A DNA stretch of 64,000 bases from a candidate division WOR-3 bacterium (GTDB taxonomy: Bacteria > Hydrothermota > Tepidihabitantia > SM23-42): positions 132,989 to 196,988 of the forward strand of contig CP070802.1 of the NCBI GenBank assembly GCA_020343595.1, read 5' to 3'. The position numbers were made by a program, and so were the translations under genes. The notes below the pieces were generated by a model. That model saw only the letters and a program-made list of their open reading frames with translations, had not been told where the DNA came from and searched no databases. Each line of letters starts with the position of its first letter. The first letter of the stretch is position 1. Shown here piece after piece: positions 1 to 64,000 of this stretch.

Positions 1-326
1 TTCTCAAGCACCTTCTGAAGAAAATCGATCCTGTAGGGACGAAGGAGCAACCCTGCCACTCCGGCAAAAATAGCTTTTTCGAGGTTCATAACCGCATTCC
101 GATCAGCGACAAGTATGATAGGAACTTCCTCATGCTGTTTTCTCAACTGATCGAGTATCGTCAATGCCGTTATGTCAAGGATACACAGATCGCATCTTTT
201 CTTCCTAACGGCCTTGCGCAATTCGCCAATGCTCGACACTTTAGTATTGCTTAACCCCAGTTGACTTAGATGACGGGAAAGAGTAGTGAGCCTAAGGCGG
301 TCCGGGTCGAAAACTAATGCTTCCAT
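1..326 (-). CDS. Response regulator receiver (CheY-like REC) domain protein, partial (C-terminal part lies beyond window start)
   Basis: ORF not in the supplied track. The reverse complement of 1-326 translates as MEALVFDPDRLRLTTLSRHLSQLGLSNTKVSSIGELRKAVRKKRCDLCILDITALTILDQLRKQHEEVPIILVADRNAVMNLEKAIFAGVAGLLLRPYRIDFLQKVLE. It has REC-like motifs: a CILDI acceptor Asp, PIILVADRN, and xxLLRPY. Its ATG (324-326) overlaps the TGA of the upstream cyclase gene (ATGA), implying translational coupling. Confidence 0.55.
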   Translation of the reverse strand, partial: MEALVFDPDRLRLTTLSRHLSQLGLSNTKVSSIGELRKAVRKKRCDLCILDITALTILDQLRKQHEEVPIILVADRNAVMNLEKAIFAGVAGLLLRPYRIDFLQKVLE

Positions 327-2593
327 CAAAGAGTCAAGACTTCATATAGCATCTTAATTCTCTTGTTATCTGTATCATACATGTTGTGGCGGTCATCTAT
401 GATGAAATCGTCGATACGCGCATCGACTATCGCCTTATTCTTGTTCAACTCGCCAAGCAAATGCGCGCCCTTCGGCACAACTGACACTTTGAGGTCAGAA
501 AAATTATAACCGTGCGTTGTCTCACGTAACTCCCGTAGGAGTTTGCAGTATTTCTCATAACTGCTTTCTTCAATGGGATACTCGAAGTTATCCGCATTGA
601 GGACGAGGTTTATCAATGTGGGAAGGTCACATATGATGACCGAACGGCCCGGTTGTCTCTCTCTTGAATACAGATTGGCATCGGCCAGGATCGGACCTAC
701 CAGGTCGGGATCCCCGTAGGAGTTGGGCGCGAAGATAACATCCTGGTCTGGCACTCCCGAAGCGATACCGACGCCGATCCGGAAAAGACTCTTGAACTCA
801 GGCGGCAGCAGCGCATAGGTTATACCATCCAGTTCGAGCGTTCGCTCGGCGACGTCGGCAAACCATTCCCGGTAATGCACGAAATTCGCCCGGATGAACT
901 CCTCCGCTCTCTGTACGATGTCACGCGCGCACAGAATCGCACGCTTTGCCGCGTCCACTGCAGGAATTATGTCGCACTCGCCACCCGAACATATTGAATA
1001 ACGAAGTTTCGTTCCCTTGCCGGTAACCGATTCGGTGTATAGATAGTTGTAGAGAGATCCTGAATTCTCGGAAAACCAGACCAGTCCTCCGTCACCGGTA
1101 TCCTTGAGCAGAAAACCATCATATCTCTTCACAACCTGTGCCATTTCCCTGGCAAATTTGTGCTTTATCCGTTGCTCCTTGACCGCATCGTTCAACTTGA
1201 TGCCCATGTACGATGAGCCCCGTATGTCGTACACCAATGTCGTCACGCATTTCCGATATCTACCCGCGTACTCTATGATCTCCCGCGGCTTTTCAGCCGC
1301 CTTTCCTCCCAGTTCAAGAACATTATTGCCGGTCAGAAAAACGGTCTTCAGATTCGCCAGATCAACAGTGACCCTCGGCGCTTCGTTCTCATCCGGCGGC
1401 AGGCAGCTGACAAGATTCAATAAACACTGGCCCATATGATCGGGGAGGATAGTTCTCTTCATGAACGAGTTGTATGCATCGATAAGCCGATCAATTTCTA
1501 ACTCGACCGAGATGAGTCCACGCTTCTCGAATTTTCTCAGCACGGAAACACTACGACTCTTTTTGCGATAGATCTCCTCCAGCTCCTGTGTAACAGACTT
1601 AGTGAAGTTCCTGTGTTCATCCTTTGTCAACGGCCCGAATCTGTACATGAAAACATATTCAGCAAATATCTCGCTTACCGGTTTCGTGACGTCCAACGAT
1701 CGTGTCTCTGCATAATGCTTGAGATTCTCTTCTTGTTGGAGGTTATCGATTATTTCCTTCTTCTTCCGTTGATAATCCTTGAGGTGATAGATATTGCCGA
1801 GGAACATCCGATCGAGCCTCGAGAAGAGATTGGAAACCTTCTGGGTAATCACGTTCGTATCAGCATCGTGCACCACATCCTTATCGAGGATATCATGCAG
1901 CCCCTGATTCGTCTCCGCGAAGAGACCTTCGAGTTGCTCCTTGATCCGGAATGAATACATATCAATTGTCTTGAGCTCCTCTTCAGACTTGCTTCGGACA
2001 TCGCGGAGGATTACCGATAGCTTCCTGATCAGTTTGGTGAGGGATGTTGCCGACAGATAGTTCAGATATATCGCCGGTATTTTCTCGACCGCATCTTTCA
2101 TACCGGAAATACCGAGACGCTCGACATCGGAAAGGAAATCAGGTAGCAGGGTCTCAACCCGTGCTCCGATGATACTCTTGTGCACAGCCAGGAATATATC
2201 GTGCGCAAGTGAAACCTCCCGCATGTCTTTGTTGTATTCATTTATCTTTTTCCGGGTGGTCGATTTTTCGATCATCTCGACCAGCTCCTTCGGGCACTTC
2301 TCAACGAGGGCTTCTGGTATGGGCATGCCCCGTTTTTTGTGACCAATAAACAGCGGTAATTCGAAACCCTCGTATTCACTGATCTTATGCCCCAGTTCGA
2401 GTATGAAATTACGCCGATTCTGGAAAACCTTGACCGGCGCCTTCGAAATGCCAAGACATGCCAGACCCTGTTCGATCGCCGAAAGACATTCTGCGTATCG
2501 TTGCTCACTGACAAATCTCTGCCCGATCATCTTGTAGTAATTGCTCTGCTCCTCCACGTGATCCTGCAGTACATTCATCCTGTGCGTGTTCAT
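326..2593 (-). CDS. Large cytoplasmic protein with a C-terminal class III nucleotidyl cyclase (adenylate/guanylate cyclase homology, CHD)-like domain (755 aa)
   Basis: Motifs read from the translation: TLVYDIRGSSYMG (like F-DIvGFT, metal Asp), LKDTGDGGLVWF (like KtiGDaym, second Asp), and RIGVGIASGV...GDPDLVGPILADANLYSRE (like rIGihtG...G..vN.AsR, with Asn and Arg retained). The ~430-aa N-terminal region is helical with no TM segment. It overlaps the upstream paralog by 4 nt. Confidence 0.6.
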   Translation of the reverse strand: MNTHRMNVLQDHVEEQSNYYKMIGQRFVSEQRYAECLSAIEQGLACLGISKAPVKVFQNRRNFILELGHKISEYEGFELPLFIGHKKRGMPIPEALVEKCPKELVEMIEKSTTRKKINEYNKDMREVSLAHDIFLAVHKSIIGARVETLLPDFLSDVERLGISGMKDAVEKIPAIYLNYLSATSLTKLIRKLSVILRDVRSKSEEELKTIDMYSFRIKEQLEGLFAETNQGLHDILDKDVVHDADTNVITQKVSNLFSRLDRMFLGNIYHLKDYQRKKKEIIDNLQQEENLKHYAETRSLDVTKPVSEIFAEYVFMYRFGPLTKDEHRNFTKSVTQELEEIYRKKSRSVSVLRKFEKRGLISVELEIDRLIDAYNSFMKRTILPDHMGQCLLNLVSCLPPDENEAPRVTVDLANLKTVFLTGNNVLELGGKAAEKPREIIEYAGRYRKCVTTLVYDIRGSSYMGIKLNDAVKEQRIKHKFAREMAQVVKRYDGFLLKDTGDGGLVWFSENSGSLYNYLYTESVTGKGTKLRYSICSGGECDIIPAVDAAKRAILCARDIVQRAEEFIRANFVHYREWFADVAERTLELDGITYALLPPEFKSLFRIGVGIASGVPDQDVIFAPNSYGDPDLVGPILADANLYSRERQPGRSVIICDLPTLINLVLNADNFEYPIEESSYEKYCKLLRELRETTHGYNFSDLKVSVVPKGAHLLGELNKNKAIVDARIDDFIIDDRHNMYDTDNKRIKMLYEVLTL

Positions 2594-5007
2594 CTCAAGG
2601 TCTCCGTGTAGATCTCAAAAAGCAATTTAGACCGTTCTACCTTCTCAAGTTGGATATCAGCGCTTTCATCGATCACTATATCATTGTCGTCGAGCACGAT
2701 CTTCAGTTTTTCCGTATCCGCCATCTCCCGTCCGAACTTGGCGGCGAATATTTTGTGCAGATCAAAGATAAACCCCTTGCGCGTTGCCCGCTGCCTGATC
2801 CAGTACTCCAATCCCTGCTGGATATTCAACTGCACGGGATCAATCCGCAAGCCGGCTTCGCTGAGGAACGAAAATCGCTCAACATTGAGCAGCGTATTGT
2901 ACACTGTTGCGTCATCACAGATGATAGTGGACTTGCCCTTTGCTTTAACCGTTGAATAGAGGTTCGCCTCCCGGACAAGCATCCCGGTCAAATCGTATTC
3001 ACCAAAAGCATTCTTCTCCAGATACAACTCACGCGGATAATGACCCGAGGCAATACCGATGCCTACTTGAAAGATTGTCTGATAGGAAGGCGGTAATGTC
3101 GCATAGGTCGCTCCTTCAAAATCGATCTCGCGTTCTTCCGCTTCACGGAACCAATCATGATATCGATGTAGGTTCCTTTGGACAAACAGCCCGGCTTCCT
3201 GGACCATTTCTATCGCACAGCGGACTGCTCCCAGCATATTGCCCGACTCCGGTTCTAATGTCTTCTCGTCCTTTATGTCATAGTGGTTCTTGGCAAAGAA
3301 TATAACACCACCATCGCCGGTATCTTTAACAGGAATGCCACCATACTTCTCGGCAACATAAAGCATCGATTCCTGGAAGAGATTCCTTATCGCACTTTCC
3401 TTTTCGGCGTTCTTCAATTTCGCACCCATGAAGGTCGAACCCCGTATATCGTACACCAAGACTGACACGAGATTCTTATAGCGCTCTACGTTGACATCCG
3501 AAACGGTACCATCGGATGGTACAATGTTCACATCCTTTTCAATCATCGAAACACGACCACAAAGTGCCTCCTCTCCGAGGTAACGGATACCCTCGGGGGT
3601 CATCATGTCCGAAAGCTTCGGATAGTAATCAACCAACTCCTCCAGCAGGATGCACTTCACAAGCGGCGTAATGATCTCATCGACGATCTTGGTGAACTTA
3701 CCGATAATGAGCCGGCTGTCATATTTTTCCTTCAGCAGTCCAGGCGTTTTGTATTGGCTCATCAACTGCTGAGCGGCCTCATCGTTCTTCAGATCGTTCA
3801 AGGCATCCCGGATTATCAACTGCAGCTGTTCCTCACCAATTTTATCGTGTCTGTGCAGCACTTGCATTACGCACGGATCCCACTCGTCCTTAACGACCAG
3901 CCGGCCGAGATCAGCCGGCTTATAGCGCATAACCTCCTTAAGATTGTTCTCCCGGTCTAGACATTCCTGATACTCCCATTTCAATATCTTCAGATCATAT
4001 GCATTACCGATCACCGAGCGATGCAATCTTTTCACCATGTTCTCGATGGCCTCCTCGGTCGAGAAATCTTCGGCAAGATTGATGAGACTGTCGCTCATTA
4101 TATTCGTCGTCTCGCTTATCTTCCTCCGAATACTCTGCATCTTTTCGTTGATCGACCTCTTCTTTTCCGAAATATCAGCCATCAATCGGCGTCCGCGCAT
4201 CTGCAGTGCATCGATGATGAGCGTCAGCGCGCTCTCGTCGGGAAAGAAAAACCTGGATCTCAAAATATCACCGATCGCTTTTTTGTTGAGCGCTGGTAGT
4301 TTGCCCAGGGCATCCATGATCCTTTTTGTTTCATCAGTGTAGTAGTAGCGTATCATTCCCTTCATTATTGCGGTGAACACCGGTTCCGGGAGACCCTTCT
4401 TCATGAAGGTGGGATTCAGGACCTTCATCATATCAACATAACTCGTCTTCGGCACAAAAGGCACGTGTTCGTATGAATCAATTATTATATTGTCAACGAC
4501 AACTGTTCGCCTGGTCAGCGAGTTTCTGATATAACTGAACAGTTGATTGACGACTGCCCCGAACCTTTCCGACAAAACAATCTTTGTTTCTGCGGACTCG
4601 GGGAGCAGCTTGCGGGTGAGGATATCACGCAGTAACTTCCGATTAGCGATTTCAAATACCACAACATTAGAACTGATACCTTGGACAAAATCCTGATATA
4701 TGTTGAATATATGTTTGCTATACCGTTCAAAAAACTGTTCCCATTGATCTATCTGAGATTCATCCCCAAGAAACTTTATATAATTAGAAATAAAGTCGCC
4801 CTGCAGCGTGAAAATCCTTCGACCTAGATAGACAAGTTCCTTGCCGTTGTTGTGCTCCAACTTCTCAATGAACGGATCGCGCCTCGTGATCTTCTTCAGT
4901 ACCGAAAAGTAACGTGTGAAATTCGCGTTATCGCGATATGTGGCGTGTAGTTTCTCGTAGTATGGTGTCTCGTGAATTACCTTATCCTCGATATCCTTGT
5001 CGATCAT
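2590..5007 (-). CDS. Paralogous CHD-like nucleotidyl cyclase domain protein (805 aa); Arg of the C-terminal N..R pair replaced (ANLYSTV)
   Basis: Motifs VLVYDIRGSTFMG, VKDTGDGGVIFFAK and QVGIGIASG...GEYDLTGMLVREANLYST. Same architecture as the 755-aa neighbour. Its start ATG overlaps the mltG stop (ATGA at 5004-5007). Confidence 0.6.
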   Translation of the reverse strand: MIDKDIEDKVIHETPYYEKLHATYRDNANFTRYFSVLKKITRRDPFIEKLEHNNGKELVYLGRRIFTLQGDFISNYIKFLGDESQIDQWEQFFERYSKHIFNIYQDFVQGISSNVVVFEIANRKLLRDILTRKLLPESAETKIVLSERFGAVVNQLFSYIRNSLTRRTVVVDNIIIDSYEHVPFVPKTSYVDMMKVLNPTFMKKGLPEPVFTAIMKGMIRYYYTDETKRIMDALGKLPALNKKAIGDILRSRFFFPDESALTLIIDALQMRGRRLMADISEKKRSINEKMQSIRRKISETTNIMSDSLINLAEDFSTEEAIENMVKRLHRSVIGNAYDLKILKWEYQECLDRENNLKEVMRYKPADLGRLVVKDEWDPCVMQVLHRHDKIGEEQLQLIIRDALNDLKNDEAAQQLMSQYKTPGLLKEKYDSRLIIGKFTKIVDEIITPLVKCILLEELVDYYPKLSDMMTPEGIRYLGEEALCGRVSMIEKDVNIVPSDGTVSDVNVERYKNLVSVLVYDIRGSTFMGAKLKNAEKESAIRNLFQESMLYVAEKYGGIPVKDTGDGGVIFFAKNHYDIKDEKTLEPESGNMLGAVRCAIEMVQEAGLFVQRNLHRYHDWFREAEEREIDFEGATYATLPPSYQTIFQVGIGIASGHYPRELYLEKNAFGEYDLTGMLVREANLYSTVKAKGKSTIICDDATVYNTLLNVERFSFLSEAGLRIDPVQLNIQQGLEYWIRQRATRKGFIFDLHKIFAAKFGREMADTEKLKIVLDDNDIVIDESADIQLEKVERSKLLFEIYTETLR

Positions 5008-5960
5008 TGGTATCGCTCCTTTGCCAGAGCGTGCTCTCGGTATGTCCGGGAGAAGTGATGGCGTCCATCACCCTTTGCCACGAAGTAGAGATAATCAACA
5101 TCGGCTGGACTCACCGTGGCCATTATGGAACTCTCACCCGGCGAACATATTGGCCCGGGAGGAAGACCAAGGTGCAAATATGTATTATACGGCGAGTTCA
5201 CCATGAGATCCTGGTCGGTCAACTTCTGCTTGGAAACTGGATGCTCAGCTGTCTTCAATATGTAGAAGATGGTCGCGCATGATTCCAGCGGTCTCTTCGA
5301 CTTCATCCGGTTCAAAAAAACACGGGCGATGATCGGCCGTTCATCCTCATATTTTGCCTCCCTTTCCACAATCGATGCGATTATGACCGCCCGGTGCAGC
5401 GAATCGTCATTCTCAAGGCCGTATTTCGGAATCCTGCGCTGGAAGTTACGGACCATCATTGCGATCACCGATTCCTCGTTCTGCATTGTGCTCATAGAAT
5501 AGGTATCAGGGAAGAGATAACCCTCGAGCGACCCACGGTCAAGGCCGAGTGCATGGATCAAACTGTCATCGCTGCATAATTCCACGAACCGCACATAATC
5601 CACCAATCCATGAGCGGCAAGGACCTGTCCGGTTTCGTATATCGTCGAACCCTCCGGTATCGTAACAATAACCTCAGATCTTCCACCACTTCTTAGTTGG
5701 TTTATCAAGTACAGAGGGTTCTTGTATTTGTATAGTTCATAGATGCCGGCTTTCAGCTCTCTTTCCTGCCCCGACACCTTCAGTAGAAGCAGAAATTCAT
5801 CTACATTCCTTACGATCTCATGCTCGGCAAGGAAAACCGCGATCTCCCGCGCGTTCGCATTGTCCGGGATCGTTACCTCGGTTCGTCCAAGATTCAGGGG
5901 CTGCCACCATACCACAACGATGACCAAGATGAGTCCAAATATCAGTAATTTCCTGTTCAT
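5004..5960 (-). CDS. mltG: Endolytic murein transglycosylase MltG (YceG family)
   Basis: N-terminal TM helix and YceG-like motifs (VIIASIVEREA, SPYNTYLHLGLPPGPICSPG). Overlaps ruvX by 4 nt. Confidence 0.85.
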   Translation of the reverse strand: MNRKLLIFGLILVIVVVWWQPLNLGRTEVTIPDNANAREIAVFLAEHEIVRNVDEFLLLLKVSGQERELKAGIYELYKYKNPLYLINQLRSGGRSEVIVTIPEGSTIYETGQVLAAHGLVDYVRFVELCSDDSLIHALGLDRGSLEGYLFPDTYSMSTMQNEESVIAMMVRNFQRRIPKYGLENDDSLHRAVIIASIVEREAKYEDERPIIARVFLNRMKSKRPLESCATIFYILKTAEHPVSKQKLTDQDLMVNSPYNTYLHLGLPPGPICSPGESSIMATVSPADVDYLYFVAKGDGRHHFSRTYREHALAKERYQ

Positions 5961-6367
5961 GACTGCCTTTTGAGCAGGTACTCTTCAAGCATGAGCGAAG
6001 CCGCAACACGGTCAATATCTTCCTTCTTTGCGCTCAAACCGGCTTCTTTGAATTTGTTGACCGCAAATTTGCTCAGGTAACGTTCATCCCATTTCTGAAC
6101 TTCGATGTCGAGCTGTTGCTTCAACCTCTCTATGAACCGTTCGATCTTCCGACTGAACTCAGTAGGTTCACCCCGCAAAGAGACCGGATTACCCACAATA
6201 ATCAAGCCTACGTTGTTCTCACTGGCGATACACTTAAGTCGCTTAATTAAATCAGCAATCGACTTCGGCCTTATCGTTACCAATGGCTGAGGTATAGTAC
6301 ACAACGGATCGGTTATTGCCACGCCAACCCTTTTCTGTCCATAATCGACTGCCATAATTCTCGTCAT
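5957..6367 (-). CDS. ruvX: Putative pre-16S rRNA nuclease / Holliday junction resolvase-like YqgF (RuvX)
   Basis: MTRIMAVDYGQKRVGVAITD...GLIIVGNPVSLRGEPTEF matches YqgF. The start was moved from the tool's 6451 to the ATG at 6367 (conserved MxxDxG N-terminus). A TTGACA-N16-TATAAT promoter lies 10 nt upstream. Confidence 0.75.
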   Translation of the reverse strand: MTRIMAVDYGQKRVGVAITDPLCTIPQPLVTIRPKSIADLIKRLKCIASENNVGLIIVGNPVSLRGEPTEFSRKIERFIERLKQQLDIEVQKWDERYLSKFAVNKFKEAGLSAKKEDIDRVAASLMLEEYLLKRQS

Positions 6368-6377
6368 GTTTTCACAA

Positions 6378-6405
6378 ATTATACCGATATATTTATTTCT
6401 GTCAA
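6378..6405 (-). promoter_or_regulatory. Sigma70-like promoter for ruvX-mltG-cyclase operon (TTGACA-N16-TATAAT on minus strand)
   Basis: The plus strand shows tgtcaa (6400-6405) and attata (6378-6383). The -10 box ends 10 nt before the ruvX ATG, giving a near-leaderless transcript. Confidence 0.5.
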
Positions 6406-6411
6406 TATTTA

Positions 6412-6439
6412 TTGACTTTGAACGCTTATTTTGTAGAAT
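6412..6439 (+). promoter_or_regulatory. Sigma70-like promoter (TTGACT-N16-TAGAAT) for ubiA-family gene, divergent from ruvX promoter
   Basis: ttgact at 6412-6417 and tagaat at 6434-6439. Its -35 is part of the near-palindrome tgtcaatatttattgact that it shares with the opposing promoter. Confidence 0.45.
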
Positions 6440-7257
6440 ATGTAGTGGCATATTTGCACATAATTCGCCCGGTGAACTGTATCATAACCTCGATTTCCGT
6501 ACTGGTTGGTGCGTGGATAGCAAGGCAAATAACACTTTCAAGCACTCTGGTCATCGCCGCGCTCATTGGTTTTACCGTATGTGCCTTTGGTAATCTCATA
6601 AATGACATCAAGGATATTGAAATTGACCGGATCAATAATCCAATGCGTCCTCTTCCGTCAGGCAAAGTCAAAAAGAATATCATCTGGTTCATGGCGTTCG
6701 CGTGCATGGTAATCTCCTCAACGGCTTCCTTCTTTCTTGGTAGAATTCCGTTTCTCATCGTAATTGCCGCACTCGTCATGCTCATATTCTATTCCGTATT
6801 TCTAAAGAAAACGGTTTTTGGCAATATCACCGTGGCTCTAATAGCAGGACTGAGCTTCATTTTCGGCGGTGTCGTTTCCAGCAACATGCTGGCTGTCATA
6901 CCAGCAATATTCGCGATACTGATACACATGCCGCGCGAAATCGTGAAAGATGTGATGGACATGAAGGGCGACAGAATGACCGGTGCCGTTACCATTCCAA
7001 TAATGCTTGGCCCCTCACGGGCATACAGCATCAGTGCCATCTTCCTCGGCCTCTTGTGTCTGGTGCTTCCCATACCCTATATCGCTGGCATGCTGGGCAC
7101 TGCTTATATCATTATCGTCCTTGCCGGAGCCTATCCTCTTCTCGGCTATATGATATGGCTGCTTCTGAGAAAACCACCCGCCACTACCCTACCCCTCATT
7201 AGCAATCTCATAAAAGCATCGATGATCGTGGGGTTGCTGGCAATGATCATTTCATGA
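6412..7257 (+). CDS. UbiA family prenyltransferase (integral membrane)
   Basis: NDIKDIEIDRINNPMRPLPSG matches the NDxxDxxxD prenyl-diphosphate binding motif, and the protein has multiple TM helices. The tool start is a TTG at 6412; the true start is uncertain and may be the GTG at 6445 (MAYLHIIRPVN), which would be leaderless. Confidence 0.7.
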   Translation: MTLNAYFVEYVVAYLHIIRPVNCIITSISVLVGAWIARQITLSSTLVIAALIGFTVCAFGNLINDIKDIEIDRINNPMRPLPSGKVKKNIIWFMAFACMVISSTASFFLGRIPFLIVIAALVMLIFYSVFLKKTVFGNITVALIAGLSFIFGGVVSSNMLAVIPAIFAILIHMPREIVKDVMDMKGDRMTGAVTIPIMLGPSRAYSISAIFLGLLCLVLPIPYIAGMLGTAYIIIVLAGAYPLLGYMIWLLLRKPPATTLPLISNLIKASMIVGLLAMIIS

Positions 7258-8006
7258 TCGAAACCGTAATATTGGGGATCGTCCAAGGACTCACCGAGTT
7301 CCTGCCCGTTTCGAGCTCGGGCCACCTGGCCGTGCTTGAAAACATGCTGGGTATCGCCGAACCGATGACACTCGCCGTCTTTCTGCATTTCGGTACGTTC
7401 CTTGCCGTCATCGCTTTCTTCTTCAAACCACTCTTAGATCTATTTCGAGGAATCTTCACCGGTGATCGTCCGAGCACAGTATATGTAGGCAAGATCCTCG
7501 TCGGTACCATCCCAATCGTGGTTGCAGGGATACTCTTAAGATCATTGGTTATCCAGACCTTCAATAATATGAATATTGTGGCTATCCTACTCGGTTTCAC
7601 AGGTGCCGTCGTACTGCTCACCGGTGTAGTGCCAAAGAGAAATAAACAGGTAACTCTTGTCTCAGCGGTTTTGATCGGTATCGCTCAGGTGCTCGCGATC
7701 CTGCCCGGCATATCCAGATCCGGCATGACCATTTCAGCCGGATTATTCAATAGAACAGATCCGGAACAAGCTTTCCGTTTCTCTTTTCTGTTATCGATAC
7801 CAGCCGTCCTCGGCGCCAATCTCCTCGAACTGCAAAATCTCTCGGGAATCACAAACCTTCCGGTGCTGATCGTGGGAATGCTCTGCAGCTTTGTTAGCGG
7901 GCTGATCGCCCTTGCAGTCCTGCGGCGCGCAGTCTACAGAAAATTCCATTTCTTCGGAGTCTACTGCCTGATAATCAGTGCAATATTATTAATAATTCAA
8001 ACATGA
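7254..8006 (+). CDS. uppP: Undecaprenyl-diphosphatase UppP (BacA)
   Basis: GLTEFLPVSSSGHL and PGISRSGMTISAGL signature motifs. Confidence 0.9.
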   Translation: MIETVILGIVQGLTEFLPVSSSGHLAVLENMLGIAEPMTLAVFLHFGTFLAVIAFFFKPLLDLFRGIFTGDRPSTVYVGKILVGTIPIVVAGILLRSLVIQTFNNMNIVAILLGFTGAVVLLTGVVPKRNKQVTLVSAVLIGIAQVLAILPGISRSGMTISAGLFNRTDPEQAFRFSFLLSIPAVLGANLLELQNLSGITNLPVLIVGMLCSFVSGLIALAVLRRAVYRKFHFFGVYCLIISAILLIIQT

Positions 8007-9946
8007 AGATAATTCAAATAAGTGTATTGATCATTTTCTTGGCAGCCATGTCCACGGGAGATGTTCACCGCCACCGAAAGGATAACCTGCTGCTGGAGAA
8101 CATCCCTGAAATACCCGTCTCGGTTGCATCCCGCCTGCAGCCCTACCAGAACGTACGGGCGGCATCGTTCCGTGACTGGCTACCGCAGGACGCGGGGATA
8201 TTGATACGAACAAGGTTTGGCGAGTCTGCCCAGATCCACGTTGTCGAATCACCCGGCGGCATGCGCCGCCAGATCACGTTCTTTGACGAGCCGGTCGGCG
8301 AATGCAAGGTCTGCCCTGACCCGAAAAAAGCGGTACTGCTGCTCACCAAAGATACGGGTGGTAATGAGGTCGATCAAATATACGAATACAACTACGCAAC
8401 CGGTGCCTACAGAATGCTTAGTGATGGAGAAACAAAGAACAATGCTGTAGTATGGTCGAGAAAAGGCGATATCTTCGCCTTTCGTTCCGACGAGCGCAAC
8501 CGGAGAGACTATGATATCTACCTCGGCGACCTGCGCGGGAGAAAGAGTTTCCGTTGTATACTGAAGGAAGGAGGCTACTGGTACCCGGTTGAATTCTCGC
8601 CCGACGACCGCAAATTACTGGTCAAGAAATATGTCTCATCGGACGAGTCGTATTACTACATCATCGATCTGAAGAACCAAAAGACTACACCCATATATCA
8701 TGATACGAGCAAGATATCATATGGAACCGCCCGCTGGTCCCCGGACATGAAAGGAGTTTACGTTGTCTCGGACAAGTTTAGCGATTTCAAACAGCTGTTA
8801 TACCTCGATCTCCAAACCGGGAACTTCGAAATACTTACAAAACAAATCACCTGGGATATTGGTGAAGTCAAAATTTCGCCGGCCGGGACCGAACTTGTTT
8901 TCACCAGCAATGAGAACGGCTTCAGCCGGCTATACATAATGGACATCAAAACCCGCAGTCTCAGCCGGGTCAGCCTGCCGGATGCACAGATCTATAACCT
9001 GGCGTTCAAACCTGACGGTAACGAACTCGCGATCACATTGAACCGACCGACTCAGCCCGGCGATGTCTACACCCTGAACCTGAGGACGAAGAAATTTATG
9101 CGCTGGACGTACAGCGAGATCGGAGGGCTGGACACACTATCATTCGTACCGCCGAGACTGATACACTATGAAACATTCGACAGCATCCAGGGAAAACCCC
9201 GTAGCATTCCTGCGTACTACTACGAACCCAGGAAATTCAAGCCGCCCTACCCTGTTCTGATCGAATGCCACGGAGGTCCGGCAGTACAGGAAAAACCCTA
9301 TTTTTCGTATTTGTTCCAGTTCTTTCTCAATGACATGGGCATTGCGGTAATCGCACCGAACATCCGCGGCTCAACTGGTTACGGAAGGGAATATATGCTG
9401 CTCGACAATGGCTACAACAGAGAGAACTCGGTGAAGGATATCGGCGCACTGCTTGACTGGATAAAGAAACAGCCGCAGCTCAACAGCCGGCGTGTCGCAA
9501 TAGGCGGCTCTTCATACGGCGGCTACATGGCACTCGCAGCAATGGTGCACTACGGGGACCGGCTTGCCTGCGGCATCGACATGCTCGGTATCAGCAATTT
9601 TGTAACGTTCCTCCAAAATACGGGCAAATACCGCCAGGACCTCCGCCGCGAGGAGTACGGCGACGAACGAGATCCGGCAATGCGCGAGTTCCTAACACGC
9701 ATATCACCACTCACCAGTGCGGACCTCATAAAGAAACCCATGTTCATTGTCCAGGGGCTCAACGATCCGCGAGTCCCGGCCTCCGAGGCTGAGCAAATCG
9801 TCAAGGCAGTACGCAAGAACAACGTCGAAGTCTGGTATCTCTTGGCCGAGGATGAGGGTCACGGTTTCGGCAAGAAATCGAACCGGAACTTCTTCCAGCA
9901 GGCAATGGTCCTGTTCCTGGAGAAATATCTACTCGGAAAGAAATAA
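8003..9946 (+). CDS. S9 family serine peptidase (prolyl oligopeptidase/acylaminoacyl-peptidase type) with N-terminal beta-propeller
   Basis: Signal peptide, a propeller region, and a C-terminal alpha/beta hydrolase domain with GGSSYGGYM (GxSxG nucleophile). Confidence 0.8.
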   Translation: MKIIQISVLIIFLAAMSTGDVHRHRKDNLLLENIPEIPVSVASRLQPYQNVRAASFRDWLPQDAGILIRTRFGESAQIHVVESPGGMRRQITFFDEPVGECKVCPDPKKAVLLLTKDTGGNEVDQIYEYNYATGAYRMLSDGETKNNAVVWSRKGDIFAFRSDERNRRDYDIYLGDLRGRKSFRCILKEGGYWYPVEFSPDDRKLLVKKYVSSDESYYYIIDLKNQKTTPIYHDTSKISYGTARWSPDMKGVYVVSDKFSDFKQLLYLDLQTGNFEILTKQITWDIGEVKISPAGTELVFTSNENGFSRLYIMDIKTRSLSRVSLPDAQIYNLAFKPDGNELAITLNRPTQPGDVYTLNLRTKKFMRWTYSEIGGLDTLSFVPPRLIHYETFDSIQGKPRSIPAYYYEPRKFKPPYPVLIECHGGPAVQEKPYFSYLFQFFLNDMGIAVIAPNIRGSTGYGREYMLLDNGYNRENSVKDIGALLDWIKKQPQLNSRRVAIGGSSYGGYMALAAMVHYGDRLACGIDMLGISNFVTFLQNTGKYRQDLRREEYGDERDPAMREFLTRISPLTSADLIKKPMFIVQGLNDPRVPASEAEQIVKAVRKNNVEVWYLLAEDEGHGFGKKSNRNFFQQAMVLFLEKYLLGKK

Positions 9947-10078
9947 CCGCACCTGCGGAGACGAGAACAGTATTCAAGGCTGTCGATCGGCATTCCAACC
10001 CTGTAGTATGTACATATCACGTGTTTATGAATTTTAGGTATTTATTCTATAGGCATTTAATCTATTTATGGAGGTCAT

Positions 10079-10555
10079 ATGAAAATTCTGGTAGGTTACT
10101 ATTCACGCAGCGGCAATACAAGGAAGATGGCACAGGCAATCGCCAAAGGCGTTGCTGAAGAAAATGTGGCATGTGATGTGAAAGAGGTCTCGGATATCAA
10201 AGTTGACGAACTGCTGCAATACGAAGGACTCATCTTTGGTTCGCCTACCTACTACGGTCTGATGGCGGCGGAACTGAAGAAACTCTTCGATGACAGTGTA
10301 AAATACCACGGAAAACTAACTGGCAAGGTCGGCGGTGCTTTCACTTCGAGCGGCATGATGGGCGGTGGTGGTGAAACAACAATCTTCAGCATCTTCGAAG
10401 CCCTGCTCATCCACGGCATGATCATTGTCGGCGATGCAAAGATGCAGCACTACGGACCGCTCGCGGTCGGTGCACCGGACAAGGATGCCGAGAACACCTG
10501 CATGAAATACGGCAAAAAAATCGCCGCACTGACGAGGAAGATCCAGGGAGCATAG
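10079..10555 (+). CDS. Flavodoxin-like fold protein (flavodoxin / NAD(P)H-dependent FMN reductase family)
   Basis: MKILVGYYSRSGNTRKMA is a flavodoxin-type FMN-binding N-terminus. RBS GGAGGT lies upstream. Confidence 0.65.
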   Translation: MKILVGYYSRSGNTRKMAQAIAKGVAEENVACDVKEVSDIKVDELLQYEGLIFGSPTYYGLMAAELKKLFDDSVKYHGKLTGKVGGAFTSSGMMGGGGETTIFSIFEALLIHGMIIVGDAKMQHYGPLAVGAPDKDAENTCMKYGKKIAALTRKIQGA

Positions 10556-10571
10556 AGACAGGGCAATTGAA

Positions 10572-10597
10572 TGAAAATACTCCCGCACTTCCTGTCA
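10572..10597 (+). terminator. Hairpin terminator candidate after flavodoxin gene
   Basis: Perfect 9-bp stem cccgcactt/aagtgcggg with an 8-nt loop, but only a weak T tract follows. Confidence 0.4.
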
Positions 10598-10776
10598 AAA
10601 GTGCGGGACACTGAATTTTGCAACCAGATCGAAGATCTGGGCAAAATTCGCGAGGACAAGACGACTTTTTGGGATTTACCTGGATTTTGAGATTTGTGGT
10701 TTGGAATTTTGGCTGTTGGGGTTTATTTGGATTTTGTGATTTGTAGCTTGGAATTTGCTTTGTCATATGCCTCTGC

Positions 10777-10804
10777 TTGACGCTGCGTGTTTTCTGGATA
10801 TAAT
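10777..10804 (+). promoter_or_regulatory. Sigma70-like promoter TTGACG-N16-TATAAT upstream of tdh
   Basis: ttgacg at 10777-10782 and tataat at 10799-10804. A phased T-tract block at 10671-10766 precedes it. Confidence 0.5.
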
Positions 10805-10819
10805 AGGGGCGGAGTCTGA

Positions 10820-11860
10820 ATGCCAACAATGAAAGCAGTAGCAAAGACAAAACCCGAACCTGGTGCGGAAATCATCGACATAGACATACCCACGCCCGGC
10901 CCTGATGACGTTCTGGCTAAGGTTCTCGCGACTTCGATCTGCGGGACAGATCTGCATATCTATGAATGGAATGAGTGGGCACAGGGTCGGATCAAGAATA
11001 TACCGCAGATCATGGGGCACGAACTCTGCGGTGAGATCGTTGAAACAGGTAAGAACGTCAAGAATTTGAAGAAAGGCGACATTATCTCGGCGGAAACCCA
11101 CATTGCCTGCGGACATTGTTACCTTTGCCACACAGGCAACGCCCATATTTGCGTCAACGGCAGCATATTCGGGGTCGACATCAATGGTGTATTTGCCGAA
11201 TACGCCGTAGTACCGGCACCGAACGCGTGGATACTCGACAGCCGGATCCAAAAGGACTTCGCGTCGGTGATGGAACCGCTCGGCAACGCAGTGCATACGG
11301 TTCTGGCCGGCGAGATCACCGGCAACACGGTCCTGGTCACCGGATGCGGTCCTATCGGGCTCATGAGCATCTCGGTGGCGCGCATCTGCGGTGCAACGAA
11401 AATAATCGCCACGGAAATAAATGACTTCCGTATCGGTCTGGCAGGAAAAGTCGGCGCCGATGTCGTGCTCAACCCGACGAAAGACAAAATCGTATCGAGG
11501 GTGCTGGAAGAAACCGCGGGACTCGGTGTTGACGTTGTCCTGGAAATGTCGGGTAATCCGACAGCCATGATCGATGCCTTCGGAGCTCTGAGGCCCGGCG
11601 GACGCTACTCGATCCTCGGCATACCCGACAAACCGATGGAAATAGACATAGGAAAACACATCGTCTTCAAATATGCTACGGTTCAAGGCATCAACGGCCG
11701 GTTGATGTTCTCAACATGGCACAAGACGGCAAGATTCCTGAGCTCCGGCCGTCTCGATCTCGAGCCCATCATAACTCATCGATTACGCCTCGACGAATAC
11801 GAAAAAGGAATGGATTTGATGAGGCAGGGTAACTGCGGCAAGATATTGTTGTATCCGTAG
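10820..11860 (+). CDS. tdh: L-threonine 3-dehydrogenase (zinc-dependent MDR family)
   Basis: End-to-end similarity to Tdh, including ICGTDLHIYEWNEWAQ, GHELCGEIVE, and a GxGxxG Rossmann fold. Confidence 0.85.
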   Translation: MPTMKAVAKTKPEPGAEIIDIDIPTPGPDDVLAKVLATSICGTDLHIYEWNEWAQGRIKNIPQIMGHELCGEIVETGKNVKNLKKGDIISAETHIACGHCYLCHTGNAHICVNGSIFGVDINGVFAEYAVVPAPNAWILDSRIQKDFASVMEPLGNAVHTVLAGEITGNTVLVTGCGPIGLMSISVARICGATKIIATEINDFRIGLAGKVGADVVLNPTKDKIVSRVLEETAGLGVDVVLEMSGNPTAMIDAFGALRPGGRYSILGIPDKPMEIDIGKHIVFKYATVQGINGRLMFSTWHKTARFLSSGRLDLEPIITHRLRLDEYEKGMDLMRQGNCGKILLYP

Positions 11861-11872
11861 TCTGGCGCCAGC

Positions 11873-12256
11873 ATGATTAAAGGGGTGGGCATTGACATTT
11901 CGAAGGTCGAACGATTCAATGCATTGAAAGACAAGAACGCATTCATCCATGAAGTACTAACGCCTGGCGAGATCACTGCTGTCGGGAGTGGACCGGACAC
12001 TACGGGTTCACTCGCTCTTCTATTTTCAATAAAAGAAGCGTTCATAAAAGCTTTGCGCTGCGGACTTCATCTTGGACATTTCTGGAGGCAGATTAACATC
12101 GATCCCCGCCTTGAGGTCGATGCCTCGGGGCGCATACGGGACCTTATCAACGAGAAATCTATCAGTAAATTGCATATCTCTGCTGCGCGAACGAAAAAGA
12201 ACGCGGTGGGTATTGTCGTAATGGAATCCGAGGATCAATTTCAGGAGGTGCTTTAA
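11873..12256 (+). CDS. acpS: Holo-[acyl-carrier-protein] synthase (4'-phosphopantetheinyl transferase, AcpS type)
   Basis: ~127 aa, with GIDISKVERF and IKEAFIKAL AcpS motifs. Confidence 0.7.
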   Translation: MIKGVGIDISKVERFNALKDKNAFIHEVLTPGEITAVGSGPDTTGSLALLFSIKEAFIKALRCGLHLGHFWRQINIDPRLEVDASGRIRDLINEKSISKLHISAARTKKNAVGIVVMESEDQFQEVL

Positions 12257-13956
12257 TGAGTAACATCGATTCCTACGAAGAACGGTATTCGAATTTTGAC
12301 TGGAAGATATCGGCCGAGGAACTTGAGTATGGCAAGAATGGGATGTACAATATCGGGTTCTACTGCAGCGACCGGATCGTGGAAAAAGGATTCGGTGACA
12401 GAACCGCCCTGATATGGCAGGGATTCAAGGGTGATGTAAAGGAATTCACCTACAATGACATCCGCATCTACAGCAACGTCGTCGCAAAATTCCTTATAGA
12501 TAAGGGCGTCAAGAGCGGAGACCGTGTCTGCATCTTCATGGATCGCATCCCCGAATTGTACATATCGTTCGTCGGCATTTTGAAAATGGGCGGAATAACC
12601 CAACCACTTTTTTCAGCCTTCGGTGAAGAAGCGCTTTTCACCCGGCTCGAGGATGCGAAGACCAAAGCGGTCATCACCACTAAGAAACATGCCGGCAAGA
12701 TCCGCAGGATCCGGGACCGGCTTCCCGCCCTTGAGAAGGTCATCATCGTCGATGTCGAAGAACAGGCTCTCAAGCCGGGCGAGATCTCCTTCAACATGGA
12801 GAAATCGACACCCGTTGAGAACTTTGAAATCGAAAAAGTGGGTCCGGAAGTACCTTCGGTCCTCCATTACACCTCGGGCACGACTGGAAAACCCAAAGGT
12901 GCGTTACACGTGCATTCTTCCATCATTGCCCAGTATATAACAGCAAAATGGGTCCTGGATATCACAAGCGGCGATATCTACTGGTGCACTGCAGACCCAG
13001 GTTGGGTGACCGGCACTAGTTACGGCATAATCGGCCCCTGGGCGTGCGGCGTTACCCAGACCGTGCTCGATTCAGGATTCAACACCGAGAAATGGTATCA
13101 ATTCATTGAAAAACACAAAATCACCGTTTGGTATACTGCACCAACCGCTATCCGCCTCCTTATGAAAGACGGGACGAGTGCCGTTCAAAAATACGACCTC
13201 AGCTGTCTCCGGCATCTAATCAGTGTTGGCGAACCTCTCAATGCCGAGGGCGTGATCTGGTCCGAACAGGCGTTCGGCAAGCCATTTCACGATTCCTACT
13301 GGCAGACCGAAACCGGATCGATCGTCATCACCAACTATCCGGGGATGAAGGTCAAGCCGGGGTCGATGGGCAAACCCTTTCCAGGAATAACAGCCACGGT
13401 TCTCGACCAGAAGACATTCGGACCCATCACCACTCCAGGCAAGGTAGGGCTCATCGCGCTCAAACCGGGCTGGCCATCGATGTTCCGTGCCTACTGGGAA
13501 AATAAGGAAATGTATGACAGTAAATTCAAGAACGGCTGGTACATCTGCGGTGACCGCTCGAGTATTGATAGTGAAGGTTACTTCTGGTTCGTCGGCCGCG
13601 ACGATGACGTAATAAACACGGGCGGGCACCTGGTCGGCCCCTTCGAGATCGAATCGGCACTGCTCGAACACGAAGCCGTCGCCGAATCAGCAGCGGTTGG
13701 TAAACCGGATGCCGTCAACATGGAAGTAGTTAAGGCCTTTGTCGCGCTCAAACCAGGATACGAGGCAAATGCCGATCTGGAGCTCAGCATAATGAATTTT
13801 ATTCGTAAGAAATTGTCCCCGCTGGCAATGCCACAGGAGATCGAATTCGTCGAATCTCTGCCAAAAACCCGAAGCGGCAAGATCATGCGTCGCTTGCTAC
13901 GGGCAAAGGAATGGGGACAGGAAATAGGTGACACATCAACATTAGAGAACGATTGA
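12256..13956 (+). CDS. AMP-forming acyl-CoA/acyl-ACP synthetase (acetyl-CoA synthetase family)
   Basis: AMP-binding motif YTSGTTGKPKG, plus the Acs-type YWQTETG motif and a C-terminal PKTRSGKIMRR. Confidence 0.8.
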   Translation: MSNIDSYEERYSNFDWKISAEELEYGKNGMYNIGFYCSDRIVEKGFGDRTALIWQGFKGDVKEFTYNDIRIYSNVVAKFLIDKGVKSGDRVCIFMDRIPELYISFVGILKMGGITQPLFSAFGEEALFTRLEDAKTKAVITTKKHAGKIRRIRDRLPALEKVIIVDVEEQALKPGEISFNMEKSTPVENFEIEKVGPEVPSVLHYTSGTTGKPKGALHVHSSIIAQYITAKWVLDITSGDIYWCTADPGWVTGTSYGIIGPWACGVTQTVLDSGFNTEKWYQFIEKHKITVWYTAPTAIRLLMKDGTSAVQKYDLSCLRHLISVGEPLNAEGVIWSEQAFGKPFHDSYWQTETGSIVITNYPGMKVKPGSMGKPFPGITATVLDQKTFGPITTPGKVGLIALKPGWPSMFRAYWENKEMYDSKFKNGWYICGDRSSIDSEGYFWFVGRDDDVINTGGHLVGPFEIESALLEHEAVAESAAVGKPDAVNMEVVKAFVALKPGYEANADLELSIMNFIRKKLSPLAMPQEIEFVESLPKTRSGKIMRRLLRAKEWGQEIGDTSTLEND

Positions 13957-13974
13957 AACAAATAAGGAGGTCGT

Positions 13975-14229
13975 ATGAACCAAGACATTAAGAATTTGAT
14001 AATAGACTACGTCAAGAAAGAATATCTGGAGGAAGATGCGGAACAAGAAGTCAATGAGACCACACCATTGATATCGAGTGGCATAGTTGATTCGTTCTCA
14101 ATGGTTTCATTGAAGACTTTTCTCGAGAAGAAATTCAACATCAAAATCCCGGATGAAAAAGCAACTCCTGAGGCATTCGATAGTGTTAACAACATAATCA
14201 ATCTGCTCAAGGAATTTAACGTCACATAG
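13975..14229 (+). CDS. Small carrier protein (acyl/D-alanyl carrier protein-like, phosphopantetheine attachment)
   Basis: 84 aa and acidic, with GIVDSFSMVSL resembling the DltC/ACP Ser attachment site (DS[LM]xxVxL). A strong GGAGGT RBS precedes it. Confidence 0.55.
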   Translation: MNQDIKNLIIDYVKKEYLEEDAEQEVNETTPLISSGIVDSFSMVSLKTFLEKKFNIKIPDEKATPEAFDSVNNIINLLKEFNVT

Positions 14230-14236
14230 GAGGTCC

Positions 14237-15487
14237 GTGATGGCCTACAGTAATAAGGCAAGAGGCTTCTTTGCGAACGAACTGACCGGTATCAGGGAAG
14301 CAGGAACCTTCAAGGAGGAAAGATTCATAGAATCACCCCAGGCCGCCAACATCAAAGTGGAATTCCCGGCCGGATCACCGCCAAAAGAAGTTCTCAACTT
14401 CTGCGCAAACAACTACCTTGGTTTATCGAGTCATCCAGAAGTTGTGACCGCAGCGCATGACGGTCTGAAGGAACGTGGTTACGGTATGTCGTCAGTGCGT
14501 TTCATCTGCGGTACCCAGGACATTCATCGGGAACTCGAAGAGAAGTTGACGAAATTCCTGGGCACCGAGGACACCATCCTCTTTCCTTCATGCATGGATG
14601 CCAATGCCGGCGTGTTCGATGTTGTCTTGGGCAAAGAAGATGCCATGATCGCGGACCGTCTCGTTCACGCCTCCATCGTCGATGGAATGAGACTGTGCAA
14701 GGCGCAATTATTCAATTACAAGCATTCAAATATGGAGCACCTCGAGGAGAAATTGAAGGAGAGCCAGGACTGCCGCTTCAGGCTCGTGATCACCGACGGC
14801 GTATTCTCCATGGACGGCGATGTCGCCAAACTAGATGAGATATGCAACCTTGCCGAAAAATATGATGCCATGGTGCTCGTCGATGACTCCCACGCCACCG
14901 GCTTCATGGGCAAGACCGGAAGAGGCACGCACGAACACTGCGGTGTGCTCGGACGCATTGATATCATAACGACAACCATGGGCAAGGCGCTGGGTGGCGC
15001 GTCGGGTGGATGCGTCAGTGGACGCAAAGAGATTGTCGACCTGTGCCGCCAGCGTGCCCGACCTTACTTGTTCTCGAACACGGTACCGCCGGTTATTGTC
15101 GCCGCTGCCAGTAAAGTACTCGACATTATCAGCAAGACGACCGACCGCCGCGACAAGCTCGAGGCGAATACCGTATTCTTTAGAGAAAAAATGACGGCCG
15201 CAGGATTTGACATTAAGGAAGGCGTGCATCCGATAGTACCGATCATGCTTTACAATGCAAAACTTGCACAGGACATGGCCCGTGATCTTTATAATGAAGG
15301 TATCTATGTAATAGGTTTTTCGTTCCCGGTCGTGCCCAAGGGCCAGGCCCGTATCAGAGTGCAAATCTCTGCCGGACATGAGCAAGCGCATATTGAACGT
15401 GCGATCGCAGCATTCACGAAGATAGGCGAGAAATACAAGATACTGGGCAAGAAGAAGAACGAGATAATCGATATGTATGGACTATGA
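14237..15487 (+). CDS. kbl: 2-amino-3-ketobutyrate CoA ligase (glycine C-acetyltransferase), PLP-dependent alpha-oxoamine synthase
   Basis: High similarity to E. coli Kbl along its whole length (NFCANNYLGL, ITDGVFSMDGD, TTTMGKALGG with the Lys). The likely true start is the ATG at 14240, 6 nt after GGAGGT. Confidence 0.85.
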   Translation: MMAYSNKARGFFANELTGIREAGTFKEERFIESPQAANIKVEFPAGSPPKEVLNFCANNYLGLSSHPEVVTAAHDGLKERGYGMSSVRFICGTQDIHRELEEKLTKFLGTEDTILFPSCMDANAGVFDVVLGKEDAMIADRLVHASIVDGMRLCKAQLFNYKHSNMEHLEEKLKESQDCRFRLVITDGVFSMDGDVAKLDEICNLAEKYDAMVLVDDSHATGFMGKTGRGTHEHCGVLGRIDIITTTMGKALGGASGGCVSGRKEIVDLCRQRARPYLFSNTVPPVIVAAASKVLDIISKTTDRRDKLEANTVFFREKMTAAGFDIKEGVHPIVPIMLYNAKLAQDMARDLYNEGIYVIGFSFPVVPKGQARIRVQISAGHEQAHIERAIAAFTKIGEKYKILGKKKNEIIDMYGL

Positions 15488-15612
15488 ACCATCGACGATG
15501 GAAAAATCAAATCTCAATATCCAAATACCAAACGATTTCAAGAACCAAATATCCAAATTGGGTATTGGGATTTTAGCATTATTTGTAATTTGATGCTTGG
15601 TGTTTGAGATTT

Positions 15613-16748
15613 ATGTCATCCGCGGAGAGGACATCTGACGTTATTGTGATCGGTGGTGGCATCATTGGCTGTGCTACTGGTTACTACCTGGCAAAGAAGG
15701 GGCTGAAAGTCAATCTCCTGGAAAGGGACTACCTAACCTCAGGTTCCACAGGCCGCTGTATCGGAGGAATCCGACAGCAATTCTCAACTCCCCTCAGTAT
15801 AAGAGTCGCGATGGAATCGATGAAGAAGTTCGCCGCGATGAATGATGAACTGGGTCAAGCCGTTGAGTTCCATCAAGGCGGATATCTATTTCTTGCGCAC
15901 AGCGAGGAAAAGAAACAAACATACCTGAAACTCATTGAAATCCAGCGGAAAATGGGGCTCGATGTCGAATTCATAGACGTTGGCGAGGTCGAAAAACTGG
16001 TGCCGGGCATCGACACGGAGGACCTCCTGGGCGGTGCCTACTGTGCGAGCGACGCGCAGGCGAACCCGTTTCTGATCGTTGACGGCTATGCACGGAAGAT
16101 AAAGGAAAAAGGACATGTCTTCACACATAAGGAAGTTACGCGGATAAATGTCGAGAACGGAAAGATCGTTTCGGTCAGCACGCGTGACAACGAAGATTTC
16201 CACGCGCCGATCGTGGTCAATGCGGCCGGACCCTTTGCCCGTGACGTCGCTCAGATGGTCAACATCGATATACCGGTCTATCCTGAACGGCATGAAGCAA
16301 TGATCACCGAACAGATGGAGCGGTTCTTCGACATGATGATCGTTGATTACCGACCGGACGGATGCTATTTCAACCAGAAGTGGCCACATGGAAGCATTAT
16401 TGGATGCTACACCCCGATACCGAATGTCCCCGGATATGATCTGGGCACGTCATTTGAATTTGCCAAGGAAATGGGTCGCCGGATGGGACGGCTAATACCA
16501 AGATTGAGTGATACAAAGATCATACGGCAATGGTCGGGAAGCTATGAAATGACGCCGGATGGTAATCCGATCCTTGATGAATCCGACGTTGCCGGTTTCT
16601 GGATCGTGGGCGGTATGTGTGGTCACGGATTCATGTTGGGGCCGGAGATCGCTTGGCTTGCTGCCGAATACATCGCCGAAGGAAAACCCCCATATGACAT
16701 CACGGAATTCGCCCTGCACCGTGATTTCGTCGGTAAAGAGGTGATGAA

Positions 16749-16752
<4 letters not shown>
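15613..16752 (+). CDS. FAD-dependent oxidoreductase (DAO family; glycine/D-amino-acid/sarcosine oxidase-like)
   Basis: VIVIGGGIIGCATGYYLAKKG dinucleotide-binding motif. The start was trimmed from the tool's TTG (15604) to the ATG at 15613. Confidence 0.7.
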
Positions 16753-17857
<1,105 letters not shown>

Positions 17858-17956
17858 ACCAGCAAGCATAATAATTTGATCCGTCGTTTTCTGCACAATA
17901 AGTAGCATGAGAGTCATGTAAAATAGTGTTTATACAGTAATTTCTAAACATCGCTC

Positions 17957-17984
17957 TTGACACAAAATGAATTATATATATAAT
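17957..17984 (+). promoter_or_regulatory. Sigma70-like promoter TTGACA-N16-TATAAT for pilMNOPQ
   Basis: ttgaca at 17957-17962 and tataat at 17979-17984, sitting in an AT-rich intergenic region. Confidence 0.5.
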
Positions 17985-18013
17985 TACACAATTAAATGTG
18001 AAAAGGAGTCAAC

Positions 18014-19054
18014 ATGTTCGGGAGAAAGAAAAAAGTACTTGGTCTTGATATTGGGTCAAGCCAAACAAAAATAGTTGAACTTAGCGCAGGTAAGAGCAAG
18101 AAGTTATTAAATTTTGGGATATCTAAGGTCTTACCTGACGCTATAGTTGAAGGTGAAATAATCGATCGGGAGGCAGTTCTGGACTCCGTCAGAACATTGA
18201 TTGAAACCAAAGGCTTTTCCACAAAAGACGTTGTCCTCGGTATTGCGGGCAGAGACGTCATCATAAAGAGGATCACAATGGACCGCATGAGTGAGGCTGA
18301 TACCAGGGAGCAGATCAAATGGGAAGCCGAGCAGTATGTGCCCTTTGATATCAACGAAGTATCACTCGATTTCGACGTCGTTAACCCGAACTTCGGAGAT
18401 AATCAACAGGAAGTCATTCTTGTCGCCGCGAAAAATGAACTCATCAACAACCTCACTTCTCTCTTGAAAGACCTTAATCTCACACCGATCATCATTGACA
18501 CCACTGCCTTTGCAATTCAGCACGTCTACGAACACAGCTACGAAGTGGTCACCGATGAAATCATCTGTCTCATCCACCTCGGCGCGGGAATGACGGTTAT
18601 CAATGTCATAAAAGGCGGTTCGAGTCTGTCGGCACGTGATGTCTACTATGGCGTTAATGCATACATAAGCAAGCTCCAAAAGGAAGTCGGATTCAACTAC
18701 GAGGATGCTGCGAATGCGGCCAAAGGGACTGTGCCGCCGGGCGTGTCTCAAGATTCAATCCAGGGTGTCTTCGAATCCTTCGTGAGTGATCTTGGTACCC
18801 ACATCGAGAGAAGCCTGCAATTTCTCTCGACGGTAACCGGAGAGGAAAAGGTCGGCCGCATGTACATTTCGGGTGGTGGTTCTTTGATACCGAATCTCAC
18901 TGACTACCTCAAGAGGCGCTTTGGAATACCGATCGAGGCACTCAATCCCTTCAAGAACATCGTTTATGATCCGAATATTTTCGTACCTATGGGCGCGGAT
19001 GCAGCCGGGCCGATCCTGGCTCAGGCTGTTGGTCTGGCATTAAGGGGGGAATAA
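18014..19054 (+). CDS. pilM: Type IV pilus assembly protein PilM (actin-like ATPase fold)
   Basis: LGLDIGSSQTKIVEL N-terminus and typical PilM length. RBS AAAAGGAG precedes it. Confidence 0.85.
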   Translation: MFGRKKKVLGLDIGSSQTKIVELSAGKSKKLLNFGISKVLPDAIVEGEIIDREAVLDSVRTLIETKGFSTKDVVLGIAGRDVIIKRITMDRMSEADTREQIKWEAEQYVPFDINEVSLDFDVVNPNFGDNQQEVILVAAKNELINNLTSLLKDLNLTPIIIDTTAFAIQHVYEHSYEVVTDEIICLIHLGAGMTVINVIKGGSSLSARDVYYGVNAYISKLQKEVGFNYEDAANAAKGTVPPGVSQDSIQGVFESFVSDLGTHIERSLQFLSTVTGEEKVGRMYISGGGSLIPNLTDYLKRRFGIPIEALNPFKNIVYDPNIFVPMGADAAGPILAQAVGLALRGE

Positions 19055-19653
19055 TGATTAAAATTAATCTGGCCCCAATCACGAAGAAAGGCCGTGCTCC
19101 TAAAGCAAGGGCACCTAGAGCTCCACGTCCAGGAATAAAGATCCCACCCATTCAGACCGCGATCGTGTACATCGCAGGCATTGTTATCGTAGCTTTGATC
19201 GTCATCGTTCTCCTTGTAACCCAGAATATACAGATGCGTAACTATAACGCCAATATCACTCAGCTGAATGCCAAACTCGACGAATTGAAGATCTACAAAG
19301 CGGCGGTCGATAGCCTCGAGACGCGAGAAAGGGAACTTGCAGCACTCATTTCGCCAATCAAACAGCTCAATAAAAACAGGTTCTTCATCGCGCATATCCT
19401 GGATGAGGTTTCAGCCCGCGTTCCGGATTTCACCTGGCTCACAATGCTTAACGCGGATTCTACAAACCTGGACATAAAAGGGATCGCTGCCTCAAATCTA
19501 CTCGTCGCCGATTTTATGAACCGACTCGAAGAATCACCCTACATATATAACGTTGACCTCTCTGTTCTTGAGAAAAAGGTAATCGAAAAACAGGAAATGA
19601 TGGAATTCACTCTGACGGCAAACGTCGGTCTTGACCCGGTAATCAGGAGGTAA
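19054..19653 (+). CDS. pilN: Type IV pilus assembly protein PilN
   Basis: Bitopic protein with one TM helix, in the PilM-PilO position. Its start overlaps the pilM stop. Confidence 0.7.
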   Translation: MIKINLAPITKKGRAPKARAPRAPRPGIKIPPIQTAIVYIAGIVIVALIVIVLLVTQNIQMRNYNANITQLNAKLDELKIYKAAVDSLETRERELAALISPIKQLNKNRFFIAHILDEVSARVPDFTWLTMLNADSTNLDIKGIAASNLLVADFMNRLEESPYIYNVDLSVLEKKVIEKQEMMEFTLTANVGLDPVIRR

Positions 19654-19655
19654 GC

Positions 19656-20231
19656 ATGAATCTAAGAGATCGAAAAACGCAGCAAATGGTAGTCTTCCTT
19701 GTCATACTTGTGGTGATACTCATTCTGTTCTTCCGGTTCCCGTACAAGGCGAACAGCGACAAAGTGGACATGCTTAAATCACGGCGCGATTCACTGCAGG
19801 TCGAAGTCCAGAAGGCGGAAGCGGCAAAGATCCGGTTGCCCGAGCTGCAGGAGAAGATTGCACGGCTTGAAGTTGAATGGGAAAGAGCAAAAGAGATGTT
19901 ACCCAAAGAAAAAGAGATACCTTCGCTCATACAACAGATATCAAATTCCGGGGCGAAGGCAGGTGTGAGTTTTCTGCTATTCAAGCCAAGCACAATAGTT
20001 CAGAAAATTAACTATTCCGAGATCCCGGTTCAGATCAGGGTCACGTGTGGCTACCATCAGTTGGGTAAATTCCTATCCAATGTCGGTAACCTGGCACGAA
20101 TCGTGAACGTTCCTGCGATAAGAATAACGGTAGGCAAAGATCGTGCCGTCGAAGCAGAGTTGAGAACACAGACTTATACTGTGGCAAAGGGAAAGGGGGT
20201 GCAAAGTGGTGTGCCAAGTCGTCGTCGGTAG
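19656..20231 (+). CDS. pilO: Type IV pilus assembly protein PilO
   Basis: Single TM helix followed by a coiled-coil region, in the conserved operon position. Confidence 0.65.
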   Translation: MNLRDRKTQQMVVFLVILVVILILFFRFPYKANSDKVDMLKSRRDSLQVEVQKAEAAKIRLPELQEKIARLEVEWERAKEMLPKEKEIPSLIQQISNSGAKAGVSFLLFKPSTIVQKINYSEIPVQIRVTCGYHQLGKFLSNVGNLARIVNVPAIRITVGKDRAVEAELRTQTYTVAKGKGVQSGVPSRRR

Positions 20232-20613
20232 TCTTCTATCTATTTTGTTAATCAATCAAACGCCAACTACACCACCTGCAGATACGTTATTCCCTGTTGA
20301 AAAATGGCAATACAATGTTAAAGGGAGACGTGATCCATTTGTGCCTCTGATAGGCACTGACTTATCCCCAGGCGGAAAGGCAAGTCACCTGAGCGTCGAG
20401 AATCTTACCCTCATCGGAATTCTGTGGGGCGAACGCGGATACTACGCGCTGGTCAAGGACGGCGTGAATCAAGGGTATATTCTCAAGAGAGGTGATCGTG
20501 TTGTCGGCGGAAAAGTCTCAGAGATCGTACGTGATGGAGTGATATTCGATCTGACACAAGCTGGGGTTGTAACCAAATATGAACTGAGACTTCAAGAAAA
20601 GGAAAGGAGGTAA
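20206..20613 (+). CDS. pilP: Type IV pilus assembly protein PilP-like
   Basis: Small protein placed between pilO and pilQ. GTG start 5 nt after GGGGGT. Confidence 0.5.
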   Translation: MVCQVVVGSLLSILLINQTPTTPPADTLFPVEKWQYNVKGRRDPFVPLIGTDLSPGGKASHLSVENLTLIGILWGERGYYALVKDGVNQGYILKRGDRVVGGKVSEIVRDGVIFDLTQAGVVTKYELRLQEKERR

Positions 20614-20616
20614 GAA

Positions 20617-22218
20617 ATGAGGAACGCAGTTGTCCTCGCTTTGTTAATTTCCCTGGCAAGCGGTGCGGTAATCAGCGATATTGTCATAACCCCAGAAGAC
20701 GTCAATACCAAGGTTATCATCAAAGCTGATGCACCATTTGTCGCCAATTCCTTTGCCCTAAAGGATCCATCGAGGATTGTGATCGATTGTTCGGGAGCTT
20801 CGAGCCCGCTGGTCGGTAAGAAATTCGCAGTGAACCGCGGCGGTATAAAGCAAATGTCGGTCACCGGATTCACAGAACAACCGGATCTCGTTCGAGTGGT
20901 CACGACCCTGGATCAAGATTATTCCTTCCTGACATCGACCGAAGGTAATGACTTCGTGCTGACGCTGCTCTCCGGAGGGTTGAATCCATTCACGGAATGG
21001 CAGGCAGGCGCAGCTGCTCCAGCTGCGACAATGGCGGGTGAAGAACCACAGCCGCCCATTCTACCAACACCAAAACCCACCTCCACGGTAACCGGACGCC
21101 CGATATCCTGTGATTTCGAAGATGCCGATATTCTCACCATACTGCGCGCCTTGTCCGAATACGCCGGTGTGAATATCGTTGCCGGAAAAGACGTTTCTGG
21201 CACGGTCACTGTCAGGCTGCATAATGTTCCCTGGCGTAAAGCGCTCGAAATCATTCTTCGCGCATCGGGCTACGCTTATCGAGAGGATCCGGGCGTGATC
21301 CGTGTCGACACCGCGGAAAATCTCGATAAACAGGACTACGATCTCCCGGTGAGTGCAAAGATCTACAAGTTGGAGTTCGCAGACCCTACCAGAATGCTCG
21401 ACAAGATAACGGCTATGCTCTCCCCTAAAGGTAAAGCGAATGTCGACATACGTACGAACTCAATTGTGGTAACCGAGGTTGCTCCGATACACGACCGCAT
21501 TACGCAACTTGTGAAATTACTCGATACACCGACGCCGCAGGTCGAGATCATGGTGCGTGTAGTGGACATGGATGCGACGATAACAAGATCATTGGGTATC
21601 CAATGGACACTGCAGGGACTCGAGAGCAGGATTCTGCGGGCTGATGTGCAAGCCAACCCTACACCGCAGGTGGCGGGTTTCGGTGTCTTCAACATCGGCA
21701 CGGTGCCATCATTCGCACAGGTCTCCGCAACTATCAACATGCTCGAGGAAACCGGGAAGGCTAACACTGTATCGGCTCCCCGTGTCTCGGCCATCGATAA
21801 CGAACCGGCATCAGTACTCGGTGGTCAGCGATTCGGTATTCCGACACTGGATATCTCGGGTAATACTGTGATCCAATTCTATGAAGTCGGCACCAAGTTA
21901 GAAGTTACGCCGCACATCAATTCACTTGAAGAGATCACAATGGATATTCATGCCGAGGTCAGTGAACTCGATCGTGCTTCGGCACTCGCCGGACGGCCGA
22001 TCATCACAACTTCTGAAGCCGAGTCAAAGGTTCTCGTTGCGGACGGTAATACGGTAGTAATCGGCGGTTTCATAAGAAGGAGAGAGACAAAGCAAGTACG
22101 CGGCATACCGATACTGAAAAGCATACCCATTCTGGGGGCGCTATTCAGAGAAACGACAACGGCAGTTGAGGACCGCGAATTGCTTATCTTTATTACACCG
22201 ACGATCATCCGGGGCTGA
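20617..22218 (+). CDS. pilQ: Type IV pilus secretin PilQ (AMIN domain + secretin)
   Basis: Signal peptide and AMIN-like N-terminal domain. C-terminal secretin motifs VVIGGFIRRRETKQVRGIPILKSIPILGALF. Confidence 0.85.
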   Translation: MRNAVVLALLISLASGAVISDIVITPEDVNTKVIIKADAPFVANSFALKDPSRIVIDCSGASSPLVGKKFAVNRGGIKQMSVTGFTEQPDLVRVVTTLDQDYSFLTSTEGNDFVLTLLSGGLNPFTEWQAGAAAPAATMAGEEPQPPILPTPKPTSTVTGRPISCDFEDADILTILRALSEYAGVNIVAGKDVSGTVTVRLHNVPWRKALEIILRASGYAYREDPGVIRVDTAENLDKQDYDLPVSAKIYKLEFADPTRMLDKITAMLSPKGKANVDIRTNSIVVTEVAPIHDRITQLVKLLDTPTPQVEIMVRVVDMDATITRSLGIQWTLQGLESRILRADVQANPTPQVAGFGVFNIGTVPSFAQVSATINMLEETGKANTVSAPRVSAIDNEPASVLGGQRFGIPTLDISGNTVIQFYEVGTKLEVTPHINSLEEITMDIHAEVSELDRASALAGRPIITTSEAESKVLVADGNTVVIGGFIRRRETKQVRGIPILKSIPILGALFRETTTAVEDRELLIFITPTIIRG

Positions 22219-22259
22219 TTTAAAAGAGAACCGTTGTTCAAGAAGCGGTTTAGTTTCTG

Positions 22260-22796
22260 ATGCGCATTGTTGGAGGGGCGTGTAAGAAACGCTCTTTGAA
22301 AGTACCCAAAAAGGGCATAAGACCGACCAAGGGTATTGTCCGCAGTGCAATATTCAACATTCTCGGTGAACAACATATGAACGCTGAAGTTCTCGATGTT
22401 TTTGCCGGCAGCGGTGCGCTGGGCATTGAGGCGATCTCGCGCGGAGCCAGGCACTGCATATTCGTGGAAAAAAAACCGCGCCATCTGCGTATGAACTTGA
22501 GCAAGCTCATATCTAAAAGCCAGGCGAGAATAGTCGCTGAAGATTTCCGCCGGGCCTTACGCAGACTCAAGAATCAAGAATTCGACGTGATCTTTGCCGA
22601 TCCTCCCTACAACAAGAACTACGTGCAGCTAACGTTGAACGAGATAGTCCGCTACGATTTACTGGCGCGCGAAGGCGTGGTCGTCATCGAACATTCACCA
22701 TCCGAGGAATTTACGATACCCGATACCCTCGAAAAGATCAAGCAGAGGAAATATGGTGATACTGCAATATCATTCTTTAAACACAGAAGGCACTGA
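22260..22796 (+). CDS. rsmD: 16S rRNA (guanine966-N2)-methyltransferase RsmD
   Basis: LDVFAGSGALGIEAISRGA and ADPPY motifs. Confidence 0.85.
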   Translation: MRIVGGACKKRSLKVPKKGIRPTKGIVRSAIFNILGEQHMNAEVLDVFAGSGALGIEAISRGARHCIFVEKKPRHLRMNLSKLISKSQARIVAEDFRRALRRLKNQEFDVIFADPPYNKNYVQLTLNEIVRYDLLAREGVVVIEHSPSEEFTIPDTLEKIKQRKYGDTAISFFKHRRH

Positions 22797-22874
22797 AATG
22801 ACGGACACTTGTAACACAGAAGGAATTCGGAACCCTGGACGTGGTTGCGATTCAATGCAGGGGTTGATAATGTT

Positions 22875-23354
22875 ATGAGTAAAGCAATATACGCAGGAAC
22901 TTTTGATCCCATTACCTATGGTCATATCGATGTGATATCACGTGCGACCAAATTCTTCGATCATGTCGTTGTCGGGGTCAGCGCCGGCCCGAAGACCACT
23001 CTTTTCACACACCGGGAAAGAACAGAATTGGTCAAGGCGGTATTCAAGGATGACAGCAATATCGAGGTGATCGGGTTCTCATCACTGCTCGTTGATTTCG
23101 CACGGAGCATCGGAGCGCAAGTGATTGTCCGCGGCATGCGCGCCGTTTCCGATTTTGACTACGAATTGCAGTTGACCCTCATGAACAGGAATCTGGAGCC
23201 GAAGATCGAAACCATCTTCTTGATGCCCGCGGAGAAATACATCTTTGTCAGCTCCTCCCTTGCCAAGGAAATCGCCGGACTGGAGGGCGACATTTCGAAG
23301 CTGGTTCCTCCCCTTGTAGCAAAAGCATTACACAAGAAGATCTTCAAGAAGTAG
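22875..23354 (+). CDS. coaD: Phosphopantetheine adenylyltransferase CoaD
   Basis: MSKAIYAGTFDPITYGHIDV carries the T/HxGH motif. The start was trimmed from 22845 to the ATG at 22875. Confidence 0.9.
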   Translation: MSKAIYAGTFDPITYGHIDVISRATKFFDHVVVGVSAGPKTTLFTHRERTELVKAVFKDDSNIEVIGFSSLLVDFARSIGAQVIVRGMRAVSDFDYELQLTLMNRNLEPKIETIFLMPAEKYIFVSSSLAKEIAGLEGDISKLVPPLVAKALHKKIFKK

Positions 23355-23361
23355 CTGCTCT

Positions 23362-23485
23362 GGGGTTAGATCTTGACTATTGACAAAAGCTGAGAGTAGA
23401 TAACCAGCAAAGTCTTCATATTCGGAAGCTCTGACGAACTTAACAAGTCCAGACCCAGTATTGTCAATAGTCAAGATCTAACCCC
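23362..23485. repeat. Palindromic element copy 1: perfect 25-bp terminal inverted repeats (GGGGTTAGATCTTGACTATTGACAA / reverse complement) flanking a 74-bp core
   Basis: IR-L at 23362-23386 and IR-R at 23461-23485 are exact reverse complements. A second copy with a different core sits at 61550-61677. Confidence 0.7.
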
Positions 23486-23542
23486 ACGGCTGATTTTCGA
23501 ATCGAAGTTGACTTCACGCCTATATTCGTTATACTTCACAGT

Positions 23543-24493
23543 ATGAAATTCGTCGATGAAGCAACCATTTTTGTTACCTCCGGAGCAGGTGGCAATGGTT
23601 GTATTTCATTCCGTCGTGAAAAATTCGTGCCCAGGGGCGGCCCCGACGGTGGTAACGGCGGCGACGGGGGGTCGGTATATCTGATGGGCAATAAAAAACT
23701 CGCAACGCTGTATGACCTCAAACTACGCCCGCATTACCGCGCCGGCCGTGGTCGGCACGGTAAAGGCAAGAATATGCACGGCAGGACAGGTGAAGATGTC
23801 TGTATTCAGGTTCCGCTTGGCGTTGCGGTTTTTGACAACGGCAGACTGATCGGCGAGGTAGTCGAAGCCGGCCAGAAGATCACTGTCGCCCAAGGGGGCA
23901 TTGGCGGCCGTGGTAACGCCCACTTTGTGACTTCGACTAATAGGGCACCGAGAGATGCCGAGGAAGGCCGCCCCGGCGACACGAAAAAGTTGAAGATCGT
24001 GCTGAAGATAATCTCTGATATCGGCATCGTTGGACTGCCAAATGCCGGTAAGTCGACGCTCCTGAAAGCCATGACCAATGCAAGACCAAAGATCGACAAC
24101 TACCCCTTCACAACGCTCAGTCCCAACCTGGGCGTCTTGCGTGATAACAAGAAGAATATCGTGCTCGCCGACATGCCGGGGATCATTGAAGGCGCACATC
24201 AAGGTAGAGGGATCGGGCTCCAATTTCTCAGACATATCGAGAGGACACACTTGCTGATACTGGTGGTTGACGCATCGGAAGCGGATCCGGTCGGTCAGTA
24301 TCGAGCGCTGATCAATGAATTCAGACAATACGATCCCAATCTGCTGAAGAAACCACGTATTCTGGTTTTCAATAAGATCGATCTTCTTGACCATAAGCCC
24401 ACTGTCCGGCTGAAGGAGAAGGTATTCTTCGTCTCTGCATTAGCGGGAACGGGCATCGATCGCCTGATTGACTATATTAGAAATGAGAATTAA
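23543..24493 (+). CDS. obg: GTPase Obg (ObgE/CgtA), short form lacking C-terminal extension
   Basis: MKFVDEATIFVTSGAGGNGCISFRREKFVPRGGPDGGNGGDGGSVY Obg fold, plus G1 GLPNAGKST and G3 DMPGIIEGA. Confidence 0.9.
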   Translation: MKFVDEATIFVTSGAGGNGCISFRREKFVPRGGPDGGNGGDGGSVYLMGNKKLATLYDLKLRPHYRAGRGRHGKGKNMHGRTGEDVCIQVPLGVAVFDNGRLIGEVVEAGQKITVAQGGIGGRGNAHFVTSTNRAPRDAEEGRPGDTKKLKIVLKIISDIGIVGLPNAGKSTLLKAMTNARPKIDNYPFTTLSPNLGVLRDNKKNIVLADMPGIIEGAHQGRGIGLQFLRHIERTHLLILVVDASEADPVGQYRALINEFRQYDPNLLKKPRILVFNKIDLLDHKPTVRLKEKVFFVSALAGTGIDRLIDYIRNEN

Positions 24494-25019
24494 ACTAAAA
24501 CACGACAAGGATTCCGTACTCAAAATACTGAAGTCCAATGATATAGAAAGAAAGCTGAAACTACTCGACAGAATCGACGGCGTTGATCCGAAAGAAAGTA
24601 TCAAGATCCTGATGAAGATGCTCGAAGATCAATCCTGGTCCATGCGCGAGCGAGCAGCCCGGAAACTTGTCACTTACGGTCGGAGGGTCTCGTCACGTCT
24701 GCAGCGCCTTCTCAATAAGGGCTACTGGTATACCCGCGCATCAGCTTGCCTTGCTCTTGGTGAAATCGGCGACCTGCGAACCCTGGAACCCGTCATACGG
24801 GTATTCCTCGATGACGAAAATCCCACGGTGATCAAGGAAGCGGGCGATGCGCTGGTCAAATTCGCCCGTAAGAAACCTGAAAAATTCGCCAAAAAACTTC
24901 TCGTCATCGAACTCCAGCCCAGTGAATTGCGAACCGTTCTTTTCACGTTGGAAAGAAATGATATCGAACTGTACAGTGAGATCAAAGAACTGGTCATGGA
25001 TGAAAGACGAGATATTTGA
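24483..25019 (+). CDS. HEAT-repeat (PBS lyase HEAT-like) protein
   Basis: Repeated LLxDxxWxVRxxAxxAL-like units. Overlaps the obg 3' end. Confidence 0.45.
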   Translation: MRIKLKHDKDSVLKILKSNDIERKLKLLDRIDGVDPKESIKILMKMLEDQSWSMRERAARKLVTYGRRVSSRLQRLLNKGYWYTRASACLALGEIGDLRTLEPVIRVFLDDENPTVIKEAGDALVKFARKKPEKFAKKLLVIELQPSELRTVLFTLERNDIELYSEIKELVMDERRDI

Positions 25020-26082
25020 AATACTACATCTTCTTTCCATCGATAAGCTGAAAATATCTGATCTACACACACTTATCAATAATTTTGGTTCATGTAGAGA
25101 TGTTGTGTGCGCATCCAAAAAAGATCTGCGCAAGATTGTTGGAGAAATAAGTGCAGCAGCGATCAGCGCTTTCGAAATTTCGGAGAGGCTACGCTTAAGG
25201 AAGCGCCAGCTTACCGAGATGGATGTTAGTATCGTACCTTATTATTCACCGCAATATCCCGGATGGCTAACATCGATAGATCATTTCCCTCCAGTGCTCT
25301 TCATACGCGGAAGCGTTCTGCAGCAGGACGAGCTTTCCGTTGCCGTCATCGGCACGAGAGGGGCAACCGTATACGGGAAGGAAATCGCCTGCAATTTCGC
25401 GGCCGAATTCGCGCTCGCCGGTCTTACCGTGGTCAGCGGAATGGCACGCGGCATCGATACCGAAGCACATCGCGGTGCTCTGCAGAACAGTGGGCGTACA
25501 ATAGCGGTTTTGGGATGCGGTGTTGATAGGTGTTACCCGCCGGAGAACAAAGCGCTAATGACCGAGATAATCTCATCCGGCGCCGTCATTTCCGAATTCA
25601 TTATCGGAACCCCACCCCTCGCTCATAACTTTCCGAGGCGCAACCGAATAGTGTCCGGACTAGCAAAAGCTGTGGTCGCAATTGAGGCAAAAGAAAAATC
25701 CGGCGTCATGAATACGGTGAAATGGGCGCTCGATCAAAATAAAGAAGTTTTTGCGGTCCCGGGTAACATATTTGCGAAGACCTCATATGGTACGAACCAG
25801 TTGATCAAAGAAGGAGCAACACCGGTTACCTCGCCCCACGAAGTGCTCGAATATCTCGGTGTGAAAAAATCGCAGAGGGAACCGGCTGCCAGGAAGATCT
25901 CCCTTGATGAAACCGAGAACATCATCTGGGAGGCCTTATCCTGTGAACCGATATTCCTCGATGCGCTCGCTGAAAAGCTCGATCAACCGACCAGCCGGAT
26001 TCTGAATATTCTGCTAAAGCTTGAGCTCAAAGGTTATATAAAGCAATTACCGGGTATGTCGTTCGTAAGGAAGTTCGAGTAG
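25000..26082 (+). CDS. dprA: DNA processing protein DprA (Smf)
   Basis: Rossmann-like DprA core (VAVIGTRGATVYG, VVSGMARGIDTEAHRGAL, PGNIF...). The start was trimmed to the ATG at 25000. Confidence 0.8.
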   Translation: MKDEIFEILHLLSIDKLKISDLHTLINNFGSCRDVVCASKKDLRKIVGEISAAAISAFEISERLRLRKRQLTEMDVSIVPYYSPQYPGWLTSIDHFPPVLFIRGSVLQQDELSVAVIGTRGATVYGKEIACNFAAEFALAGLTVVSGMARGIDTEAHRGALQNSGRTIAVLGCGVDRCYPPENKALMTEIISSGAVISEFIIGTPPLAHNFPRRNRIVSGLAKAVVAIEAKEKSGVMNTVKWALDQNKEVFAVPGNIFAKTSYGTNQLIKEGATPVTSPHEVLEYLGVKKSQREPAARKISLDETENIIWEALSCEPIFLDALAEKLDQPTSRILNILLKLELKGYIKQLPGMSFVRKFE

Positions 26083-26130
26083 ACTCCTCACATATACGTA
26101 CTACTATAACTAATTGAAATACAGGAAGAT

Positions 26131-27384
26131 CTATGTCCCCATCTTCCACGAAGACAGATAACGACGCTGTTCCGGCGTGAGCGTGTCAAATTTGATCCCC
26201 ATCGATTTCAACTTGAGACCTGCTATTTCCTGGTCTATTTCATCCGGCAGGCAATATACGCGCGTTTGGAGATCTGGCCGGGTCAAGATGTATTCAACTG
26301 CGAGTGCCTGATTAGCGAAAGACATATCCATTACCATTGCGGGGTGACCCTCAGCCGCAGCAAGATTGACCAGTCTTCCTTCGGCGAGGAGGTATATTCT
26401 CCTGCCGTTTTTCAACACGTGTTCTTCGCATGAATTTCGAATCTTACGTTTACGTTTCGTGATCTTTTTCAAAGCCTTCTTGTCTATTTCTACATCAAAA
26501 TGTCCCGAATTCGCGATGATCGCGCCGTCTTTCATTCTGAGCATGTGTTCTTTTCTGATTACGTTGATATCGCCGGTTACGGTGATGAAAATATCGCCTG
26601 ACCTGGCAGCATCAGACATTGGCAGAACCGTGTAGCCATCCATGCGAGCCTCGAGGGCTTTAACCGCATCCACTTCGGTCACGATCACGTGAGCACCCAT
26701 ACCCCTGGCCCGGAGCGCGAGGCCGCGGCCACACCAACCGTACCCAGCGACGACGAAGTTACTGCCGCTGATAAGGATATTCGTTGCCCGCAGGATACCG
26801 TCGAGCGTCGACTGGCCAGTTCCGTAACGGTTATCAAACAAGTGCTTGGTGAGTGAATCGTTGACCGCGATGATCGGGAATTGTAGAACGTCGTCTTTTT
26901 CCATCTGTTTCAGACGTATCACGCCGGTCGTCGTCTCTTCCGTTCCCCCGAGTATTCCACGCCTTCTCTTCTTATGTACCGTCGAAATAAGATCTGCACC
27001 GTCATCGATAAGAACTTCAGGTCTTCGTGCCAGCACCTTGTTCATGTTGAAGTAATACTCCTTACGAGAGTCGCCTCGACAGGCGTATACACTTATGTTT
27101 TCCTTTACCAGTGCAGCCGCAACGTCGTCCTGCGTGGACAGAGGATTGGATGCACATAATGCAACCTCGGCACCACCATCCCTCAGTGTCCTCATCAGAT
27201 TTGCCGTCTCGCTGGTAACGTGCAGACAGCAACCAATACGCCGGTTCCTGAGTGTCCTGGACTTCCTCATCCTCCTGCGGATCAATCCGAGCACTGGCAT
27301 CTTGGCATCTGCCCAGTCGATCCGTCGCTGACCTTCCGGAGCAAGCTTCGCGTTACGAATGTTATGGTTTACCATTTTTCTCAC
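26131..27384 (-). CDS. ahcY: Adenosylhomocysteinase
   Basis: Similar along its whole length, including the NAD-binding AGYGWCGRG motif. GTG start. Confidence 0.9.
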
Positions 27385-28526
27385 TTTCTACCCACCTCAT
27401 GTTTTATCGCTTCAGCCATATCGCACAATTCCCAGTTGAACCCCTCCTCCTCACGACCGAAATGCCCGTAGCACGCGGTTCGCCGGTATATCGGACGCCG
27501 CAGATTGAGTTTATCAATCATACCCTGTGGTGTGAAATCGAACAGCTTACGGACCACTGATATTATCAATGCGTCATCCACCGATGAGGTTCCGAAGGTG
27601 TTGACAGAGATCACAGTCGGCTCAGCTACTCCGATGGCATAGGACATAGATATCTCGGCCTTGTTGCATATTCCAGAGGCAACGATGTTCTTTGCGACAT
27701 ATCTAGCCATGTAGGCAGCAGACCGATCAACCTTTGTCGGATCCTTTCCCGAAAAACACCCGCCTCCATGATGACTAATACCGCCGTACGTATCGACCAT
27801 TATCTTCCGTCCGGTCAATCCTGTATCACCTTGCGGGCCACCCACAACAAAGCGCCCGGTCGGATTTATCAGTATCTTTGTCTTTTCATCAATTAGCTTG
27901 CCGGAAATGACGTCTTCAATTACCAGTTTCTTCATATCAGAATGCAGCTTTTCGTTGCTGACATCAGGATGATGCTGAGCCGATAGGATTACGGTGTCGA
28001 TCCTGAATGGCTTGCCGTTCCTGTATTCGACCGTGATCTGTGACTTGCCATCCGGATGCAGATAATCGACAACGTTCGTCTTTCTTATCTCGCTAAGTCT
28101 TCGCACGAGGTCGTGCGCGATGGCGATAGGCGCGGGCATGAACTGCGGAGTTTCATCGGTCGCATACCCGTACATCATGCCCTGATCACCCGCCCCGCCT
28201 ATATTGACACCCATGGCGATATCGCTCGACTGTTCCTGAATTGCAGATATGACCGAGCATGTGTTGGCGTCAATGCCCATATCAGAATCTGTGTAACCTA
28301 TTTCGAATAGCAGAGCACGTACGATCTCCGGGATATCTACGTAACAATTCGTCGAGATCTCACCGGCGACAAATATCATACCACGGGTCGCCAGCGTCTC
28401 GCAAGCAACACGGCCAAACGGATCTTTTTCAAGGATCGCGTCCAGGATAGCATCTGAAACCTGGTCGCAGATCTTATCTGGATGCCCCTCAGTAACTGAT
28501 TCAGATGTAACAAAAAAGTTCTCCAT
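27381..28526 (-). CDS. metK: S-adenosylmethionine synthetase
   Basis: [25 protein letters not shown] and [16 protein letters not shown] signatures. RBS GGAGGAAA precedes it. Confidence 0.95.
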
Positions 28527-28827
28527 TTTCCTCCTTACTCATGTATTATAGACAAATCTTCCGCGAATTCAAGGTCCTATCTGTTACCCGTGTTTCAAAG
28601 ATCTACATGCTTGGATGTTAAGCAGGGCAGACAATGGTAACTCAGACTCCAGGCCAATACATGCATTGACATATCACCGATTTCGATTAATCTCAGCAAA
28701 TCGCGTATTAACAAGATTCCCGTTGAAATACCTCGAACGATGAGCGGTGTGAGAATGGATGTGAGAAGTTATTGATACAGTCCATTACCATATGCTAGAC
28801 AAATGTTCGATTGAAAAGGGGGAGATA

Positions 28828-31350
28828 ATGATCTACATATGTGTCGGAATGATCTTTCTTACCAGTATCGGAGGCAAGATACAGGGCAATGTGACCGATG
28901 CGGCTAGTGGTGAGCCAATACAAAACGCCAACGTCCTCGTTCTCGAGACAGATATTGGCTCAGCCACCGATGCAACTGGAGATTTCTTCATTCTTAATGT
29001 CGCGCCGGGCAGGTATGTCGTTGAAGTTTCATGCCTAGGCTACGGTACCAAACGCATCTCGAACGTAAGCGTACAACACGATGAAACGGCACGGCTGAGC
29101 GTTACCCTCGAGCCAACAGCGATCGAAATATCACCCGTCACTGTAACGAGTGAGCGCCCGGCAGTATCCAAGGAAATGGTCGGCACAACTTATCTCGTTC
29201 GGAAGGAAGATATCTCTGCGCTGCCGGTCGATTATACCGTCGACCTGGTGGCTTTTCAAGCCTCAGTCGCCCGCCGGGATACAGCACTGCACGTAAGGGG
29301 CGGCCGCGCCACCGAAGTTCAGTATATGATCGATAATGTTTCGATCATCGATCCACAAACCGGAGAGGTTGCGATCAATCTCACTAAGGGCGTAATCGAT
29401 GAGGTCATCTTCCTGCCCGGCGGCTTCAATGCCGAATACGGACGTGCCATGTCAGGAATCATCAACATGATAACATCGTACCCGGCCGATCACCTGAGCA
29501 CACGGATCAAGGGAAAAACCGAACGCATCATGTCGGATGAGCAGGATTTCGGCTACGAGAACGTACAGACGTCTCTCCATCTTCCTTTCAACCGCAGGTT
29601 GAAAGGCTATTTAGCCTTGGACATCATGCATACGGATGACTGGGATCCCCGCATGTCAATTCTTCCCCACAAAGAGCGCGACGACTATTCCGTCTATGGT
29701 AAGTGGTTATACGACGCATCTGCCAAATTCAAACTGGCATTGAGTGGCGCAATGTCACGCAGCCAGTTCGATCGGTACGAAACTCTGTGGAAATTCCATC
29801 TCGACCACTACCGTTCCGACCTCGAAAGAGGCAATCTCCAGACCCTGAATTTGACATACCTTCCCGATACCCGGAAATTCTTTCAACTGACACTCAGCCG
29901 CCTACATTCCCACAAGACGTATGGCGTACGTGAAGATTCAAATTACGGCATTTTCGAAGATTTCGTATTCCGCCCGTACAGCTCACTGGAGTGGCTGAGG
30001 CCGAGCAGCGATAATCCGTACGGCGCTTACGTATGGAGACCTTACAGCGCAGGTGATTATCCTGAATACGGAGATAAGACTTCGAACGTAATGAAGGCTA
30101 CGTTCAATACAGATCTGCAGATCCACCGACACCATCAGATGAAAGCAGGGTGTGAATATGTTTTGCAGGATTTCAGCAGCCTTACTTATTTCATTAGCGA
30201 CAGCACGAGTCAGCTCCTGGATGAGTACGATTATCAACCAACAGAATACTCGATCTATGTCCAGGACAACATCGACTTCAAGGGTGTCTACGCCAAACTG
30301 GGCTGCCGTTATGACTATTTCTCCAGTGACATAGAAGGTGTCGAACCGAAGCACTATCTTTCACCGCGCCTCGGAGTCTCATTCGAAGTAACCGAGAAGT
30401 TCATTTTCCGAGCGAACCTCGGCCAGTACGCACAGCCTCCCTTATATGATTATATGTACAGCTACTACAGCCTCCTGCCGCTTCCTTCGTACCTCTTTGG
30501 ATACGTTCCGATCATCGGTAATCCTGAACTGACACCAGAAAAGACAGTGAGCTACGAACTCGGTCTTCAGGGTGAAATCAGCGCCAATCTGAGCACTACG
30601 CTCAACGCGTTCTACAAGGATGTCACCGACCTCATCGGCACGCGTCAAGTGCGGCTTCTCCCCTTACACCACGAGTATTTTCAGTACGTGAACATTGAAT
30701 ATGCAAATATCAAAGGTATCGAGACGATTCTCGAAGTGAACCATGGTCCTTTTACTGGCAGGATTTCCTATACCCTCTCGTGGGCGAAAGGAACGAGTTC
30801 CTACGCTGCGGAATTTGGTGACACCATCTACGAAAGACCAGCCAGTGATTATTATCTTGATTTTGATCAGAGGCACCGCCTTTTTGTCCAAGGGACATTT
30901 CGCCTACCCATGATGTCACAATTGCATGTCTTTGGATACTTTGGCAACGGGTTCCCCTATACGCCTCCCGACCCTGAAGGGAAATACGAAGAGAGGAACT
31001 ACGCGAGGCTCCCGTTTCAAAAACAGATCGATTGTTTACTCTCCAAGACCTTCAAGATCGCCGGCGCGGCACTGAGTCTTGATCTTGAAATCATCAATCT
31101 CCTGAATCATCAGTACGAAATCACAACCCACCTCCCGCTGATAAGAGAACCCCATCTTTCCGACTTCGATGATTATGTTACGTTCCACAGTGACTACTAC
31201 AATCCAGCGGCCGATGCAAATCACGACGGTGTAATCGCGCCTTTCGAGGATTATTGGTCTTATGTGGCGATCAGGGAAGCCACCGATGATGTTGTCTACG
31301 CCACAAGTGCACCGAGGAGGATGAGGATAGGCGTTTCGTTTAGTTATTGA
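28828..31350 (+). CDS. TonB-dependent receptor-like outer membrane protein (CarboxypepD_reg-like N-domain + plug + beta-barrel), paralog 1
   Basis: Signal peptide, GKIQGNVTD...YGTKRI (CarbopepD_reg), a plug (VTVTSERP..., QYMIDNVSIIDP), and a C-terminal ...RIGVSFSY strand. A DANHDGVI calcium-binding-like loop sits near the C-terminus. The start was trimmed to the ATG at 28828 after AAGGGGGAG. Confidence 0.65.
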   Translation: MIYICVGMIFLTSIGGKIQGNVTDAASGEPIQNANVLVLETDIGSATDATGDFFILNVAPGRYVVEVSCLGYGTKRISNVSVQHDETARLSVTLEPTAIEISPVTVTSERPAVSKEMVGTTYLVRKEDISALPVDYTVDLVAFQASVARRDTALHVRGGRATEVQYMIDNVSIIDPQTGEVAINLTKGVIDEVIFLPGGFNAEYGRAMSGIINMITSYPADHLSTRIKGKTERIMSDEQDFGYENVQTSLHLPFNRRLKGYLALDIMHTDDWDPRMSILPHKERDDYSVYGKWLYDASAKFKLALSGAMSRSQFDRYETLWKFHLDHYRSDLERGNLQTLNLTYLPDTRKFFQLTLSRLHSHKTYGVREDSNYGIFEDFVFRPYSSLEWLRPSSDNPYGAYVWRPYSAGDYPEYGDKTSNVMKATFNTDLQIHRHHQMKAGCEYVLQDFSSLTYFISDSTSQLLDEYDYQPTEYSIYVQDNIDFKGVYAKLGCRYDYFSSDIEGVEPKHYLSPRLGVSFEVTEKFIFRANLGQYAQPPLYDYMYSYYSLLPLPSYLFGYVPIIGNPELTPEKTVSYELGLQGEISANLSTTLNAFYKDVTDLIGTRQVRLLPLHHEYFQYVNIEYANIKGIETILEVNHGPFTGRISYTLSWAKGTSSYAAEFGDTIYERPASDYYLDFDQRHRLFVQGTFRLPMMSQLHVFGYFGNGFPYTPPDPEGKYEERNYARLPFQKQIDCLLSKTFKIAGAALSLDLEIINLLNHQYEITTHLPLIREPHLSDFDDYVTFHSDYYNPAADANHDGVIAPFEDYWSYVAIREATDDVVYATSAPRRMRIGVSFSY

Positions 31351-31412
31351 TTTGTAGTGATCTTACTTCTTTGAAAATCTATTAGCTGTACCTGTAGTCT
31401 GGGAGGTTTGAA

Positions 31413-33938
31413 ATGATTCATGTCATGATGGCGGTTATCCTGTTTGGCAGTGTTACCGGTAAGATCCAGGGCAGGATTGTTGACGGCAAAACGGACGAGC
31501 CCATTGCATATGCCAACGTCACCGTGCTCGACACCGAACTCGGCGCGGCGACCGATGACGCCGGCTATTTCTTCATCCTCAACGTACCCCCGGGTGAATA
31601 TACCGTAGAAGTATCCTTTATCGGTTACCAGACAAAAAATATCGCGAATGTGATCGTCGAGTATGATAAGACCGTCCGCCTCGAGGTCAGCCTGATGCCT
31701 TCGGCAATCGAGCTTTCACCGGTTACCGTGACCAGTGAACGGCCGGCAGTGTCCAAAGACATGGTTGGTACCACCTATCTCATTCGCAAGACCGAGCTTC
31801 CCTATTTGCCGGTTGATTATACGATCGAGCTGGTGGCGTTCCAGGCTGCAGTTGCCCGTACTGACACGGCGCTTCATGTGCGCGGCGGCCGCGCTACCGA
31901 AGTCCAGTATATGATCGACAATGTTCCGATCATCGATCCCCAGACCGGCGATGCGGCAATAACCATCTCCAAGGGTGTGGTTGACGAGGTCATATTCCTG
32001 CCCGGTGGTTTCGATGCCGAATACGGCCGCGCCATGTCCGGTATTATCAATATGATAACGGCCTATCCGGCTGGCGATTTGAAGATGAAAGGTTACGGCA
32101 AGACCGAGAAGATCATGCCCGAGTATTATGATTTTGGTTACCAGAACGTCCAATCCTCAATACATTTACCAGTGACCAGGAAGTTCAAAGGATTTTTCTC
32201 CTTCGACGCGATGGTAACCGATGACTGGGACCCACGCCTGTATCTGATCTCACATAAGCAGCGACAGGATTATTCAATCTATGGCAAGTGGCTATATGCA
32301 CCGTCAGGAAAGATCAAATTCGGAATCAGCGGTGCGAAGTCGAGAAGTCAGTTCGACCGTTACGAAACACTCTGGAAATTCCGGCTTAATCACTACCGCT
32401 CAGACTTGATGAACGGCGATCTCCAGGCTTTTAACATAAACTTCTTGCCAGATTCGCGCCGGTTTTTCGACTTGACCCTGAGCCGTCTGTATACCGCAAC
32501 GACATACGGTGTGCGCAATCCAGGACCATACGATTTGCTTGATGACTATACTTTCCGTGATTATCAAACCTATGAGTACCCATGGATCGGGATCATGAAC
32601 CCGTTCGGCGTATACCTACGCAAGCCTTACAGTGAAGGTGATTATCCAAGGTATCAGGATAAATCCTCAGAAATATACCGGGCAACACTGCGAGCAAACA
32701 TGCAGATCCACAAGAACCACGAATTGAGAACCGGAGGTGAGTATGTCTATCACGATATCTATAACCTGACCTACTTCACGAGCGATTCGATCGACCCGGT
32801 TTTGGATGAGTATCAATATAACCCGACAGAATACTCTATCTATGTCCAGGATAATCTCGATTATGAAGGTATATACCTTAAACTGGGCTGTCGTTACGAT
32901 TATTTTTCAAATGATATCGTAGGTGCGGAGGCGAACACGGCGATTTCGCCACGGCTCGGTGTTTCCTTTCTCGTCACCGATAAATTCCTCTTCCGCGCCA
33001 ACATAGGCCGGTATGCCCAGCCTCCATTATTCAACCAGATGTACGATTACTATAACATCCTGCCGCTCCCGCTCTATGTTCTGTCCCGACCCGATGAATG
33101 GCCGGTCGTCGGCAATCCGAATCTCCAGCTCGAGCAGACAACCAGTTATGAGATCGGTCTGCAAGGCGAGATACGTGAAAACTTGAGCGCCACGGTAAAT
33201 GCTTTCTATAAAGATGTTTCAAATCTTATCGGCACGCGTCATGTTGAAGCGCTGCCGTACGATTATGACCAATATGTTAATATAGACTATGCAAATATTA
33301 AGGGGATCGAAACGATCCTGGAATTCGTGAATTCAATATTCTCGGGCAAGATATCTTACACACTTTCCTGGACCCAGGGTACGAGTTCATACGCAGGGGA
33401 GTACCTTGATCCAGATATCCCGAGGCCCACGACCGAATACTACCTCGATTTTGACCAGCGGAACCGGATCTTTATCCAGGGTCTGATCCACCTTCCCTTT
33501 GAGTCTCAATTCTACGTGTTTGGCTATTTTGGCGATGGTTTTCCCTACGTGCCGCCCGGCCCTGAAGGTAAGTATGAAGAGCGCGGGGTCTTGCGGTTAC
33601 CATCCCAGAAGCAGATCGATTGTGTGCTTGCCAAATCTATTAACATAGCCAACCTCACTTTCAGCCTGAGCTTTGAGGTGCTGAACCTCCTCGACGAAAG
33701 ATACCTGGTTGCACCCCATGCACCGCTGATAGAAGAGCAACAGCGCTGGGATTTCCATGATTACTACACGTTTAAACACCGTTACTACAGTCCGGCAGCC
33801 GATGCGAACCATGACGGTCTACTGACACCTTCTGAGGCATATGATGCTTACACTGCAGCTTATCATGCTACAGACGATTGGGTAAATGCATATTCACCGC
33901 CCCGCCGGGCTCGGATCGCCCTGCAGGTCAGTTTTTAA
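31413..33938 (+). CDS. TonB-dependent receptor-like outer membrane protein, paralog 2 (tandem duplicate)
   Basis: Collinear with the upstream paralog throughout, with roughly 60% identity by eye. It has the same DANHDGLL loop and a C-terminal ...RIALQVSF strand. Confidence 0.65.
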   Translation: MIHVMMAVILFGSVTGKIQGRIVDGKTDEPIAYANVTVLDTELGAATDDAGYFFILNVPPGEYTVEVSFIGYQTKNIANVIVEYDKTVRLEVSLMPSAIELSPVTVTSERPAVSKDMVGTTYLIRKTELPYLPVDYTIELVAFQAAVARTDTALHVRGGRATEVQYMIDNVPIIDPQTGDAAITISKGVVDEVIFLPGGFDAEYGRAMSGIINMITAYPAGDLKMKGYGKTEKIMPEYYDFGYQNVQSSIHLPVTRKFKGFFSFDAMVTDDWDPRLYLISHKQRQDYSIYGKWLYAPSGKIKFGISGAKSRSQFDRYETLWKFRLNHYRSDLMNGDLQAFNINFLPDSRRFFDLTLSRLYTATTYGVRNPGPYDLLDDYTFRDYQTYEYPWIGIMNPFGVYLRKPYSEGDYPRYQDKSSEIYRATLRANMQIHKNHELRTGGEYVYHDIYNLTYFTSDSIDPVLDEYQYNPTEYSIYVQDNLDYEGIYLKLGCRYDYFSNDIVGAEANTAISPRLGVSFLVTDKFLFRANIGRYAQPPLFNQMYDYYNILPLPLYVLSRPDEWPVVGNPNLQLEQTTSYEIGLQGEIRENLSATVNAFYKDVSNLIGTRHVEALPYDYDQYVNIDYANIKGIETILEFVNSIFSGKISYTLSWTQGTSSYAGEYLDPDIPRPTTEYYLDFDQRNRIFIQGLIHLPFESQFYVFGYFGDGFPYVPPGPEGKYEERGVLRLPSQKQIDCVLAKSINIANLTFSLSFEVLNLLDERYLVAPHAPLIEEQQRWDFHDYYTFKHRYYSPAADANHDGLLTPSEAYDAYTAAYHATDDWVNAYSPPRRARIALQVSF

Positions 33939-33951
33939 ACAAGGAGGCGTA

Positions 33952-34401
33952 ATGCTTTTCAGAATAAATATCGGTACGCGCCTCAAGAGCACCGTGTTCC
34001 ACGCTATGATCATTGCGCTGACTTTTGTCCTCATCGCCGTCGGCTGCAAGGATCCCGATGAGTATGATCCAAACGAACCGCTAGACCCGCCACCCGGTCC
34101 GCCGAATCTTCTCTTTCCGTTGCCAGATACAAATCTGTGCAGTTCTTCGGTTTTTCAGAACGTCTTTTTTGACTGGAATATTGTGGGCGGCTCTGAAGTT
34201 TACCAGATCCAGGTCGATAGTCTAATCACCTTTGAGACGGCTGAGCTACTTCAATATTATTATCCGCCGACGTATATTCAGTTATACCGTTACGACAGTA
34301 GAGCGACTTACTATGCGCGAATACGAGCCGGCAGTCACCGGTGGACCAATTATACTGACTGGTCCGAGGTTCGGAGATTCTACCTGCGACCCGACCCATA
34401 G
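33952..34401 (+). CDS. Small lipoprotein (lipobox LIAVGC), Pro-rich linker + beta-rich domain, paralog A
   Basis: Start ATG 33952 after AAGGAGG. Sequence ...AVGCKDPDEYDPNEPLDPPPGPP...YYARIRAGSHRWTNYTDWSEVRRFYL. Confidence 0.55.
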   Translation: MLFRINIGTRLKSTVFHAMIIALTFVLIAVGCKDPDEYDPNEPLDPPPGPPNLLFPLPDTNLCSSSVFQNVFFDWNIVGGSEVYQIQVDSLITFETAELLQYYYPPTYIQLYRYDSRATYYARIRAGSHRWTNYTDWSEVRRFYLRPDP

Positions 34402-34497
34402 TGTGCTCCTGAGTGCGCATGCTGAGTATATAGACCTGATTCGTCACGGGATATTATCTATTGCAAAAGATACCATTGCGTGTAATATATAGTAGAA

Positions 34498-34920
34498 ATG
34501 TTCAATCGCACATTCAATTTTCTATCCATCCTTACTCTAATCTCGGTCTTTGTGCTGCTGGCAAGAATTTCCTGTACCGATCCTGACGAATACAATCCTC
34601 AAATACAAAAAATCCCTCCTCCGGATCCTCCCGAAGTCATAAACCCACTGCTTGATACTGTCATTTGTGGTGGTCCGGTCTTCTTCGACTGGACAGTACC
34701 AGCAGGCTCCGAGATATTCCAGATTCAGACTGACACGACGCCTTCATTCAATACCGCGGAAATGTTCCAAACCTTCGCGTCAGCAGCGATCCTGGGCCTG
34801 GAATACTACGGAACGAGGAGAATCACGTATTACGCAAGAATACGCGCCGGTAGTTCAGGCTGGTCAGATTACACGGTTTGGTCCGATATCAGACGATTCT
34901 ACCTCTGGCAAGAATCCTGA
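34498..34920 (+). CDS. Small lipoprotein paralog B (lipobox LARISC)
   Basis: CTDPDEYNPQ...PPPDPP...YYARIRAGSSGWSDYTVWSDIRRFYL, collinear with paralog A. Confidence 0.55.
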   Translation: MFNRTFNFLSILTLISVFVLLARISCTDPDEYNPQIQKIPPPDPPEVINPLLDTVICGGPVFFDWTVPAGSEIFQIQTDTTPSFNTAEMFQTFASAAILGLEYYGTRRITYYARIRAGSSGWSDYTVWSDIRRFYLWQES

Positions 34921-34921
34921 C

Positions 34922-35791
34922 ATGAAAAACTTCTTTAAAAGCATTGAGATCGGCCAGCCCGTTTTCCTCAGAAACCTTTTGATCCATCCGATCTCCGGTC
35001 CCTCAGGGAACGGCATCGAGATCTCATCGCTTGAAGATATTCTGAGTGATTCCAGGGGTGAATTCAGCGAACTGGAGCCGCCCGACATCAACCGGATCTC
35101 ATTTTTCAACAACGCGGATTCCGCAGTACTCATGCTGGACGGTGAAGAAGTCATCGGCTCTCTGCAGAACCGTATCCTCGCCGGCTCAACATTGGTCATG
35201 CCCCGGGCAAGGACCGAAATGCCGGTCATCTGCGCCGAAGAGGGCAGGTGGGAAAGCATCGGCTCGTTTGGAACAGGATACTGCTCATACCCCACAATCC
35301 GCGCCATTCTCTCGCGGCGCGGCAGGGGGTCGAACGGGTTGCAGAAGAAGATCTGGCATGAGATCGAACGTAAACTGACAGTCACAAAAACTCTCAGCAC
35401 AACCTCTTCGATGCACGATATATACAATAATCTTGATGATGAAGTCACGCGCTATCTCGAGGATTTTCAGGGTCTGGGTCCTGACACCATCGGCTTTATC
35501 GGCATCGCCGGAAAGAAGATTTTGGGCTGCGATATGTTCCTGAGCAATGCCGTCTACCGTAGATTTGAGAATAAACTCATACGCAGTTATGCGCTCGATG
35601 CCATCGAATACCGCAGGACATCGGGCGACAGGATCGATGCCCATGCCTTCCTTGAGGGTATAATCAGCTCGGTAAACAAGAAAAGATTGCCTCGAGACAC
35701 TCATCATTTTACCATGAAAGACAGCAGAGCAACCGGACAGGGATCTTTTGCCGATGGCCGCGTAGTACATCTTTCAGTCTTCCCAAAATAG
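34922..35791 (+). CDS. Hypothetical protein (289 aa), translationally coupled to downstream kinase-helicase fusion
   Basis: The tool ORF 34652-35791 overlaps the lipoprotein gene in another frame. The start was trimmed to the ATG at 34922, 1 nt after the lipoprotein stop. No recognisable domain. It ends 3 nt before the GTG start of the kinase-helicase gene. Confidence 0.5.
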   Translation: MKNFFKSIEIGQPVFLRNLLIHPISGPSGNGIEISSLEDILSDSRGEFSELEPPDINRISFFNNADSAVLMLDGEEVIGSLQNRILAGSTLVMPRARTEMPVICAEEGRWESIGSFGTGYCSYPTIRAILSRRGRGSNGLQKKIWHEIERKLTVTKTLSTTSSMHDIYNNLDDEVTRYLEDFQGLGPDTIGFIGIAGKKILGCDMFLSNAVYRRFENKLIRSYALDAIEYRRTSGDRIDAHAFLEGIISSVNKKRLPRDTHHFTMKDSRATGQGSFADGRVVHLSVFPK

Positions 35792-35794
35792 TCT

Positions 35795-38317
35795 GTGCTG
35801 CTCAAGAAATTAGGTAAATACGAGATCATAGAATGGCTCGGGGGAGGCAGATTCGGCGATGTCTTCCTTGCCCGTGATACGATCATCGATAAGAACTTCG
35901 CGCTGAAGATCTCCCGTATGCGGCGTGAAGAAATTGCCATGCTGAAAGACGAAGCAATTCTGCTTTCGTCCCTGAATCATCCGAACATTGTACGTTTCTA
36001 TAACATTGACTTCATCGACAATAAATTCGTGCTGGTGATGGAATACGTCGAAGGAAATAATCTGCGTGATATCATTACCGAAGGCGGTATCGATATCAGG
36101 ACAACGATAACGATACTTAACCAGATCATCGACGCCCTCTCCTATGCACACGGTGCCAAAGTGCTTCACAGGGATCTCAAACCCGAAAACATCCTGGCAG
36201 CGAAGAAAAAGAAGGACATATCAATAAAGATCACCGATTTTGGCCTCGCAAAGTTCATCCGCGCTGATTCGATATCGGCGTCGAGCGCCGGCACCCCGAT
36301 CTACATGGCACCGGAATCCTGGGCGGGAAGCTACAGCGAGAAATCTGACATATGGAGTCTGTGTGTAATCCTCTATGAGATGCTTACTGGAACCCCACCT
36401 TTTCTTGATGACAACCTGGACGGGCTCAAGAGAAAGATCGAGAAGTCCAAATTCACCTCACCGGCGATTCTGAGACACAACATTCCGGAACAGCTCGAGA
36501 AGATGATCATGTCAGGACTTACACCCGACCCGTTGACTCGGCCCGGCATAGCAGAGATCATGGATTACGTCAGCCAAATCGGCAAAGGCATCCGGGGTGA
36601 GAGAGTACGTGTAATGAGAGAGAAACCCGGCGCTATAAAACTCACGCCCGTGCAGAAAGAAATCATCGACTCCCTGTCCGGCGCGGTGCTCGTGCTGGGC
36701 CAGGCGGGCTGCGGAAAAACCACAACCCTTACCGAGGCCGTGAATACACTGATTGGCAAAGGAGTCCCGATCGCCCGCATACTGGTATGTACTTTCACCA
36801 ATAAGGCAGCAAATGACATACATGAGAGATTGACGAAGACGAATCGGTTCGACGTCCATGATCTGTGGCTGGGCACCCTGCACACGCTGGGATTTCGCAT
36901 CCTGCGCCGCGATGCCGAACGATTGGACATCGACCCCGATTTTACGATAGAAGATTCAAAGAGCATCGTCCGGGCAATCGGGATTGATGTTGGAAAGTTC
37001 CGTATCAACGTAGTGTTGAGATTCATTGAGATGCTGAAATCAAAGGGCGTAACGGCTAAGGATTTCGAACCCAGGAATAAGTGGGAAGAAACGTGTTCGG
37101 ATGTCTACAACAAATACGAAACCTACACGAGGGAGAGCAACATACTCGACTACGATGATTTGATCCTTCTTTCGATTAGATTGCTTGAAGACAACGTTGA
37201 TATCAGACAGGAGTACCAGAACATGTTCGACCACATCTTCGTCGATGAGCTTCAAGATATCAACCCTGCGCAGTACGATTTGATCAGGCTTATATATAAG
37301 GAAAGAATTTTCTTCACGGGCGATGGCGATCAGGCGATCTACGGTTGGCGTGGTGCGCAAAAGGAACTAATCCACCGCGTTCCGAAGGATTATCCGGCCG
37401 TCAAAATGTTCCAGCTCAATCAGAGCTTCCGTCTCGCTCAGGGTATCATCGATATCGCAAACAGCCTCATGCACCGGGAGCCGACCGTTATCCCAACAGG
37501 GCAAAAGAGTGATGTATTCGTATACGCCGCAAAATCCGAAGAAGACGAGGTTAGGTTCCTGACTAAGGAGATAGCCAAACTCAGGAAAGAAGATTTCAGC
37601 TACCGGGATATCGTTGTCCTGTGTCGCATGAACCAGCTCGCACGCGTCTATCAAGAAGCAATGGCAAAAGCGCGCATACCACATGCATTGATCAGCGGTG
37701 CATCCCTATATGAACGCAGCGAAGTAAAACCCATCATCGATTACCTTGAGACGCTGAAAGAATGTCAGCTGACGGAAAAACCACCTCCTAATTTCGCCGC
37801 TCGAATGAACAACCTACTGAGGATACCAAAGCGGAAAGCCCGACGTGCGCAAGGAGTCTATGAACACCATCTGGCTAATTTGATGATGCTCGAACCGAAG
37901 AAGATCATAGATGACATAATTGAATTGATCGGTTTGCACGGTGTCGAAACAGAAGAACTCCGGAACCTGGCAAGGGAGCTGACTTCCAATAATCTCGTTA
38001 ATTTCCTGAATCAGGTGCGACTCGCACGAGAACTTGACCTGGCCGGCTGGAGCAAAGACCTGGTTAAGGTTATGACCGTTCATAGTGCAAAGGGATTGGA
38101 ATTTCCGGTCGTATTTGTTGTCGATCTGGTAGAAAATATCTTCCCTCTTACCAGAAAGATATCTTCTCAGAAGGAAATCGATGAGGAACGTAGATTGTGT
38201 TATGTCGCATTGACGCGGGCTCAGAAGAAACTATACTTGTTATACCCGAAGTGGCGTCACGGCCGGTATCAGAAACCATCCCGGTTTCTGGTCGATATGT
38301 TCAAGACCGACCTCTAA
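35795..38317 (+). CDS. Fusion protein: N-terminal Hanks-type Ser/Thr protein kinase domain + C-terminal UvrD/PcrA/Rep-type SF1 DNA helicase (840 aa)
   Basis: Kinase motifs: GGGRFGDV (Gly loop), FALKI (VAIK), HRDLKPENI, DFG, MAPE. Helicase motifs: I GQAGCGKTTT, Ia TFTNKAANDI, II FVDELQD, III GDGDQAIYGWRGA, VI VHSAKGLEFPVVFVV and VALTRAQKKLYL. Confidence 0.8.
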   Translation: MLLKKLGKYEIIEWLGGGRFGDVFLARDTIIDKNFALKISRMRREEIAMLKDEAILLSSLNHPNIVRFYNIDFIDNKFVLVMEYVEGNNLRDIITEGGIDIRTTITILNQIIDALSYAHGAKVLHRDLKPENILAAKKKKDISIKITDFGLAKFIRADSISASSAGTPIYMAPESWAGSYSEKSDIWSLCVILYEMLTGTPPFLDDNLDGLKRKIEKSKFTSPAILRHNIPEQLEKMIMSGLTPDPLTRPGIAEIMDYVSQIGKGIRGERVRVMREKPGAIKLTPVQKEIIDSLSGAVLVLGQAGCGKTTTLTEAVNTLIGKGVPIARILVCTFTNKAANDIHERLTKTNRFDVHDLWLGTLHTLGFRILRRDAERLDIDPDFTIEDSKSIVRAIGIDVGKFRINVVLRFIEMLKSKGVTAKDFEPRNKWEETCSDVYNKYETYTRESNILDYDDLILLSIRLLEDNVDIRQEYQNMFDHIFVDELQDINPAQYDLIRLIYKERIFFTGDGDQAIYGWRGAQKELIHRVPKDYPAVKMFQLNQSFRLAQGIIDIANSLMHREPTVIPTGQKSDVFVYAAKSEEDEVRFLTKEIAKLRKEDFSYRDIVVLCRMNQLARVYQEAMAKARIPHALISGASLYERSEVKPIIDYLETLKECQLTEKPPPNFAARMNNLLRIPKRKARRAQGVYEHHLANLMMLEPKKIIDDIIELIGLHGVETEELRNLARELTSNNLVNFLNQVRLARELDLAGWSKDLVKVMTVHSAKGLEFPVVFVVDLVENIFPLTRKISSQKEIDEERRLCYVALTRAQKKLYLLYPKWRHGRYQKPSRFLVDMFKTDL

Positions 38318-38318
38318 G

Positions 38319-38936
38319 CTACAAACCCTTGCGATACCGCGAACGTTTTCTGTAGTATATTACTGCCAGAATGACAATAACTGCCGCCAATACGGAGGCA
38401 GCGATTACGGTATAATTCCTCAGAAAGAGTGATGCTTCATCCCATGACGCACCAACATAAAAACCCACAGCGATCAAAAATGCATTCCACACGAGCACGC
38501 TGATAGCACTGAAGATAAGGAACTTTCCCCTCGCGATCCCGGACATGCCTGCCGCGAAGCTGATCGGCGCGCGCATGCCGGGCAGGAACCGGTTAAGAAT
38601 CAAAATCAGATCCCCGCGTTCGCGGAATCTCTTTCTCGCCCGCTCCACGAGACGCAAGGGGAAGATGCGGCGCAGAAAACTGCGGGAAATGAATGCCAGC
38701 AGACCATCCCCGTGCTTCTTGCCGATCACGTAGAGAAGCATGATACCGCTGATGCTGCCCAGAACAGTTAACGCAAACAATAAGTACGGATCATAGTATC
38801 CGCGTCCTGCAAGGAACGAGAAGACCAGGACAAAGGCATCTGAGGGGTAAGGCGGAAAGACACTCTCGAACATCGCATTGAAGAAGAGAAATATATAGAT
38901 AAGAAGTAAACCCTGTCTGCTTATCCACTCAAACAT
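38319..38936 (-). CDS. DedA family (SNARE-associated/TVP38) membrane protein
   Basis: Multi-TM protein with a DedA-like core (FLAGRGYYDPY..., LNRFLPGMRAPISFAAGM). Confidence 0.75.
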   Translation of the reverse strand: MFEWISRQGLLLIYIFLFFNAMFESVFPPYPSDAFVLVFSFLAGRGYYDPYLLFALTVLGSISGIMLLYVIGKKHGDGLLAFISRSFLRRIFPLRLVERARKRFRERGDLILILNRFLPGMRAPISFAAGMSGIARGKFLIFSAISVLVWNAFLIAVGFYVGASWDEASLFLRNYTVIAASVLAAVIVILAVIYYRKRSRYRKGL

Positions 38937-38947
38937 GTTCTTCCCGG

Positions 38948-40675
38948 CTACAAGATGAAGTCAATTTGCCCACCTACGTGTTTATTAGTGACGGTATCCC
39001 GGCTCACACTGGAGTATTTCATGCTCAATTTGAGCTTCTGCAATGGACGCAGTGATAGGTAGATGAACCAGTACTCTCCCTCGCCATATAGCATGCGATT
39101 ATTGACCACGCCTTGCATATCGATCTCGTATGCATATATGCGTGCTGCGTATGTATCGGTATTGAAAATTCCATACCTCGCCCTTATGTCCAACCGTTTG
39201 AAATCCAGGCCCAATTCAAGAGCAGCAAATATGCCTCTTTCTGTTTCTTCCTTATATAGCGACTTCTCCTCGAAGCGTAAATCAAAGAACAGAAATCTTG
39301 TTGCCTTAATCCTTAGCAGAACCTCAGAGCCTGCCAACTCCACATCATCAGACCTGAATCTCCTCCTGAAACTCACCCGGGCATCAAGAATTCCGAGCCT
39401 CTTGCCAAGGTTCAACTTCAAATCCTGCTTCGTCGTATCCTCATCCAGCCGGTTGTCGAGCGTAAGGCTCAGACCGGCATCGACGATACGGGAACGATGC
39501 ACGACGTCGAGGGTGCCGATGGCGCGGTTCGCCTCTGCCTCAATGCCCTTCGGTGAATAGAATCCCGCAGGAAAGTACTTGCCGGCCAGGTTAAAATCGA
39601 CAAAAGGAAAAACGGCGCTGAAACCGAAAAGACCCCCAACATGATTCTTCCAGGAACGGGCGATCTCGCTGAATACGACGAACGATTCGCTGAAGTGTCT
39701 GAATTCCACGCTCGTCAAGAAGAAATTAGATCCGTAGAACTTCGTCACCGAATCGGACACGGCAAAAGAAGGTTCATAGGTACACAGATAAGAACGGTTG
39801 GCGACCAGCACATCCGATCTTCGATACCTTAATTCGTATCCGAATATCTCCTCGTTAACCTGATCCTTGCGGCTCAGTGATAATGAATCGGTATGTTCTC
39901 CGGACAAATCGAGCGAACGGGCGAATCCCAACGAATCGATCAAACCGTCGAGTTTCTGGTTGGAGTAGAAAATAGTGTAATCGAGAAAAAAGGAATCGCT
40001 CAAAGCAGCACCGAAGAAGCCGCTACTCTCGAGCGTCGAGGTGTAGGGAATGAGACCACGTTCATTGAGCATTATCCTGAAGTCGACCCCCCGAAAAAAC
40101 GAACCGACTGACGATAGCACAGCACCCGAACCCAGGTCAAGATTGTATTTCCCCATTGCGAATTTTCGCCTACCGTCACCGATGAGTACCCCAGCCGCGT
40201 AATGATCAAGAAGATCTTTCTCGTACGGATCCCGTTCAGTTATCCAGTACACTCTATAATCACTCAATCGACCGACCCCTCTCGAATAGTATTCAAGGGA
40301 TTGCTCTTCAGATGGAATGTCCGTACGCGCGCGCAACCTAATATTTAACGCCTTTTTAATATACTTCATTTCACCTACGGTCAGGAGTGGTCTGATTATC
40401 TGGAGCAGGTCAGCGCTGATCAGTCTTGCGTCAGCGAGTTCGTCGACTGAGTCAAATGGTCCATGCAGCTGCCGGTATTCGATGATCCTCATTATCTCGT
40501 TCGATGAAAAAAAAGGAATCTTTGCGAACTGTTCGATGGTGGCCGTGTTTATATTAACAGGATTATCACGTAGATATTCAAGGTCCCTTAACACTATTTC
40601 AAAATCGATATTCTGCTCGGTTTTGAACAATACATCTTCTGTGATGGTAAGAAAAAATATCAGAATGAACGTCAT
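38948..40675 (-). CDS. Hypothetical outer-membrane-type protein with N-terminal ComEA-like helix-hairpin-helix DNA-binding motif
   Basis: NINTATIEQFAKIPFFSSNEIMRIIEYRQLHGPF matches the ComEA HhH. The remaining ~480 aa have an amphipathic beta-strand character ending in aromatic residues. Confidence 0.45.
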   Translation of the reverse strand: MTFILIFFLTITEDVLFKTEQNIDFEIVLRDLEYLRDNPVNINTATIEQFAKIPFFSSNEIMRIIEYRQLHGPFDSVDELADARLISADLLQIIRPLLTVGEMKYIKKALNIRLRARTDIPSEEQSLEYYSRGVGRLSDYRVYWITERDPYEKDLLDHYAAGVLIGDGRRKFAMGKYNLDLGSGAVLSSVGSFFRGVDFRIMLNERGLIPYTSTLESSGFFGAALSDSFFLDYTIFYSNQKLDGLIDSLGFARSLDLSGEHTDSLSLSRKDQVNEEIFGYELRYRRSDVLVANRSYLCTYEPSFAVSDSVTKFYGSNFFLTSVEFRHFSESFVVFSEIARSWKNHVGGLFGFSAVFPFVDFNLAGKYFPAGFYSPKGIEAEANRAIGTLDVVHRSRIVDAGLSLTLDNRLDEDTTKQDLKLNLGKRLGILDARVSFRRRFRSDDVELAGSEVLLRIKATRFLFFDLRFEEKSLYKEETERGIFAALELGLDFKRLDIRARYGIFNTDTYAARIYAYEIDMQGVVNNRMLYGEGEYWFIYLSLRPLQKLKLSMKYSSVSRDTVTNKHVGGQIDFIL

Positions 40676-41388
40676 TGCGAAAAACCCAAGCCCAAATTGT
40701 GGGTCAAACCAAGCTGCCGATGCCGGTTTCCCGAGTAGCAGACGAACATCTTTCCGAACGCCACCTTGAGCCCATACTCTATCATCATCGGCTTGGTGTT
40801 GACACCAAGACTCAATAGCGAAATCTTGTGGGGAGCGAAAATGATTCCAAATCTGTAAAATGGTAATTCAGTCTCTACGCCGGATACTGACAAACAAAAA
40901 TCAAGATTACCGCGCGCCCGATAATCAACACAAAGGGAATAACTAATGGGGGAGTAATCGAGCGAGGAAATTCGTGGGACATTCAAATTATTGATCCATA
41001 TACCTACGGCAAAGGGGGCAGATTCGAACCGACCTCCAGCCTTTATCGCATAGGTAAACTCATTACTGACATCCCTGACCCAGCTGTTCAGCCCGGCAAT
41101 GTTAATGCCAGCCGAGTATTTCTCGCCAAGCGGAAATCCGAAACCGAATTCCAAAAAGTTTTCCCGGTACAGTTCATTGCCGAAGCTGGCGAGTCCAATA
41201 CTATAGGTATTAACTTGAGAACGTACATAATATGTACGAAGAGCGGAGAGTTCATACCGTACTTCAGTGCCAAGAATTAATTCATACCTGCTGTCGCGGA
41301 GCTGAGCGGGATTGAAATCTGCTTCGTGCAACACACTTCGCGGGAAAAGAAACGATTCGAAGAACCCAACAAGCAATAATATCTTCAA
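40672..41388 (-). CDS. Hypothetical outer membrane beta-barrel protein
   Basis: Signal-peptide-like N-terminus and alternating beta-strand pattern. Overlaps the upstream gene by 4 nt. Confidence 0.4.
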   Translation of the reverse strand: MKILLLVGFFESFLFPRSVLHEADFNPAQLRDSRYELILGTEVRYELSALRTYYVRSQVNTYSIGLASFGNELYRENFLEFGFGFPLGEKYSAGINIAGLNSWVRDVSNEFTYAIKAGGRFESAPFAVGIWINNLNVPRISSLDYSPISYSLCVDYRARGNLDFCLSVSGVETELPFYRFGIIFAPHKISLLSLGVNTKPMMIEYGLKVAFGKMFVCYSGNRHRQLGLTHNLGLGFSQ

Positions 41389-41411
41389 CGGAAAAATCTT
41401 CTATTAACTAC

Positions 41412-42659
41412 CTAATCCATGACTTCTACTTTGAGGGTCATACCCTCAACACCAATGACGCGTACCTGCTGTCCTCGCTTTATCAATTTTTCGCTGGCTG
41501 CATTCCAGAACTCTCCGTGAACATAGACCGTCCCCCCATCGTCTTTGATGTCGGTCTTCGCAGTTCCGATCTCACCTACCATTCCGTCGCTGCCGGTTGC
41601 GCGTTTTCTAAATTGTGCTCTTACACCGAGAGCAAGAATGAAAATGACAAAACCCGCGACGATTATCACAGCATACATAATAACCTCCCACGACACACGC
41701 AAATAAGGAACATCACTCTCGAAAAGGATCAGGGAACCAAAAACCAGGGCAACAATACCACCGATCGTCAAGAGCCCCTGTGAAGTAATGTATATTTCCA
41801 ATATAAAAAGAATCGCCGAAAGAATGATTAATGCCAGGCCTGCATAATTGACCGGCAACACGTGCAGTGAATAAAAACCAAGTATCAAACATATACCTCC
41901 GACCACCCCGGGAAATATCATGCCCGGATTCTGCAATTCGAAGAATAAGCCATATATGCCTAATAACAGTAGAACATAGGCAATGTTGGGATTGGTCAAA
42001 AGCAATAGAAGACGCTCCCGGAGTGTCATTCTGACTTCCCTCAGGGTTCGGCCGCTTGCAGTAAGCACCATCTCCTCGTCGCCTAAGACGATCTTTCGCC
42101 CATCAAGCTTCTCGATGAGTTCATTCTCGTCTCCCGCGATGATCTCGCACACACCCAACTGCAGGGCCGTTTCAGCATCTACCGAGGCACTTTCTCTTAC
42201 CGACTTTTCCGCCCACTCTTCATTTCTACCTCTTTCCTTGGCGAGCGCCCTTAAATACGCAACAGCATCGTTAGTTACCTTCTCGATCATTACGCTATCC
42301 ATCTGTCCGCCACCCATACTGACCGGATGTGCAGCACCAACGTTCGTGCCGGGAGCCATTGCGGCCACGTGGCTCGCGTACAAAATGAATACGCCCGCAG
42401 ACGCGGCGCGCGCGCCCTTGGGTGCGACATAAACTACAACAGGGATCTTTGCGTTGAGAATTCCCTTTGTGATCTCGCGCATCGAAACATCAAGACCACC
42501 AGGCGTGTCGATCTTGAAAATCAGACAGGCCGCATCCTCTTTTTCAGCAACATCGACGACTCGTACTAGATAAGAACTGCTTGCGGGGCTTATTACTCCA
42601 TCCAAATCGGCAATCAAAATTTCATTTACACTAAGCAACAATAATAGAAGAGTAAACAT
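41412..42659 (-). CDS. NfeD-like membrane-bound serine protease (ClpP-class) with C-terminal OB-fold
   Basis: ClpP/crotonase-like N-terminal domain (KIDTPGGLDVSMREI..., GARAASAGVFI), TM helices, and a C-terminal NfeD OB domain. Confidence 0.75.
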   Translation of the reverse strand: MFTLLLLLLSVNEILIADLDGVISPASSSYLVRVVDVAEKEDAACLIFKIDTPGGLDVSMREITKGILNAKIPVVVYVAPKGARAASAGVFILYASHVAAMAPGTNVGAAHPVSMGGGQMDSVMIEKVTNDAVAYLRALAKERGRNEEWAEKSVRESASVDAETALQLGVCEIIAGDENELIEKLDGRKIVLGDEEMVLTASGRTLREVRMTLRERLLLLLTNPNIAYVLLLLGIYGLFFELQNPGMIFPGVVGGICLILGFYSLHVLPVNYAGLALIILSAILFILEIYITSQGLLTIGGIVALVFGSLILFESDVPYLRVSWEVIMYAVIIVAGFVIFILALGVRAQFRKRATGSDGMVGEIGTAKTDIKDDGGTVYVHGEFWNAASEKLIKRGQQVRVIGVEGMTLKVEVMD

Positions 42660-42737
42660 AAAAGAGAATACCCATATCCAAGGTCAAGTCAATAGCTTAC
42701 CTGGTGCAAAATGTTATGCTACACATCAACTTAGGTC

Positions 42738-42765
42738 TTGACAAAAATTAAATAATGATTATAAT
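42738..42765 (+). promoter_or_regulatory. Consensus sigma70 promoter TTGACA-N16-TATAAT for Lys-rich peptide gene
   Basis: ttgaca at 42738-42743 and tataat at 42760-42765. Confidence 0.55.
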
Positions 42766-42784
42766 CGCACAAAAGGAGGTAAGA

Positions 42785-42904
42785 ATGCCTGCAAAAAAGA
42801 AAGCTAAGAAGAAGAAGGTTACCAAGAAAAAGAAAAAGAAGAAGGTAACCAAGAAGAAGAAGACAACAAAGAAGAAAGCAAAGAAAAAGAAGAAGAAGAG
42901 ATAG
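42785..42904 (+). CDS. Small extremely Lys-rich basic peptide (39 aa: MPAKKKAKKKKVTKKKKKKVTKKKKTTKKKAKKKKKKR)
   Basis: Not in the tool track (<60 aa). It has a perfect RBS (AAAAGGAGGT, 5 nt spacer), a consensus promoter, and a downstream 10-bp GC hairpin with T6 terminator. The tool's minus-strand poly-Phe ORF 42748-42966 is its antisense artifact. Confidence 0.5.
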   Translation: MPAKKKAKKKKVTKKKKKKKVTKKKKTTKKKAKKKKKKR

Positions 42905-42914
42905 TGTTTCGTCA

Positions 42915-42942
42915 GAAGGGGGAGCAATCCCCCTTCTTTTTT
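42915..42942 (+). terminator. Rho-independent terminator (stem agaaggggga/tcccccttct, then TTTTT)
   Basis: Lies directly after the Lys-rich peptide ORF. Confidence 0.7.
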
Positions 42943-42972
42943 ATGCAAAATGCATGCGACAACCATATTCTA

Positions 42973-43000
42973 TTGACTGAACCAATCTACTACATATAAT
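42973..43000 (+). promoter_or_regulatory. Sigma70-like promoter TTGACT-N16-TATAAT placed 5 nt before ATG 43006 (leaderless)
   Basis: ttgact at 42973-42978 and tataat at 42995-43000. Confidence 0.45.
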
Positions 43001-43005
43001 AACAA

Positions 43006-43425
43006 ATGGACCCCCATACCTTCGAATCACTTCAGGAGAACATGAAGAAGAATATAATGGAAGTAAAGTCCATCATAAACAACCCTAACGCTCTTGAACC
43101 TTCGGACGGTGCAACATTCGACCGTGGTGTCTATCTTTTTCAAAGTGTGATAAAATCCTTGATCGCAATAGGTAACGATATTATCATCGAAAACGATTTC
43201 CGCACGCCCCTGAATCCAGCTGACGTCTTCATCAGCCTGGCCGAACAAAGATTGATATCGGCATCGATAGTTCCGGCATTGAAAAAGGCAGCAATTGCGA
43301 TGCCCCGGATATCGAGTTCCACGAAGCCCGAGCTCATGGAGATGATGACCGAATGCATCAGCAATTTCAGCCAGTGCCTTAATTCATATTCCGAATACTT
43401 TGCCTCAAAGAAGGACGGGGCTTAG
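43006..43425 (+). CDS. Hypothetical protein (139 aa)
   Basis: No confident family assignment; vaguely like a HepT/DUF86 helical protein. No RBS, and the promoter -10 ends 5 nt upstream of the start. Confidence 0.35.
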   Translation: MDPHTFESLQENMKKNIMEVKSIINNPNALEPSDGATFDRGVYLFQSVIKSLIAIGNDIIIENDFRTPLNPADVFISLAEQRLISASIVPALKKAAIAMPRISSSTKPELMEMMTECISNFSQCLNSYSEYFASKKDGA

Positions 43426-43427
43426 AA

Positions 43428-44198
43428 TTGCATTTCCCCTATTACATCTTCGCTTTTGCCTTTGGATCGGCAGTTGGTAGCTTCTTGAATGTCTTGATTT
43501 ATCGATTGCCTAGGCAGCTATCGATAGTCGCTCCCCATTCGTTCTGCCCCAAGTGCCGGAAAGCGATACGCTGGTATGAGAACATTCCGATCATAAGCTT
43601 TATTGGCCTTCGAGGCAAGTGCTCAGGATGTAGCAGTCGGATATCGCTGCGTTATCCCGTAATCGAAGCCCTTACCGGCTTGCTCTTCGTCTACACACTG
43701 AGCAGGTTTGGGTTTGGCATTAACTTCCTTTTCATAGCATACTTCTTCTGTGGTCTGATCGTAATCACTTTCATCGACTTTTCTTTCCAGGTGATCCCCG
43801 ATATGATATCGATACCCGGTATATTTTTTGGGATCGCATTCCAGGCTATCAACGGAAATTTTTTCGCCGGCTTGTTCGGCATGCTGTTCGGTGGCGGCCT
43901 GATATTATTCATAAGGGTGATCGGGGGCAAAGTCTACAAGAAAGAAGTAATGGGACTCGGTGATGTTTACCTTACAGCGATGATCGGTGCTTTCGTAGGA
44001 TTTCCATTCATCCTGCCAGCAATTTTCTTAGGTGCGCTGATCGGTGCGATTCTCGGGATCCTGTACATCACTTCGACCCACCAGAACCGGGAGAGTCCGA
44101 TCCCATTCGGACCCTTTCTTAGCCTCGGTGGTGCATCAGTAGTTATTTTCGAGCCTTACATCTACAAACTATTCACTCTTCTCGGCATTTACTTGTGA
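43428..44198 (+). CDS. pilD: Prepilin peptidase (A24 family), PilD
   Basis: N-terminal CxxC...CxxC zinc motif (FCPKCRK...CSGC) and multi-TM A24 catalytic region (DMISIPG, GLGDVYLTAMIGAF). Confidence 0.85.
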   Translation: MHFPYYIFAFAFGSAVGSFLNVLIYRLPRQLSIVAPHSFCPKCRKAIRWYENIPIISFIGLRGKCSGCSSRISLRYPVIEALTGLLFVYTLSRFGFGINFLFIAYFFCGLIVITFIDFSFQVIPDMISIPGIFFGIAFQAINGNFFAGLFGMLFGGGLILFIRVIGGKVYKKEVMGLGDVYLTAMIGAFVGFPFILPAIFLGALIGAILGILYITSTHQNRESPIPFGPFLSLGGASVVIFEPYIYKLFTLLGIYL

Positions 44199-44327
44199 CA
44201 CCGTTTCTCGAATTCGTGACATGATCCAATTCACGAGTACGATCAACGACCCACCTGTACCTTCCACAGCGTATCATAAATCCGGTACGAACACGACTCA
44301 CGAAAGACGAATACGCATTGCTGCCTC

Positions 44328-45245
44328 ATGGCAATCCTAACCATCATAGGTCCAACCGCCGTCGGCAAAACAGATGTTGCTATGTTGATAGCCGAAAAAA
44401 TTTCGGGTGAGATCGTATCGGCGGATTCGAGACAGATCTACAAGCACCTCAATATTGGCACGGCGAAACCATCCAAAGCGCAAAGAAGGAAAATCCCGTT
44501 CCATTTAATCGACTTCATTGAACTGGAAGAAGAATATTCTTGTGGTCAGTTCGCGCGTGATGCGGAGGAGAAAATTGACAAGATCCTCACAAGAAAGAAA
44601 ATCCCCATTGTCTGCGGCGGCACAGGTTTGTACATAAGGGCTCTATTCCACCCCCTCGATAACCTTCCACGCTCAAGTGCCAGGACCAAAGAGAAGTTGA
44701 GGAAAATGCTCCAGCGACACGGCATAGAGTATATGTACAGAAAATTGCAGCGCATTGACCCGCTGTGGGCAGGAAGAATAAAATCCCGGGACAAGCAACG
44801 GATACTAAGAGGTATGGAAGTATTTGAACTCACCGGGAAACCGATATCCGCAATGATGGGCAAGAAAAAAACACGCGCCAAGTTCCCACCTCACTATGTC
44901 GGCCTACGCCTGCAGCGTGATGCTCTCTATTCCCGCATCAATACTCGTTTTGAACAGATGCTCAGCAATGGGTTGGTCAAAGAAACCGAAGCTCTCCTTA
45001 AAGAGGGATTCGATCCCGGGTTGAGTGCACTCCGGACAATCGGCTACAAGGAAATCACCGCTTATCTGCAAGGAACCATGAGCTTCGATGAAGCAGTTGA
45101 AAGAGCAAAGCGCCGGACGCGCAACTACGCAAAACGCCAGATGACATGGTTTAGCAAACTACCATCGGTTGTCTGGTATGATGCTACCGATCCAGAGTTG
45201 GTCAACAAGATCATCTCTTCACTCAAGCAAGAAACAATGAACTGA
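44328..45245 (+). CDS. miaA: tRNA dimethylallyltransferase MiaA
   Basis: IGPTAVGKTDVAM P-loop, SADSRQIYKHLNIGTAKP. Confidence 0.9.
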   Translation: MAILTIIGPTAVGKTDVAMLIAEKISGEIVSADSRQIYKHLNIGTAKPSKAQRRKIPFHLIDFIELEEEYSCGQFARDAEEKIDKILTRKKIPIVCGGTGLYIRALFHPLDNLPRSSARTKEKLRKMLQRHGIEYMYRKLQRIDPLWAGRIKSRDKQRILRGMEVFELTGKPISAMMGKKKTRAKFPPHYVGLRLQRDALYSRINTRFEQMLSNGLVKETEALLKEGFDPGLSALRTIGYKEITAYLQGTMSFDEAVERAKRRTRNYAKRQMTWFSKLPSVVWYDATDPELVNKIISSLKQETMN

Positions 45246-45322
45246 CAGTAACTCCGGCGGCAAGGTAGGAATGCGCCGCCGCGTTCCGATACACTCAACG
45301 GCAACGTGCAACAACTTTTGGA

Positions 45323-46018
45323 TTATGATGGTTCGGGGGCAGCCAGGCGTTTTTCGACGATGGCCTTTACCTGTTCTATTTCCTCCTCGATGGTGAGGTT
45401 CGTTGTATCCACGACTATTGCATCATTGGCTCTTCGCAGAGGCGAGTGTTCTCTCTCCGAATCGTACTTATCACGGAATCTTATGTTCTCCATGACCTCG
45501 TTCTCATCAGCATTCATGTGCTTTTCACCCAGTTCTCTAAGCCTGCGCGCTGCTCTTACCTCAACCTCCGCCACCATGAAGATCTTGACCTGAGCATCCG
45601 GGAAGACGACCGTACCGATGTCACGACCCTCGCATACGACATTCTTACCCTCGGCTACCTCTCGCTGCCTTTTCACCATCCAATCACGCACTTCTGATAT
45701 AGCTGAAACCTGGGACACGAAGTCACTGACTTCCGGAGTTCTGATCGCCAGGGACACATCCTCATTGTCGAGGTAGACCTTCATCTCATTATCTTCCTTG
45801 CGCAGGTCAACCGTTGTGTCTCTTAGTAGCCTTCGGATCAGGTCGATGTCGACCTTCCTGCTACCTGAACCGCTACTGCGTAAATACTTGAGGGTAAAGG
45901 CACGGTACATTGCTCCGGTATCTATGTAGAAAAAATCCAGACGTTTGGCAACGCCTTTTGCTGTAGTGCTCTTGCCAGAGCCTGCGCCGCCGTCAATTGC
46001 TACGACAAATCTCGCCAT
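45323..46018 (-). CDS. cmk: Cytidylate kinase
   Basis: VVAIDGGAGSGKSTTAKGVAKRL, YIDTGAMYRA. Confidence 0.9.
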   Translation of the reverse strand: MARFVVAIDGGAGSGKSTTAKGVAKRLDFFYIDTGAMYRAFTLKYLRSSGSGSRKVDIDLIRRLLRDTTVDLRKEDNEMKVYLDNEDVSLAIRTPEVSDFVSQVSAISEVRDWMVKRQREVAEGKNVVCEGRDIGTVVFPDAQVKIFMVAEVEVRAARRLRELGEKHMNADENEVMENIRFRDKYDSEREHSPLRRANDAIVVDTTNLTIEEEIEQVKAIVEKRLAAPEPS

Positions 46019-47144
46019 GGAGAATGCGGATTATCTCTTCGTACCTCTGTGAGAAATTGATACCTCTACGCTTCATTACTATCCGGGCTGTGTGCAGTGC
46101 TTTATGGAGATCGTATTCTTCTTTTCTACTGCCCACAATCCACTGAAAATCCCGCACCGATACATCCATCATGCCTCCGCCTGCGAAGTTCACGAAACTC
46201 CCTATCACAGCACCGGTTGGGATGAGCGTTCCTATCCCCAGTTTGCTGTGATCACCGACAAAACACCCGAGCTTCGTCATCCCGGTTTCATGAACCTCGC
46301 TGCCGACGTGAATTCGCACCGGCCCATAATTGTTCTTCAAATCGGAATTAGTTGTAAGGGCACCAAGATTGACCCACTCGCCAATAAACGCGTGCCCGAT
46401 GAAGCCATCATGATGTTTGTTCGAGTACCCCTGAAAGATGCTGTTCTCGACTTCCCCTCCGATCCGGCACTGAGGACCTATGCTTGACCCCACAACCTTT
46501 GCCTGGTCGATTATCGAGCCTTCTCCAATATACGAAGGCCCCACCACGCTCGAGAATGGCAGCAATTCGGCATTGCGGTCGATATATATCGGACCCTCTG
46601 TAGCGTCTAGAAAGACCAACTTGTGAATACGCGCACCCCTCGCTACGTGAATGCTCTTTCCCCTCACATAAGCATTCCTGATCACCCTGCCCTTTCTTCG
46701 CACCGCAACGTAGTGTCTGCCAAGCATCGTATGGTTCAATGCGATAAGGTCCCACGCGTGCTTAACGACCATACCGTTGATCTTCCTTGTTACCCTTATC
46801 CTGCTGAGTGTGTCTTTTATTTCGTCGAGCGTACGGGGAAAAGGTGGATCCTTTTTGAAAAAACCAACGGTATCAGCGTCTACCACAAATCTCACATCCG
46901 TTCTGGGCAGTGCAATGCCGGAAGTCATAAGCAGGCGACCGGAGAGATAAATTGCTGGCTCAGTCGATCTCGCCATTACCATACCAAACCTTTCACGACA
47001 GACAAGATTCACCTTACAGCGCCTGAAGAAAGAAGCGCTGTTTTCTGCGATCGTCCTGGCACCTACCCGGAGATTGAATTGAGGGACCAGATTCGTCAAT
47101 GGGTAGAGTTTATCGTGATTTTCTTCGTATATTACTACTCTCAT
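45993..47144 (-). CDS. Sugar-phosphate nucleotidyltransferase-like N-domain + left-handed beta-helix (hexapeptide repeat) protein
   Basis: N-terminus resembles GlmU/RmlA (LYPLTNLVP), followed by hexapeptide-like repeats (IGEGSIID, VVGSSIGP, RIGGEV). Confidence 0.45.
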   Translation of the reverse strand: MRVVIYEENHDKLYPLTNLVPQFNLRVGARTIAENSASFFRRCKVNLVCRERFGMVMARSTEPAIYLSGRLLMTSGIALPRTDVRFVVDADTVGFFKKDPPFPRTLDEIKDTLSRIRVTRKINGMVVKHAWDLIALNHTMLGRHYVAVRRKGRVIRNAYVRGKSIHVARGARIHKLVFLDATEGPIYIDRNAELLPFSSVVGPSYIGEGSIIDQAKVVGSSIGPQCRIGGEVENSIFQGYSNKHHDGFIGHAFIGEWVNLGALTTNSDLKNNYGPVRIHVGSEVHETGMTKLGCFVGDHSKLGIGTLIPTGAVIGSFVNFAGGGMMDVSVRDFQWIVGSRKEEYDLHKALHTARIVMKRRGINFSQRYEEIIRILHGEICRSN

Positions 47145-47542
47145 ATGCTCAGCAAAACAGCCGCCAGGATCGCCAGGACAATACCTATGATCCTGACCGG
47201 TGTTACGGGTTCTTTCAACACGACGAATCCGAATACTACGGGGAGGATAACATAAAGATTGGTCAGGGGCAAAACGACGGATGACGGCCCGATCTTCAGG
47301 GCTTTATAGAAACAGATAATCGCAACAAGCGACACGAGCCCGACCGGGATCGAGTAGAAGACGTATTTGCTAAACATCAGATTCTTTCGGAAAATCATGA
47401 AAAGGGTCAGGAACAAGATCGACCAGAAGGAAATCCAGAAGGTGGTGCTCAATGTGTTGAAATAACGAGTCAACAATTTGCTGCCGATCGCCCAAAAACC
47501 CCAGCCCATCAAAGCAATGAACGCATATTTTACATAATCCAC
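47141..47542 (-). CDS. EamA-like (DMT superfamily) small membrane protein
   Basis: Four predicted TM helices with an EamA-domain-like pattern. Confidence 0.5.
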   Translation of the reverse strand: MDYVKYAFIALMGWGFWAIGSKLLTRYFNTLSTTFWISFWSILFLTLFMIFRKNLMFSKYVFYSIPVGLVSLVAIICFYKALKIGPSSVVLPLTNLYVILPVVFGFVVLKEPVTPVRIIGIVLAILAAVLLSI

Positions 47543-47666
47543 CGAGCATTATAGTAGAATAACATGATGAAGTCAAGAAGACAGAAGAAACCGTCTCCAT
47601 CACTGCAAATCTGCAAAATCAAAGGTATTCTGGAGCGTTCTCCGCTTCTGTTATCGGGTATTCATC

Positions 47667-47694
47667 TTGACAAATATGAAAAACAACCTATAAT
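47667..47694 (+). promoter_or_regulatory. Sigma70 promoter TTGACA-N16-TATAAT ending 6 nt before thrS ATG (leaderless transcript predicted)
   Basis: ttgaca at 47667-47672 and tataat at 47689-47694. There is no RBS between the -10 box and ATG 47701. Confidence 0.5.
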
Positions 47695-47700
47695 TGCAGT

Positions 47701-49599
47701 ATGATAAAAGTTACGATAAACAGCGAGGTCATCGAAATAGAGGGTGGAAAACGCATTTCAGACCTGACAAAGGACAACCGATACTTTGCGGCGCGCGTGA
47801 ATGGTGCGTTGGTTGATTTAAGTACCGAAATCACGGAAGATTGTGCGATTGAATTCATAGATTTCTCGAAAGATGAAGGCAAGAAGATCTACTGGCATTC
47901 CTCATCGCATGTCATGGCAATGGCTGTGAAGCAGTTATTCCCTGATGCAAAACTGGCAATTGGGCCAGCAATCGACCAGGGTTTCTACTATGATTTCGAT
48001 ACGAAAAAACCCTTCTCGCCGGAGGACCTCACAAGAATTGAAAACAGAATGAAACAGCTTATCGAACAGGATATCCCATTCCAACGTGTAAGCATGAAGA
48101 GACAGGCTGCGATCAGTCTGTTTGAAAAAAAGGATGAACCGTATAAGGTTAACTTGATAGAAGATATTGAAGACACCGACATAAGTCTCTATCAGAATGG
48201 AGATTTTACTGACCTCTGCCGCGGTCCTCATTTGCCAAGTACCGGGTACGTCAAGAATTTCAAGCTATTGAATCTTGCAGGAGCTTACTGGCGTGGGGAT
48301 ATCAATCAGCCGATGCTCTCACGTATATACGGAATTGCATTCCCTGATGCTGCGGAGTTAAACGATTACCTTAAGAAGATCGAAGAAGCGAAGAAGCGTG
48401 ATCATCGAAAATTGGGCGTCGAGCTTGAACTCTTTTCAATATTCCAGGAAGCCGGCGCAGGTTTGGTTTACTGGCATCCAAAGGGCGCAACGCTGAGACG
48501 AATCATCGAGGAATACTGGATGAAAGAACACCTCGAGGCCGGATATCAGATAAATACAACGCCTCATATTGCCCGCGGACACCTGTGGCACCAATCAGGA
48601 CATTATGACTTTTACAAAGAAAACATGTACTTGCTGCCCGTGGAAAATGAGGAATACGTTCTCAAGCCAATGAATTGCCCCGGTCACATCCTGATCTACA
48701 AATCACGAGTACGTAGTTACCGAGAATTACCGTTGAAGTATGCCGAACTCGGTACGGTCTACCGCAATGAATTATCGGGCACCCTTCATGGGTTGCTTCG
48801 AGTGCGCGGGCTCACAATCGATGACGCCCACATATTCTGCACGCCTGAACAGATCGAAGACGAACTCGTGAAAGTGCTCGATTTAGCAAGGAAATTCATG
48901 AACCAATTCGGTTTCTACGATTTTCGCGTCGAGCTGTCGGTCCGTGATCCAAACGAAAAAGCAAAGTACCTGGGAACCGATGAAGATTGGGAAAGAGCGG
49001 AAAAGGGATTGATTGCCGCGCTCGCACGAGTCGGAGTTGAGTACCGGCGCATGGAAGGCGAAGCGGTATTCTACGGGCCCAAGATCGATATCAAACTGGT
49101 GGATGCCCTGGGTAGACCATGGCAGGCAACGACCGTGCAATTCGACTTCAATCTCCCGGGTCGTTTCGACATTGAATATATGGACAAGGACGGCAAGCAT
49201 AAGCAGGTCGTCGTCATACACCGCGCAATATACGGTTCGCTCGAACGCTTCATTGGCTGTCTCATTGAACACTACGCAGGGTCATTTCCGTTATGGCTTG
49301 CGCCGGTACAGGTTGTTATCATGCCGATAACGGATAAAGAGAACCGGTACGCCGAACAGATATTGAAAAGATGCCGCAAGCAGGGGCTACGTGCTGAACT
49401 GAACAACAGATCTGAGAAGATAAACTACCGGATCAGAGAAGTCGAGGTCAGCAAGGTTCCTTATATGCTTATATTGGGACAGCGTGAGGTGGTCGACAAA
49501 AATGTATCTGTAAGAAAACACAAGGAAGGGAATTTGGGGCAAATGACATTAAAGGAATTTTTTGCTTTGTTGAAATCAGAACAAGGAGGTGAAAATTAA
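47701..49599 (+). CDS. thrS: Threonyl-tRNA synthetase
   Basis: TGS N-domain, editing domain, class II catalytic core, and anticodon-binding domain. Confidence 0.95.
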   Translation: MIKVTINSEVIEIEGGKRISDLTKDNRYFAARVNGALVDLSTEITEDCAIEFIDFSKDEGKKIYWHSSSHVMAMAVKQLFPDAKLAIGPAIDQGFYYDFDTKKPFSPEDLTRIENRMKQLIEQDIPFQRVSMKRQAAISLFEKKDEPYKVNLIEDIEDTDISLYQNGDFTDLCRGPHLPSTGYVKNFKLLNLAGAYWRGDINQPMLSRIYGIAFPDAAELNDYLKKIEEAKKRDHRKLGVELELFSIFQEAGAGLVYWHPKGATLRRIIEEYWMKEHLEAGYQINTTPHIARGHLWHQSGHYDFYKENMYLLPVENEEYVLKPMNCPGHILIYKSRVRSYRELPLKYAELGTVYRNELSGTLHGLLRVRGLTIDDAHIFCTPEQIEDELVKVLDLARKFMNQFGFYDFRVELSVRDPNEKAKYLGTDEDWERAEKGLIAALARVGVEYRRMEGEAVFYGPKIDIKLVDALGRPWQATTVQFDFNLPGRFDIEYMDKDGKHKQVVVIHRAIYGSLERFIGCLIEHYAGSFPLWLAPVQVVIMPITDKENRYAEQILKRCRKQGLRAELNNRSEKINYRIREVEVSKVPYMLILGQREVVDKNVSVRKHKEGNLGQMTLKEFFALLKSEQGGEN

Positions 49600-50113
49600 G
49601 CACCTACCAAAGGTAAACCGCGAAATCAGAGCGCAGAGAGTTAAGATTGTGGATGAAGACGGAACAATGCTCGGCGAATTCAACATTAAGGAAGCAATGC
49701 GCATGGCGCGGTCAAAGGAACTCGATCTCGTTGAGGTTGCACCAAATGCCAAACCTCCAGTCTGTCGCTTCATGGATTTTGGCCGTTATGTCTATGAAAA
49801 GAAACGCCAGGAGCGTGAATCACGAAAACATCAACACAGGACGACGGCGCGCGGCATGCGGTTCTCACTCAAGATCAGCGAACATGACTATCAGGTGAAA
49901 CTTGCCAAGGTTAAGGAATTCCTGATGGACGGCGATCGCGTGAAGATTTCATTGCGGCTGAGGGGAAGAGAAATGGTGCATGCCGACATGGCTATAAAGA
50001 TGCTGCAGAAGATGCAGGTCGACCTGGAGGGTCTTGGCAAGCCTGAGGCAGATCCTAGGAAGGAGAACAATATCTTTATGGTAACTTTCTTGCCCGAGAA
50101 AAAGAGGAGATAA
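49589..50113 (+). CDS. infC: Translation initiation factor IF-3
   Basis: Similar to IF-3 along its whole length. The tool start is a GTG at 49589; an in-frame ATT at 49595 sits 4 nt after GGAGGT, and AUU is the classic autoregulatory infC start. Confidence 0.9.
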   Translation: MKIKHLPKVNREIRAQRVKIVDEDGTMLGEFNIKEAMRMARSKELDLVEVAPNAKPPVCRFMDFGRYVYEKKRQERESRKHQHRTTARGMRFSLKISEHDYQVKLAKVKEFLMDGDRVKISLRLRGREMVHADMAIKMLQKMQVDLEGLGKPEADPRKENNIFMVTFLPEKKRR

Positions 50114-50117
50114 TCCA

Positions 50118-50306
50118 ATGGCAAAGCAGAAGACGAAGCGCGGCGCTGCAAAACGACTGAAAGTCAAGAAAAGTGGTGTTATTATGCGCAGTAGGGCAGG
50201 CAGGAGGCATATACTGTCCTCCAAGTCGCGGAAGAGGAAGAGAAGACTTCGTAAACCTGCAAAGGTATCGAAGTCCGACCTGAAAAGAACAAAACCGTTG
50301 ATTTAA
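50118..50306 (+). CDS. rpmI: 50S ribosomal protein L35
   Basis: MAKQKTKRGAAKRLKVKKSG... is a basic 62-aa protein matching L35. Confidence 0.9.
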   Translation: MAKQKTKRGAAKRLKVKKSGVIMRSRAGRRHILSSKSRKRKRRLRKPAKVSKSDLKRTKPLI

Positions 50307-50427
50307 CGAGAGTTTTCGTTTACGCAGAAATCAAGGCGTTCCGTCCCTACGGGGCGTAGTTACTGGTGGAGTATAGTCCGTCAAGCAGACACATAACCCA
50401 ACCGTATCGCGCGTTTCTGCGAAAACA

Positions 50428-50455
50428 TTGACAGAAAATTAGAAATGATTATAAT
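50428..50455 (+). promoter_or_regulatory. Sigma70 promoter TTGACA-N16-TATAAT upstream of rplT
   Basis: ttgaca at 50428-50433 and tataat at 50450-50455. It lies inside a structured rpmI-rplT spacer. Confidence 0.5.
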
Positions 50456-50477
50456 TTGAGAAGAAAGGAGTCTGAAC

Positions 50478-50867
50478 ATGCCAAGAACGAAAAATGTCCC
50501 CCAGACACGCAAAAGGCGAAAAAAGTGGCTGAAACAGGCAAAAGGCTACTGGGGCGGGAAGCACCGCCTCTACAAGACGGCGCGGATTGCTGTTATGAAG
50601 GCCTGGATCTCGGCATATCGCGAGAGAAGACGAAAAAAACGTACATATAGAGCACTGTGGATAACCAGAATAAATGCTGCACTCCGGGCCAGGGGCATGA
50701 AATATTCACAGTTTATCCACATTCTAAAGAAGAATAATATTGACCTCGATCGTAAAACTCTGGCCAGCATTGCATATGAATATCCTGAGCAGTTCGACAA
50801 ACTGATTGAGATCTGCCAGGCTGAGGACCAGAAAGGTAAGAAAAAGAATGCAGGAAAAACTGAATAG
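50478..50867 (+). CDS. rplT: 50S ribosomal protein L20
   Basis: MPRTKNVPQTRKRRKKWLKQAKGYWGG... Confidence 0.9.
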   Translation: MPRTKNVPQTRKRRKKWLKQAKGYWGGKHRLYKTARIAVMKAWISAYRERRRKKRTYRALWITRINAALRARGMKYSQFIHILKKNNIDLDRKTLASIAYEYPEQFDKLIEICQAEDQKGKKKNAGKTE

Positions 50868-51849
50868 TCTGGAAAAAGAGATCCGTCTCGCCCTTAAACA
50901 GGCACAGGATCCTGCCCAATTAGAAGACTTGAGGATCAAGTATCTTGGCCGAAAAGGGGCGATCAACAGGCTATTCAAAGAGCTTGCACAACTCCCGCCT
51001 GAGGGAAAAAAGGCATATGGCGAAGTGATCAACAGGCTGAAGAACACTGTCGCCGGTGAATTGAATTCAAGGCTGGAAGGACTCAAGGTAGGATCGAAAA
51101 ACGAGTTTGAATTGCTGTTACCCGGGAAAATTCCACCGGTCGGTCATCTGCATCCACTGACCAAGGTTTTTGACGAGATAGTGACGTTCTTCAAAAGTTA
51201 TGGCTTCACGGTTGAGACCGGGCCCGAAATCGAATATGACTGGTACAATTTTGGCGCCCTGAACATGGCAAAGGACCATCCAGCCCGGGATATGTTCTCG
51301 AGTTTCTTCATAAAAGAAGACCTGCTACTTAGAAGCCACACATCACCGGTTCAAATAAGGACGATGGAGAAACAGAAGCCCCCAGTCAAAATAATCTGCC
51401 CGGGGCGCTGCTACAGATACGATGCCTTCGATGCAAGCCATTCACCTGTTTTTCACCAGGTCGAAGCCCTTTATGTTGACAAGGGTGTTTCCTTTGGTGA
51501 ACTCAAGTGGATTCTTGGTGAGTTCGTAACCTATGTTTTCGGCGCGCAAACAAGATACCAAATACGTCCATCTTTTTTCCCCTTCACAGAGCCGTCCGGT
51601 GAATTGGCTGTAGGCTGCATGGTCTGCGGGGGAACCGGCTGTTCGGTATGCGGGAGCAGCGGATGGTTAGAAGTTCTCGGATGTGGCATGGTTCATCCAA
51701 ACGTCCTGAAGAACGTGAAGATCTCTCCGAAGAAATACTCCGGATATGCCCTCGGCATGGGCGTAGAACGTGTGGCGATGATCAAGTACGTAATCGACGA
51801 CATCAGGGTTTTCTACAATAACGATGTAAGATTTTTGGCGCAATTCTAA
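50848..51849 (+). CDS. pheS: Phenylalanyl-tRNA synthetase alpha subunit
   Basis: FFPFTEPS and class II motifs. The start was trimmed to the ATG at 50848 (MQEKLNSLEKEIR...). Confidence 0.9.
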   Translation: MQEKLNSLEKEIRLALKQAQDPAQLEDLRIKYLGRKGAINRLFKELAQLPPEGKKAYGEVINRLKNTVAGELNSRLEGLKVGSKNEFELLLPGKIPPVGHLHPLTKVFDEIVTFFKSYGFTVETGPEIEYDWYNFGALNMAKDHPARDMFSSFFIKEDLLLRSHTSPVQIRTMEKQKPPVKIICPGRCYRYDAFDASHSPVFHQVEALYVDKGVSFGELKWILGEFVTYVFGAQTRYQIRPSFFPFTEPSGELAVGCMVCGGTGCSVCGSSGWLEVLGCGMVHPNVLKNVKISPKKYSGYALGMGVERVAMIKYVIDDIRVFYNNDVRFLAQF

Positions 51850-51987
51850 TGAACGGAGTTCATTTGATTACGGAGATAATAAACAAGATGACAGAGATAG
51901 ACCAGAAGAAGGCGGGGATAGAATATCGCTCTAATCTATCTGTTCATCGTTGTAATCAACGCGACAGAGTCGCGGAGCGAGGTAGGG

Positions 51988-54318
51988 GTGTTATTCTCGA
52001 TCAAGTGGCTTGAGGAATTCCTGCGGACACGGCTGGACATTACCAGACTTGAGAAGGTTTGTCTGAATCTTGGACTTGAAATAGAAGACAGGGCTAACTA
52101 CGCGCCGCAGGATATCGTTATCGGGAAGATCACTTCGATCGAACCACACTCCCGGCAGAAGGATCTGGATATCCTGAATGTCAAGACCAGACGCGATACT
52201 ACGATCGTGACCGCAGCGAAGAATATCAAGCAGGGGGATTTCGTCCTTGTTGTCGCTGCCGGTTCAAAGCTCAACGAAACCCTGGTCACCGAGAAGAAGT
52301 TCGCCGGCATCAAATCTGAAGGTGTATTGGTCAGCGAGCAGGAATTGGGTCTCGCTGAATCGTCAACCGGCGTCATTGTAGTCGATCGGGGTAAACCCGG
52401 TGCACCGTTCTTTAAATATTTTGACGACCTGGTCGTCGATATCAGCGCAACACCTAATCGCCCTGATTGGCTTTCCCTGGAGGGCGTCGCCCGCGAGATA
52501 TCGGGCAGTCTTGGCATCGATTATTCCAAACTGAGTTCGCTGGACCGTATGTACGCGCCAGTTCAAAGGAACAGAACAGGCGCGTTCAAGATAAAGATCG
52601 AAGACCTGGCCGGTTGCCCAAGGTATACAGGACGTGTCTTTGATCAAGTCGATGTTGGGGAATCTCCGTTCTGGATAAAATGGCGCCTCCATTGTATGGG
52701 CATGAATGGGATAAACAAAATAGTGGACATTACCAACCTCATCATGCTCCTGACCGGACAACCCTTACACCCCTTTGATGCCGACCTGCTACGGGGAGGT
52801 ATATTTATCCGCAAAGCAAAAGAGGGCGAGAGATTCGTTACCCTCGACGGGACCATCCTAAAGCTCTCAGCCGAAGATCTGGTCATCGCTGATCGCGAAG
52901 GACCGATTGCACTTGCCGGTATCATCGGCGCGAAACGTGCTCAGATATCCCGTACCACGAAGCGAGTGGTGCTCGAGAGCGCCTACTTCGACCCCAAGCG
53001 AATCGGACACACGGCGCGAAGGCTCGGCATAATGACCGATGCATCAACGCGATTTGAACGCGGCGGAGACATCGCCGTGGTCGATTCGGCATCATCCATG
53101 GCCGGTGCACTTTTCATCCAGCATACAGGTTGCAGGGAAATTGAATTCATCGGTCAGGGCAAGAAATTCTTGCCAAAGACGGTACGTTTCTCCCTTCCCC
53201 GGCTGAATGAAATACTTTCCCTCGATCTGAGCTCCAAAGAGGTCAAAGAAATTCTGAGGAAGATCAACATCCGGGTCTCTGGTTCCTCTTCGCTTGTCGC
53301 GAAGATCCCCCACTACCGACGCGACATACATATCGAGGAGGATCTGTTTGAAGAGGTCGCACGTGTCTATGGTTATGAAAGAATTCCCGAAACCGAACCC
53401 AAAAGATGCTCTGGGCGCGTACAGATCAGCAGAAGCAGCGTCTATGAAGAGAAGTTAAGGAACTATCTGGTTGGACAGGGGTTCGACGAAACATATAATC
53501 TTTCGTTGATGTCTGGCAAACTGCTCAAGGATACCGGGTATGAACAGTTTGTAAAGATCAAGAATCCGCTAAACGAGCGGTTCGATGCACTTAGACCAAC
53601 ACTCTTGTTTGGGTTGTTGGATGCTTTGAACTACAATCTGTCCAAAGGGAATAGATCCCTTAGGTTATTTGAAATGGGAAATGTACTTCTAACCAAACCA
53701 CCTTATCAGGAACGCCGTTTAGGTTTGATACTGGGTGGCGACCGCAACCAAGACTTCTGGCAGAAGGAAGAAGACATGCTGGATTTCTTCGACGCAAAGG
53801 GGGTAGTAGAAAGCGTCTTCGAAATACTTCACATATCGGACATCAATTTCAAACCTGCAGCGAGAAGAGGATTCGATCACGGATTGATGATTCACGTCGG
53901 AGGCAAGGAGCTTGGCTGCCTCGCTTCCCTCGGCAAGGAATTATGTAAGGACCCGTACTACTTCTTTGAGCTGTCACTTGAGCCTCTGTGGGATATGATC
54001 GAAGATGCGTTCTATATGCCTCCACCCAGGTTTCCGGCAAATACGCGAGACTTATCCTTCGTTACCGACAACGAAGTGCAAATTCCCGATATGGTCAATG
54101 TAATATCCAGGATCGGAGGTCCGGTCCTGGAGCAAGTTGTGCTTTTTGATTACTATAAAGGGGATAGTTTAGGCCCCACGAAGAAAAGCTTAGGATTCCG
54201 TCTGCACTTTCGGGCACCAGACCGAACCCTTACGGATAGAGAAGTGGATGTCTTCGTCAAGAAGATCACTCAAGATGTGCTAAAGACATTCAATGCAAGT
54301 CTAAGAACAAAGGAGTAG
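51988..54318 (+). CDS. pheT: Phenylalanyl-tRNA synthetase beta subunit
   Basis: MLFSIKWLEEFL N-terminus plus B3/4, B5 and FDX-ACB domains. GTG start. Confidence 0.9.
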   Translation: MLFSIKWLEEFLRTRLDITRLEKVCLNLGLEIEDRANYAPQDIVIGKITSIEPHSRQKDLDILNVKTRRDTTIVTAAKNIKQGDFVLVVAAGSKLNETLVTEKKFAGIKSEGVLVSEQELGLAESSTGVIVVDRGKPGAPFFKYFDDLVVDISATPNRPDWLSLEGVAREISGSLGIDYSKLSSLDRMYAPVQRNRTGAFKIKIEDLAGCPRYTGRVFDQVDVGESPFWIKWRLHCMGMNGINKIVDITNLIMLLTGQPLHPFDADLLRGGIFIRKAKEGERFVTLDGTILKLSAEDLVIADREGPIALAGIIGAKRAQISRTTKRVVLESAYFDPKRIGHTARRLGIMTDASTRFERGGDIAVVDSASSMAGALFIQHTGCREIEFIGQGKKFLPKTVRFSLPRLNEILSLDLSSKEVKEILRKINIRVSGSSSLVAKIPHYRRDIHIEEDLFEEVARVYGYERIPETEPKRCSGRVQISRSSVYEEKLRNYLVGQGFDETYNLSLMSGKLLKDTGYEQFVKIKNPLNERFDALRPTLLFGLLDALNYNLSKGNRSLRLFEMGNVLLTKPPYQERRLGLILGGDRNQDFWQKEEDMLDFFDAKGVVESVFEILHISDINFKPAARRGFDHGLMIHVGGKELGCLASLGKELCKDPYYFFELSLEPLWDMIEDAFYMPPPRFPANTRDLSFVTDNEVQIPDMVNVISRIGGPVLEQVVLFDYYKGDSLGPTKKSLGFRLHFRAPDRTLTDREVDVFVKKITQDVLKTFNASLRTKE

Positions 54319-54320
54319 AG

Positions 54321-54500
54321 TTGGACGAATTGACTAAGCTTGAAGAAAGAATCGACAAGTTGGTTTCTTTGATCCGCGAGTTGAGACAGAAGGTTGAGGA
54401 TCTGGAAGAAAACAACGGTCGTTTGCAGAATACAAAACAAGAGGTTAAGAAAAGGGTTGATGGCTTGATCGAGAAGGTTGATAATCTGTTAATATAGGAG
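54321..54500 (+). CDS. Small coiled-coil protein (59 aa), ZapB-like cell division factor candidate
   Basis: TTG start 9 nt after AAGGAG. Translation LDELTKLEERIDKLVSLIRELRQKVEDLEENNGRLQNTKQEVKKRVDGLIEKVDNLLI shows a heptad coiled coil. It lies directly upstream of zapA. Confidence 0.4.
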
Positions 54501-54505
54501 ATAAG

Positions 54506-54793
54506 TTGAAGAAAACTGAGGTTATCGTTAGCATCTTTGGAAATGACTATCGTGTCATCTCCGATGATGTGGATACCGAACGAATAAAGGAAGTCGCCGA
54601 GATCGTCGATGCCAAGATGAAAGAGATCCATCGCGAATTTCCCTTGCCTTCGACTACAAAGATCGCTGTTCTTGCGTGTCTGAACTTGGTTGACGACTAT
54701 CTTCAACGTGAGAATCAACAGAGCAAGAAGTTGTCCGATATGGAAGAGAGGATAAGGTCTCTTATCCTCAAGATAGACGAAGCAGTTCCTTGA
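54506..54793 (+). CDS. zapA: Cell division protein ZapA
   Basis: VSIFGNDYRVISDD...KIAVLACLNLVDDY matches ZapA. RBS AGGAGA; TTG start. Confidence 0.7.
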   Translation: MKKTEVIVSIFGNDYRVISDDVDTERIKEVAEIVDAKMKEIHREFPLPSTTKIAVLACLNLVDDYLQRENQQSKKLSDMEERIRSLILKIDEAVP

Positions 54794-54796
54794 TTC

Positions 54797-54950
54797 GTTC
54801 CCTGCAGTGCCCGTGATCGGTATGAAGTCTTGAGCCAACACCCATCTTAAGGGAGCCAAGTTCGATCAGGGATTTTACCCGAATTCGACTGGCGCCCACC
54901 TTAACCTTGGGTTCAAAGACTTTTTACCACACGGCACTTGCGGGGAGCTT
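54797..54950 (+). ncRNA. ssrS: Candidate 6S RNA (ssrS) between zapA and rny
   Basis: ~150-nt non-coding gap with long-range complementarity between its ends (gaagtctt/aagacttt; gtgcccgtg/cacggcac) closing a central unpaired region. The zapA-ssrS synteny is known from E. coli. Boundaries are approximate. Confidence 0.3.
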
Positions 54951-54985
54951 TAAAAAATTGCCTCCGGGGGAGGTAAGGAGTCTTT

Positions 54986-56542
54986 ATGATAACCTATACG
55001 TTTATCGCAATCGCCATTCTAGTTGTGGCGGTCGTTTCAGCAATTTTTCTGTATCTACGCTTTGGCAAGTCAAAATTAGCAAGTGCTTCACACGAAGCGA
55101 CCCGCATAATAGAAGAAGCAAAGAGAGACGCTGAAAACAGCCGCAAGGCAGCCGATATTGCTGCCAAGGAGCATTGGTATCAAGAAAAAGTCAAGTTTGA
55201 GAAAGAAACGTCCTCACGGCGCAAAGAGATCGACCGTGCCGACAAAAGACTTTCAGAGAAAGAACGTGTTCTGGACAGACATGAACATCTGATCGTCGAC
55301 CGTGAAAAAGAGTTGATGACGATGCAGCATGATCTGCAGAACAAGGAAAGAATAATCCACGCAAAATCCGAGAGATTCGACCAGATGATCCGCGAGCAGA
55401 ATGAAGCGCTGCAGAAGATCGCTAACCTGTCGAAAGAGGAAGCAAAGGCCATGCTCATGCGAAATCTCGAAGCTGAGGCGAGACACGAAGCGGCATCCTT
55501 GATCAACCAGATAAAGGAAGAGGCAAAGTCAAAAGCCGAAGAAAGCTCCCGGGAAGTGCTACTTCAGGTTATCCAGCGCTGTGCGACGGCACATACTGCA
55601 GATACAACAATATCGGTGGTCCCGATACCTTCGGACGAAATGAAGGGACGCATAATCGGTCGTGAAGGAAGAAACATACGCGCCTTCGAAAATCTCACCG
55701 GTGTCGAGGTCGTGATTGACGATACACCGGAAATGATATCACTATCCTGTTTTGACCCAATAAGGAGAGAGGTGGCCCGCATTTCCATGGAGAAACTGAT
55801 CACGGATGGCCGGATACACCCTTCACGGATCGAGGATGTTGTGCAGACCGCTCGCAAAGAAATAGAGGGTATCATAAAAAATACTGGCGAGGAAGTCGTC
55901 CTCGAACTCGGCATCATCGGTGTCGCGCCCGAGATCGTAAAGTACCTCGGTAAGATGAAATATCGCACCAGTTACGGTCAGAACCTTCTGCAGCATTCAA
56001 GAGAGGTCGCTTCTTTGTCCGCACTGCTTGCCCAGGAATTAGGCTTGGACCAAACAACCGCGAAGCGCGCAGGCTTATTACACGATCTGGGCAAGGTCGC
56101 CGACGGTACATTCGATGGCTCTCACGCCCACATCGGCGCTGACATTGCCGGGAAGTTCGGAGAGGGCGATATAGTTGCCAACGCGATTGCCGCTCACCAT
56201 GAAGAGGTCAGGCCATTATCACCGTACGCGGCGATTGTCGAAATTGCCGATTCGATTTCGGGGTCCAGACCAGGTGCGCGCCGTGAAACGATCGAAGCTT
56301 ACATAAAGAGACTCAACACGCTCGAAGAACTCGCATCGTCATTCGATGGGGTCGAGCGGGTATTCGCAATACAGGCGGGGCGCGAAATACGGGTCATGGT
56401 CCATCCGGAGAAGATCTCCGATATCGAAGCAGAGAGCCTCGCCCACGATATCGCGCGGCGTATCGAGAAGGAAACACAATATCCCGGGCAGATAAAGGTT
56501 ACCGTGATACGCGAAAAGAGGGTAGTCGAAACGGCGAAATAA
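54986..56542 (+). CDS. rny: Ribonuclease Y (TM anchor + KH + HD domains)
   Basis: N-terminal TM helix, coiled coil, KH domain (IIGREGRNIRAFE), and HD domain (LLHDLGK...H). Confidence 0.9.
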   Translation: MITYTFIAIAILVVAVVSAIFLYLRFGKSKLASASHEATRIIEEAKRDAENSRKAADIAAKEHWYQEKVKFEKETSSRRKEIDRADKRLSEKERVLDRHEHLIVDREKELMTMQHDLQNKERIIHAKSERFDQMIREQNEALQKIANLSKEEAKAMLMRNLEAEARHEAASLINQIKEEAKSKAEESSREVLLQVIQRCATAHTADTTISVVPIPSDEMKGRIIGREGRNIRAFENLTGVEVVIDDTPEMISLSCFDPIRREVARISMEKLITDGRIHPSRIEDVVQTARKEIEGIIKNTGEEVVLELGIIGVAPEIVKYLGKMKYRTSYGQNLLQHSREVASLSALLAQELGLDQTTAKRAGLLHDLGKVADGTFDGSHAHIGADIAGKFGEGDIVANAIAAHHEEVRPLSPYAAIVEIADSISGSRPGARRETIEAYIKRLNTLEELASSFDGVERVFAIQAGREIRVMVHPEKISDIEAESLAHDIARRIEKETQYPGQIKVTVIREKRVVETAK

Positions 56543-56624
56543 ACTTCTATACGCAGAACCGCAGTATCACATTGTTCGCAGGATCATCTGCCAGCGGCAG
56601 ACTCGGCACACACAACATAGTTTC

Positions 56625-56714
56625 CTGAAGACATATCCTATGGATTGAAGACATGCTGCGCTGAAGTCACGTCGCTCCGCTCCTGAAGACACGCTACGCT
56701 GAGAAACGGCGACA
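56625..56714 (+). repeat. Five imperfect tandem repeats of TGAAGACAYGCTRCGC-like units (16-22 nt)
   Basis: Units begin at 56625, 56645, 56661, 56683 and 56699, just downstream of rny. Confidence 0.45.
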
Positions 56715-56850
56715 AGGGGGCTGGCTCTGTAAGGTGCCTGTCCCCGGCAAATCCGTTAAATCTCAAATCCTAAGCATCAAATACCAAATAAATTTCAATA
56801 CTCAAATCCAAATGGCTAAAACAGATACTGAAACATTGGTTACGTTTATT

Positions 56851-56954
56851 GGTTACGATGCCCGTATCGACTAAAAAGGCAACGTTCCACGTTACGAAAC
56901 CGAAGCCGTGTCTCGATAACGTACCGCTTTTCGAGACCGCGGGACGATGTCTTC
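56851..56954. repeat. Intergenic repeat copy A (two segments, 54 nt + 34 nt) flanking CPBP protease gene
   Basis: 56851-56904 is ~87% identical to 57775-57828, and 56921-56954 matches 57954-57987. Confidence 0.6.
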
Positions 56955-57009
56955 ATTCGCTCCGTCGTCATAGCAATATTAACGAACCTAACGAAATTAA
57001 CGTATTTTG

Positions 57010-57699
57010 CTACATCAGTATCCCCATCACATCAGCAGTAAGGAGTATCAAATAGTGTAAAATTATACAAGGCAAAAAACTGCGTGCCCGCAGAGCGATC
57101 AGCCCCAGGAACACACCTGCAATAACCGCGCCGTAAGCTTCGAGTTGCGGTTTTCTAAAGTGCGCTAAACCGAAGGCAATCGCCTGCACAAGTACACTCA
57201 TGCGGCCGAAACTCCGCTCCATTCCGAAAAGCATGAAACCCCTGAAGAAAAACTCCCAGCCTATCATGTACCAGAGCTGAATCATCTGGTATAAGAAGAA
57301 ATACTCCATGCCTTGCGTTGCCTTACGATAAAGAGGGTAGATGTTCTTGAGGTTTGTAAATTTAAAGGCGATGAAGAGAATGACGAGGAATATCAGATAG
57401 AAGAAAACAACATCCTTGAGCCATACTTTCGGGTTGCCCAAGGCAATACCGTAATCTCTTGGCGTCCGCCTGAAAGCAAGGAGAATAACAAAAGGGGAGA
57501 TCCCGTAGAGCGTACCCACAACGAGCAGCCTCTCCATAAATACATCCCTTGGAAGAATGAAATGGGTACGCCGCATGAACATGGCATAAAGCAGTATCGT
57601 CGTGGAATAAACTGCTATGACCAGCACCTCGCGGTCAATATTCTTCAATTCCTTCGCATAATTCCTGATCACCTGCAGCATGGATTCATTATACACCAC
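57010..57699 (-). CDS. CPBP family (CAAX protease-like) intramembrane metalloprotease
   Basis: Multi-TM protein with WEFFFRGFM (EExxxR-like), FGLAHF (FxxxH) and ILHYLILLTAD motifs. Confidence 0.65.
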   Translation of the reverse strand: MVYNESMLQVIRNYAKELKNIDREVLVIAVYSTTILLYAMFMRRTHFILPRDVFMERLLVVGTLYGISPFVILLAFRRTPRDYGIALGNPKVWLKDVVFFYLIFLVILFIAFKFTNLKNIYPLYRKATQGMEYFFLYQMIQLWYMIGWEFFFRGFMLFGMERSFGRMSVLVQAIAFGLAHFRKPQLEAYGAVIAGVFLGLIALRARSFLPCIILHYLILLTADVMGILM

Positions 57700-57774
57700 T
57701 CACTACAAGAATCAAGGTGCCTCGGTGAGAACATGATCAACCGGTAGGGTAAAACCAAATTGGTAACGTCCCAC

Positions 57775-57987
57775 GGTTACGAGGCCCGTATCGGCTGAAA
57801 AGGTTACGTCCCACGTTACGAAACCGAATGACAGTTCCTGCAAATTCCAAATCACAAACAACAAATACCAAATAAATCCCAATATCCAAATAACAAAACA
57901 CAAAATAGAAAAACGTTGCATGCTGTTCCGATATTTGGAATTTCATCGAAAATGTACCGCTTTTCGAAACCGAACAACGATGTTCTC
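57775..57987. repeat. Intergenic repeat copy B (54-nt segment, A-tract block, 34-nt segment)
   Basis: See copy A. This copy contains a ccaaat-rich phased A-tract block at 57841-57912 between the two shared segments. Confidence 0.6.
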
Positions 57988-58173
57988 GGCCGCACGTATG
58001 GTTCTTGGTTGTACGTTTTACGGTTCCAAATCCAGCGACAATACGGACAGCAGAAACGCCTTTCCGTAGTGTCCCACGAATACGATTTACGAGCACGAAA
58101 TACGTTTATCGTGCATAGTCCCTTGATTTCTGCTCTCTTTTGTCTACAATTTCGCGTGAAGGTAGTATTGATA

Positions 58174-58527
58174 ATGTTTATACTGACACAAGCACCCCAC
58201 GAAACAAATCCTGTAAAGATCGTCACAGATGCGTGCCTGAATTTGTATCAAACAATGATCTCCCCCTCTCAGGGTGATGTCTGCAACTTCTCGCCTTCGT
58301 GCTCGCACTTCGCCCGCCAGTCGATCGAGAACCACGGCATCTTCTGGGGTTCGCTCATGGCTTCTGACCGGCTGCTCCGCTGTAACCCTTGGGTTCATCA
58401 ATCTTTTGACAAATACTATGTAGGAATCAAAGATCGCAAATTCTACGACCCGATCGAAGATAACTTCGTGCTTGGACCGATCCAGAGACACCTACGCAAA
58501 GATACAGCAGCACGGATACGATACTGA
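58174..58527 (+). CDS. yidD: Membrane protein insertion efficiency factor YidD
   Basis: MISPSQGDVCNFSPSCSHFARQSIENHG...RLLRCNPW is the YidD/DUF37 signature. The start was trimmed to the ATG at 58174. Confidence 0.7.
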   Translation: MFILTQAPHETNPVKIVTDACLNLYQTMISPSQGDVCNFSPSCSHFARQSIENHGIFWGSLMASDRLLRCNPWVHQSFDKYYVGIKDRKFYDPIEDNFVLGPIQRHLRKDTAARIRY

Positions 58528-58543
58528 AAAACGATCAGGAGTC

Positions 58544-59263
58544 ATGGTAATCTTACTATTCATTATTATCGGACAGGGAGAACTGTTTGAAACCGGTAAC
58601 ATCCAGAAGTTTGCCGATTATCTCTACAGCCGGGAAGATTACGCAGCTGCGCTGGCAGAATACCGCAGATATCAATTTCTCAGCGATTCAGTAGAAGAAT
58701 ATGTCCACGAAAGGATCATTGACTGTCTGACACGCTTGGAGAGATACGACGAAGCGATCGTCGCTGCAGATAATTTGACCGATATTAATAAACGTAATTT
58801 AACAATCGGGTTGGTTTATTTCACATCCGGAGCCATGGACTCTTCGCGTATGTATCTCCAAAGAGTTGATATTCCTTACGACACTGATGCCCGAAGGCTC
58901 ATCGGCCTGGGGTATGCGTACGAATTTGATTTCGGTCAGGCCGCTACTTATATCCAACTCCCCGAGAGCCCGCCTTCCTATAAGCAGCCAGCACTTGGTG
59001 CTCTTTTTTCGGTCGTCCCGGGTGGCGGTCACTTTTATACCGGCCGAATTGGTGATGGAATCTATTCCTTCCTGGTCGTCGGTACTGCTGCATTACTTTC
59101 ATATTACTACTATGACAGGGATGAAAAAGTCAAATTCGGCTTGTCGCTCAGCGCTGCAATACTTTTCTACGCCGGCAATATCTACGGCGGGATCAATTCA
59201 GTGCGTAACTACAACTACCATGAAAATGAAAAATATCTGCAGCGGATAGTCATCAACGAATAA
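58544..59263 (+). CDS. Hypothetical membrane protein (TPR-like N-region; C-terminal VVPGGGHFYTG motif + TM), paralog 1
   Basis: Start ATG 58544 after CAGGAG. The C-terminal 2-TM region carries a PGxGxxYxG motif. Confidence 0.45.
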   Translation: MVILLFIIIGQGELFETGNIQKFADYLYSREDYAAALAEYRRYQFLSDSVEEYVHERIIDCLTRLERYDEAIVAADNLTDINKRNLTIGLVYFTSGAMDSSRMYLQRVDIPYDTDARRLIGLGYAYEFDFGQAATYIQLPESPPSYKQPALGALFSVVPGGGHFYTGRIGDGIYSFLVVGTAALLSYYYYDRDEKVKFGLSLSAAILFYAGNIYGGINSVRNYNYHENEKYLQRIVINE

Positions 59264-59275
59264 CTCTGTTCTGCA

Positions 59276-60034
59276 ATGATGTTCCTTTTACTAACACTGC
59301 TTTCTCAACTTTCTCTGGCCGATTCCCTTTTTGCGCACGGTTGTCACGATGCTGCGCGTATCGAGTATCTGAGGTGTTTTTTCTTCTACCCTGAACTGAA
59401 GCAGGAACTGAACCCGAGGTTGAAGTACGCGATATCCCTCTTTGCCAGCGATAAAATAAGTGGCATCGAAGAACTGTACGGAGTCGTCAATGATTTCCCG
59501 GAGATACCAGATAGCGTTCGAGCAGCGATCGCTATGAAGTATATGGCAGCCGGCCGGTATTATCTGGCGATAAATCTGCTCGAAAACGAAGAAGAAAACG
59601 CTCTGCTTGGAATTGCATATCTCCGTGACAACCAGTTCATCAATGCACGAAATGTTTTCCTCCGGAACGGAGATTATGAAACGGCGGCAAGGATCGAGGA
59701 ATACCTGCAGCAACCTATAAAGTCAGAAAAAACCGCTCTCCTGCTTTCGCTCTTCTTACCCGGCTCAGGCCAAATCTATGCTGGCAATTTCCGTCAGGGA
59801 CTAATGGATTTTCTTGTCAACCTGGGCTCTGGATATCTCTTTTATAATGCTCTAAAGCAACAAAAATACGTCGATGCGAGTCTGATCTTCTTCTTCCTCA
59901 TCAACCGGTTCTACCTCGGCTCCCTGAATAACGCCCAGAAATCAGCCATCGAACACAATGAGAAGCAGCGGATAGAATGGTTGCAAGCCTTTTTACGGGC
60001 ATATTACGACAGCATCGACCCTGCAATTGATTGA
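59276..60034 (+). CDS. Hypothetical membrane protein paralog 2 (LPGSGQIYAG motif)
   Basis: Same architecture as the upstream paralog, duplicated in tandem. Confidence 0.45.
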   Translation: MMFLLLTLLSQLSLADSLFAHGCHDAARIEYLRCFFFYPELKQELNPRLKYAISLFASDKISGIEELYGVVNDFPEIPDSVRAAIAMKYMAAGRYYLAINLLENEEENALLGIAYLRDNQFINARNVFLRNGDYETAARIEEYLQQPIKSEKTALLLSLFLPGSGQIYAGNFRQGLMDFLVNLGSGYLFYNALKQQKYVDASLIFFFLINRFYLGSLNNAQKSAIEHNEKQRIEWLQAFLRAYYDSIDPAID

Positions 60035-60123
60035 AAAACTGACACAATTACCAATTCATACTTTACATACCATCATTGTAATCAGGTATTCTATCGTTGT
60101 AATCATCCAGCGAAGCTGGAGTC

Positions 60124-60151
60124 TTGACAAAAACTGAGTAGTGTATATAAT
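60124..60151 (+). promoter_or_regulatory. Sigma70 promoter TTGACA-N16-TATAAT upstream of tRNA-Ile
   Basis: ttgaca at 60124-60129 and tataat at 60146-60151. Confidence 0.5.
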
Positions 60152-60208
60152 GGGCAAATTGGCATTTGCTCGGATTTTGGAGTATAAATCTATGTTTCGC
60201 GGGCAAAC

Positions 60209-60282
<74 letters not shown>

Positions 60283-60418
60283 TGACCGGACCATTAGAAA
60301 GTTTGTTTCTGTTTTCTATATCCGGCACAAAGGAGTTGCATCCATTACGGTGCAACTTAAGAATACATGGTAGGGGCAGTAGATTTTGCCCTTGGTAGTG
60401 TTAGAAAAAGGAGGAATT

Positions 60419-60694
60419 ATGATTAGGATAGCAACACTACTGGTAATAGTTGCCTGCCTGACAGTGATCGGTTGCCAACCTCCAGAAGGTATGGCAGGTC
60501 CGACAAAAGAGGAATTCGACGCTCTGAAGATGCAGGTTGAGGAACTGCAGACAAATGTTGCAGATATGCAGGCTGCAATGGACTCTTTCATCGAGCAATA
60601 CAATATGCATATTGAAAAACACCACAAAGGCGGCGCAACAGTAACCAAACCAACCACACCAAGCGGTGGTGTTAAACCCCCGACCCAAAAGTAA
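60419..60694 (+). CDS. Small lipoprotein (lipobox LTVIGC) with coiled-coil segment
   Basis: Start ATG 60419 after AAAAGGAGG. Confidence 0.5.
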   Translation: MIRIATLLVIVACLTVIGCQPPEGMAGPTKEEFDALKMQVEELQTNVADMQAAMDSFIEQYNMHIEKHHKGGATVTKPTTPSGGVKPPTQK

Positions 60695-60703
60695 GGAGGA
60701 GAT

Positions 60704-61489
60704 ATGAAAAAGCTGATAGGCATTACTCTTGCGGTGTCGGCACTTCTGATTCTCGTCGGCTGCGAAGGTGAAGGAGATGGACTAGTAGCTCCAGACGTGA
60801 CATATACTGTAACCGACGACGGCGCAACCCTCGCGCTGGAGTGGAATGCAGTAGATGGTGCTGACGGCTATTACATATATGCAGACGGCATCCTGATCGA
60901 CTCGACCACAGGATTATTCTACGATGCGACGGTACCCGCAGGGTTCTACGGTGTCGCGGCGTATGCTGGCGATGAAGAAAGTGCCACCGACGAGGTAGAT
61001 TGTACGCCGGTCGAAACAGCCAGCATTACTGTTTACGGCAATAGTGACCCAGCTCCGGATCATCCGAGTGGCATCGGCTTTACAGCAGCCGGAGCCTGTG
61101 TGACCCTGGCTCTCAGCGAACAGACTAATTGGCCAGACATCGATTTCTATTTTGACGATGCTAACTTCGCGCAGTTGACTATCGTCTCTCCAGGCGACCA
61201 TGTACCGCCCTATAACGATGAAGAGAACGCGACGGCCGCCAGCGGCACTGATTACGATGCCCTCGAAATCGCTGCCGGTATGGGCAATTATATCACGCAA
61301 AGAACATTGGCAGAAAATGCCGTTCTGTCCTTCTGGATCGACCCGGATGGAGACGGCTGGGGTGATGCAAACGACCACTTCGGCAAAATGAAGATCGTGA
61401 GCATAACCGGTGCTGCGGCACCTTACACTGCCGTGATCGATTGTGCTTATCAACCAATTGCCGGTCTGCGTTGGGTAGTCACGCAATAG
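60704..61489 (+). CDS. Surface lipoprotein, GCEGEGDG family, paralog 1
   Basis: Signal peptide and lipobox LILVGC, followed by EGEGDG. Acidic, Asp/Gly-rich, with DPDGDGWGD calcium-binding-like motifs. RBS AAGGAGGAG. Confidence 0.55.
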   Translation: MKKLIGITLAVSALLILVGCEGEGDGLVAPDVTYTVTDDGATLALEWNAVDGADGYYIYADGILIDSTTGLFYDATVPAGFYGVAAYAGDEESATDEVDCTPVETASITVYGNSDPAPDHPSGIGFTAAGACVTLALSEQTNWPDIDFYFDDANFAQLTIVSPGDHVPPYNDEENATAASGTDYDALEIAAGMGNYITQRTLAENAVLSFWIDPDGDGWGDANDHFGKMKIVSITGAAAPYTAVIDCAYQPIAGLRWVVTQ

Positions 61490-61510
61490 TACAAATCCTT
61501 TTGGAGAAAA

Positions 61511-61539
61511 GGGCGGGCAATGCCCGCCCTTTTTGTTTG
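61511..61539 (+). terminator. Rho-independent terminator (gggcgggc-aat-gcccgccc then TTTTT)
   Basis: 8-bp GC stem with a 3-nt loop and a T-run. Confidence 0.75.
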
Positions 61540-61549
61540 CACGTGTCAT

Positions 61550-61677
61550 GGGATCAGATCTTGACTATTGACAAATCCCACCACCAATCCAATATGCTAC
61601 TGCTGATTGAATCAACAAACAACCAAAGAAACAATCCGTGCATCACAAGCAATTGTCAATAGTCAAGATCTGACCCC
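61550..61677. repeat. Palindromic element copy 2: 25-bp inverted repeats (GGGATCAGATCTTGACTATTGACAA ... TTGTCAATAGTCAAGATCTGACCCC; 1 mismatch) flanking an unrelated 78-bp core
   Basis: IR-L at 61550-61574 and IR-R at 61653-61677. Its ends match copy 1 (23362-23485) at 24 of 25 positions. Confidence 0.7.
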
Positions 61678-61801
61678 AGTATCGATTTAGCCAACAACAT
61701 CGGCCAAATTTGCTGATAGAATAAACACGTCGCAGGTCACTCCGTTGACTTCAACCCCAATTACATATATAATTTACGCGAAGAAGAACAGAGGAGGCAT
61801 T

Positions 61802-62650
61802 GTGAAGCAATTTCTTAGATTATTAGCCGTTAACATAGTCACTGTTGCCATCGCCATATTGTCAGGATGCGAAGGTGAGGGTGATGGTAGCGCACCGCAG
61901 AATCTCGTGCTCGGTGGCACCAACTACGGCCAGGAAGTACTGCTTTCCTGGGAAGAATCGTCCGGAGGTCCGCCCGGCAATTACTTGATCTACTTCCGGC
62001 AGATTGACACGACGGATTTCGTCCTCGGTGCGACGATCAGCGGCGATACGCTGGAATATACCCATGATCCTCAAGGCATGACCGGAGACTACTATGTTGC
62101 CGCAAGATTCGGTGGTACTGAATACAGCTCAGATACCCTCACAACCATCCCCGTGCATACTGATATAGCGCAACTTTCGGAATTGAACGCAGCCGGAGAA
62201 TCAGGATACGGGTGGGCTCTCGCTGGAGATTTCAGCGGCAGTGTCTATGCCATGACCAATGCTTCAAATGCTCCGCTTGTTGATTTTTACGTCACTAACT
62301 TCGCGAACGATTCCGTGAGCGGACCATGGCCTGCTCCTTGGTATATTGCGAGCCCGGACACCGCGGTTGATGATCCAGGCGGCACGTCGGTTCCGCAGGC
62401 TGACTGGCGCGCGACCTGGTTTTCAGACCCGCTGCTCGACCCGCAGGCAATACTGCCTAATTTTGGGCCGACCACCTATTTTGAGTACATGAGTGGCATA
62501 CAGGCCGATACAATATATATTGGCGTATACCTGGAAGCAGAACAGCATTATGCCTTGGCTAAATTCTTTGGTGCGGACACAACGACCGGCACGATGCAGG
62601 TTGAAACCTGGTTCCAGAGCGTGCCGGATCTGCGTCTCTTAGCCCATTAA
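61802..62650 (+). CDS. Surface lipoprotein, GCEGEGDG family, paralog 2
   Basis: GTG start 61802, 5 nt after GAGGAGG. Lipobox ILSGC followed by EGEGDG. A TTGACT-N17-TATAAT promoter sits at 61745-61773. Confidence 0.5.
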   Translation: MKQFLRLLAVNIVTVAIAILSGCEGEGDGSAPQNLVLGGTNYGQEVLLSWEESSGGPPGNYLIYFRQIDTTDFVLGATISGDTLEYTHDPQGMTGDYYVAARFGGTEYSSDTLTTIPVHTDIAQLSELNAAGESGYGWALAGDFSGSVYAMTNASNAPLVDFYVTNFANDSVSGPWPAPWYIASPDTAVDDPGGTSVPQADWRATWFSDPLLDPQAILPNFGPTTYFEYMSGIQADTIYIGVYLEAEQHYALAKFFGADTTTGTMQVETWFQSVPDLRLLAH

Positions 62651-62702
62651 CCGGCAATGGGATCACCCATTATCCATGTATAATAGCATCTCAGGAGGTT
62701 TC

Positions 62703-63314
62703 ATGAAAAGAGTGATATTCTTGATGTTCACGGTATTAGTGTTTTCATATGCACAGTGTTTGTCGGCACCAATAAGCACGCGGGTGGGCGTAAAATTCGG
62801 ATTCAACCCGGGAACATATAACCTTGATGACGGACTCGATGAATTCAAGGGGACGGGTGTACACTTCGGTTTTGGAATGGGAACTGATATCCTGAACTTG
62901 ATAGCCATCGATATGGGGGCACAGTTCAGAACCACGAGTTACAGCCGTGAGGTTTTATCGGTCAAACACACTATTTCCTATAGTAATCTCTATTTTCCCT
63001 TCTTTCTTTCGCTAAAAGCAGGTATGCTACCATTGATTTCTCCTTATATTGGCGCCGGACTTGGGCTCAACGTGCAGTTCAACGGGACGAGCAGCCTCGA
63101 GTCTAACGGTCTCGTCGTAGAGACGCCGATCGAAGGCTCTAACACTAATTTCTTCTTGATACTCGGAATCGGTGCCGAAGTAAAACTACTGAAATTCAGA
63201 ATAATGCCTGAATTCACGGCTAATATCAATGCCCAGGCCGATGATGAAGCAACCGAAGCGACCGAAGAGAACGTTGACTATCATATTTCGGTAGGTTTTT
63301 ATTACGCACCTTAA
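62703..63314 (+). CDS. Outer membrane beta-barrel protein (OmpW/OmpA-like small porin family)
   Basis: Signal peptide, alternating beta-strands, and a C-terminal ...VGFYYAP with aromatic terminus. Start ATG 62703 after CAGGAGG. Confidence 0.55.
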   Translation: MKRVIFLMFTVLVFSYAQCLSAPISTRVGVKFGFNPGTYNLDDGLDEFKGTGVHFGFGMGTDILNLIAIDMGAQFRTTSYSREVLSVKHTISYSNLYFPFFLSLKAGMLPLISPYIGAGLGLNVQFNGTSSLESNGLVVETPIEGSNTNFFLILGIGAEVKLLKFRIMPEFTANINAQADDEATEATEENVDYHISVGFYYAP

Positions 63315-63322
63315 GCTTATAG

Positions 63323-64000
63323 ATGCACGAATACGGCATTGACATTGGCTCGGTAAGTATCAAACTCGCCGAATTTACCGATGGCCATCTCGTTAAGACC
63401 CGGTACATAAAACACCACGGGCAGCCATACAATCTGCTGCTCAATATCTTAAAGTCTGCAGAAGAGATCGACCGGCTCGTCATGACCGGCAGCCTCGTTC
63501 TGCCCCTCACCGATCTGCTCCGCGCAGTTCGTATCAACGAGGTTGAAGCGACTGCAGCCGCAGTCATGCACTTCCATCCTGATGTGAGATCGATCATCGA
63601 AATCGGCGGCGAAGATTCCAAACTGATCAATGTCAACGGCGGAATACGGGATTTCGCATCAAATACCATATGTGCCGCCGGGACCGGTATTTTCCTTGAC
63701 CAGCAGGCACGCAGGTTGCGCTACGACATAAACGATCTGGGGGATGTCGCATTAAGGGCGCAGAAGCCCGCCCGCATCGCTGGCCGCTGTTCGGTCTTTG
63801 CCAAGAGCGACATGATCCATTTACAGCAGATCGGCACCAAACCGGACGACCTGATTGCCGGCCTGTGTCTTGCCCTGGCCCGGAATTTCAAGAGTGTGAT
63901 CGCCAAAGGACGAAGGATTGAAACGCCTGTGGCATTTGTCGGCGGTGTCGCCGCAAACAATGGTATGATCAAGGCATTCCACGATACACTCGAAATCTCG
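63323..64000 (+). CDS. BadF/BadG/BcrA/BcrD-type ATPase (CoA-substrate-specific enzyme activase), 3'-truncated by window end
   Basis: Not in the tool track (no stop in window). Translation MHEYGIDIGSVSIKLAEF... has the acetate/sugar-kinase-fold N-terminus typical of this family and ...CAAGTGIFLDQQ... Confidence 0.55.
   Translation, partial: MHEYGIDIGSVSIKLAEFTDGHLVKTRYIKHHGQPYNLLLNILKSAEEIDRLVMTGSLVLPLTDLLRAVRINEVEATAAAVMHFHPDVRSIIEIGGEDSKLINVNGGIRDFASNTICAAGTGIFLDQQARRLRYDINDLGDVALRAQKPARIAGRCSVFAKSDMIHLQQIGTKPDDLIAGLCLALARNFKSVIAKGRRIETPVAFVGGVAANNGMIKAFHDTLEIS

Follow-up and report, generated by a model that had tools for sequence, protein, structure and literature searches.

The locus described here raises the question of what a bacterium does with a protein kinase and a DNA helicase joined in one polypeptide, and whether the gene next to this fusion takes part in the same process. 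It lies in a 64,000-nucleotide stretch of the genome of a candidate division WOR-3 bacterium (GenBank accession CP070802.1, positions 132,989 to 196,988), hereafter called the window, whose numbering is used throughout. Both open reading frames were found on the + strand at the coordinates and in the order given by an earlier, sequence-only reading: an ARPP-1 family gene with an ATG start encoding a cytoplasmic protein of 289 aa (34922..35791) and, with a spacer of 3 nt between its stop codon and the following GTG, a gene encoding a fusion of a Hanks Ser/Thr kinase and a PcrA/UvrD-like SF1A helicase of 840 aa (35795..38317). A common N-terminus, MLLKKLGKYEI, in all aligned homologues (alignment A1, n=15) supports the GTG start.

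The N-terminal part of the fusion (residues 9-257, 35819..36565, + strand) matches Pfam Pkinase (E=1.2e-55; 189 bits, cut-off 31.7). It displays the Gly-rich loop, VAIK Lys (K38), alpha-C Glu (E53), HRDxKxxN (HRDLKPEN, 125-132), DFG (148-150) and APE (172-174) motifs of Hanks-type Ser/Thr kinases. Whether 15 or 80 homologues are aligned, residues G16-G18/G21 of the G-loop, K38, E53, H125-R126-D127/K129-N132, D148-F149-G150 and G166-T167-P168/P173-E174 are invariant; the kinase is therefore complete, as had been claimed, and not degenerate. The activation loop (residues 152-165) was modelled by AF2 with low confidence, and its Ser cluster is not kept in the most divergent homologues (A1). Downstream of the kinase, a basic and poorly conserved (A1) interdomain linker (residues 258-282, 36566..36640, + strand) falls below a pLDDT of 50 at residues 264-279 in the AF2 model of the whole chain (pTM 0.61). 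A single chain thus joins an intact kinase to an intact SF1A motor by way of a flexible tether some 20 residues long.

In the helicase module (residues 283-840, 36641..38314, + strand), both Pfam UvrD-helicase (residues 283-534, E=1e-60, 206 bits) and UvrD_C (residues 727-817, E=1.6e-46, 160 bits) were detected, and the full set of motifs expected at the superfamily level of SF1A UvrD/PcrA/Rep enzymes, Q, I (Walker A), Ia, II (DExQD), III, IV, V and VI, could be assigned. Invariant in both the 15 and the 80 homologues are G305/G307-K308-T309 of motif I, D484-E485/Q487-D488 of motif II, G509..G520 of motif III, F545-R546 of motif IV, T761..G767 of motif V and E797..R808 of motif VI. In A1 (n=15) Q287 and motif Ia show no variation, and in A6 (n=80) they are conserved to at least 90%; R519 (motif III), K766 (motif V) and R800/R808 (motif VI) are further motif residues. 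The proposal of a complete UvrD-type helicase is borne out by the two domains and by motifs that are invariant or near-invariant in the 80 homologues.

The best PDB match of this module is PcrA (1pjr, 277 bits, aligned to PcrA residues 12-402 and 528-639), followed by Rep, UvrD1 and UvrD. Like PcrA, UvrD and Rep, which are SF1A 3'-5' DNA helicases, the fusion has every SF1A motif; it differs from them by its N-terminal Hanks kinase, by a 2B region about 50 residues shorter (residues 655-730, 76 aa, in place of PcrA 403-527, 125 aa) and by stopping at a point that matches residue ~640 of the 724 in PcrA, with no C-terminal tail beyond motif VI. The shortened region belongs to a compact, all-helical 2B-like insert (residues ~645-749, 37727..38041, + strand), delimited by the AF2 helices and the alignment to PcrA, which is the least conserved stretch of the helicase (A1, A6). 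Orthology to PcrA, UvrD or Rep was rejected on the NCBIfam equivalog scores (PcrA 380 versus a cut-off of 911, UvrD 321 versus 1144, Rep 330 versus 951) as well as on architecture, the full-size 2B domain and the C-terminal tail both being missing. In a search of 1.84 billion representative proteins, fusions scored 557-1405 bits whereas canonical-length PcrA/UvrD representatives reached at most 434 bits, and because the latter score so far under the fusions, the helicase half forms a separate clade. Judged by its sequence, it is a PcrA-like SF1A helicase and not a canonical UvrD, because its 2B domain is compact and the PcrA/UvrD C-terminal tail is missing. If the surveillance reading proposed below holds, this helicase would be a natural experiment bearing on the debate over how 2B restrains SF1A helicases. 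The contact of UvrD with RNA polymerase is reportedly located, according to the title of one paper, in the UvrD C-terminal Tudor domain.

These comparisons bear directly on a first explanation, that the fusion is the housekeeping PcrA/UvrD of its lineage, with a role in excision and mismatch repair and in clearing forks, with the kinase regulating the helicase in cis by autophosphorylation on cellular signals and ARPP-1 serving as a loading or accessory factor in the manner of UvrB, MutL or RepD. PcrA, UvrD and Rep are indeed the closest characterised relatives of the helicase half, the fusion is conserved phylum-wide at a single, syntenic locus, and no other UvrD-like gene was found within the window. 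However, the widely missed equivalog cut-offs, the separate clade, the shortened 2B and the lack of a counterpart to the region after PcrA residue ~640 all argue against this assignment, as does the observation that mycobacterial UvrD1 deleted for its 2B domain loses nucleotide excision repair in vivo (PMC13646824). We consider a housekeeping UvrD possible, though on the unlikely side.

The upstream gene product had been described as an unknown partner with no recognisable domain. It matches PF20208 (ARPP-1) from end to end (profile positions 2-297 of 297, E=1.7e-54; 185.6 bits, cut-off 27) and hence belongs to a family that is uncharacterised but has been described (PMC9503650). A Cys and a Gln are absolutely conserved in ARPPs (PMC9503650) and correspond to C104 and Q82 of the 289-aa protein, which identifies it as an ARPP-1. 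These two residues lie in a family-wide invariant cluster (35165..35251, + strand) comprising Q82 and R84 (DGEExxGxxQNR) and C104, E106, R109 and W110 (VxCxEExRW), all six being invariant in alignments A2, A4 and A5, including the ARPPs of defence type at loci L143 and L144. In the AF2 model (pLDDT 86, pTM 0.89) the conserved Cys and Gln are borne by the beta-rich N-terminal part; no structural relative was found among solved or viral structures, hence no hint of a ligand. A second feature is the Ser/Thr-rich segment TVTKTLSTTSSMH (residues 153-165, 35378..35416, + strand), in which S159-S163 are modelled as a loop between two long helices. In A2, the kinase-linked ARPPs all keep S159, T161, S163 and H165; of these, S159 and T161 alone stay near-invariant in the broader alignment A5, and the kinase-linked L090 as well as L143 and L144 depart from the Ser/Thr motif. 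We propose the S159-S163 loop as a candidate phospho-acceptor site; it could instead have a catalytic or structural role.

More than 100 full-length homologues of the fusion were recovered, with identities of 46-94%, and the exhaustive search of representative proteins resolved about 32 clusters at 50% identity, across which the catalytic residues are essentially retained. That every catalytic residue is kept in the 80 homologues, and essentially so in these deep clusters, indicates selection on both enzymatic activities. Among metagenomic ARPP loci, 53 extend far enough to show the neighbouring genes, and in 50 of these the fusion lies next to the ARPP gene. The two genes are neighbours in loci L081-L084 and in the divergent clades L087, L089/L092, L090 and L001, pairing holds in clades where the ARPP is only 27-38% identical, and the identities of ARPP and helicase co-vary (r=0.92). 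In L001, L085 and L086 the gene order is swapped, with the ARPP downstream. Since the pair is kept across deep divergence and despite this swap, we conclude from comparative data that the fusion and ARPP-1 are functionally paired, in line with the coupling suggested before. No description of a kinase-UvrD fusion or of its ARPP context was found in the literature searched, and homologues are annotated at source only as 'UvrD-helicase domain-containing protein' or 'PcrA'. The earlier statement that no such fusion has been characterised therefore stands, and the module is without a studied equivalent in that literature.

The genes upstream of the pair suggest another partnership. Two paralogous TonB-dependent receptor-like genes (28792-31350 and 31413-33938, + strand) and two small paralogous ORFs (about 33949-34401 and 34498-34920, + strand) are tightly packed in the same orientation, the last ORF stopping 1 nt before the ARPP start, and the order receptor, small ORF, ARPP, fusion recurs in L081-L083. 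The pair might then belong functionally to this receptor and lipoprotein operon and take part in uptake through the outer membrane or in envelope signalling, where the kinase would transduce the signal. The receptor and small-ORF arrangement is, however, gone from L084, L087, L089, L090, L092 and L001 while the ARPP-fusion pair persists, and is thus not part of the conserved core. Neither a signal peptide nor a membrane segment is visible in ARPP or fusion, and it is hard to see what uptake would need a complete DNA helicase for. This explanation appears very improbable.

Downstream, a convergent DedA/VTT-domain gene (38319..38936, - strand, Pfam VTT_dom) is syntenic in the main WOR-3 clade, occupying the same position in L081, L083 and L084 and lying two genes further downstream in L082. 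An array of AdoHcyase, MetK, TonB-receptor, DedA, HHH_3 and NfeD genes is shared between the window and loci whose fusions are only 60-73% identical. Housekeeping synteny is kept in loci with fusions 53-73% identical (L081-L083) and is reduced to the DedA neighbour at 47% (L084); the divergent clades are also flanked by housekeeping genes. The module occurs in WOR-3, Stahlbacteria and TA06, its fusion identity declines smoothly from 94% to 46%, each of the contigs L081-L084 carries one copy, and no second copy was found within the window. By these comparisons, the pair is a vertically inherited, core chromosomal two-gene module of WOR-3/Stahlbacteria/TA06-type bacteria.

This mode of inheritance weighs on the phage-defence framing of the sequence-only reading, which had itself remarked that the neighbourhood is no classic defence island, as the housekeeping neighbours in the window and L081-L084 confirm. 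An abortive-infection or sensing system fixed in the lineage would use the helicase to sense phage DNA or replication intermediates and the kinase to phosphorylate host or phage proteins broadly, ARPP-1 being an effector or second sensor. The two halves of the fusion give domain-level PADLOC matches to Gabija GajB (274 bits), a DRT-associated helicase (246), mad6 (243) and PD-T4-6 (212). Those of the UvrD-like core are strong, and the Hanks fold of the kinase likewise scores well at the domain level with the defence kinases MADS MAD6, BREX PglW and PD-T4-6/Stk2-like. The ARPP family was moreover defined in ADP-ribosylglycohydrolase (ARG)/rhodanese-phosphatase conflict systems (Iyer et al. 2022, PMC9503650). 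The contexts listed there also comprise ARPP genes paired with one for HIRAN, WYL or polysaccharide deacetylase but no kinase-UvrD partnership, and the distant ARPP of L144 sits in a GmrSD/Eco57I/T5orf172 island. In contrast, no full-length PADLOC defence model matches and all NCBIfam defence equivalogs fall far below cut-off. Gabija was rejected, as the GajB match covers the helicase core only and no adjacent GajA (ATPase-TOPRIM/OLD nuclease) or other effector occurs in the window or L081-L084; unlike GajB, the helicase is here fused to a kinase in a housekeeping context. A MADS or BREX kinase was likewise discarded (MAD6 167 versus 460, PglW 108 versus 990, with no methyltransferase or system genes nearby). 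An ARG-centred conflict system was also rejected: the protein is a true ARPP-1, scoring higher than the Pfam gathering threshold and keeping the conserved Cys and Gln, but neither the window, with its TonB receptors, small ORFs, DedA, HHH_3 protein, NfeD, MetK and AdoHcyase, nor L081-L084 provides an ADP-ribosylglycohydrolase, rhodanese-phosphatase, HIRAN, WYL or deacetylase gene. The kinase-linked clade is slowly evolving, syntenic and not island-borne, the ARPP signature was not found in IMG/VR viral contigs, and the ARPPs of defence type (L143, L144) are precisely those without the fusion. A defence role is accordingly less likely than a DNA-surveillance module, and we regard it as unlikely.

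The explanation that we tentatively prefer is such a chromosomal DNA-surveillance module, which probably couples events on DNA to protein phosphorylation. The helicase would load on single-stranded or aberrant DNA, such as a gap, a stalled fork or a 3' end, and thereby position, and probably activate, the fused kinase, making the protein a DNA-activated kinase with sensor and kinase in one chain. The kinase would then phosphorylate co-localised proteins, ARPP-1 first, with the clade-specific loop 159-163 as candidate acceptor. ARPP-1 may recognise a lesion or a ligand, or use its Cys for chemistry on a sugar or nucleotide moiety, and phosphorylation would switch this activity. By inference only, the nearest functional parallel to a kinase triggered by DNA is YabT of B. 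subtilis, a Hanks kinase activated by DNA binding that phosphorylates RecA (PMC3708118). Both kinases are physically linked to a DNA-binding element, and YabT is tied to DNA-damage physiology; it differs in being membrane-anchored, with a short basic DNA-binding region and no ARPP, whereas the fusion carries a complete ATP-driven helicase. A 3'-end-binding HIRAN domain is among the reported ARPP partners, and ARPPs are coupled elsewhere to a rhodanese-phosphatase (PMC9503650) and in L144 to a DSPc phosphatase, from which we infer a phospho theme in which the partner is a kinase at this locus and a phosphatase in other systems.

A bolder version, which we hold to be doubtful, extends this surveillance reading by analogy to the logic of ATR and DNA-PK. 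The fusion would be a bacterial checkpoint-type kinase whose helicase, as a built-in sensor, scans or stalls at damaged or single-stranded DNA and turns the kinase on. ARPP-1 would be an enzyme of a kind not recognised before that depends on its Cys, or a sensor that binds a sugar lesion in DNA or a nucleotide adduct covalently, switched by the kinase here and by rhodanese/DSP phosphatases in the conflict-system versions. This would offer a mechanism for the whole ARPP family. If the surveillance reading is right, the fusion would be the first case in bacteria of a Hanks kinase built onto an ATP-driven DNA motor, and would let DNA events feed directly into phospho-signalling, in a phylum for which metagenomes are the sole source. 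It would also provide a handle on ARPP-1, through an obligate partner whose two activities can be assayed and whose single-copy locus evolves slowly, and a concrete hypothesis of phospho-regulation, by a kinase here and by phosphatases elsewhere.

Of what had been reported before, the real and complete fusion, the 3-nt spacing, the pairing, the undescribed architecture and the lack of a defence island have stood, while the ARPP-1 domain had been missed, the partner is no longer unknown and the phage-defence framing is weakened. Co-translation, which had been deduced from the 3-nt gap without a ribosome-binding site, is not general. The absence of a Shine-Dalgarno sequence at the fusion start is uninformative, because the ARPP start lacks one too. 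Across homologues the distance from ARPP to fusion varies: some genes overlap or lie ~4 nt apart, others are separated by 15-175 nt, and the widest gaps, of 750-1200 nt, hold an IS200-like ORF; one clade has the ARPP downstream. One of the three unpaired metagenome loci breaks off past an inserted IS-like ORF.

Both open reading frames proposed in the sequence-only reading were recovered on the forward strand of the window, at 34922-35791 (ATG start, 289 aa) and 35795-38317 (GTG start, 840 aa), and the TAG stop of the first is indeed separated by only 3 nt from the GTG of the second. The larger protein, claimed there to unite a complete kinase and a complete helicase in one polypeptide, matched all three expected Pfam profiles: Pkinase at residues 9-257 (E=1.2e-55), UvrD-helicase at residues 283-534 (E=1e-60) and UvrD_C at residues 727-817 (E=1.6e-46). 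In alignments with 15 and 80 full-length homologues, the kinase G-loop, K38, E53, HRDLKPEN (125-132), DFG (148-150) and APE were invariant, as were Walker A K308, DExQD (484-488) and motifs III, IV, V and VI of the helicase; Q287 and motif Ia were invariant among the 15 sequences and at least 90% conserved among the 80. The motifs are thus not degenerate, and the domain matches together with the invariant catalytic residues establish the kinase-helicase fusion far beyond chance. Its GTG start is supported by the N-terminus MLLKKLGKYEI, with which all fusion homologues begin. In the AF2 model, confidence is low for both the activation loop (residues 152-165) and the linker between the domains (264-279), and the pTM of 0.61 fits a flexible tether between kinase and helicase.

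The family is small. When 1.84 billion representatives at 50% identity were searched exhaustively with HMMER, no more than about 32 clusters proved to contain kinase and helicase in full length (830-913 aa, 557-1405 bits); lower in the ranking stand very large, unrelated proteins with several kinases and, at 434 bits or less, PcrA/UvrD proteins of canonical length. HRD, DFG, Walker A and DExQD are kept in nearly all of these clusters; DDxQD replaces DExQD in helicase motif II of up to three divergent ones (P0296, P0297 and P0299, the first labelled Thermosulfidibacter or Aquificota), and HGD replaces HRD in the kinase catalytic loop of one (P0292). By their source names, members belong to candidate division WOR-3, Candidatus Stahlbacteria, Candidatus Hydrothermales and TA06, with further members in MAGs labelled Thermosulfidibacter or Aquificota and in one unclassified bacterium. 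A genome scan with the fusion profile and the patterns HRDLKPEN and DQAIYGWR returned mostly ordinary kinases or helicases among the matches listed, of which L001 was the sole useful locus. Although all three domains of the module are of known kinds, no paper of the searched literature describes a kinase-UvrD fusion, in agreement with the initial claim that none has been characterised, nor does that literature contain the pairing described below; source annotations call the fusion merely 'UvrD-helicase domain-containing protein' or 'PcrA'.

The 289-aa protein had been considered devoid of any recognisable domain, which proved wrong: it matches Pfam PF20208 (ARPP-1) from end to end (profile positions 2-297 of 297, E=1.7e-54). 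ARPP was defined in 2022 by Iyer, Burroughs, Anantharaman and Aravind as an uncharacterised domain with no kinship to known domains and with an absolutely conserved Cys and Gln, present in ADP-ribosylglycohydrolase/phosphatase conflict systems and in two-gene pairs with HIRAN, WYL or polysaccharide deacetylase; the authors proposed sugar moieties as its substrates, with SRAP-like covalent Cys chemistry as a possible mechanism (PMC9503650). UvrD and SF1 helicases go unmentioned in that paper, which also lists no kinases among ARPP partners, and neither DUF6569 nor PF20208 is named in any paper of the searched literature. The ARPP signature is intact in the window protein, with G74, G79, Q82, R84, C104, E106, R109, W110, Q141 and W145 invariant even when distant defence-type ARPPs are included. 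A further motif, S159-x-T161-x-S163-x-H165, is common to most ARPPs linked to a kinase, and residues 159-163 form a loop joining two long helices in the AF2 model (pLDDT 86, pTM 0.89). This model had no relative in the PDB at E<=1e-3 by Foldseek and no significant one among BFVD viral structures; likewise, the sequence profile had no match in the PDB, and ARPP none in PHROGs, PADLOC or NCBIfam. When homologues were sought with the ARPP profile, the 120 matches listed, ahead of some 150 more distant ones, all came from the WOR-3 clade. The mechanical ORF list also starts this gene at a TTG (34652-35791, 379 aa), in overlap with the small ORF ahead of it; that start was dropped in favour of the ATG at 34922, since the homologues are all about 289 aa long.

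Is the partnership of the two genes conserved? ARPP-1 lies directly upstream of the fusion, on the same strand, in all four relatives whose fusions are 73, 60, 53 and 47% identical to that of the window, and it adjoins the fusion in each of the six library clusters that could be linked to loci with genomic context. Scanning metagenome contigs with the ARPP profile gave 60 loci, and in 50 of them a kinase or the fusion adjoins ARPP on the same strand; in seven others the contig holds no further downstream sequence, and the L122 contig stops just past an inserted IS200-like ORF that in L116 precedes the fusion. Only two loci, with very distant ARPPs (23-26% identity), have no fusion. In L143, ARPP adjoins a phage-type integrase. 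In L144 (1687-9088), an ARPP of 26% identity precedes a DSPc phosphatase by 8 nt; both belong to an island that also holds an Eco57I-type methylase, GmrSD and an 827-aa T5orf172 protein but no kinase-helicase. This locus exemplifies the conflict-system setting described for ARPP. The pair is kept at great divergence from the window proteins: in L087 (ARPP 38%, kinase 50%, helicase 39% identity), in L089/L092 (31-32%, 53%, 40%), in L090 (27%, 43%, 32%) and in L001, which is equivalent to L085/L086 (30%, 47%, 34%). In the L001 clade the gene order is swapped, ARPP lying downstream of the fusion, and conservation of the pair despite this swap is strong evidence of functional coupling. Moreover, ARPP identity rises and falls with helicase identity (r=0.92). 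Chance adjacency is ruled out by the swap and by conservation at 27-38% ARPP identity. We conclude that the pairing with the 289-aa ORF, which the sequence-only reading had supposed, is real and the partnership obligate.

The co-translation proposed from the 3-nt spacing does not generalise, since the distance between ARPP and fusion varies: at some loci the genes overlap or lie about 4 nt apart, at others the spacer measures 15-175 nt or even 750-1200 nt. In four loci an IS200-like Y1 transposase ORF sits exactly between the two genes (L103:3097-4026, L116:7055-7597, L122:7112-7654 and L129:2278-2850). These ORFs are 64-78% identical to each other, but the flanking ARPPs only 54-59%; the loci most closely related, L107 and L106, have no Y1 ORF, but have ARPP-fusion gaps of 165-174 nt. 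This suggests that a related element inserted repeatedly at one intergenic site. Their nature and patchy presence rule the inserted ORFs out as a third component of the system.

In the window, AdoHcyase and MetK genes on the reverse strand are followed on the forward strand by two TonB-dependent receptor paralogues, two small paralogous ORFs, ARPP-1 and the fusion, past which lie a convergent DedA gene, an HHH_3 protein, a 238-aa ORF and NfeD. The receptor-like gene is tandemly duplicated (852 and 841 aa, with N-terminal CarboxypepD_reg; 28792-34920 with the small ORFs), and the small ORFs, of about 150 and 140 aa, have no Pfam match. The window gene order recurs at loci with fusions just 60-73% identical. 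A role of the pair in envelope signalling or uptake, together with the receptor operon, might be read from this arrangement: the second small ORF stops 1 nt ahead of the ARPP start, and the receptor-small ORF order is syntenic in L081-L083. In more distant clades the receptor linkage is gone but the ARPP-fusion pair is kept, and we consider this reading highly improbable. The neighbours there are housekeeping genes (PmbA/TldD, GT2, MgtC, a radical-SAM enzyme and a PLP enzyme). In the L089/L092 clade, ARPP is immediately preceded by two ORFs of 451-475 aa (L089:2475-5197, L092:3276-5986), the nearer stop overlapping the ARPP start; the one checked, L089:3842-5197, is a PmbA/TldD-type metallopeptidase. 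A promoter and terminator scan gave chance-level results only.

The neighbourhood had been judged not to be a classic defence island, and four results agree: the locus bears no island signature, no full-length PADLOC model matched, scores against NCBIfam defence equivalogs were far under cut-off, and the ARPP signature was absent from IMG/VR viral contigs. Taken together, they argue for a core module passed on by vertical descent. A fixed anti-phage system, to which the conflict-system occurrences of ARPP might lead, is thus unlikely.

The nearest characterised relatives of the helicase half are PcrA, Rep, UvrD1 and UvrD, and the fusion could stand in for UvrD as a housekeeping helicase that its kinase regulates in cis, a reading we hold doubtful. 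The helicase misses every NCBIfam equivalog cut-off by more than twofold. Its alignment to PcrA spans PcrA 12-402 and 528-639; since PcrA 403-527 is replaced by query residues 655-730, the 2B region is about 50 residues shorter than that of PcrA, and the C-terminal tail past motif VI is lacking. In the AF2 model, residues 645-749 form a compact helical bundle. In mycobacterial UvrD1, loss of the 2B domain abolishes nucleotide excision repair in vivo (PMC13646824), and another paper, by its title, reportedly assigns the contact of UvrD with RNA polymerase to its C-terminal Tudor domain. From these differences and these two papers we infer a specialised motor rather than a drop-in UvrD. Standalone UvrD-like proteins matching about 550-560 query residues (target about 630 aa where full) occur in L002-L029 (e.g. 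L017:8001-9896), from Xanthomonadales, Betaproteobacteria, Gemmatimonadota and others, and library representatives P0334, P0347, P0362 and P0384 are of this type (631-698 aa). Their alignments extend over the helicase half wholly or for the most part, in several cases without a break and at about 30% identity, so that at least some seem to have the same compact 2B region and to lack the tail. Their genes have no ARPP nearby.

What the module does in its uncultured hosts is a matter of inference. In the reading we favour, which we regard as plausible though short of probable, the helicase would engage single-stranded or aberrant DNA and thereby localise or activate the tethered kinase, whose substrates would be ARPP-1 and perhaps other proteins of DNA metabolism; ARPP-1 itself would recognise a sugar or nucleotide moiety or act on it by Cys-based chemistry. 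This reading is supported by the partners of ARPP, which is coupled elsewhere to rhodanese/DSP phosphatases (PMC9503650; L144) and here to a kinase, elsewhere to DNA-end binders (HIRAN) and here to a helicase. A DNA-activated Hanks kinase has a precedent in YabT, which phosphorylates RecA (PMC3708118). The module is clean, deeply conserved and testable, and could unlock the ARPP family. In the L001 clade (L001:4703-5497, likewise L085/L086), and in that clade only, a PLD-like (PLDc_2) ORF with a 4-nt overlap with the ARPP stop may represent a third component of nuclease or phosphodiesterase type; the L001 ORF has a possible C-terminal OB-fold (a tRNA_anti_2 match under the Pfam cut-off).

Follow-up and report, generated by a model that had tools for sequence, protein, structure and literature searches.

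The 64,000-nt stretch of DNA analyzed here, referred to as the window, is part of the 2,368,485-bp chromosome of a WOR-3 MAG. It contains two paralogous lipoprotein genes, lipo1 and lipo2 (JSV98_00980), whose products share 30% identity over 178 amino acids (E = 5e-12). Between them lies an inverted-repeat element, copy 2, that fills part of the gap from the lipo1 terminator to the lipo2 promoter (Table 1), as the preliminary description had stated. The two 26-nt arms of this element are 78 nt apart and complementary at 25 of 26 positions (96%), with a G to A change at 61553 as the single mismatch. The outer part of the left arm is the GGGGWSAS motif of TIRYTs, i.e., RAYT-like genes with long terminal inverted repeats (TIRs) on both sides, with one G to A change (reading GGGATCAG), and its inner part is a tandem TTGAC-TA-TTGACAA. 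The right arm reads T-GGGGTCAG... and matches GGGGWSAS. The core between the arms drifts in a neutral-like manner and contains neither a significant fold nor a promoter.

Table 1. Features of the window and TIRs of related transposase genes.
Feature	Position (nt)	Strand	Remarks
coaD	22845-23354		
Copy 1	23361-23486	.	arms 23361-23386 and 23461-23486, 26 nt, 100% complementary; 74-nt core
obg promoter	23508-23535		
obg	23543-24493		
6S RNA (SsrS) gene	54796-54950	+	Rfam score 76 bits, gathering score 46
tRNA-Ile(GAT)	60209-60282	+	lone tRNA directly upstream of the three tandem lipoprotein genes
Tandem lipoprotein gene, first	60386-60694		
Tandem lipoprotein gene, second	60704-61489		lipobox context GCEGEGDG, shared with the third
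Intrinsic terminator of lipo1	61507-61539	+	stem 61507-61533, then T run; outside the element; present in relatives with and without it
Copy 2 left arm (TIR)	61549-61574	+	TGGGATCAGATCTTGACTATTGACAA
Copy 2 core (spacer)	61575-61652	.	78 nt; no homologs other than the cores of this locus lineage in relatives
Copy 2 right arm (TIR)	61653-61678	-	TTGTCAATAGTCAAGATCTGACCCCA; identical to canonical arm of the WOR-3 bin53 TIRYT
Promoter of lipo2	61745-61773	+	TTGACT-17-TATAAT; outside the element; kept in relatives without it
Tandem lipoprotein gene, third	61802-62650		lipobox context GCEGEGDG
Left-arm remnant of lost site-B copy	62658-62665	+	8 nt, TGGGATCA
TIR of L018			GGGGTCAGATCTTGACTATTGACAA
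TIR of L019			...CAGGTCTTGAC...
TIR of L020			GGGGTCAGATCTCGAAACTTGACAA
TIR of L021			GGGGTYAAATCTCGAAACTTGACAA
TIR of L008			GGGGTCAAATCTTCACAATTCACAA
TIR of L028			GGGGTCAAATCTAGACATTGGACAA

Copy 1 is an element of the same kind that sits between coaD and obg, beginning 6 nt past the coaD stop codon and upstream of the obg promoter. Its arms carry a matched C to T and G to A change, and its outer motif reads GGGGTTAG, with one change. Searching the window with an arm 25-mer at up to three mismatches gave four matches, compared to 0.00 expected from 100 shuffles. Copies 1 and 2 were the only long inverted repeats detected in the 64 kb, and looser searches for arm variants across the window returned no further arms. 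These results bear out the earlier claim that the element at the lipoprotein genes is the second copy of a repeat whose termini match those of the coaD-obg copy. Its core had also been described as unrelated to that of copy 1; this holds in either orientation (z = -0.4 and -0.6 against shuffles), and comparison of the cores of all different loci in both orientations likewise detected no mutual similarity. At all loci, the cores measure 74-79 nt and the whole elements 126-131 bp, and every copy is intergenic.

We scanned an arm 19-mer, requiring exact matches, through one genome per species and obtained four loci on the WOR-3 MAG chromosome CP070705.1 (bin53, 2.3 Mb). Three of the four are doublets with yet other cores of 77-79 nt. 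At the fourth, the arms (L004 5233-5259 and 6261-6287) flank 1001 nt coding for a 332-aa protein. This protein scores 55 bits with the Pfam family Y1_Tnp (cutoff 23); among NCBIfam models, the REP-associated tyrosine transposase fits it best, although below cutoff, and its C-terminus gives weak matches to DnaA_C/HTH_23. A profile built from 21 family members retrieved weak matches to DnaA domain IV from the PDB, with no solved Y1 transposase among the matches, and a PDB search with a single TIRYT sequence returned no match. The HUH histidines and the tyrosine of the motif SRYxHLN are invariant across the family alignment. Judged by these domain matches, the protein is a predicted TIRYT, that is, a Y1/HUH transposase of single-stranded DNA that resembles RAYTs and has at its C-terminus a helix-turn-helix like that of DnaA domain IV. 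Its large family counts more than 6,700 homologs, for which some sources use the name RayT.

A matched TIR pair bounds every homolog whose context was examined, and the TIR sequence varies along with the protein (Table 1). The arms of L004 (bin53), L018, and L019 are the same as those of the window or differ by one base. Among the variant positions of the TIRs, 20 are altered identically in both arms and nine in one arm only. The TIRs also overlap functional parts of the genes that they flank. Upstream of the gene in L020 and L021, 16 nt separate the inner TTGACA of the left TIR from a TATAAT, and we read the left TIR as the probable source of the TIRYT gene's -35 box. The right TIR codes for the last six codons and the stop (...LSIVKI-stop in bin53; family C-terminus LSxV(K/E)I).

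The genomic setting of the TIRYT gene is stable. Its neighborhood, with MsrAB on one side and Por_Secre_tail and SnoaL-like genes on the other, is shared by three genomes (TIRYT protein identity 100, 76, and 62%). Only 12 of 72,556 plasmid records matched the family, all at less than 37% identity, and the arm was absent from the viral contigs searched. Such a pattern is that of a single-copy, vertically inherited gene, as reported for RAYTs. In the TIRYT cluster P0014, several members are fragments of 163-174 aa and one, annotated as DnaA, consists of the helix-turn-helix half alone, which suggests that some WOR-3 genomes carry split or decaying TIRYT genes.

Within the window, tblastn searches found neither a TIRYT homolog nor its syntenic neighbors (MsrAB, Por_Secre_tail, SnoaL), and the ten closest TIRYT clusters have no member on the window's chromosome. 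The closest relative carries TIRYTs (L019 and L028, contigs from one sample with similar coverage), and its bin53-type TIRYT adjoins an MsrAB that clusters at at least 90% identity with the MsrAB of the window's own genome. A second TIRYT gene in this relative (L028 7426-8481, 330 aa) has its own TIR variant, CGGGGTCAAATCTAGACATTGGACAA. Preceded by a BcrAD_BadFG/DUF2229 gene and followed by a tRNA, it lies ~5 kb downstream of lipo2; the equivalent position in the window's genome lies ~3.5 kb past the window end.

The arms are dispersed in several forms. Doublets occur twice in the window, three times in bin53, once each in L023, L024, and L026, and twice in L028, while solo arms are found at L008:419 and L014:1980. 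At L019 2873-2939, a grouped TIR precedes the TIRYT gene, made up of two left arms in tandem that have the same orientation and are spaced 42 nt apart. A coreless form is present at one locus in three assemblies (L003 629-671; L012 9088-9130; L013 5569-5611); here, the arms are fused at a quasi-palindromic inner 7-mer (TTGNCAA) into a perfect 43-nt palindrome, which is either a product of core deletion or a REP-like basic unit. Genome-contig matches L005 and L007 and metagenome matches L009, L011, L015, and L017 lack the GGGG end and were set aside as chance 19-mer matches. Copy number appears low, with two doublets in the 64-kb window and four loci in bin53, the latter count covering exact 19-mer matches. 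Since the cores of different loci are mutually unrelated, recent bursts of transposition are not evident.

To follow the element among relatives, we distinguished site A, between lipo1 and lipo2, from site B, between lipo2 and an OMP gene. In the closest relative, L028 (92% nucleotide identity to window positions 60108-64000), both sites are filled and all arms are perfect. The window has site A filled and only a remnant at site B, and L023 has site A filled and site B empty. Site A is empty and site B filled in the distant relatives L024, L026, and bin53 (L006); in L024, the core is inverted and the arms are decaying. Both sites are empty in L025 and L027. The comparison of orthologous loci proposed in the preliminary description therefore yields the element at site A, site B, both, or neither, depending on the genome. 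Both lipoprotein paralogs are present in every relative examined, including L025 and L027.

The occupied sites belong together. Cores of this locus lineage are homologous to that of copy 2 (z = 3 to 35), and the site-B element lies 11 nt from the OMP -35 box in both bin53 and L010/L028, which indicates orthology. The L024 core matches in reverse complement only (z = 12-15), so its inversion happened at site B. In the window, site B reads CCGGCAA-TGGGATCA-CCCATTATCCATGTATAAT (region 62651-62684); a deletion has taken the remainder of the element together with 24 nt of flank and the OMP -35 box. That -35 box reads TTGACTTCA in the relatives, and its deletion leaves the extended -10 element TGTATAAT alone in the window, where the OMP gene may, from the layout of its promoter region, depend on read-through from lipo2.

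Several observations bear on how the two sites came to be occupied. The A and B cores of L028 are just 66% identical, which makes the A/B duplication old, and its A and B copies have identical right flanks, an indication that one has converted the other. Recombination or gene conversion, instead of transposition, may thus explain part of the A/B history. A clean cut-and-paste move from site B to site A was rejected, because L028 has both copies and the deletion at site B of the window is imprecise. The promoters of obg, lipo2, and the OMP gene (L010/L028) share an extended -35 region, GTTGACTTCA, a likeness between element-adjacent promoters that may have helped recombination in L028. At L023 1790-1837, a 15-nt tandem duplication, GCCGTGTCATGGGGT, runs across the left flank and 6 nt into the arm, and points to slippage or repair activity at the element end. 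The core of the site-B element of L010 (702-832, on a metagenome contig of 1.2 kb) is of the A type, sharing 85% identity with the A core of L028 and 66% with its B core; this may be due either to conversion between paralogous copies or to chimeric assembly across identical arms, and L010 was left out of the primary evidence for this reason. Comparison of the relatives shows one old lineage of elements at this locus, copied locally, inverted, converted, and deleted.

Arms and core have changed at very different rates within this lineage. Between the window and bin53, the arms differ at 1 of 52 positions and the cores at 34 of 87 (Fisher p ~1e-7); in the lineage overall, the arms differ at 0-3 of 52 positions and the cores at 5-34 of about 80. 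The changes that gene-less doublets have accumulated in their arms comprise six in a single arm and one matched in both, namely that of copy 1. We found no target-site duplications at the junctions of more than ten copies, as expected for Y1 elements, and no consistent target sequence at these junctions.

These findings make it likely that the element is a gene-less TIR doublet of a TIRYT, the TIRYT counterpart of a REPIN. The enzyme would recognize both arms and now and then copy or move the arm-core-arm unit, as do IS200/IS605 and REP/RAYT enzymes; we infer such mobilization from the association of arms and gene, their co-variation, and the comparative dynamics of the doublets. The inner TTGAC tandem may be recognized by the helix-turn-helix and the GGGGWSAS at the outer end by the catalytic domain, possibly on a hairpin formed by the arms in single-stranded DNA. 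The core would be a passive spacer constrained to 74-79 nt in length. This reading would account for an odd repeat that combines conserved arms, unrelated cores, and constant length.

At the lipoprotein locus, the element is an ordinary, slowly moving passenger in the gap between terminator and promoter. The preliminary description had considered that its presence there could relate to duplication of the two genes or to their differential expression, and neither link finds support. The paralogs are old, both occur in L025 and L027 without the element, and the position of the element varies among relatives. Likewise, the terminator and the lipo2 promoter are kept in genomes without the element, so that nothing points to a role in lipoprotein expression, and the core is without a promoter-like site. 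A tempting connection to gene duplication or phase variation is thereby removed.

Selfish mobility by itself does not account for how strictly the arms are conserved at a site that is inherited vertically. One alternative holds that the element is a functional site retained by the host, with the arms serving as duplex sites, at a fixed spacing of about 75 nt, for the DnaA-like helix-turn-helix of a domesticated TIRYT or for another factor; such a site would serve chromosome or replication-fork biology, or local regulation. The arms are indeed nearly invariant at the orthologous site, where the flanking genes are just 68-77% identical and the core is near saturation. All four L028 arms are perfect despite the divergence of its two cores, core length is confined to the same narrow range at all loci, and the TIRYT itself is single-copy and syntenic like a housekeeping gene; mutualism has moreover been argued for REPINs and RAYTs (bioRxiv 10.1101/2021.07.10.451892). 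We nevertheless regard this alternative as unlikely. The element is dispensable, being absent at both sites in L025 and L027 and lost from site B in the window and L023; the arms of L024 are decaying, gene-less doublets gather mutations in single arms, and no conserved class of neighboring gene was seen.

A broader form of this idea, which we consider rather unlikely, is that doublets and TIRYT together form a vertically inherited, host-retained partnership in WOR-3, akin to the mutualism proposed for REPINs and RAYTs, in which the arms are selected double-strand sites for the DnaA-domain-IV-like helix-turn-helix. The arms would then stand about 75 nt apart (about 100 bp from center to center) and would outlast neutral DNA at orthologous sites, possibly even after loss of the cognate gene. 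If true, TIRYT systems would add an independent second example, outside the Proteobacteria, of intragenomic replicators that are long-lived and not parasitic. The locus is suited to this question, as the conservation of the arms can be measured directly against a drifting spacer, and thus bears on whether RAYT and TIRYT repeats are parasites or are retained by their hosts. It also records a doublet history that is rarely available at the level of a single locus, in which the element persisted by vertical descent, gained a paralogous copy 1.1 kb away, and was subject to inversion, decay, and deletion.

It is quite unlikely that the element acts primarily as RNA, with a transcript hairpin serving as a terminator, an attenuator, or a stabilizer of mRNA 3' ends, as proposed for many REP, ERIC, and MITE elements. 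The predicted hairpins are very stable on both strands (-45 to -63 kcal/mol, z about -8 to -9), copy 1 follows the coaD stop with no other terminator ahead of the obg promoter, and the matched change in its arms preserves pairing. This stability, however, comes from the arms alone, as folds of the cores by themselves gave z scores of +0.6 to -3.3, mostly non-significant against shuffles. Copy 2 lies behind a canonical terminator that is kept without the element, so this copy probably sees little transcription; in neither copy is the stem immediately followed by a T tract. Rfam models matched neither copy, whether the whole window was searched at gathering thresholds or both elements at E <= 1, and weak matches fell solely on the neighboring terminator. 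An RNA role is at most a side effect of the TIR doublet, and copy 1 could possibly exert one on the coaD 3' end, given its position.

The arrangement of inverted repeats around a short segment upstream of a surface-lipoprotein gene also resembles an invertible phase-variation switch controlling that gene, and in one relative, L024, the core has the opposite orientation at the same site. Such a switch is very improbable. The lipo2 promoter lies outside the repeats, the segment that would invert contains no promoter-like site, and the other copy in the window is upstream of a housekeeping gene, obg. The arms are those of a Y1 transposase system rather than an invertase, and opposite orientations were seen only in a comparison of species, not inside one population. 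That the element is a MITE of the conventional kind, descended from a DDE-type insertion sequence, is scarcely plausible, for although the small size, the intergenic position, and the 26-nt terminal inverted repeats starting TG...CA would suit one, the copies lack target-site duplications, Y1/HUH transposases are the only genes found between these TIRs, and the cores are unrelated between loci.

The element can be compared with several known systems. Bacterial MITEs such as Correia/NEMIS, ERIC, and RUP are similarly short, non-coding, TIR-bounded, intergenic, and hairpin-forming, but they derive from DDE insertion sequences, generate target duplications, and share a core among copies, none of which applies here. 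The WOR-3 system resembles IS200/IS605 elements (IS608, ISDra2) in its Y1/HUH catalytic core (Pfam Y1_Tnp) and in lacking target-site duplications. The ends of IS200/IS605 elements are, in contrast, subterminal hairpins in the same orientation rather than long terminal inverted repeats, and those elements are multi-copy and often plasmid-borne, whereas the TIRYT gene here is syntenic, single-copy, and nearly absent from plasmids.

REPINs provide a closer parallel. These comprise two inverted conserved repeats around a spacer that varies greatly (its length is 71 bp in the main P. fluorescens family) and are about 100 bp long (Bertels and Rainey, 2011; PMC3337134); the partner RAYT is single-copy, syntenic, and vertically inherited, with the same repeats on its flanks (PMC3337134; bioRxiv 10.1101/2021.07.10.451892). 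The WOR-3 doublets are alike in their inverted conserved arms, variable spacer, extragenic location, and size, in having a partner transposase with these same properties and same-repeat flanks, and in their long persistence, slow turnover, and solo repeats as decay products. They differ in that the arms lack a GTAG tag and do not themselves form a proper palindrome, their sole internal symmetry being a 4-bp stem (GTCA-GATCT-TGAC) that is lost in the variant arm of L008. Furthermore, the spacer does not fold into a hairpin, there appear to be few copies per genome rather than tens to hundreds, and the transposase is about twice as long as a RAYT and has a helix-turn-helix domain.

The closest match is to TIRYTs and TIRtrons. 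These are defined as RAYT-like genes flanked by long TIRs, not REPs; many of their TIRs share GGGGWSAS, some overlap the 5' or 3' end of the gene, and TIRs of "moderately abundant" families are found singly, as dimers, or in groups (Di Nocera, De Gregorio, and Rocco, 2013; PMC3733652). Most TIRYTs are assigned in a later classification to TnpA-Y1 subclass 2.1, with C-terminal Bac_DnaA_C/HTH_23/HTH_28 domains (Quentin et al., 2018; PMC6006769). The WOR-3 system agrees with these accounts in having a Y1/HUH gene longer than that of RAYTs, a Bac_DnaA_C/HTH-like C-terminus, long TIRs with an outer GGGGWSAS that overlap the gene ends, and TIRs dispersed as singles, dimers, and groups at modest copy number. 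It differs from the examples described there in its host phylum, and so extends a kind of system already known to the uncultured candidate division WOR-3. To the descriptions as far as they are covered here, the present analysis adds the TIR as the probable source of the -35 box and as the last six codons and stop of the gene, a spacer of constant length (74-79 nt) and locus-specific sequence, a coreless form that is a 43-nt palindrome, and one doublet lineage that persists across genomes and has there been copied paralogously, inverted, and deleted.
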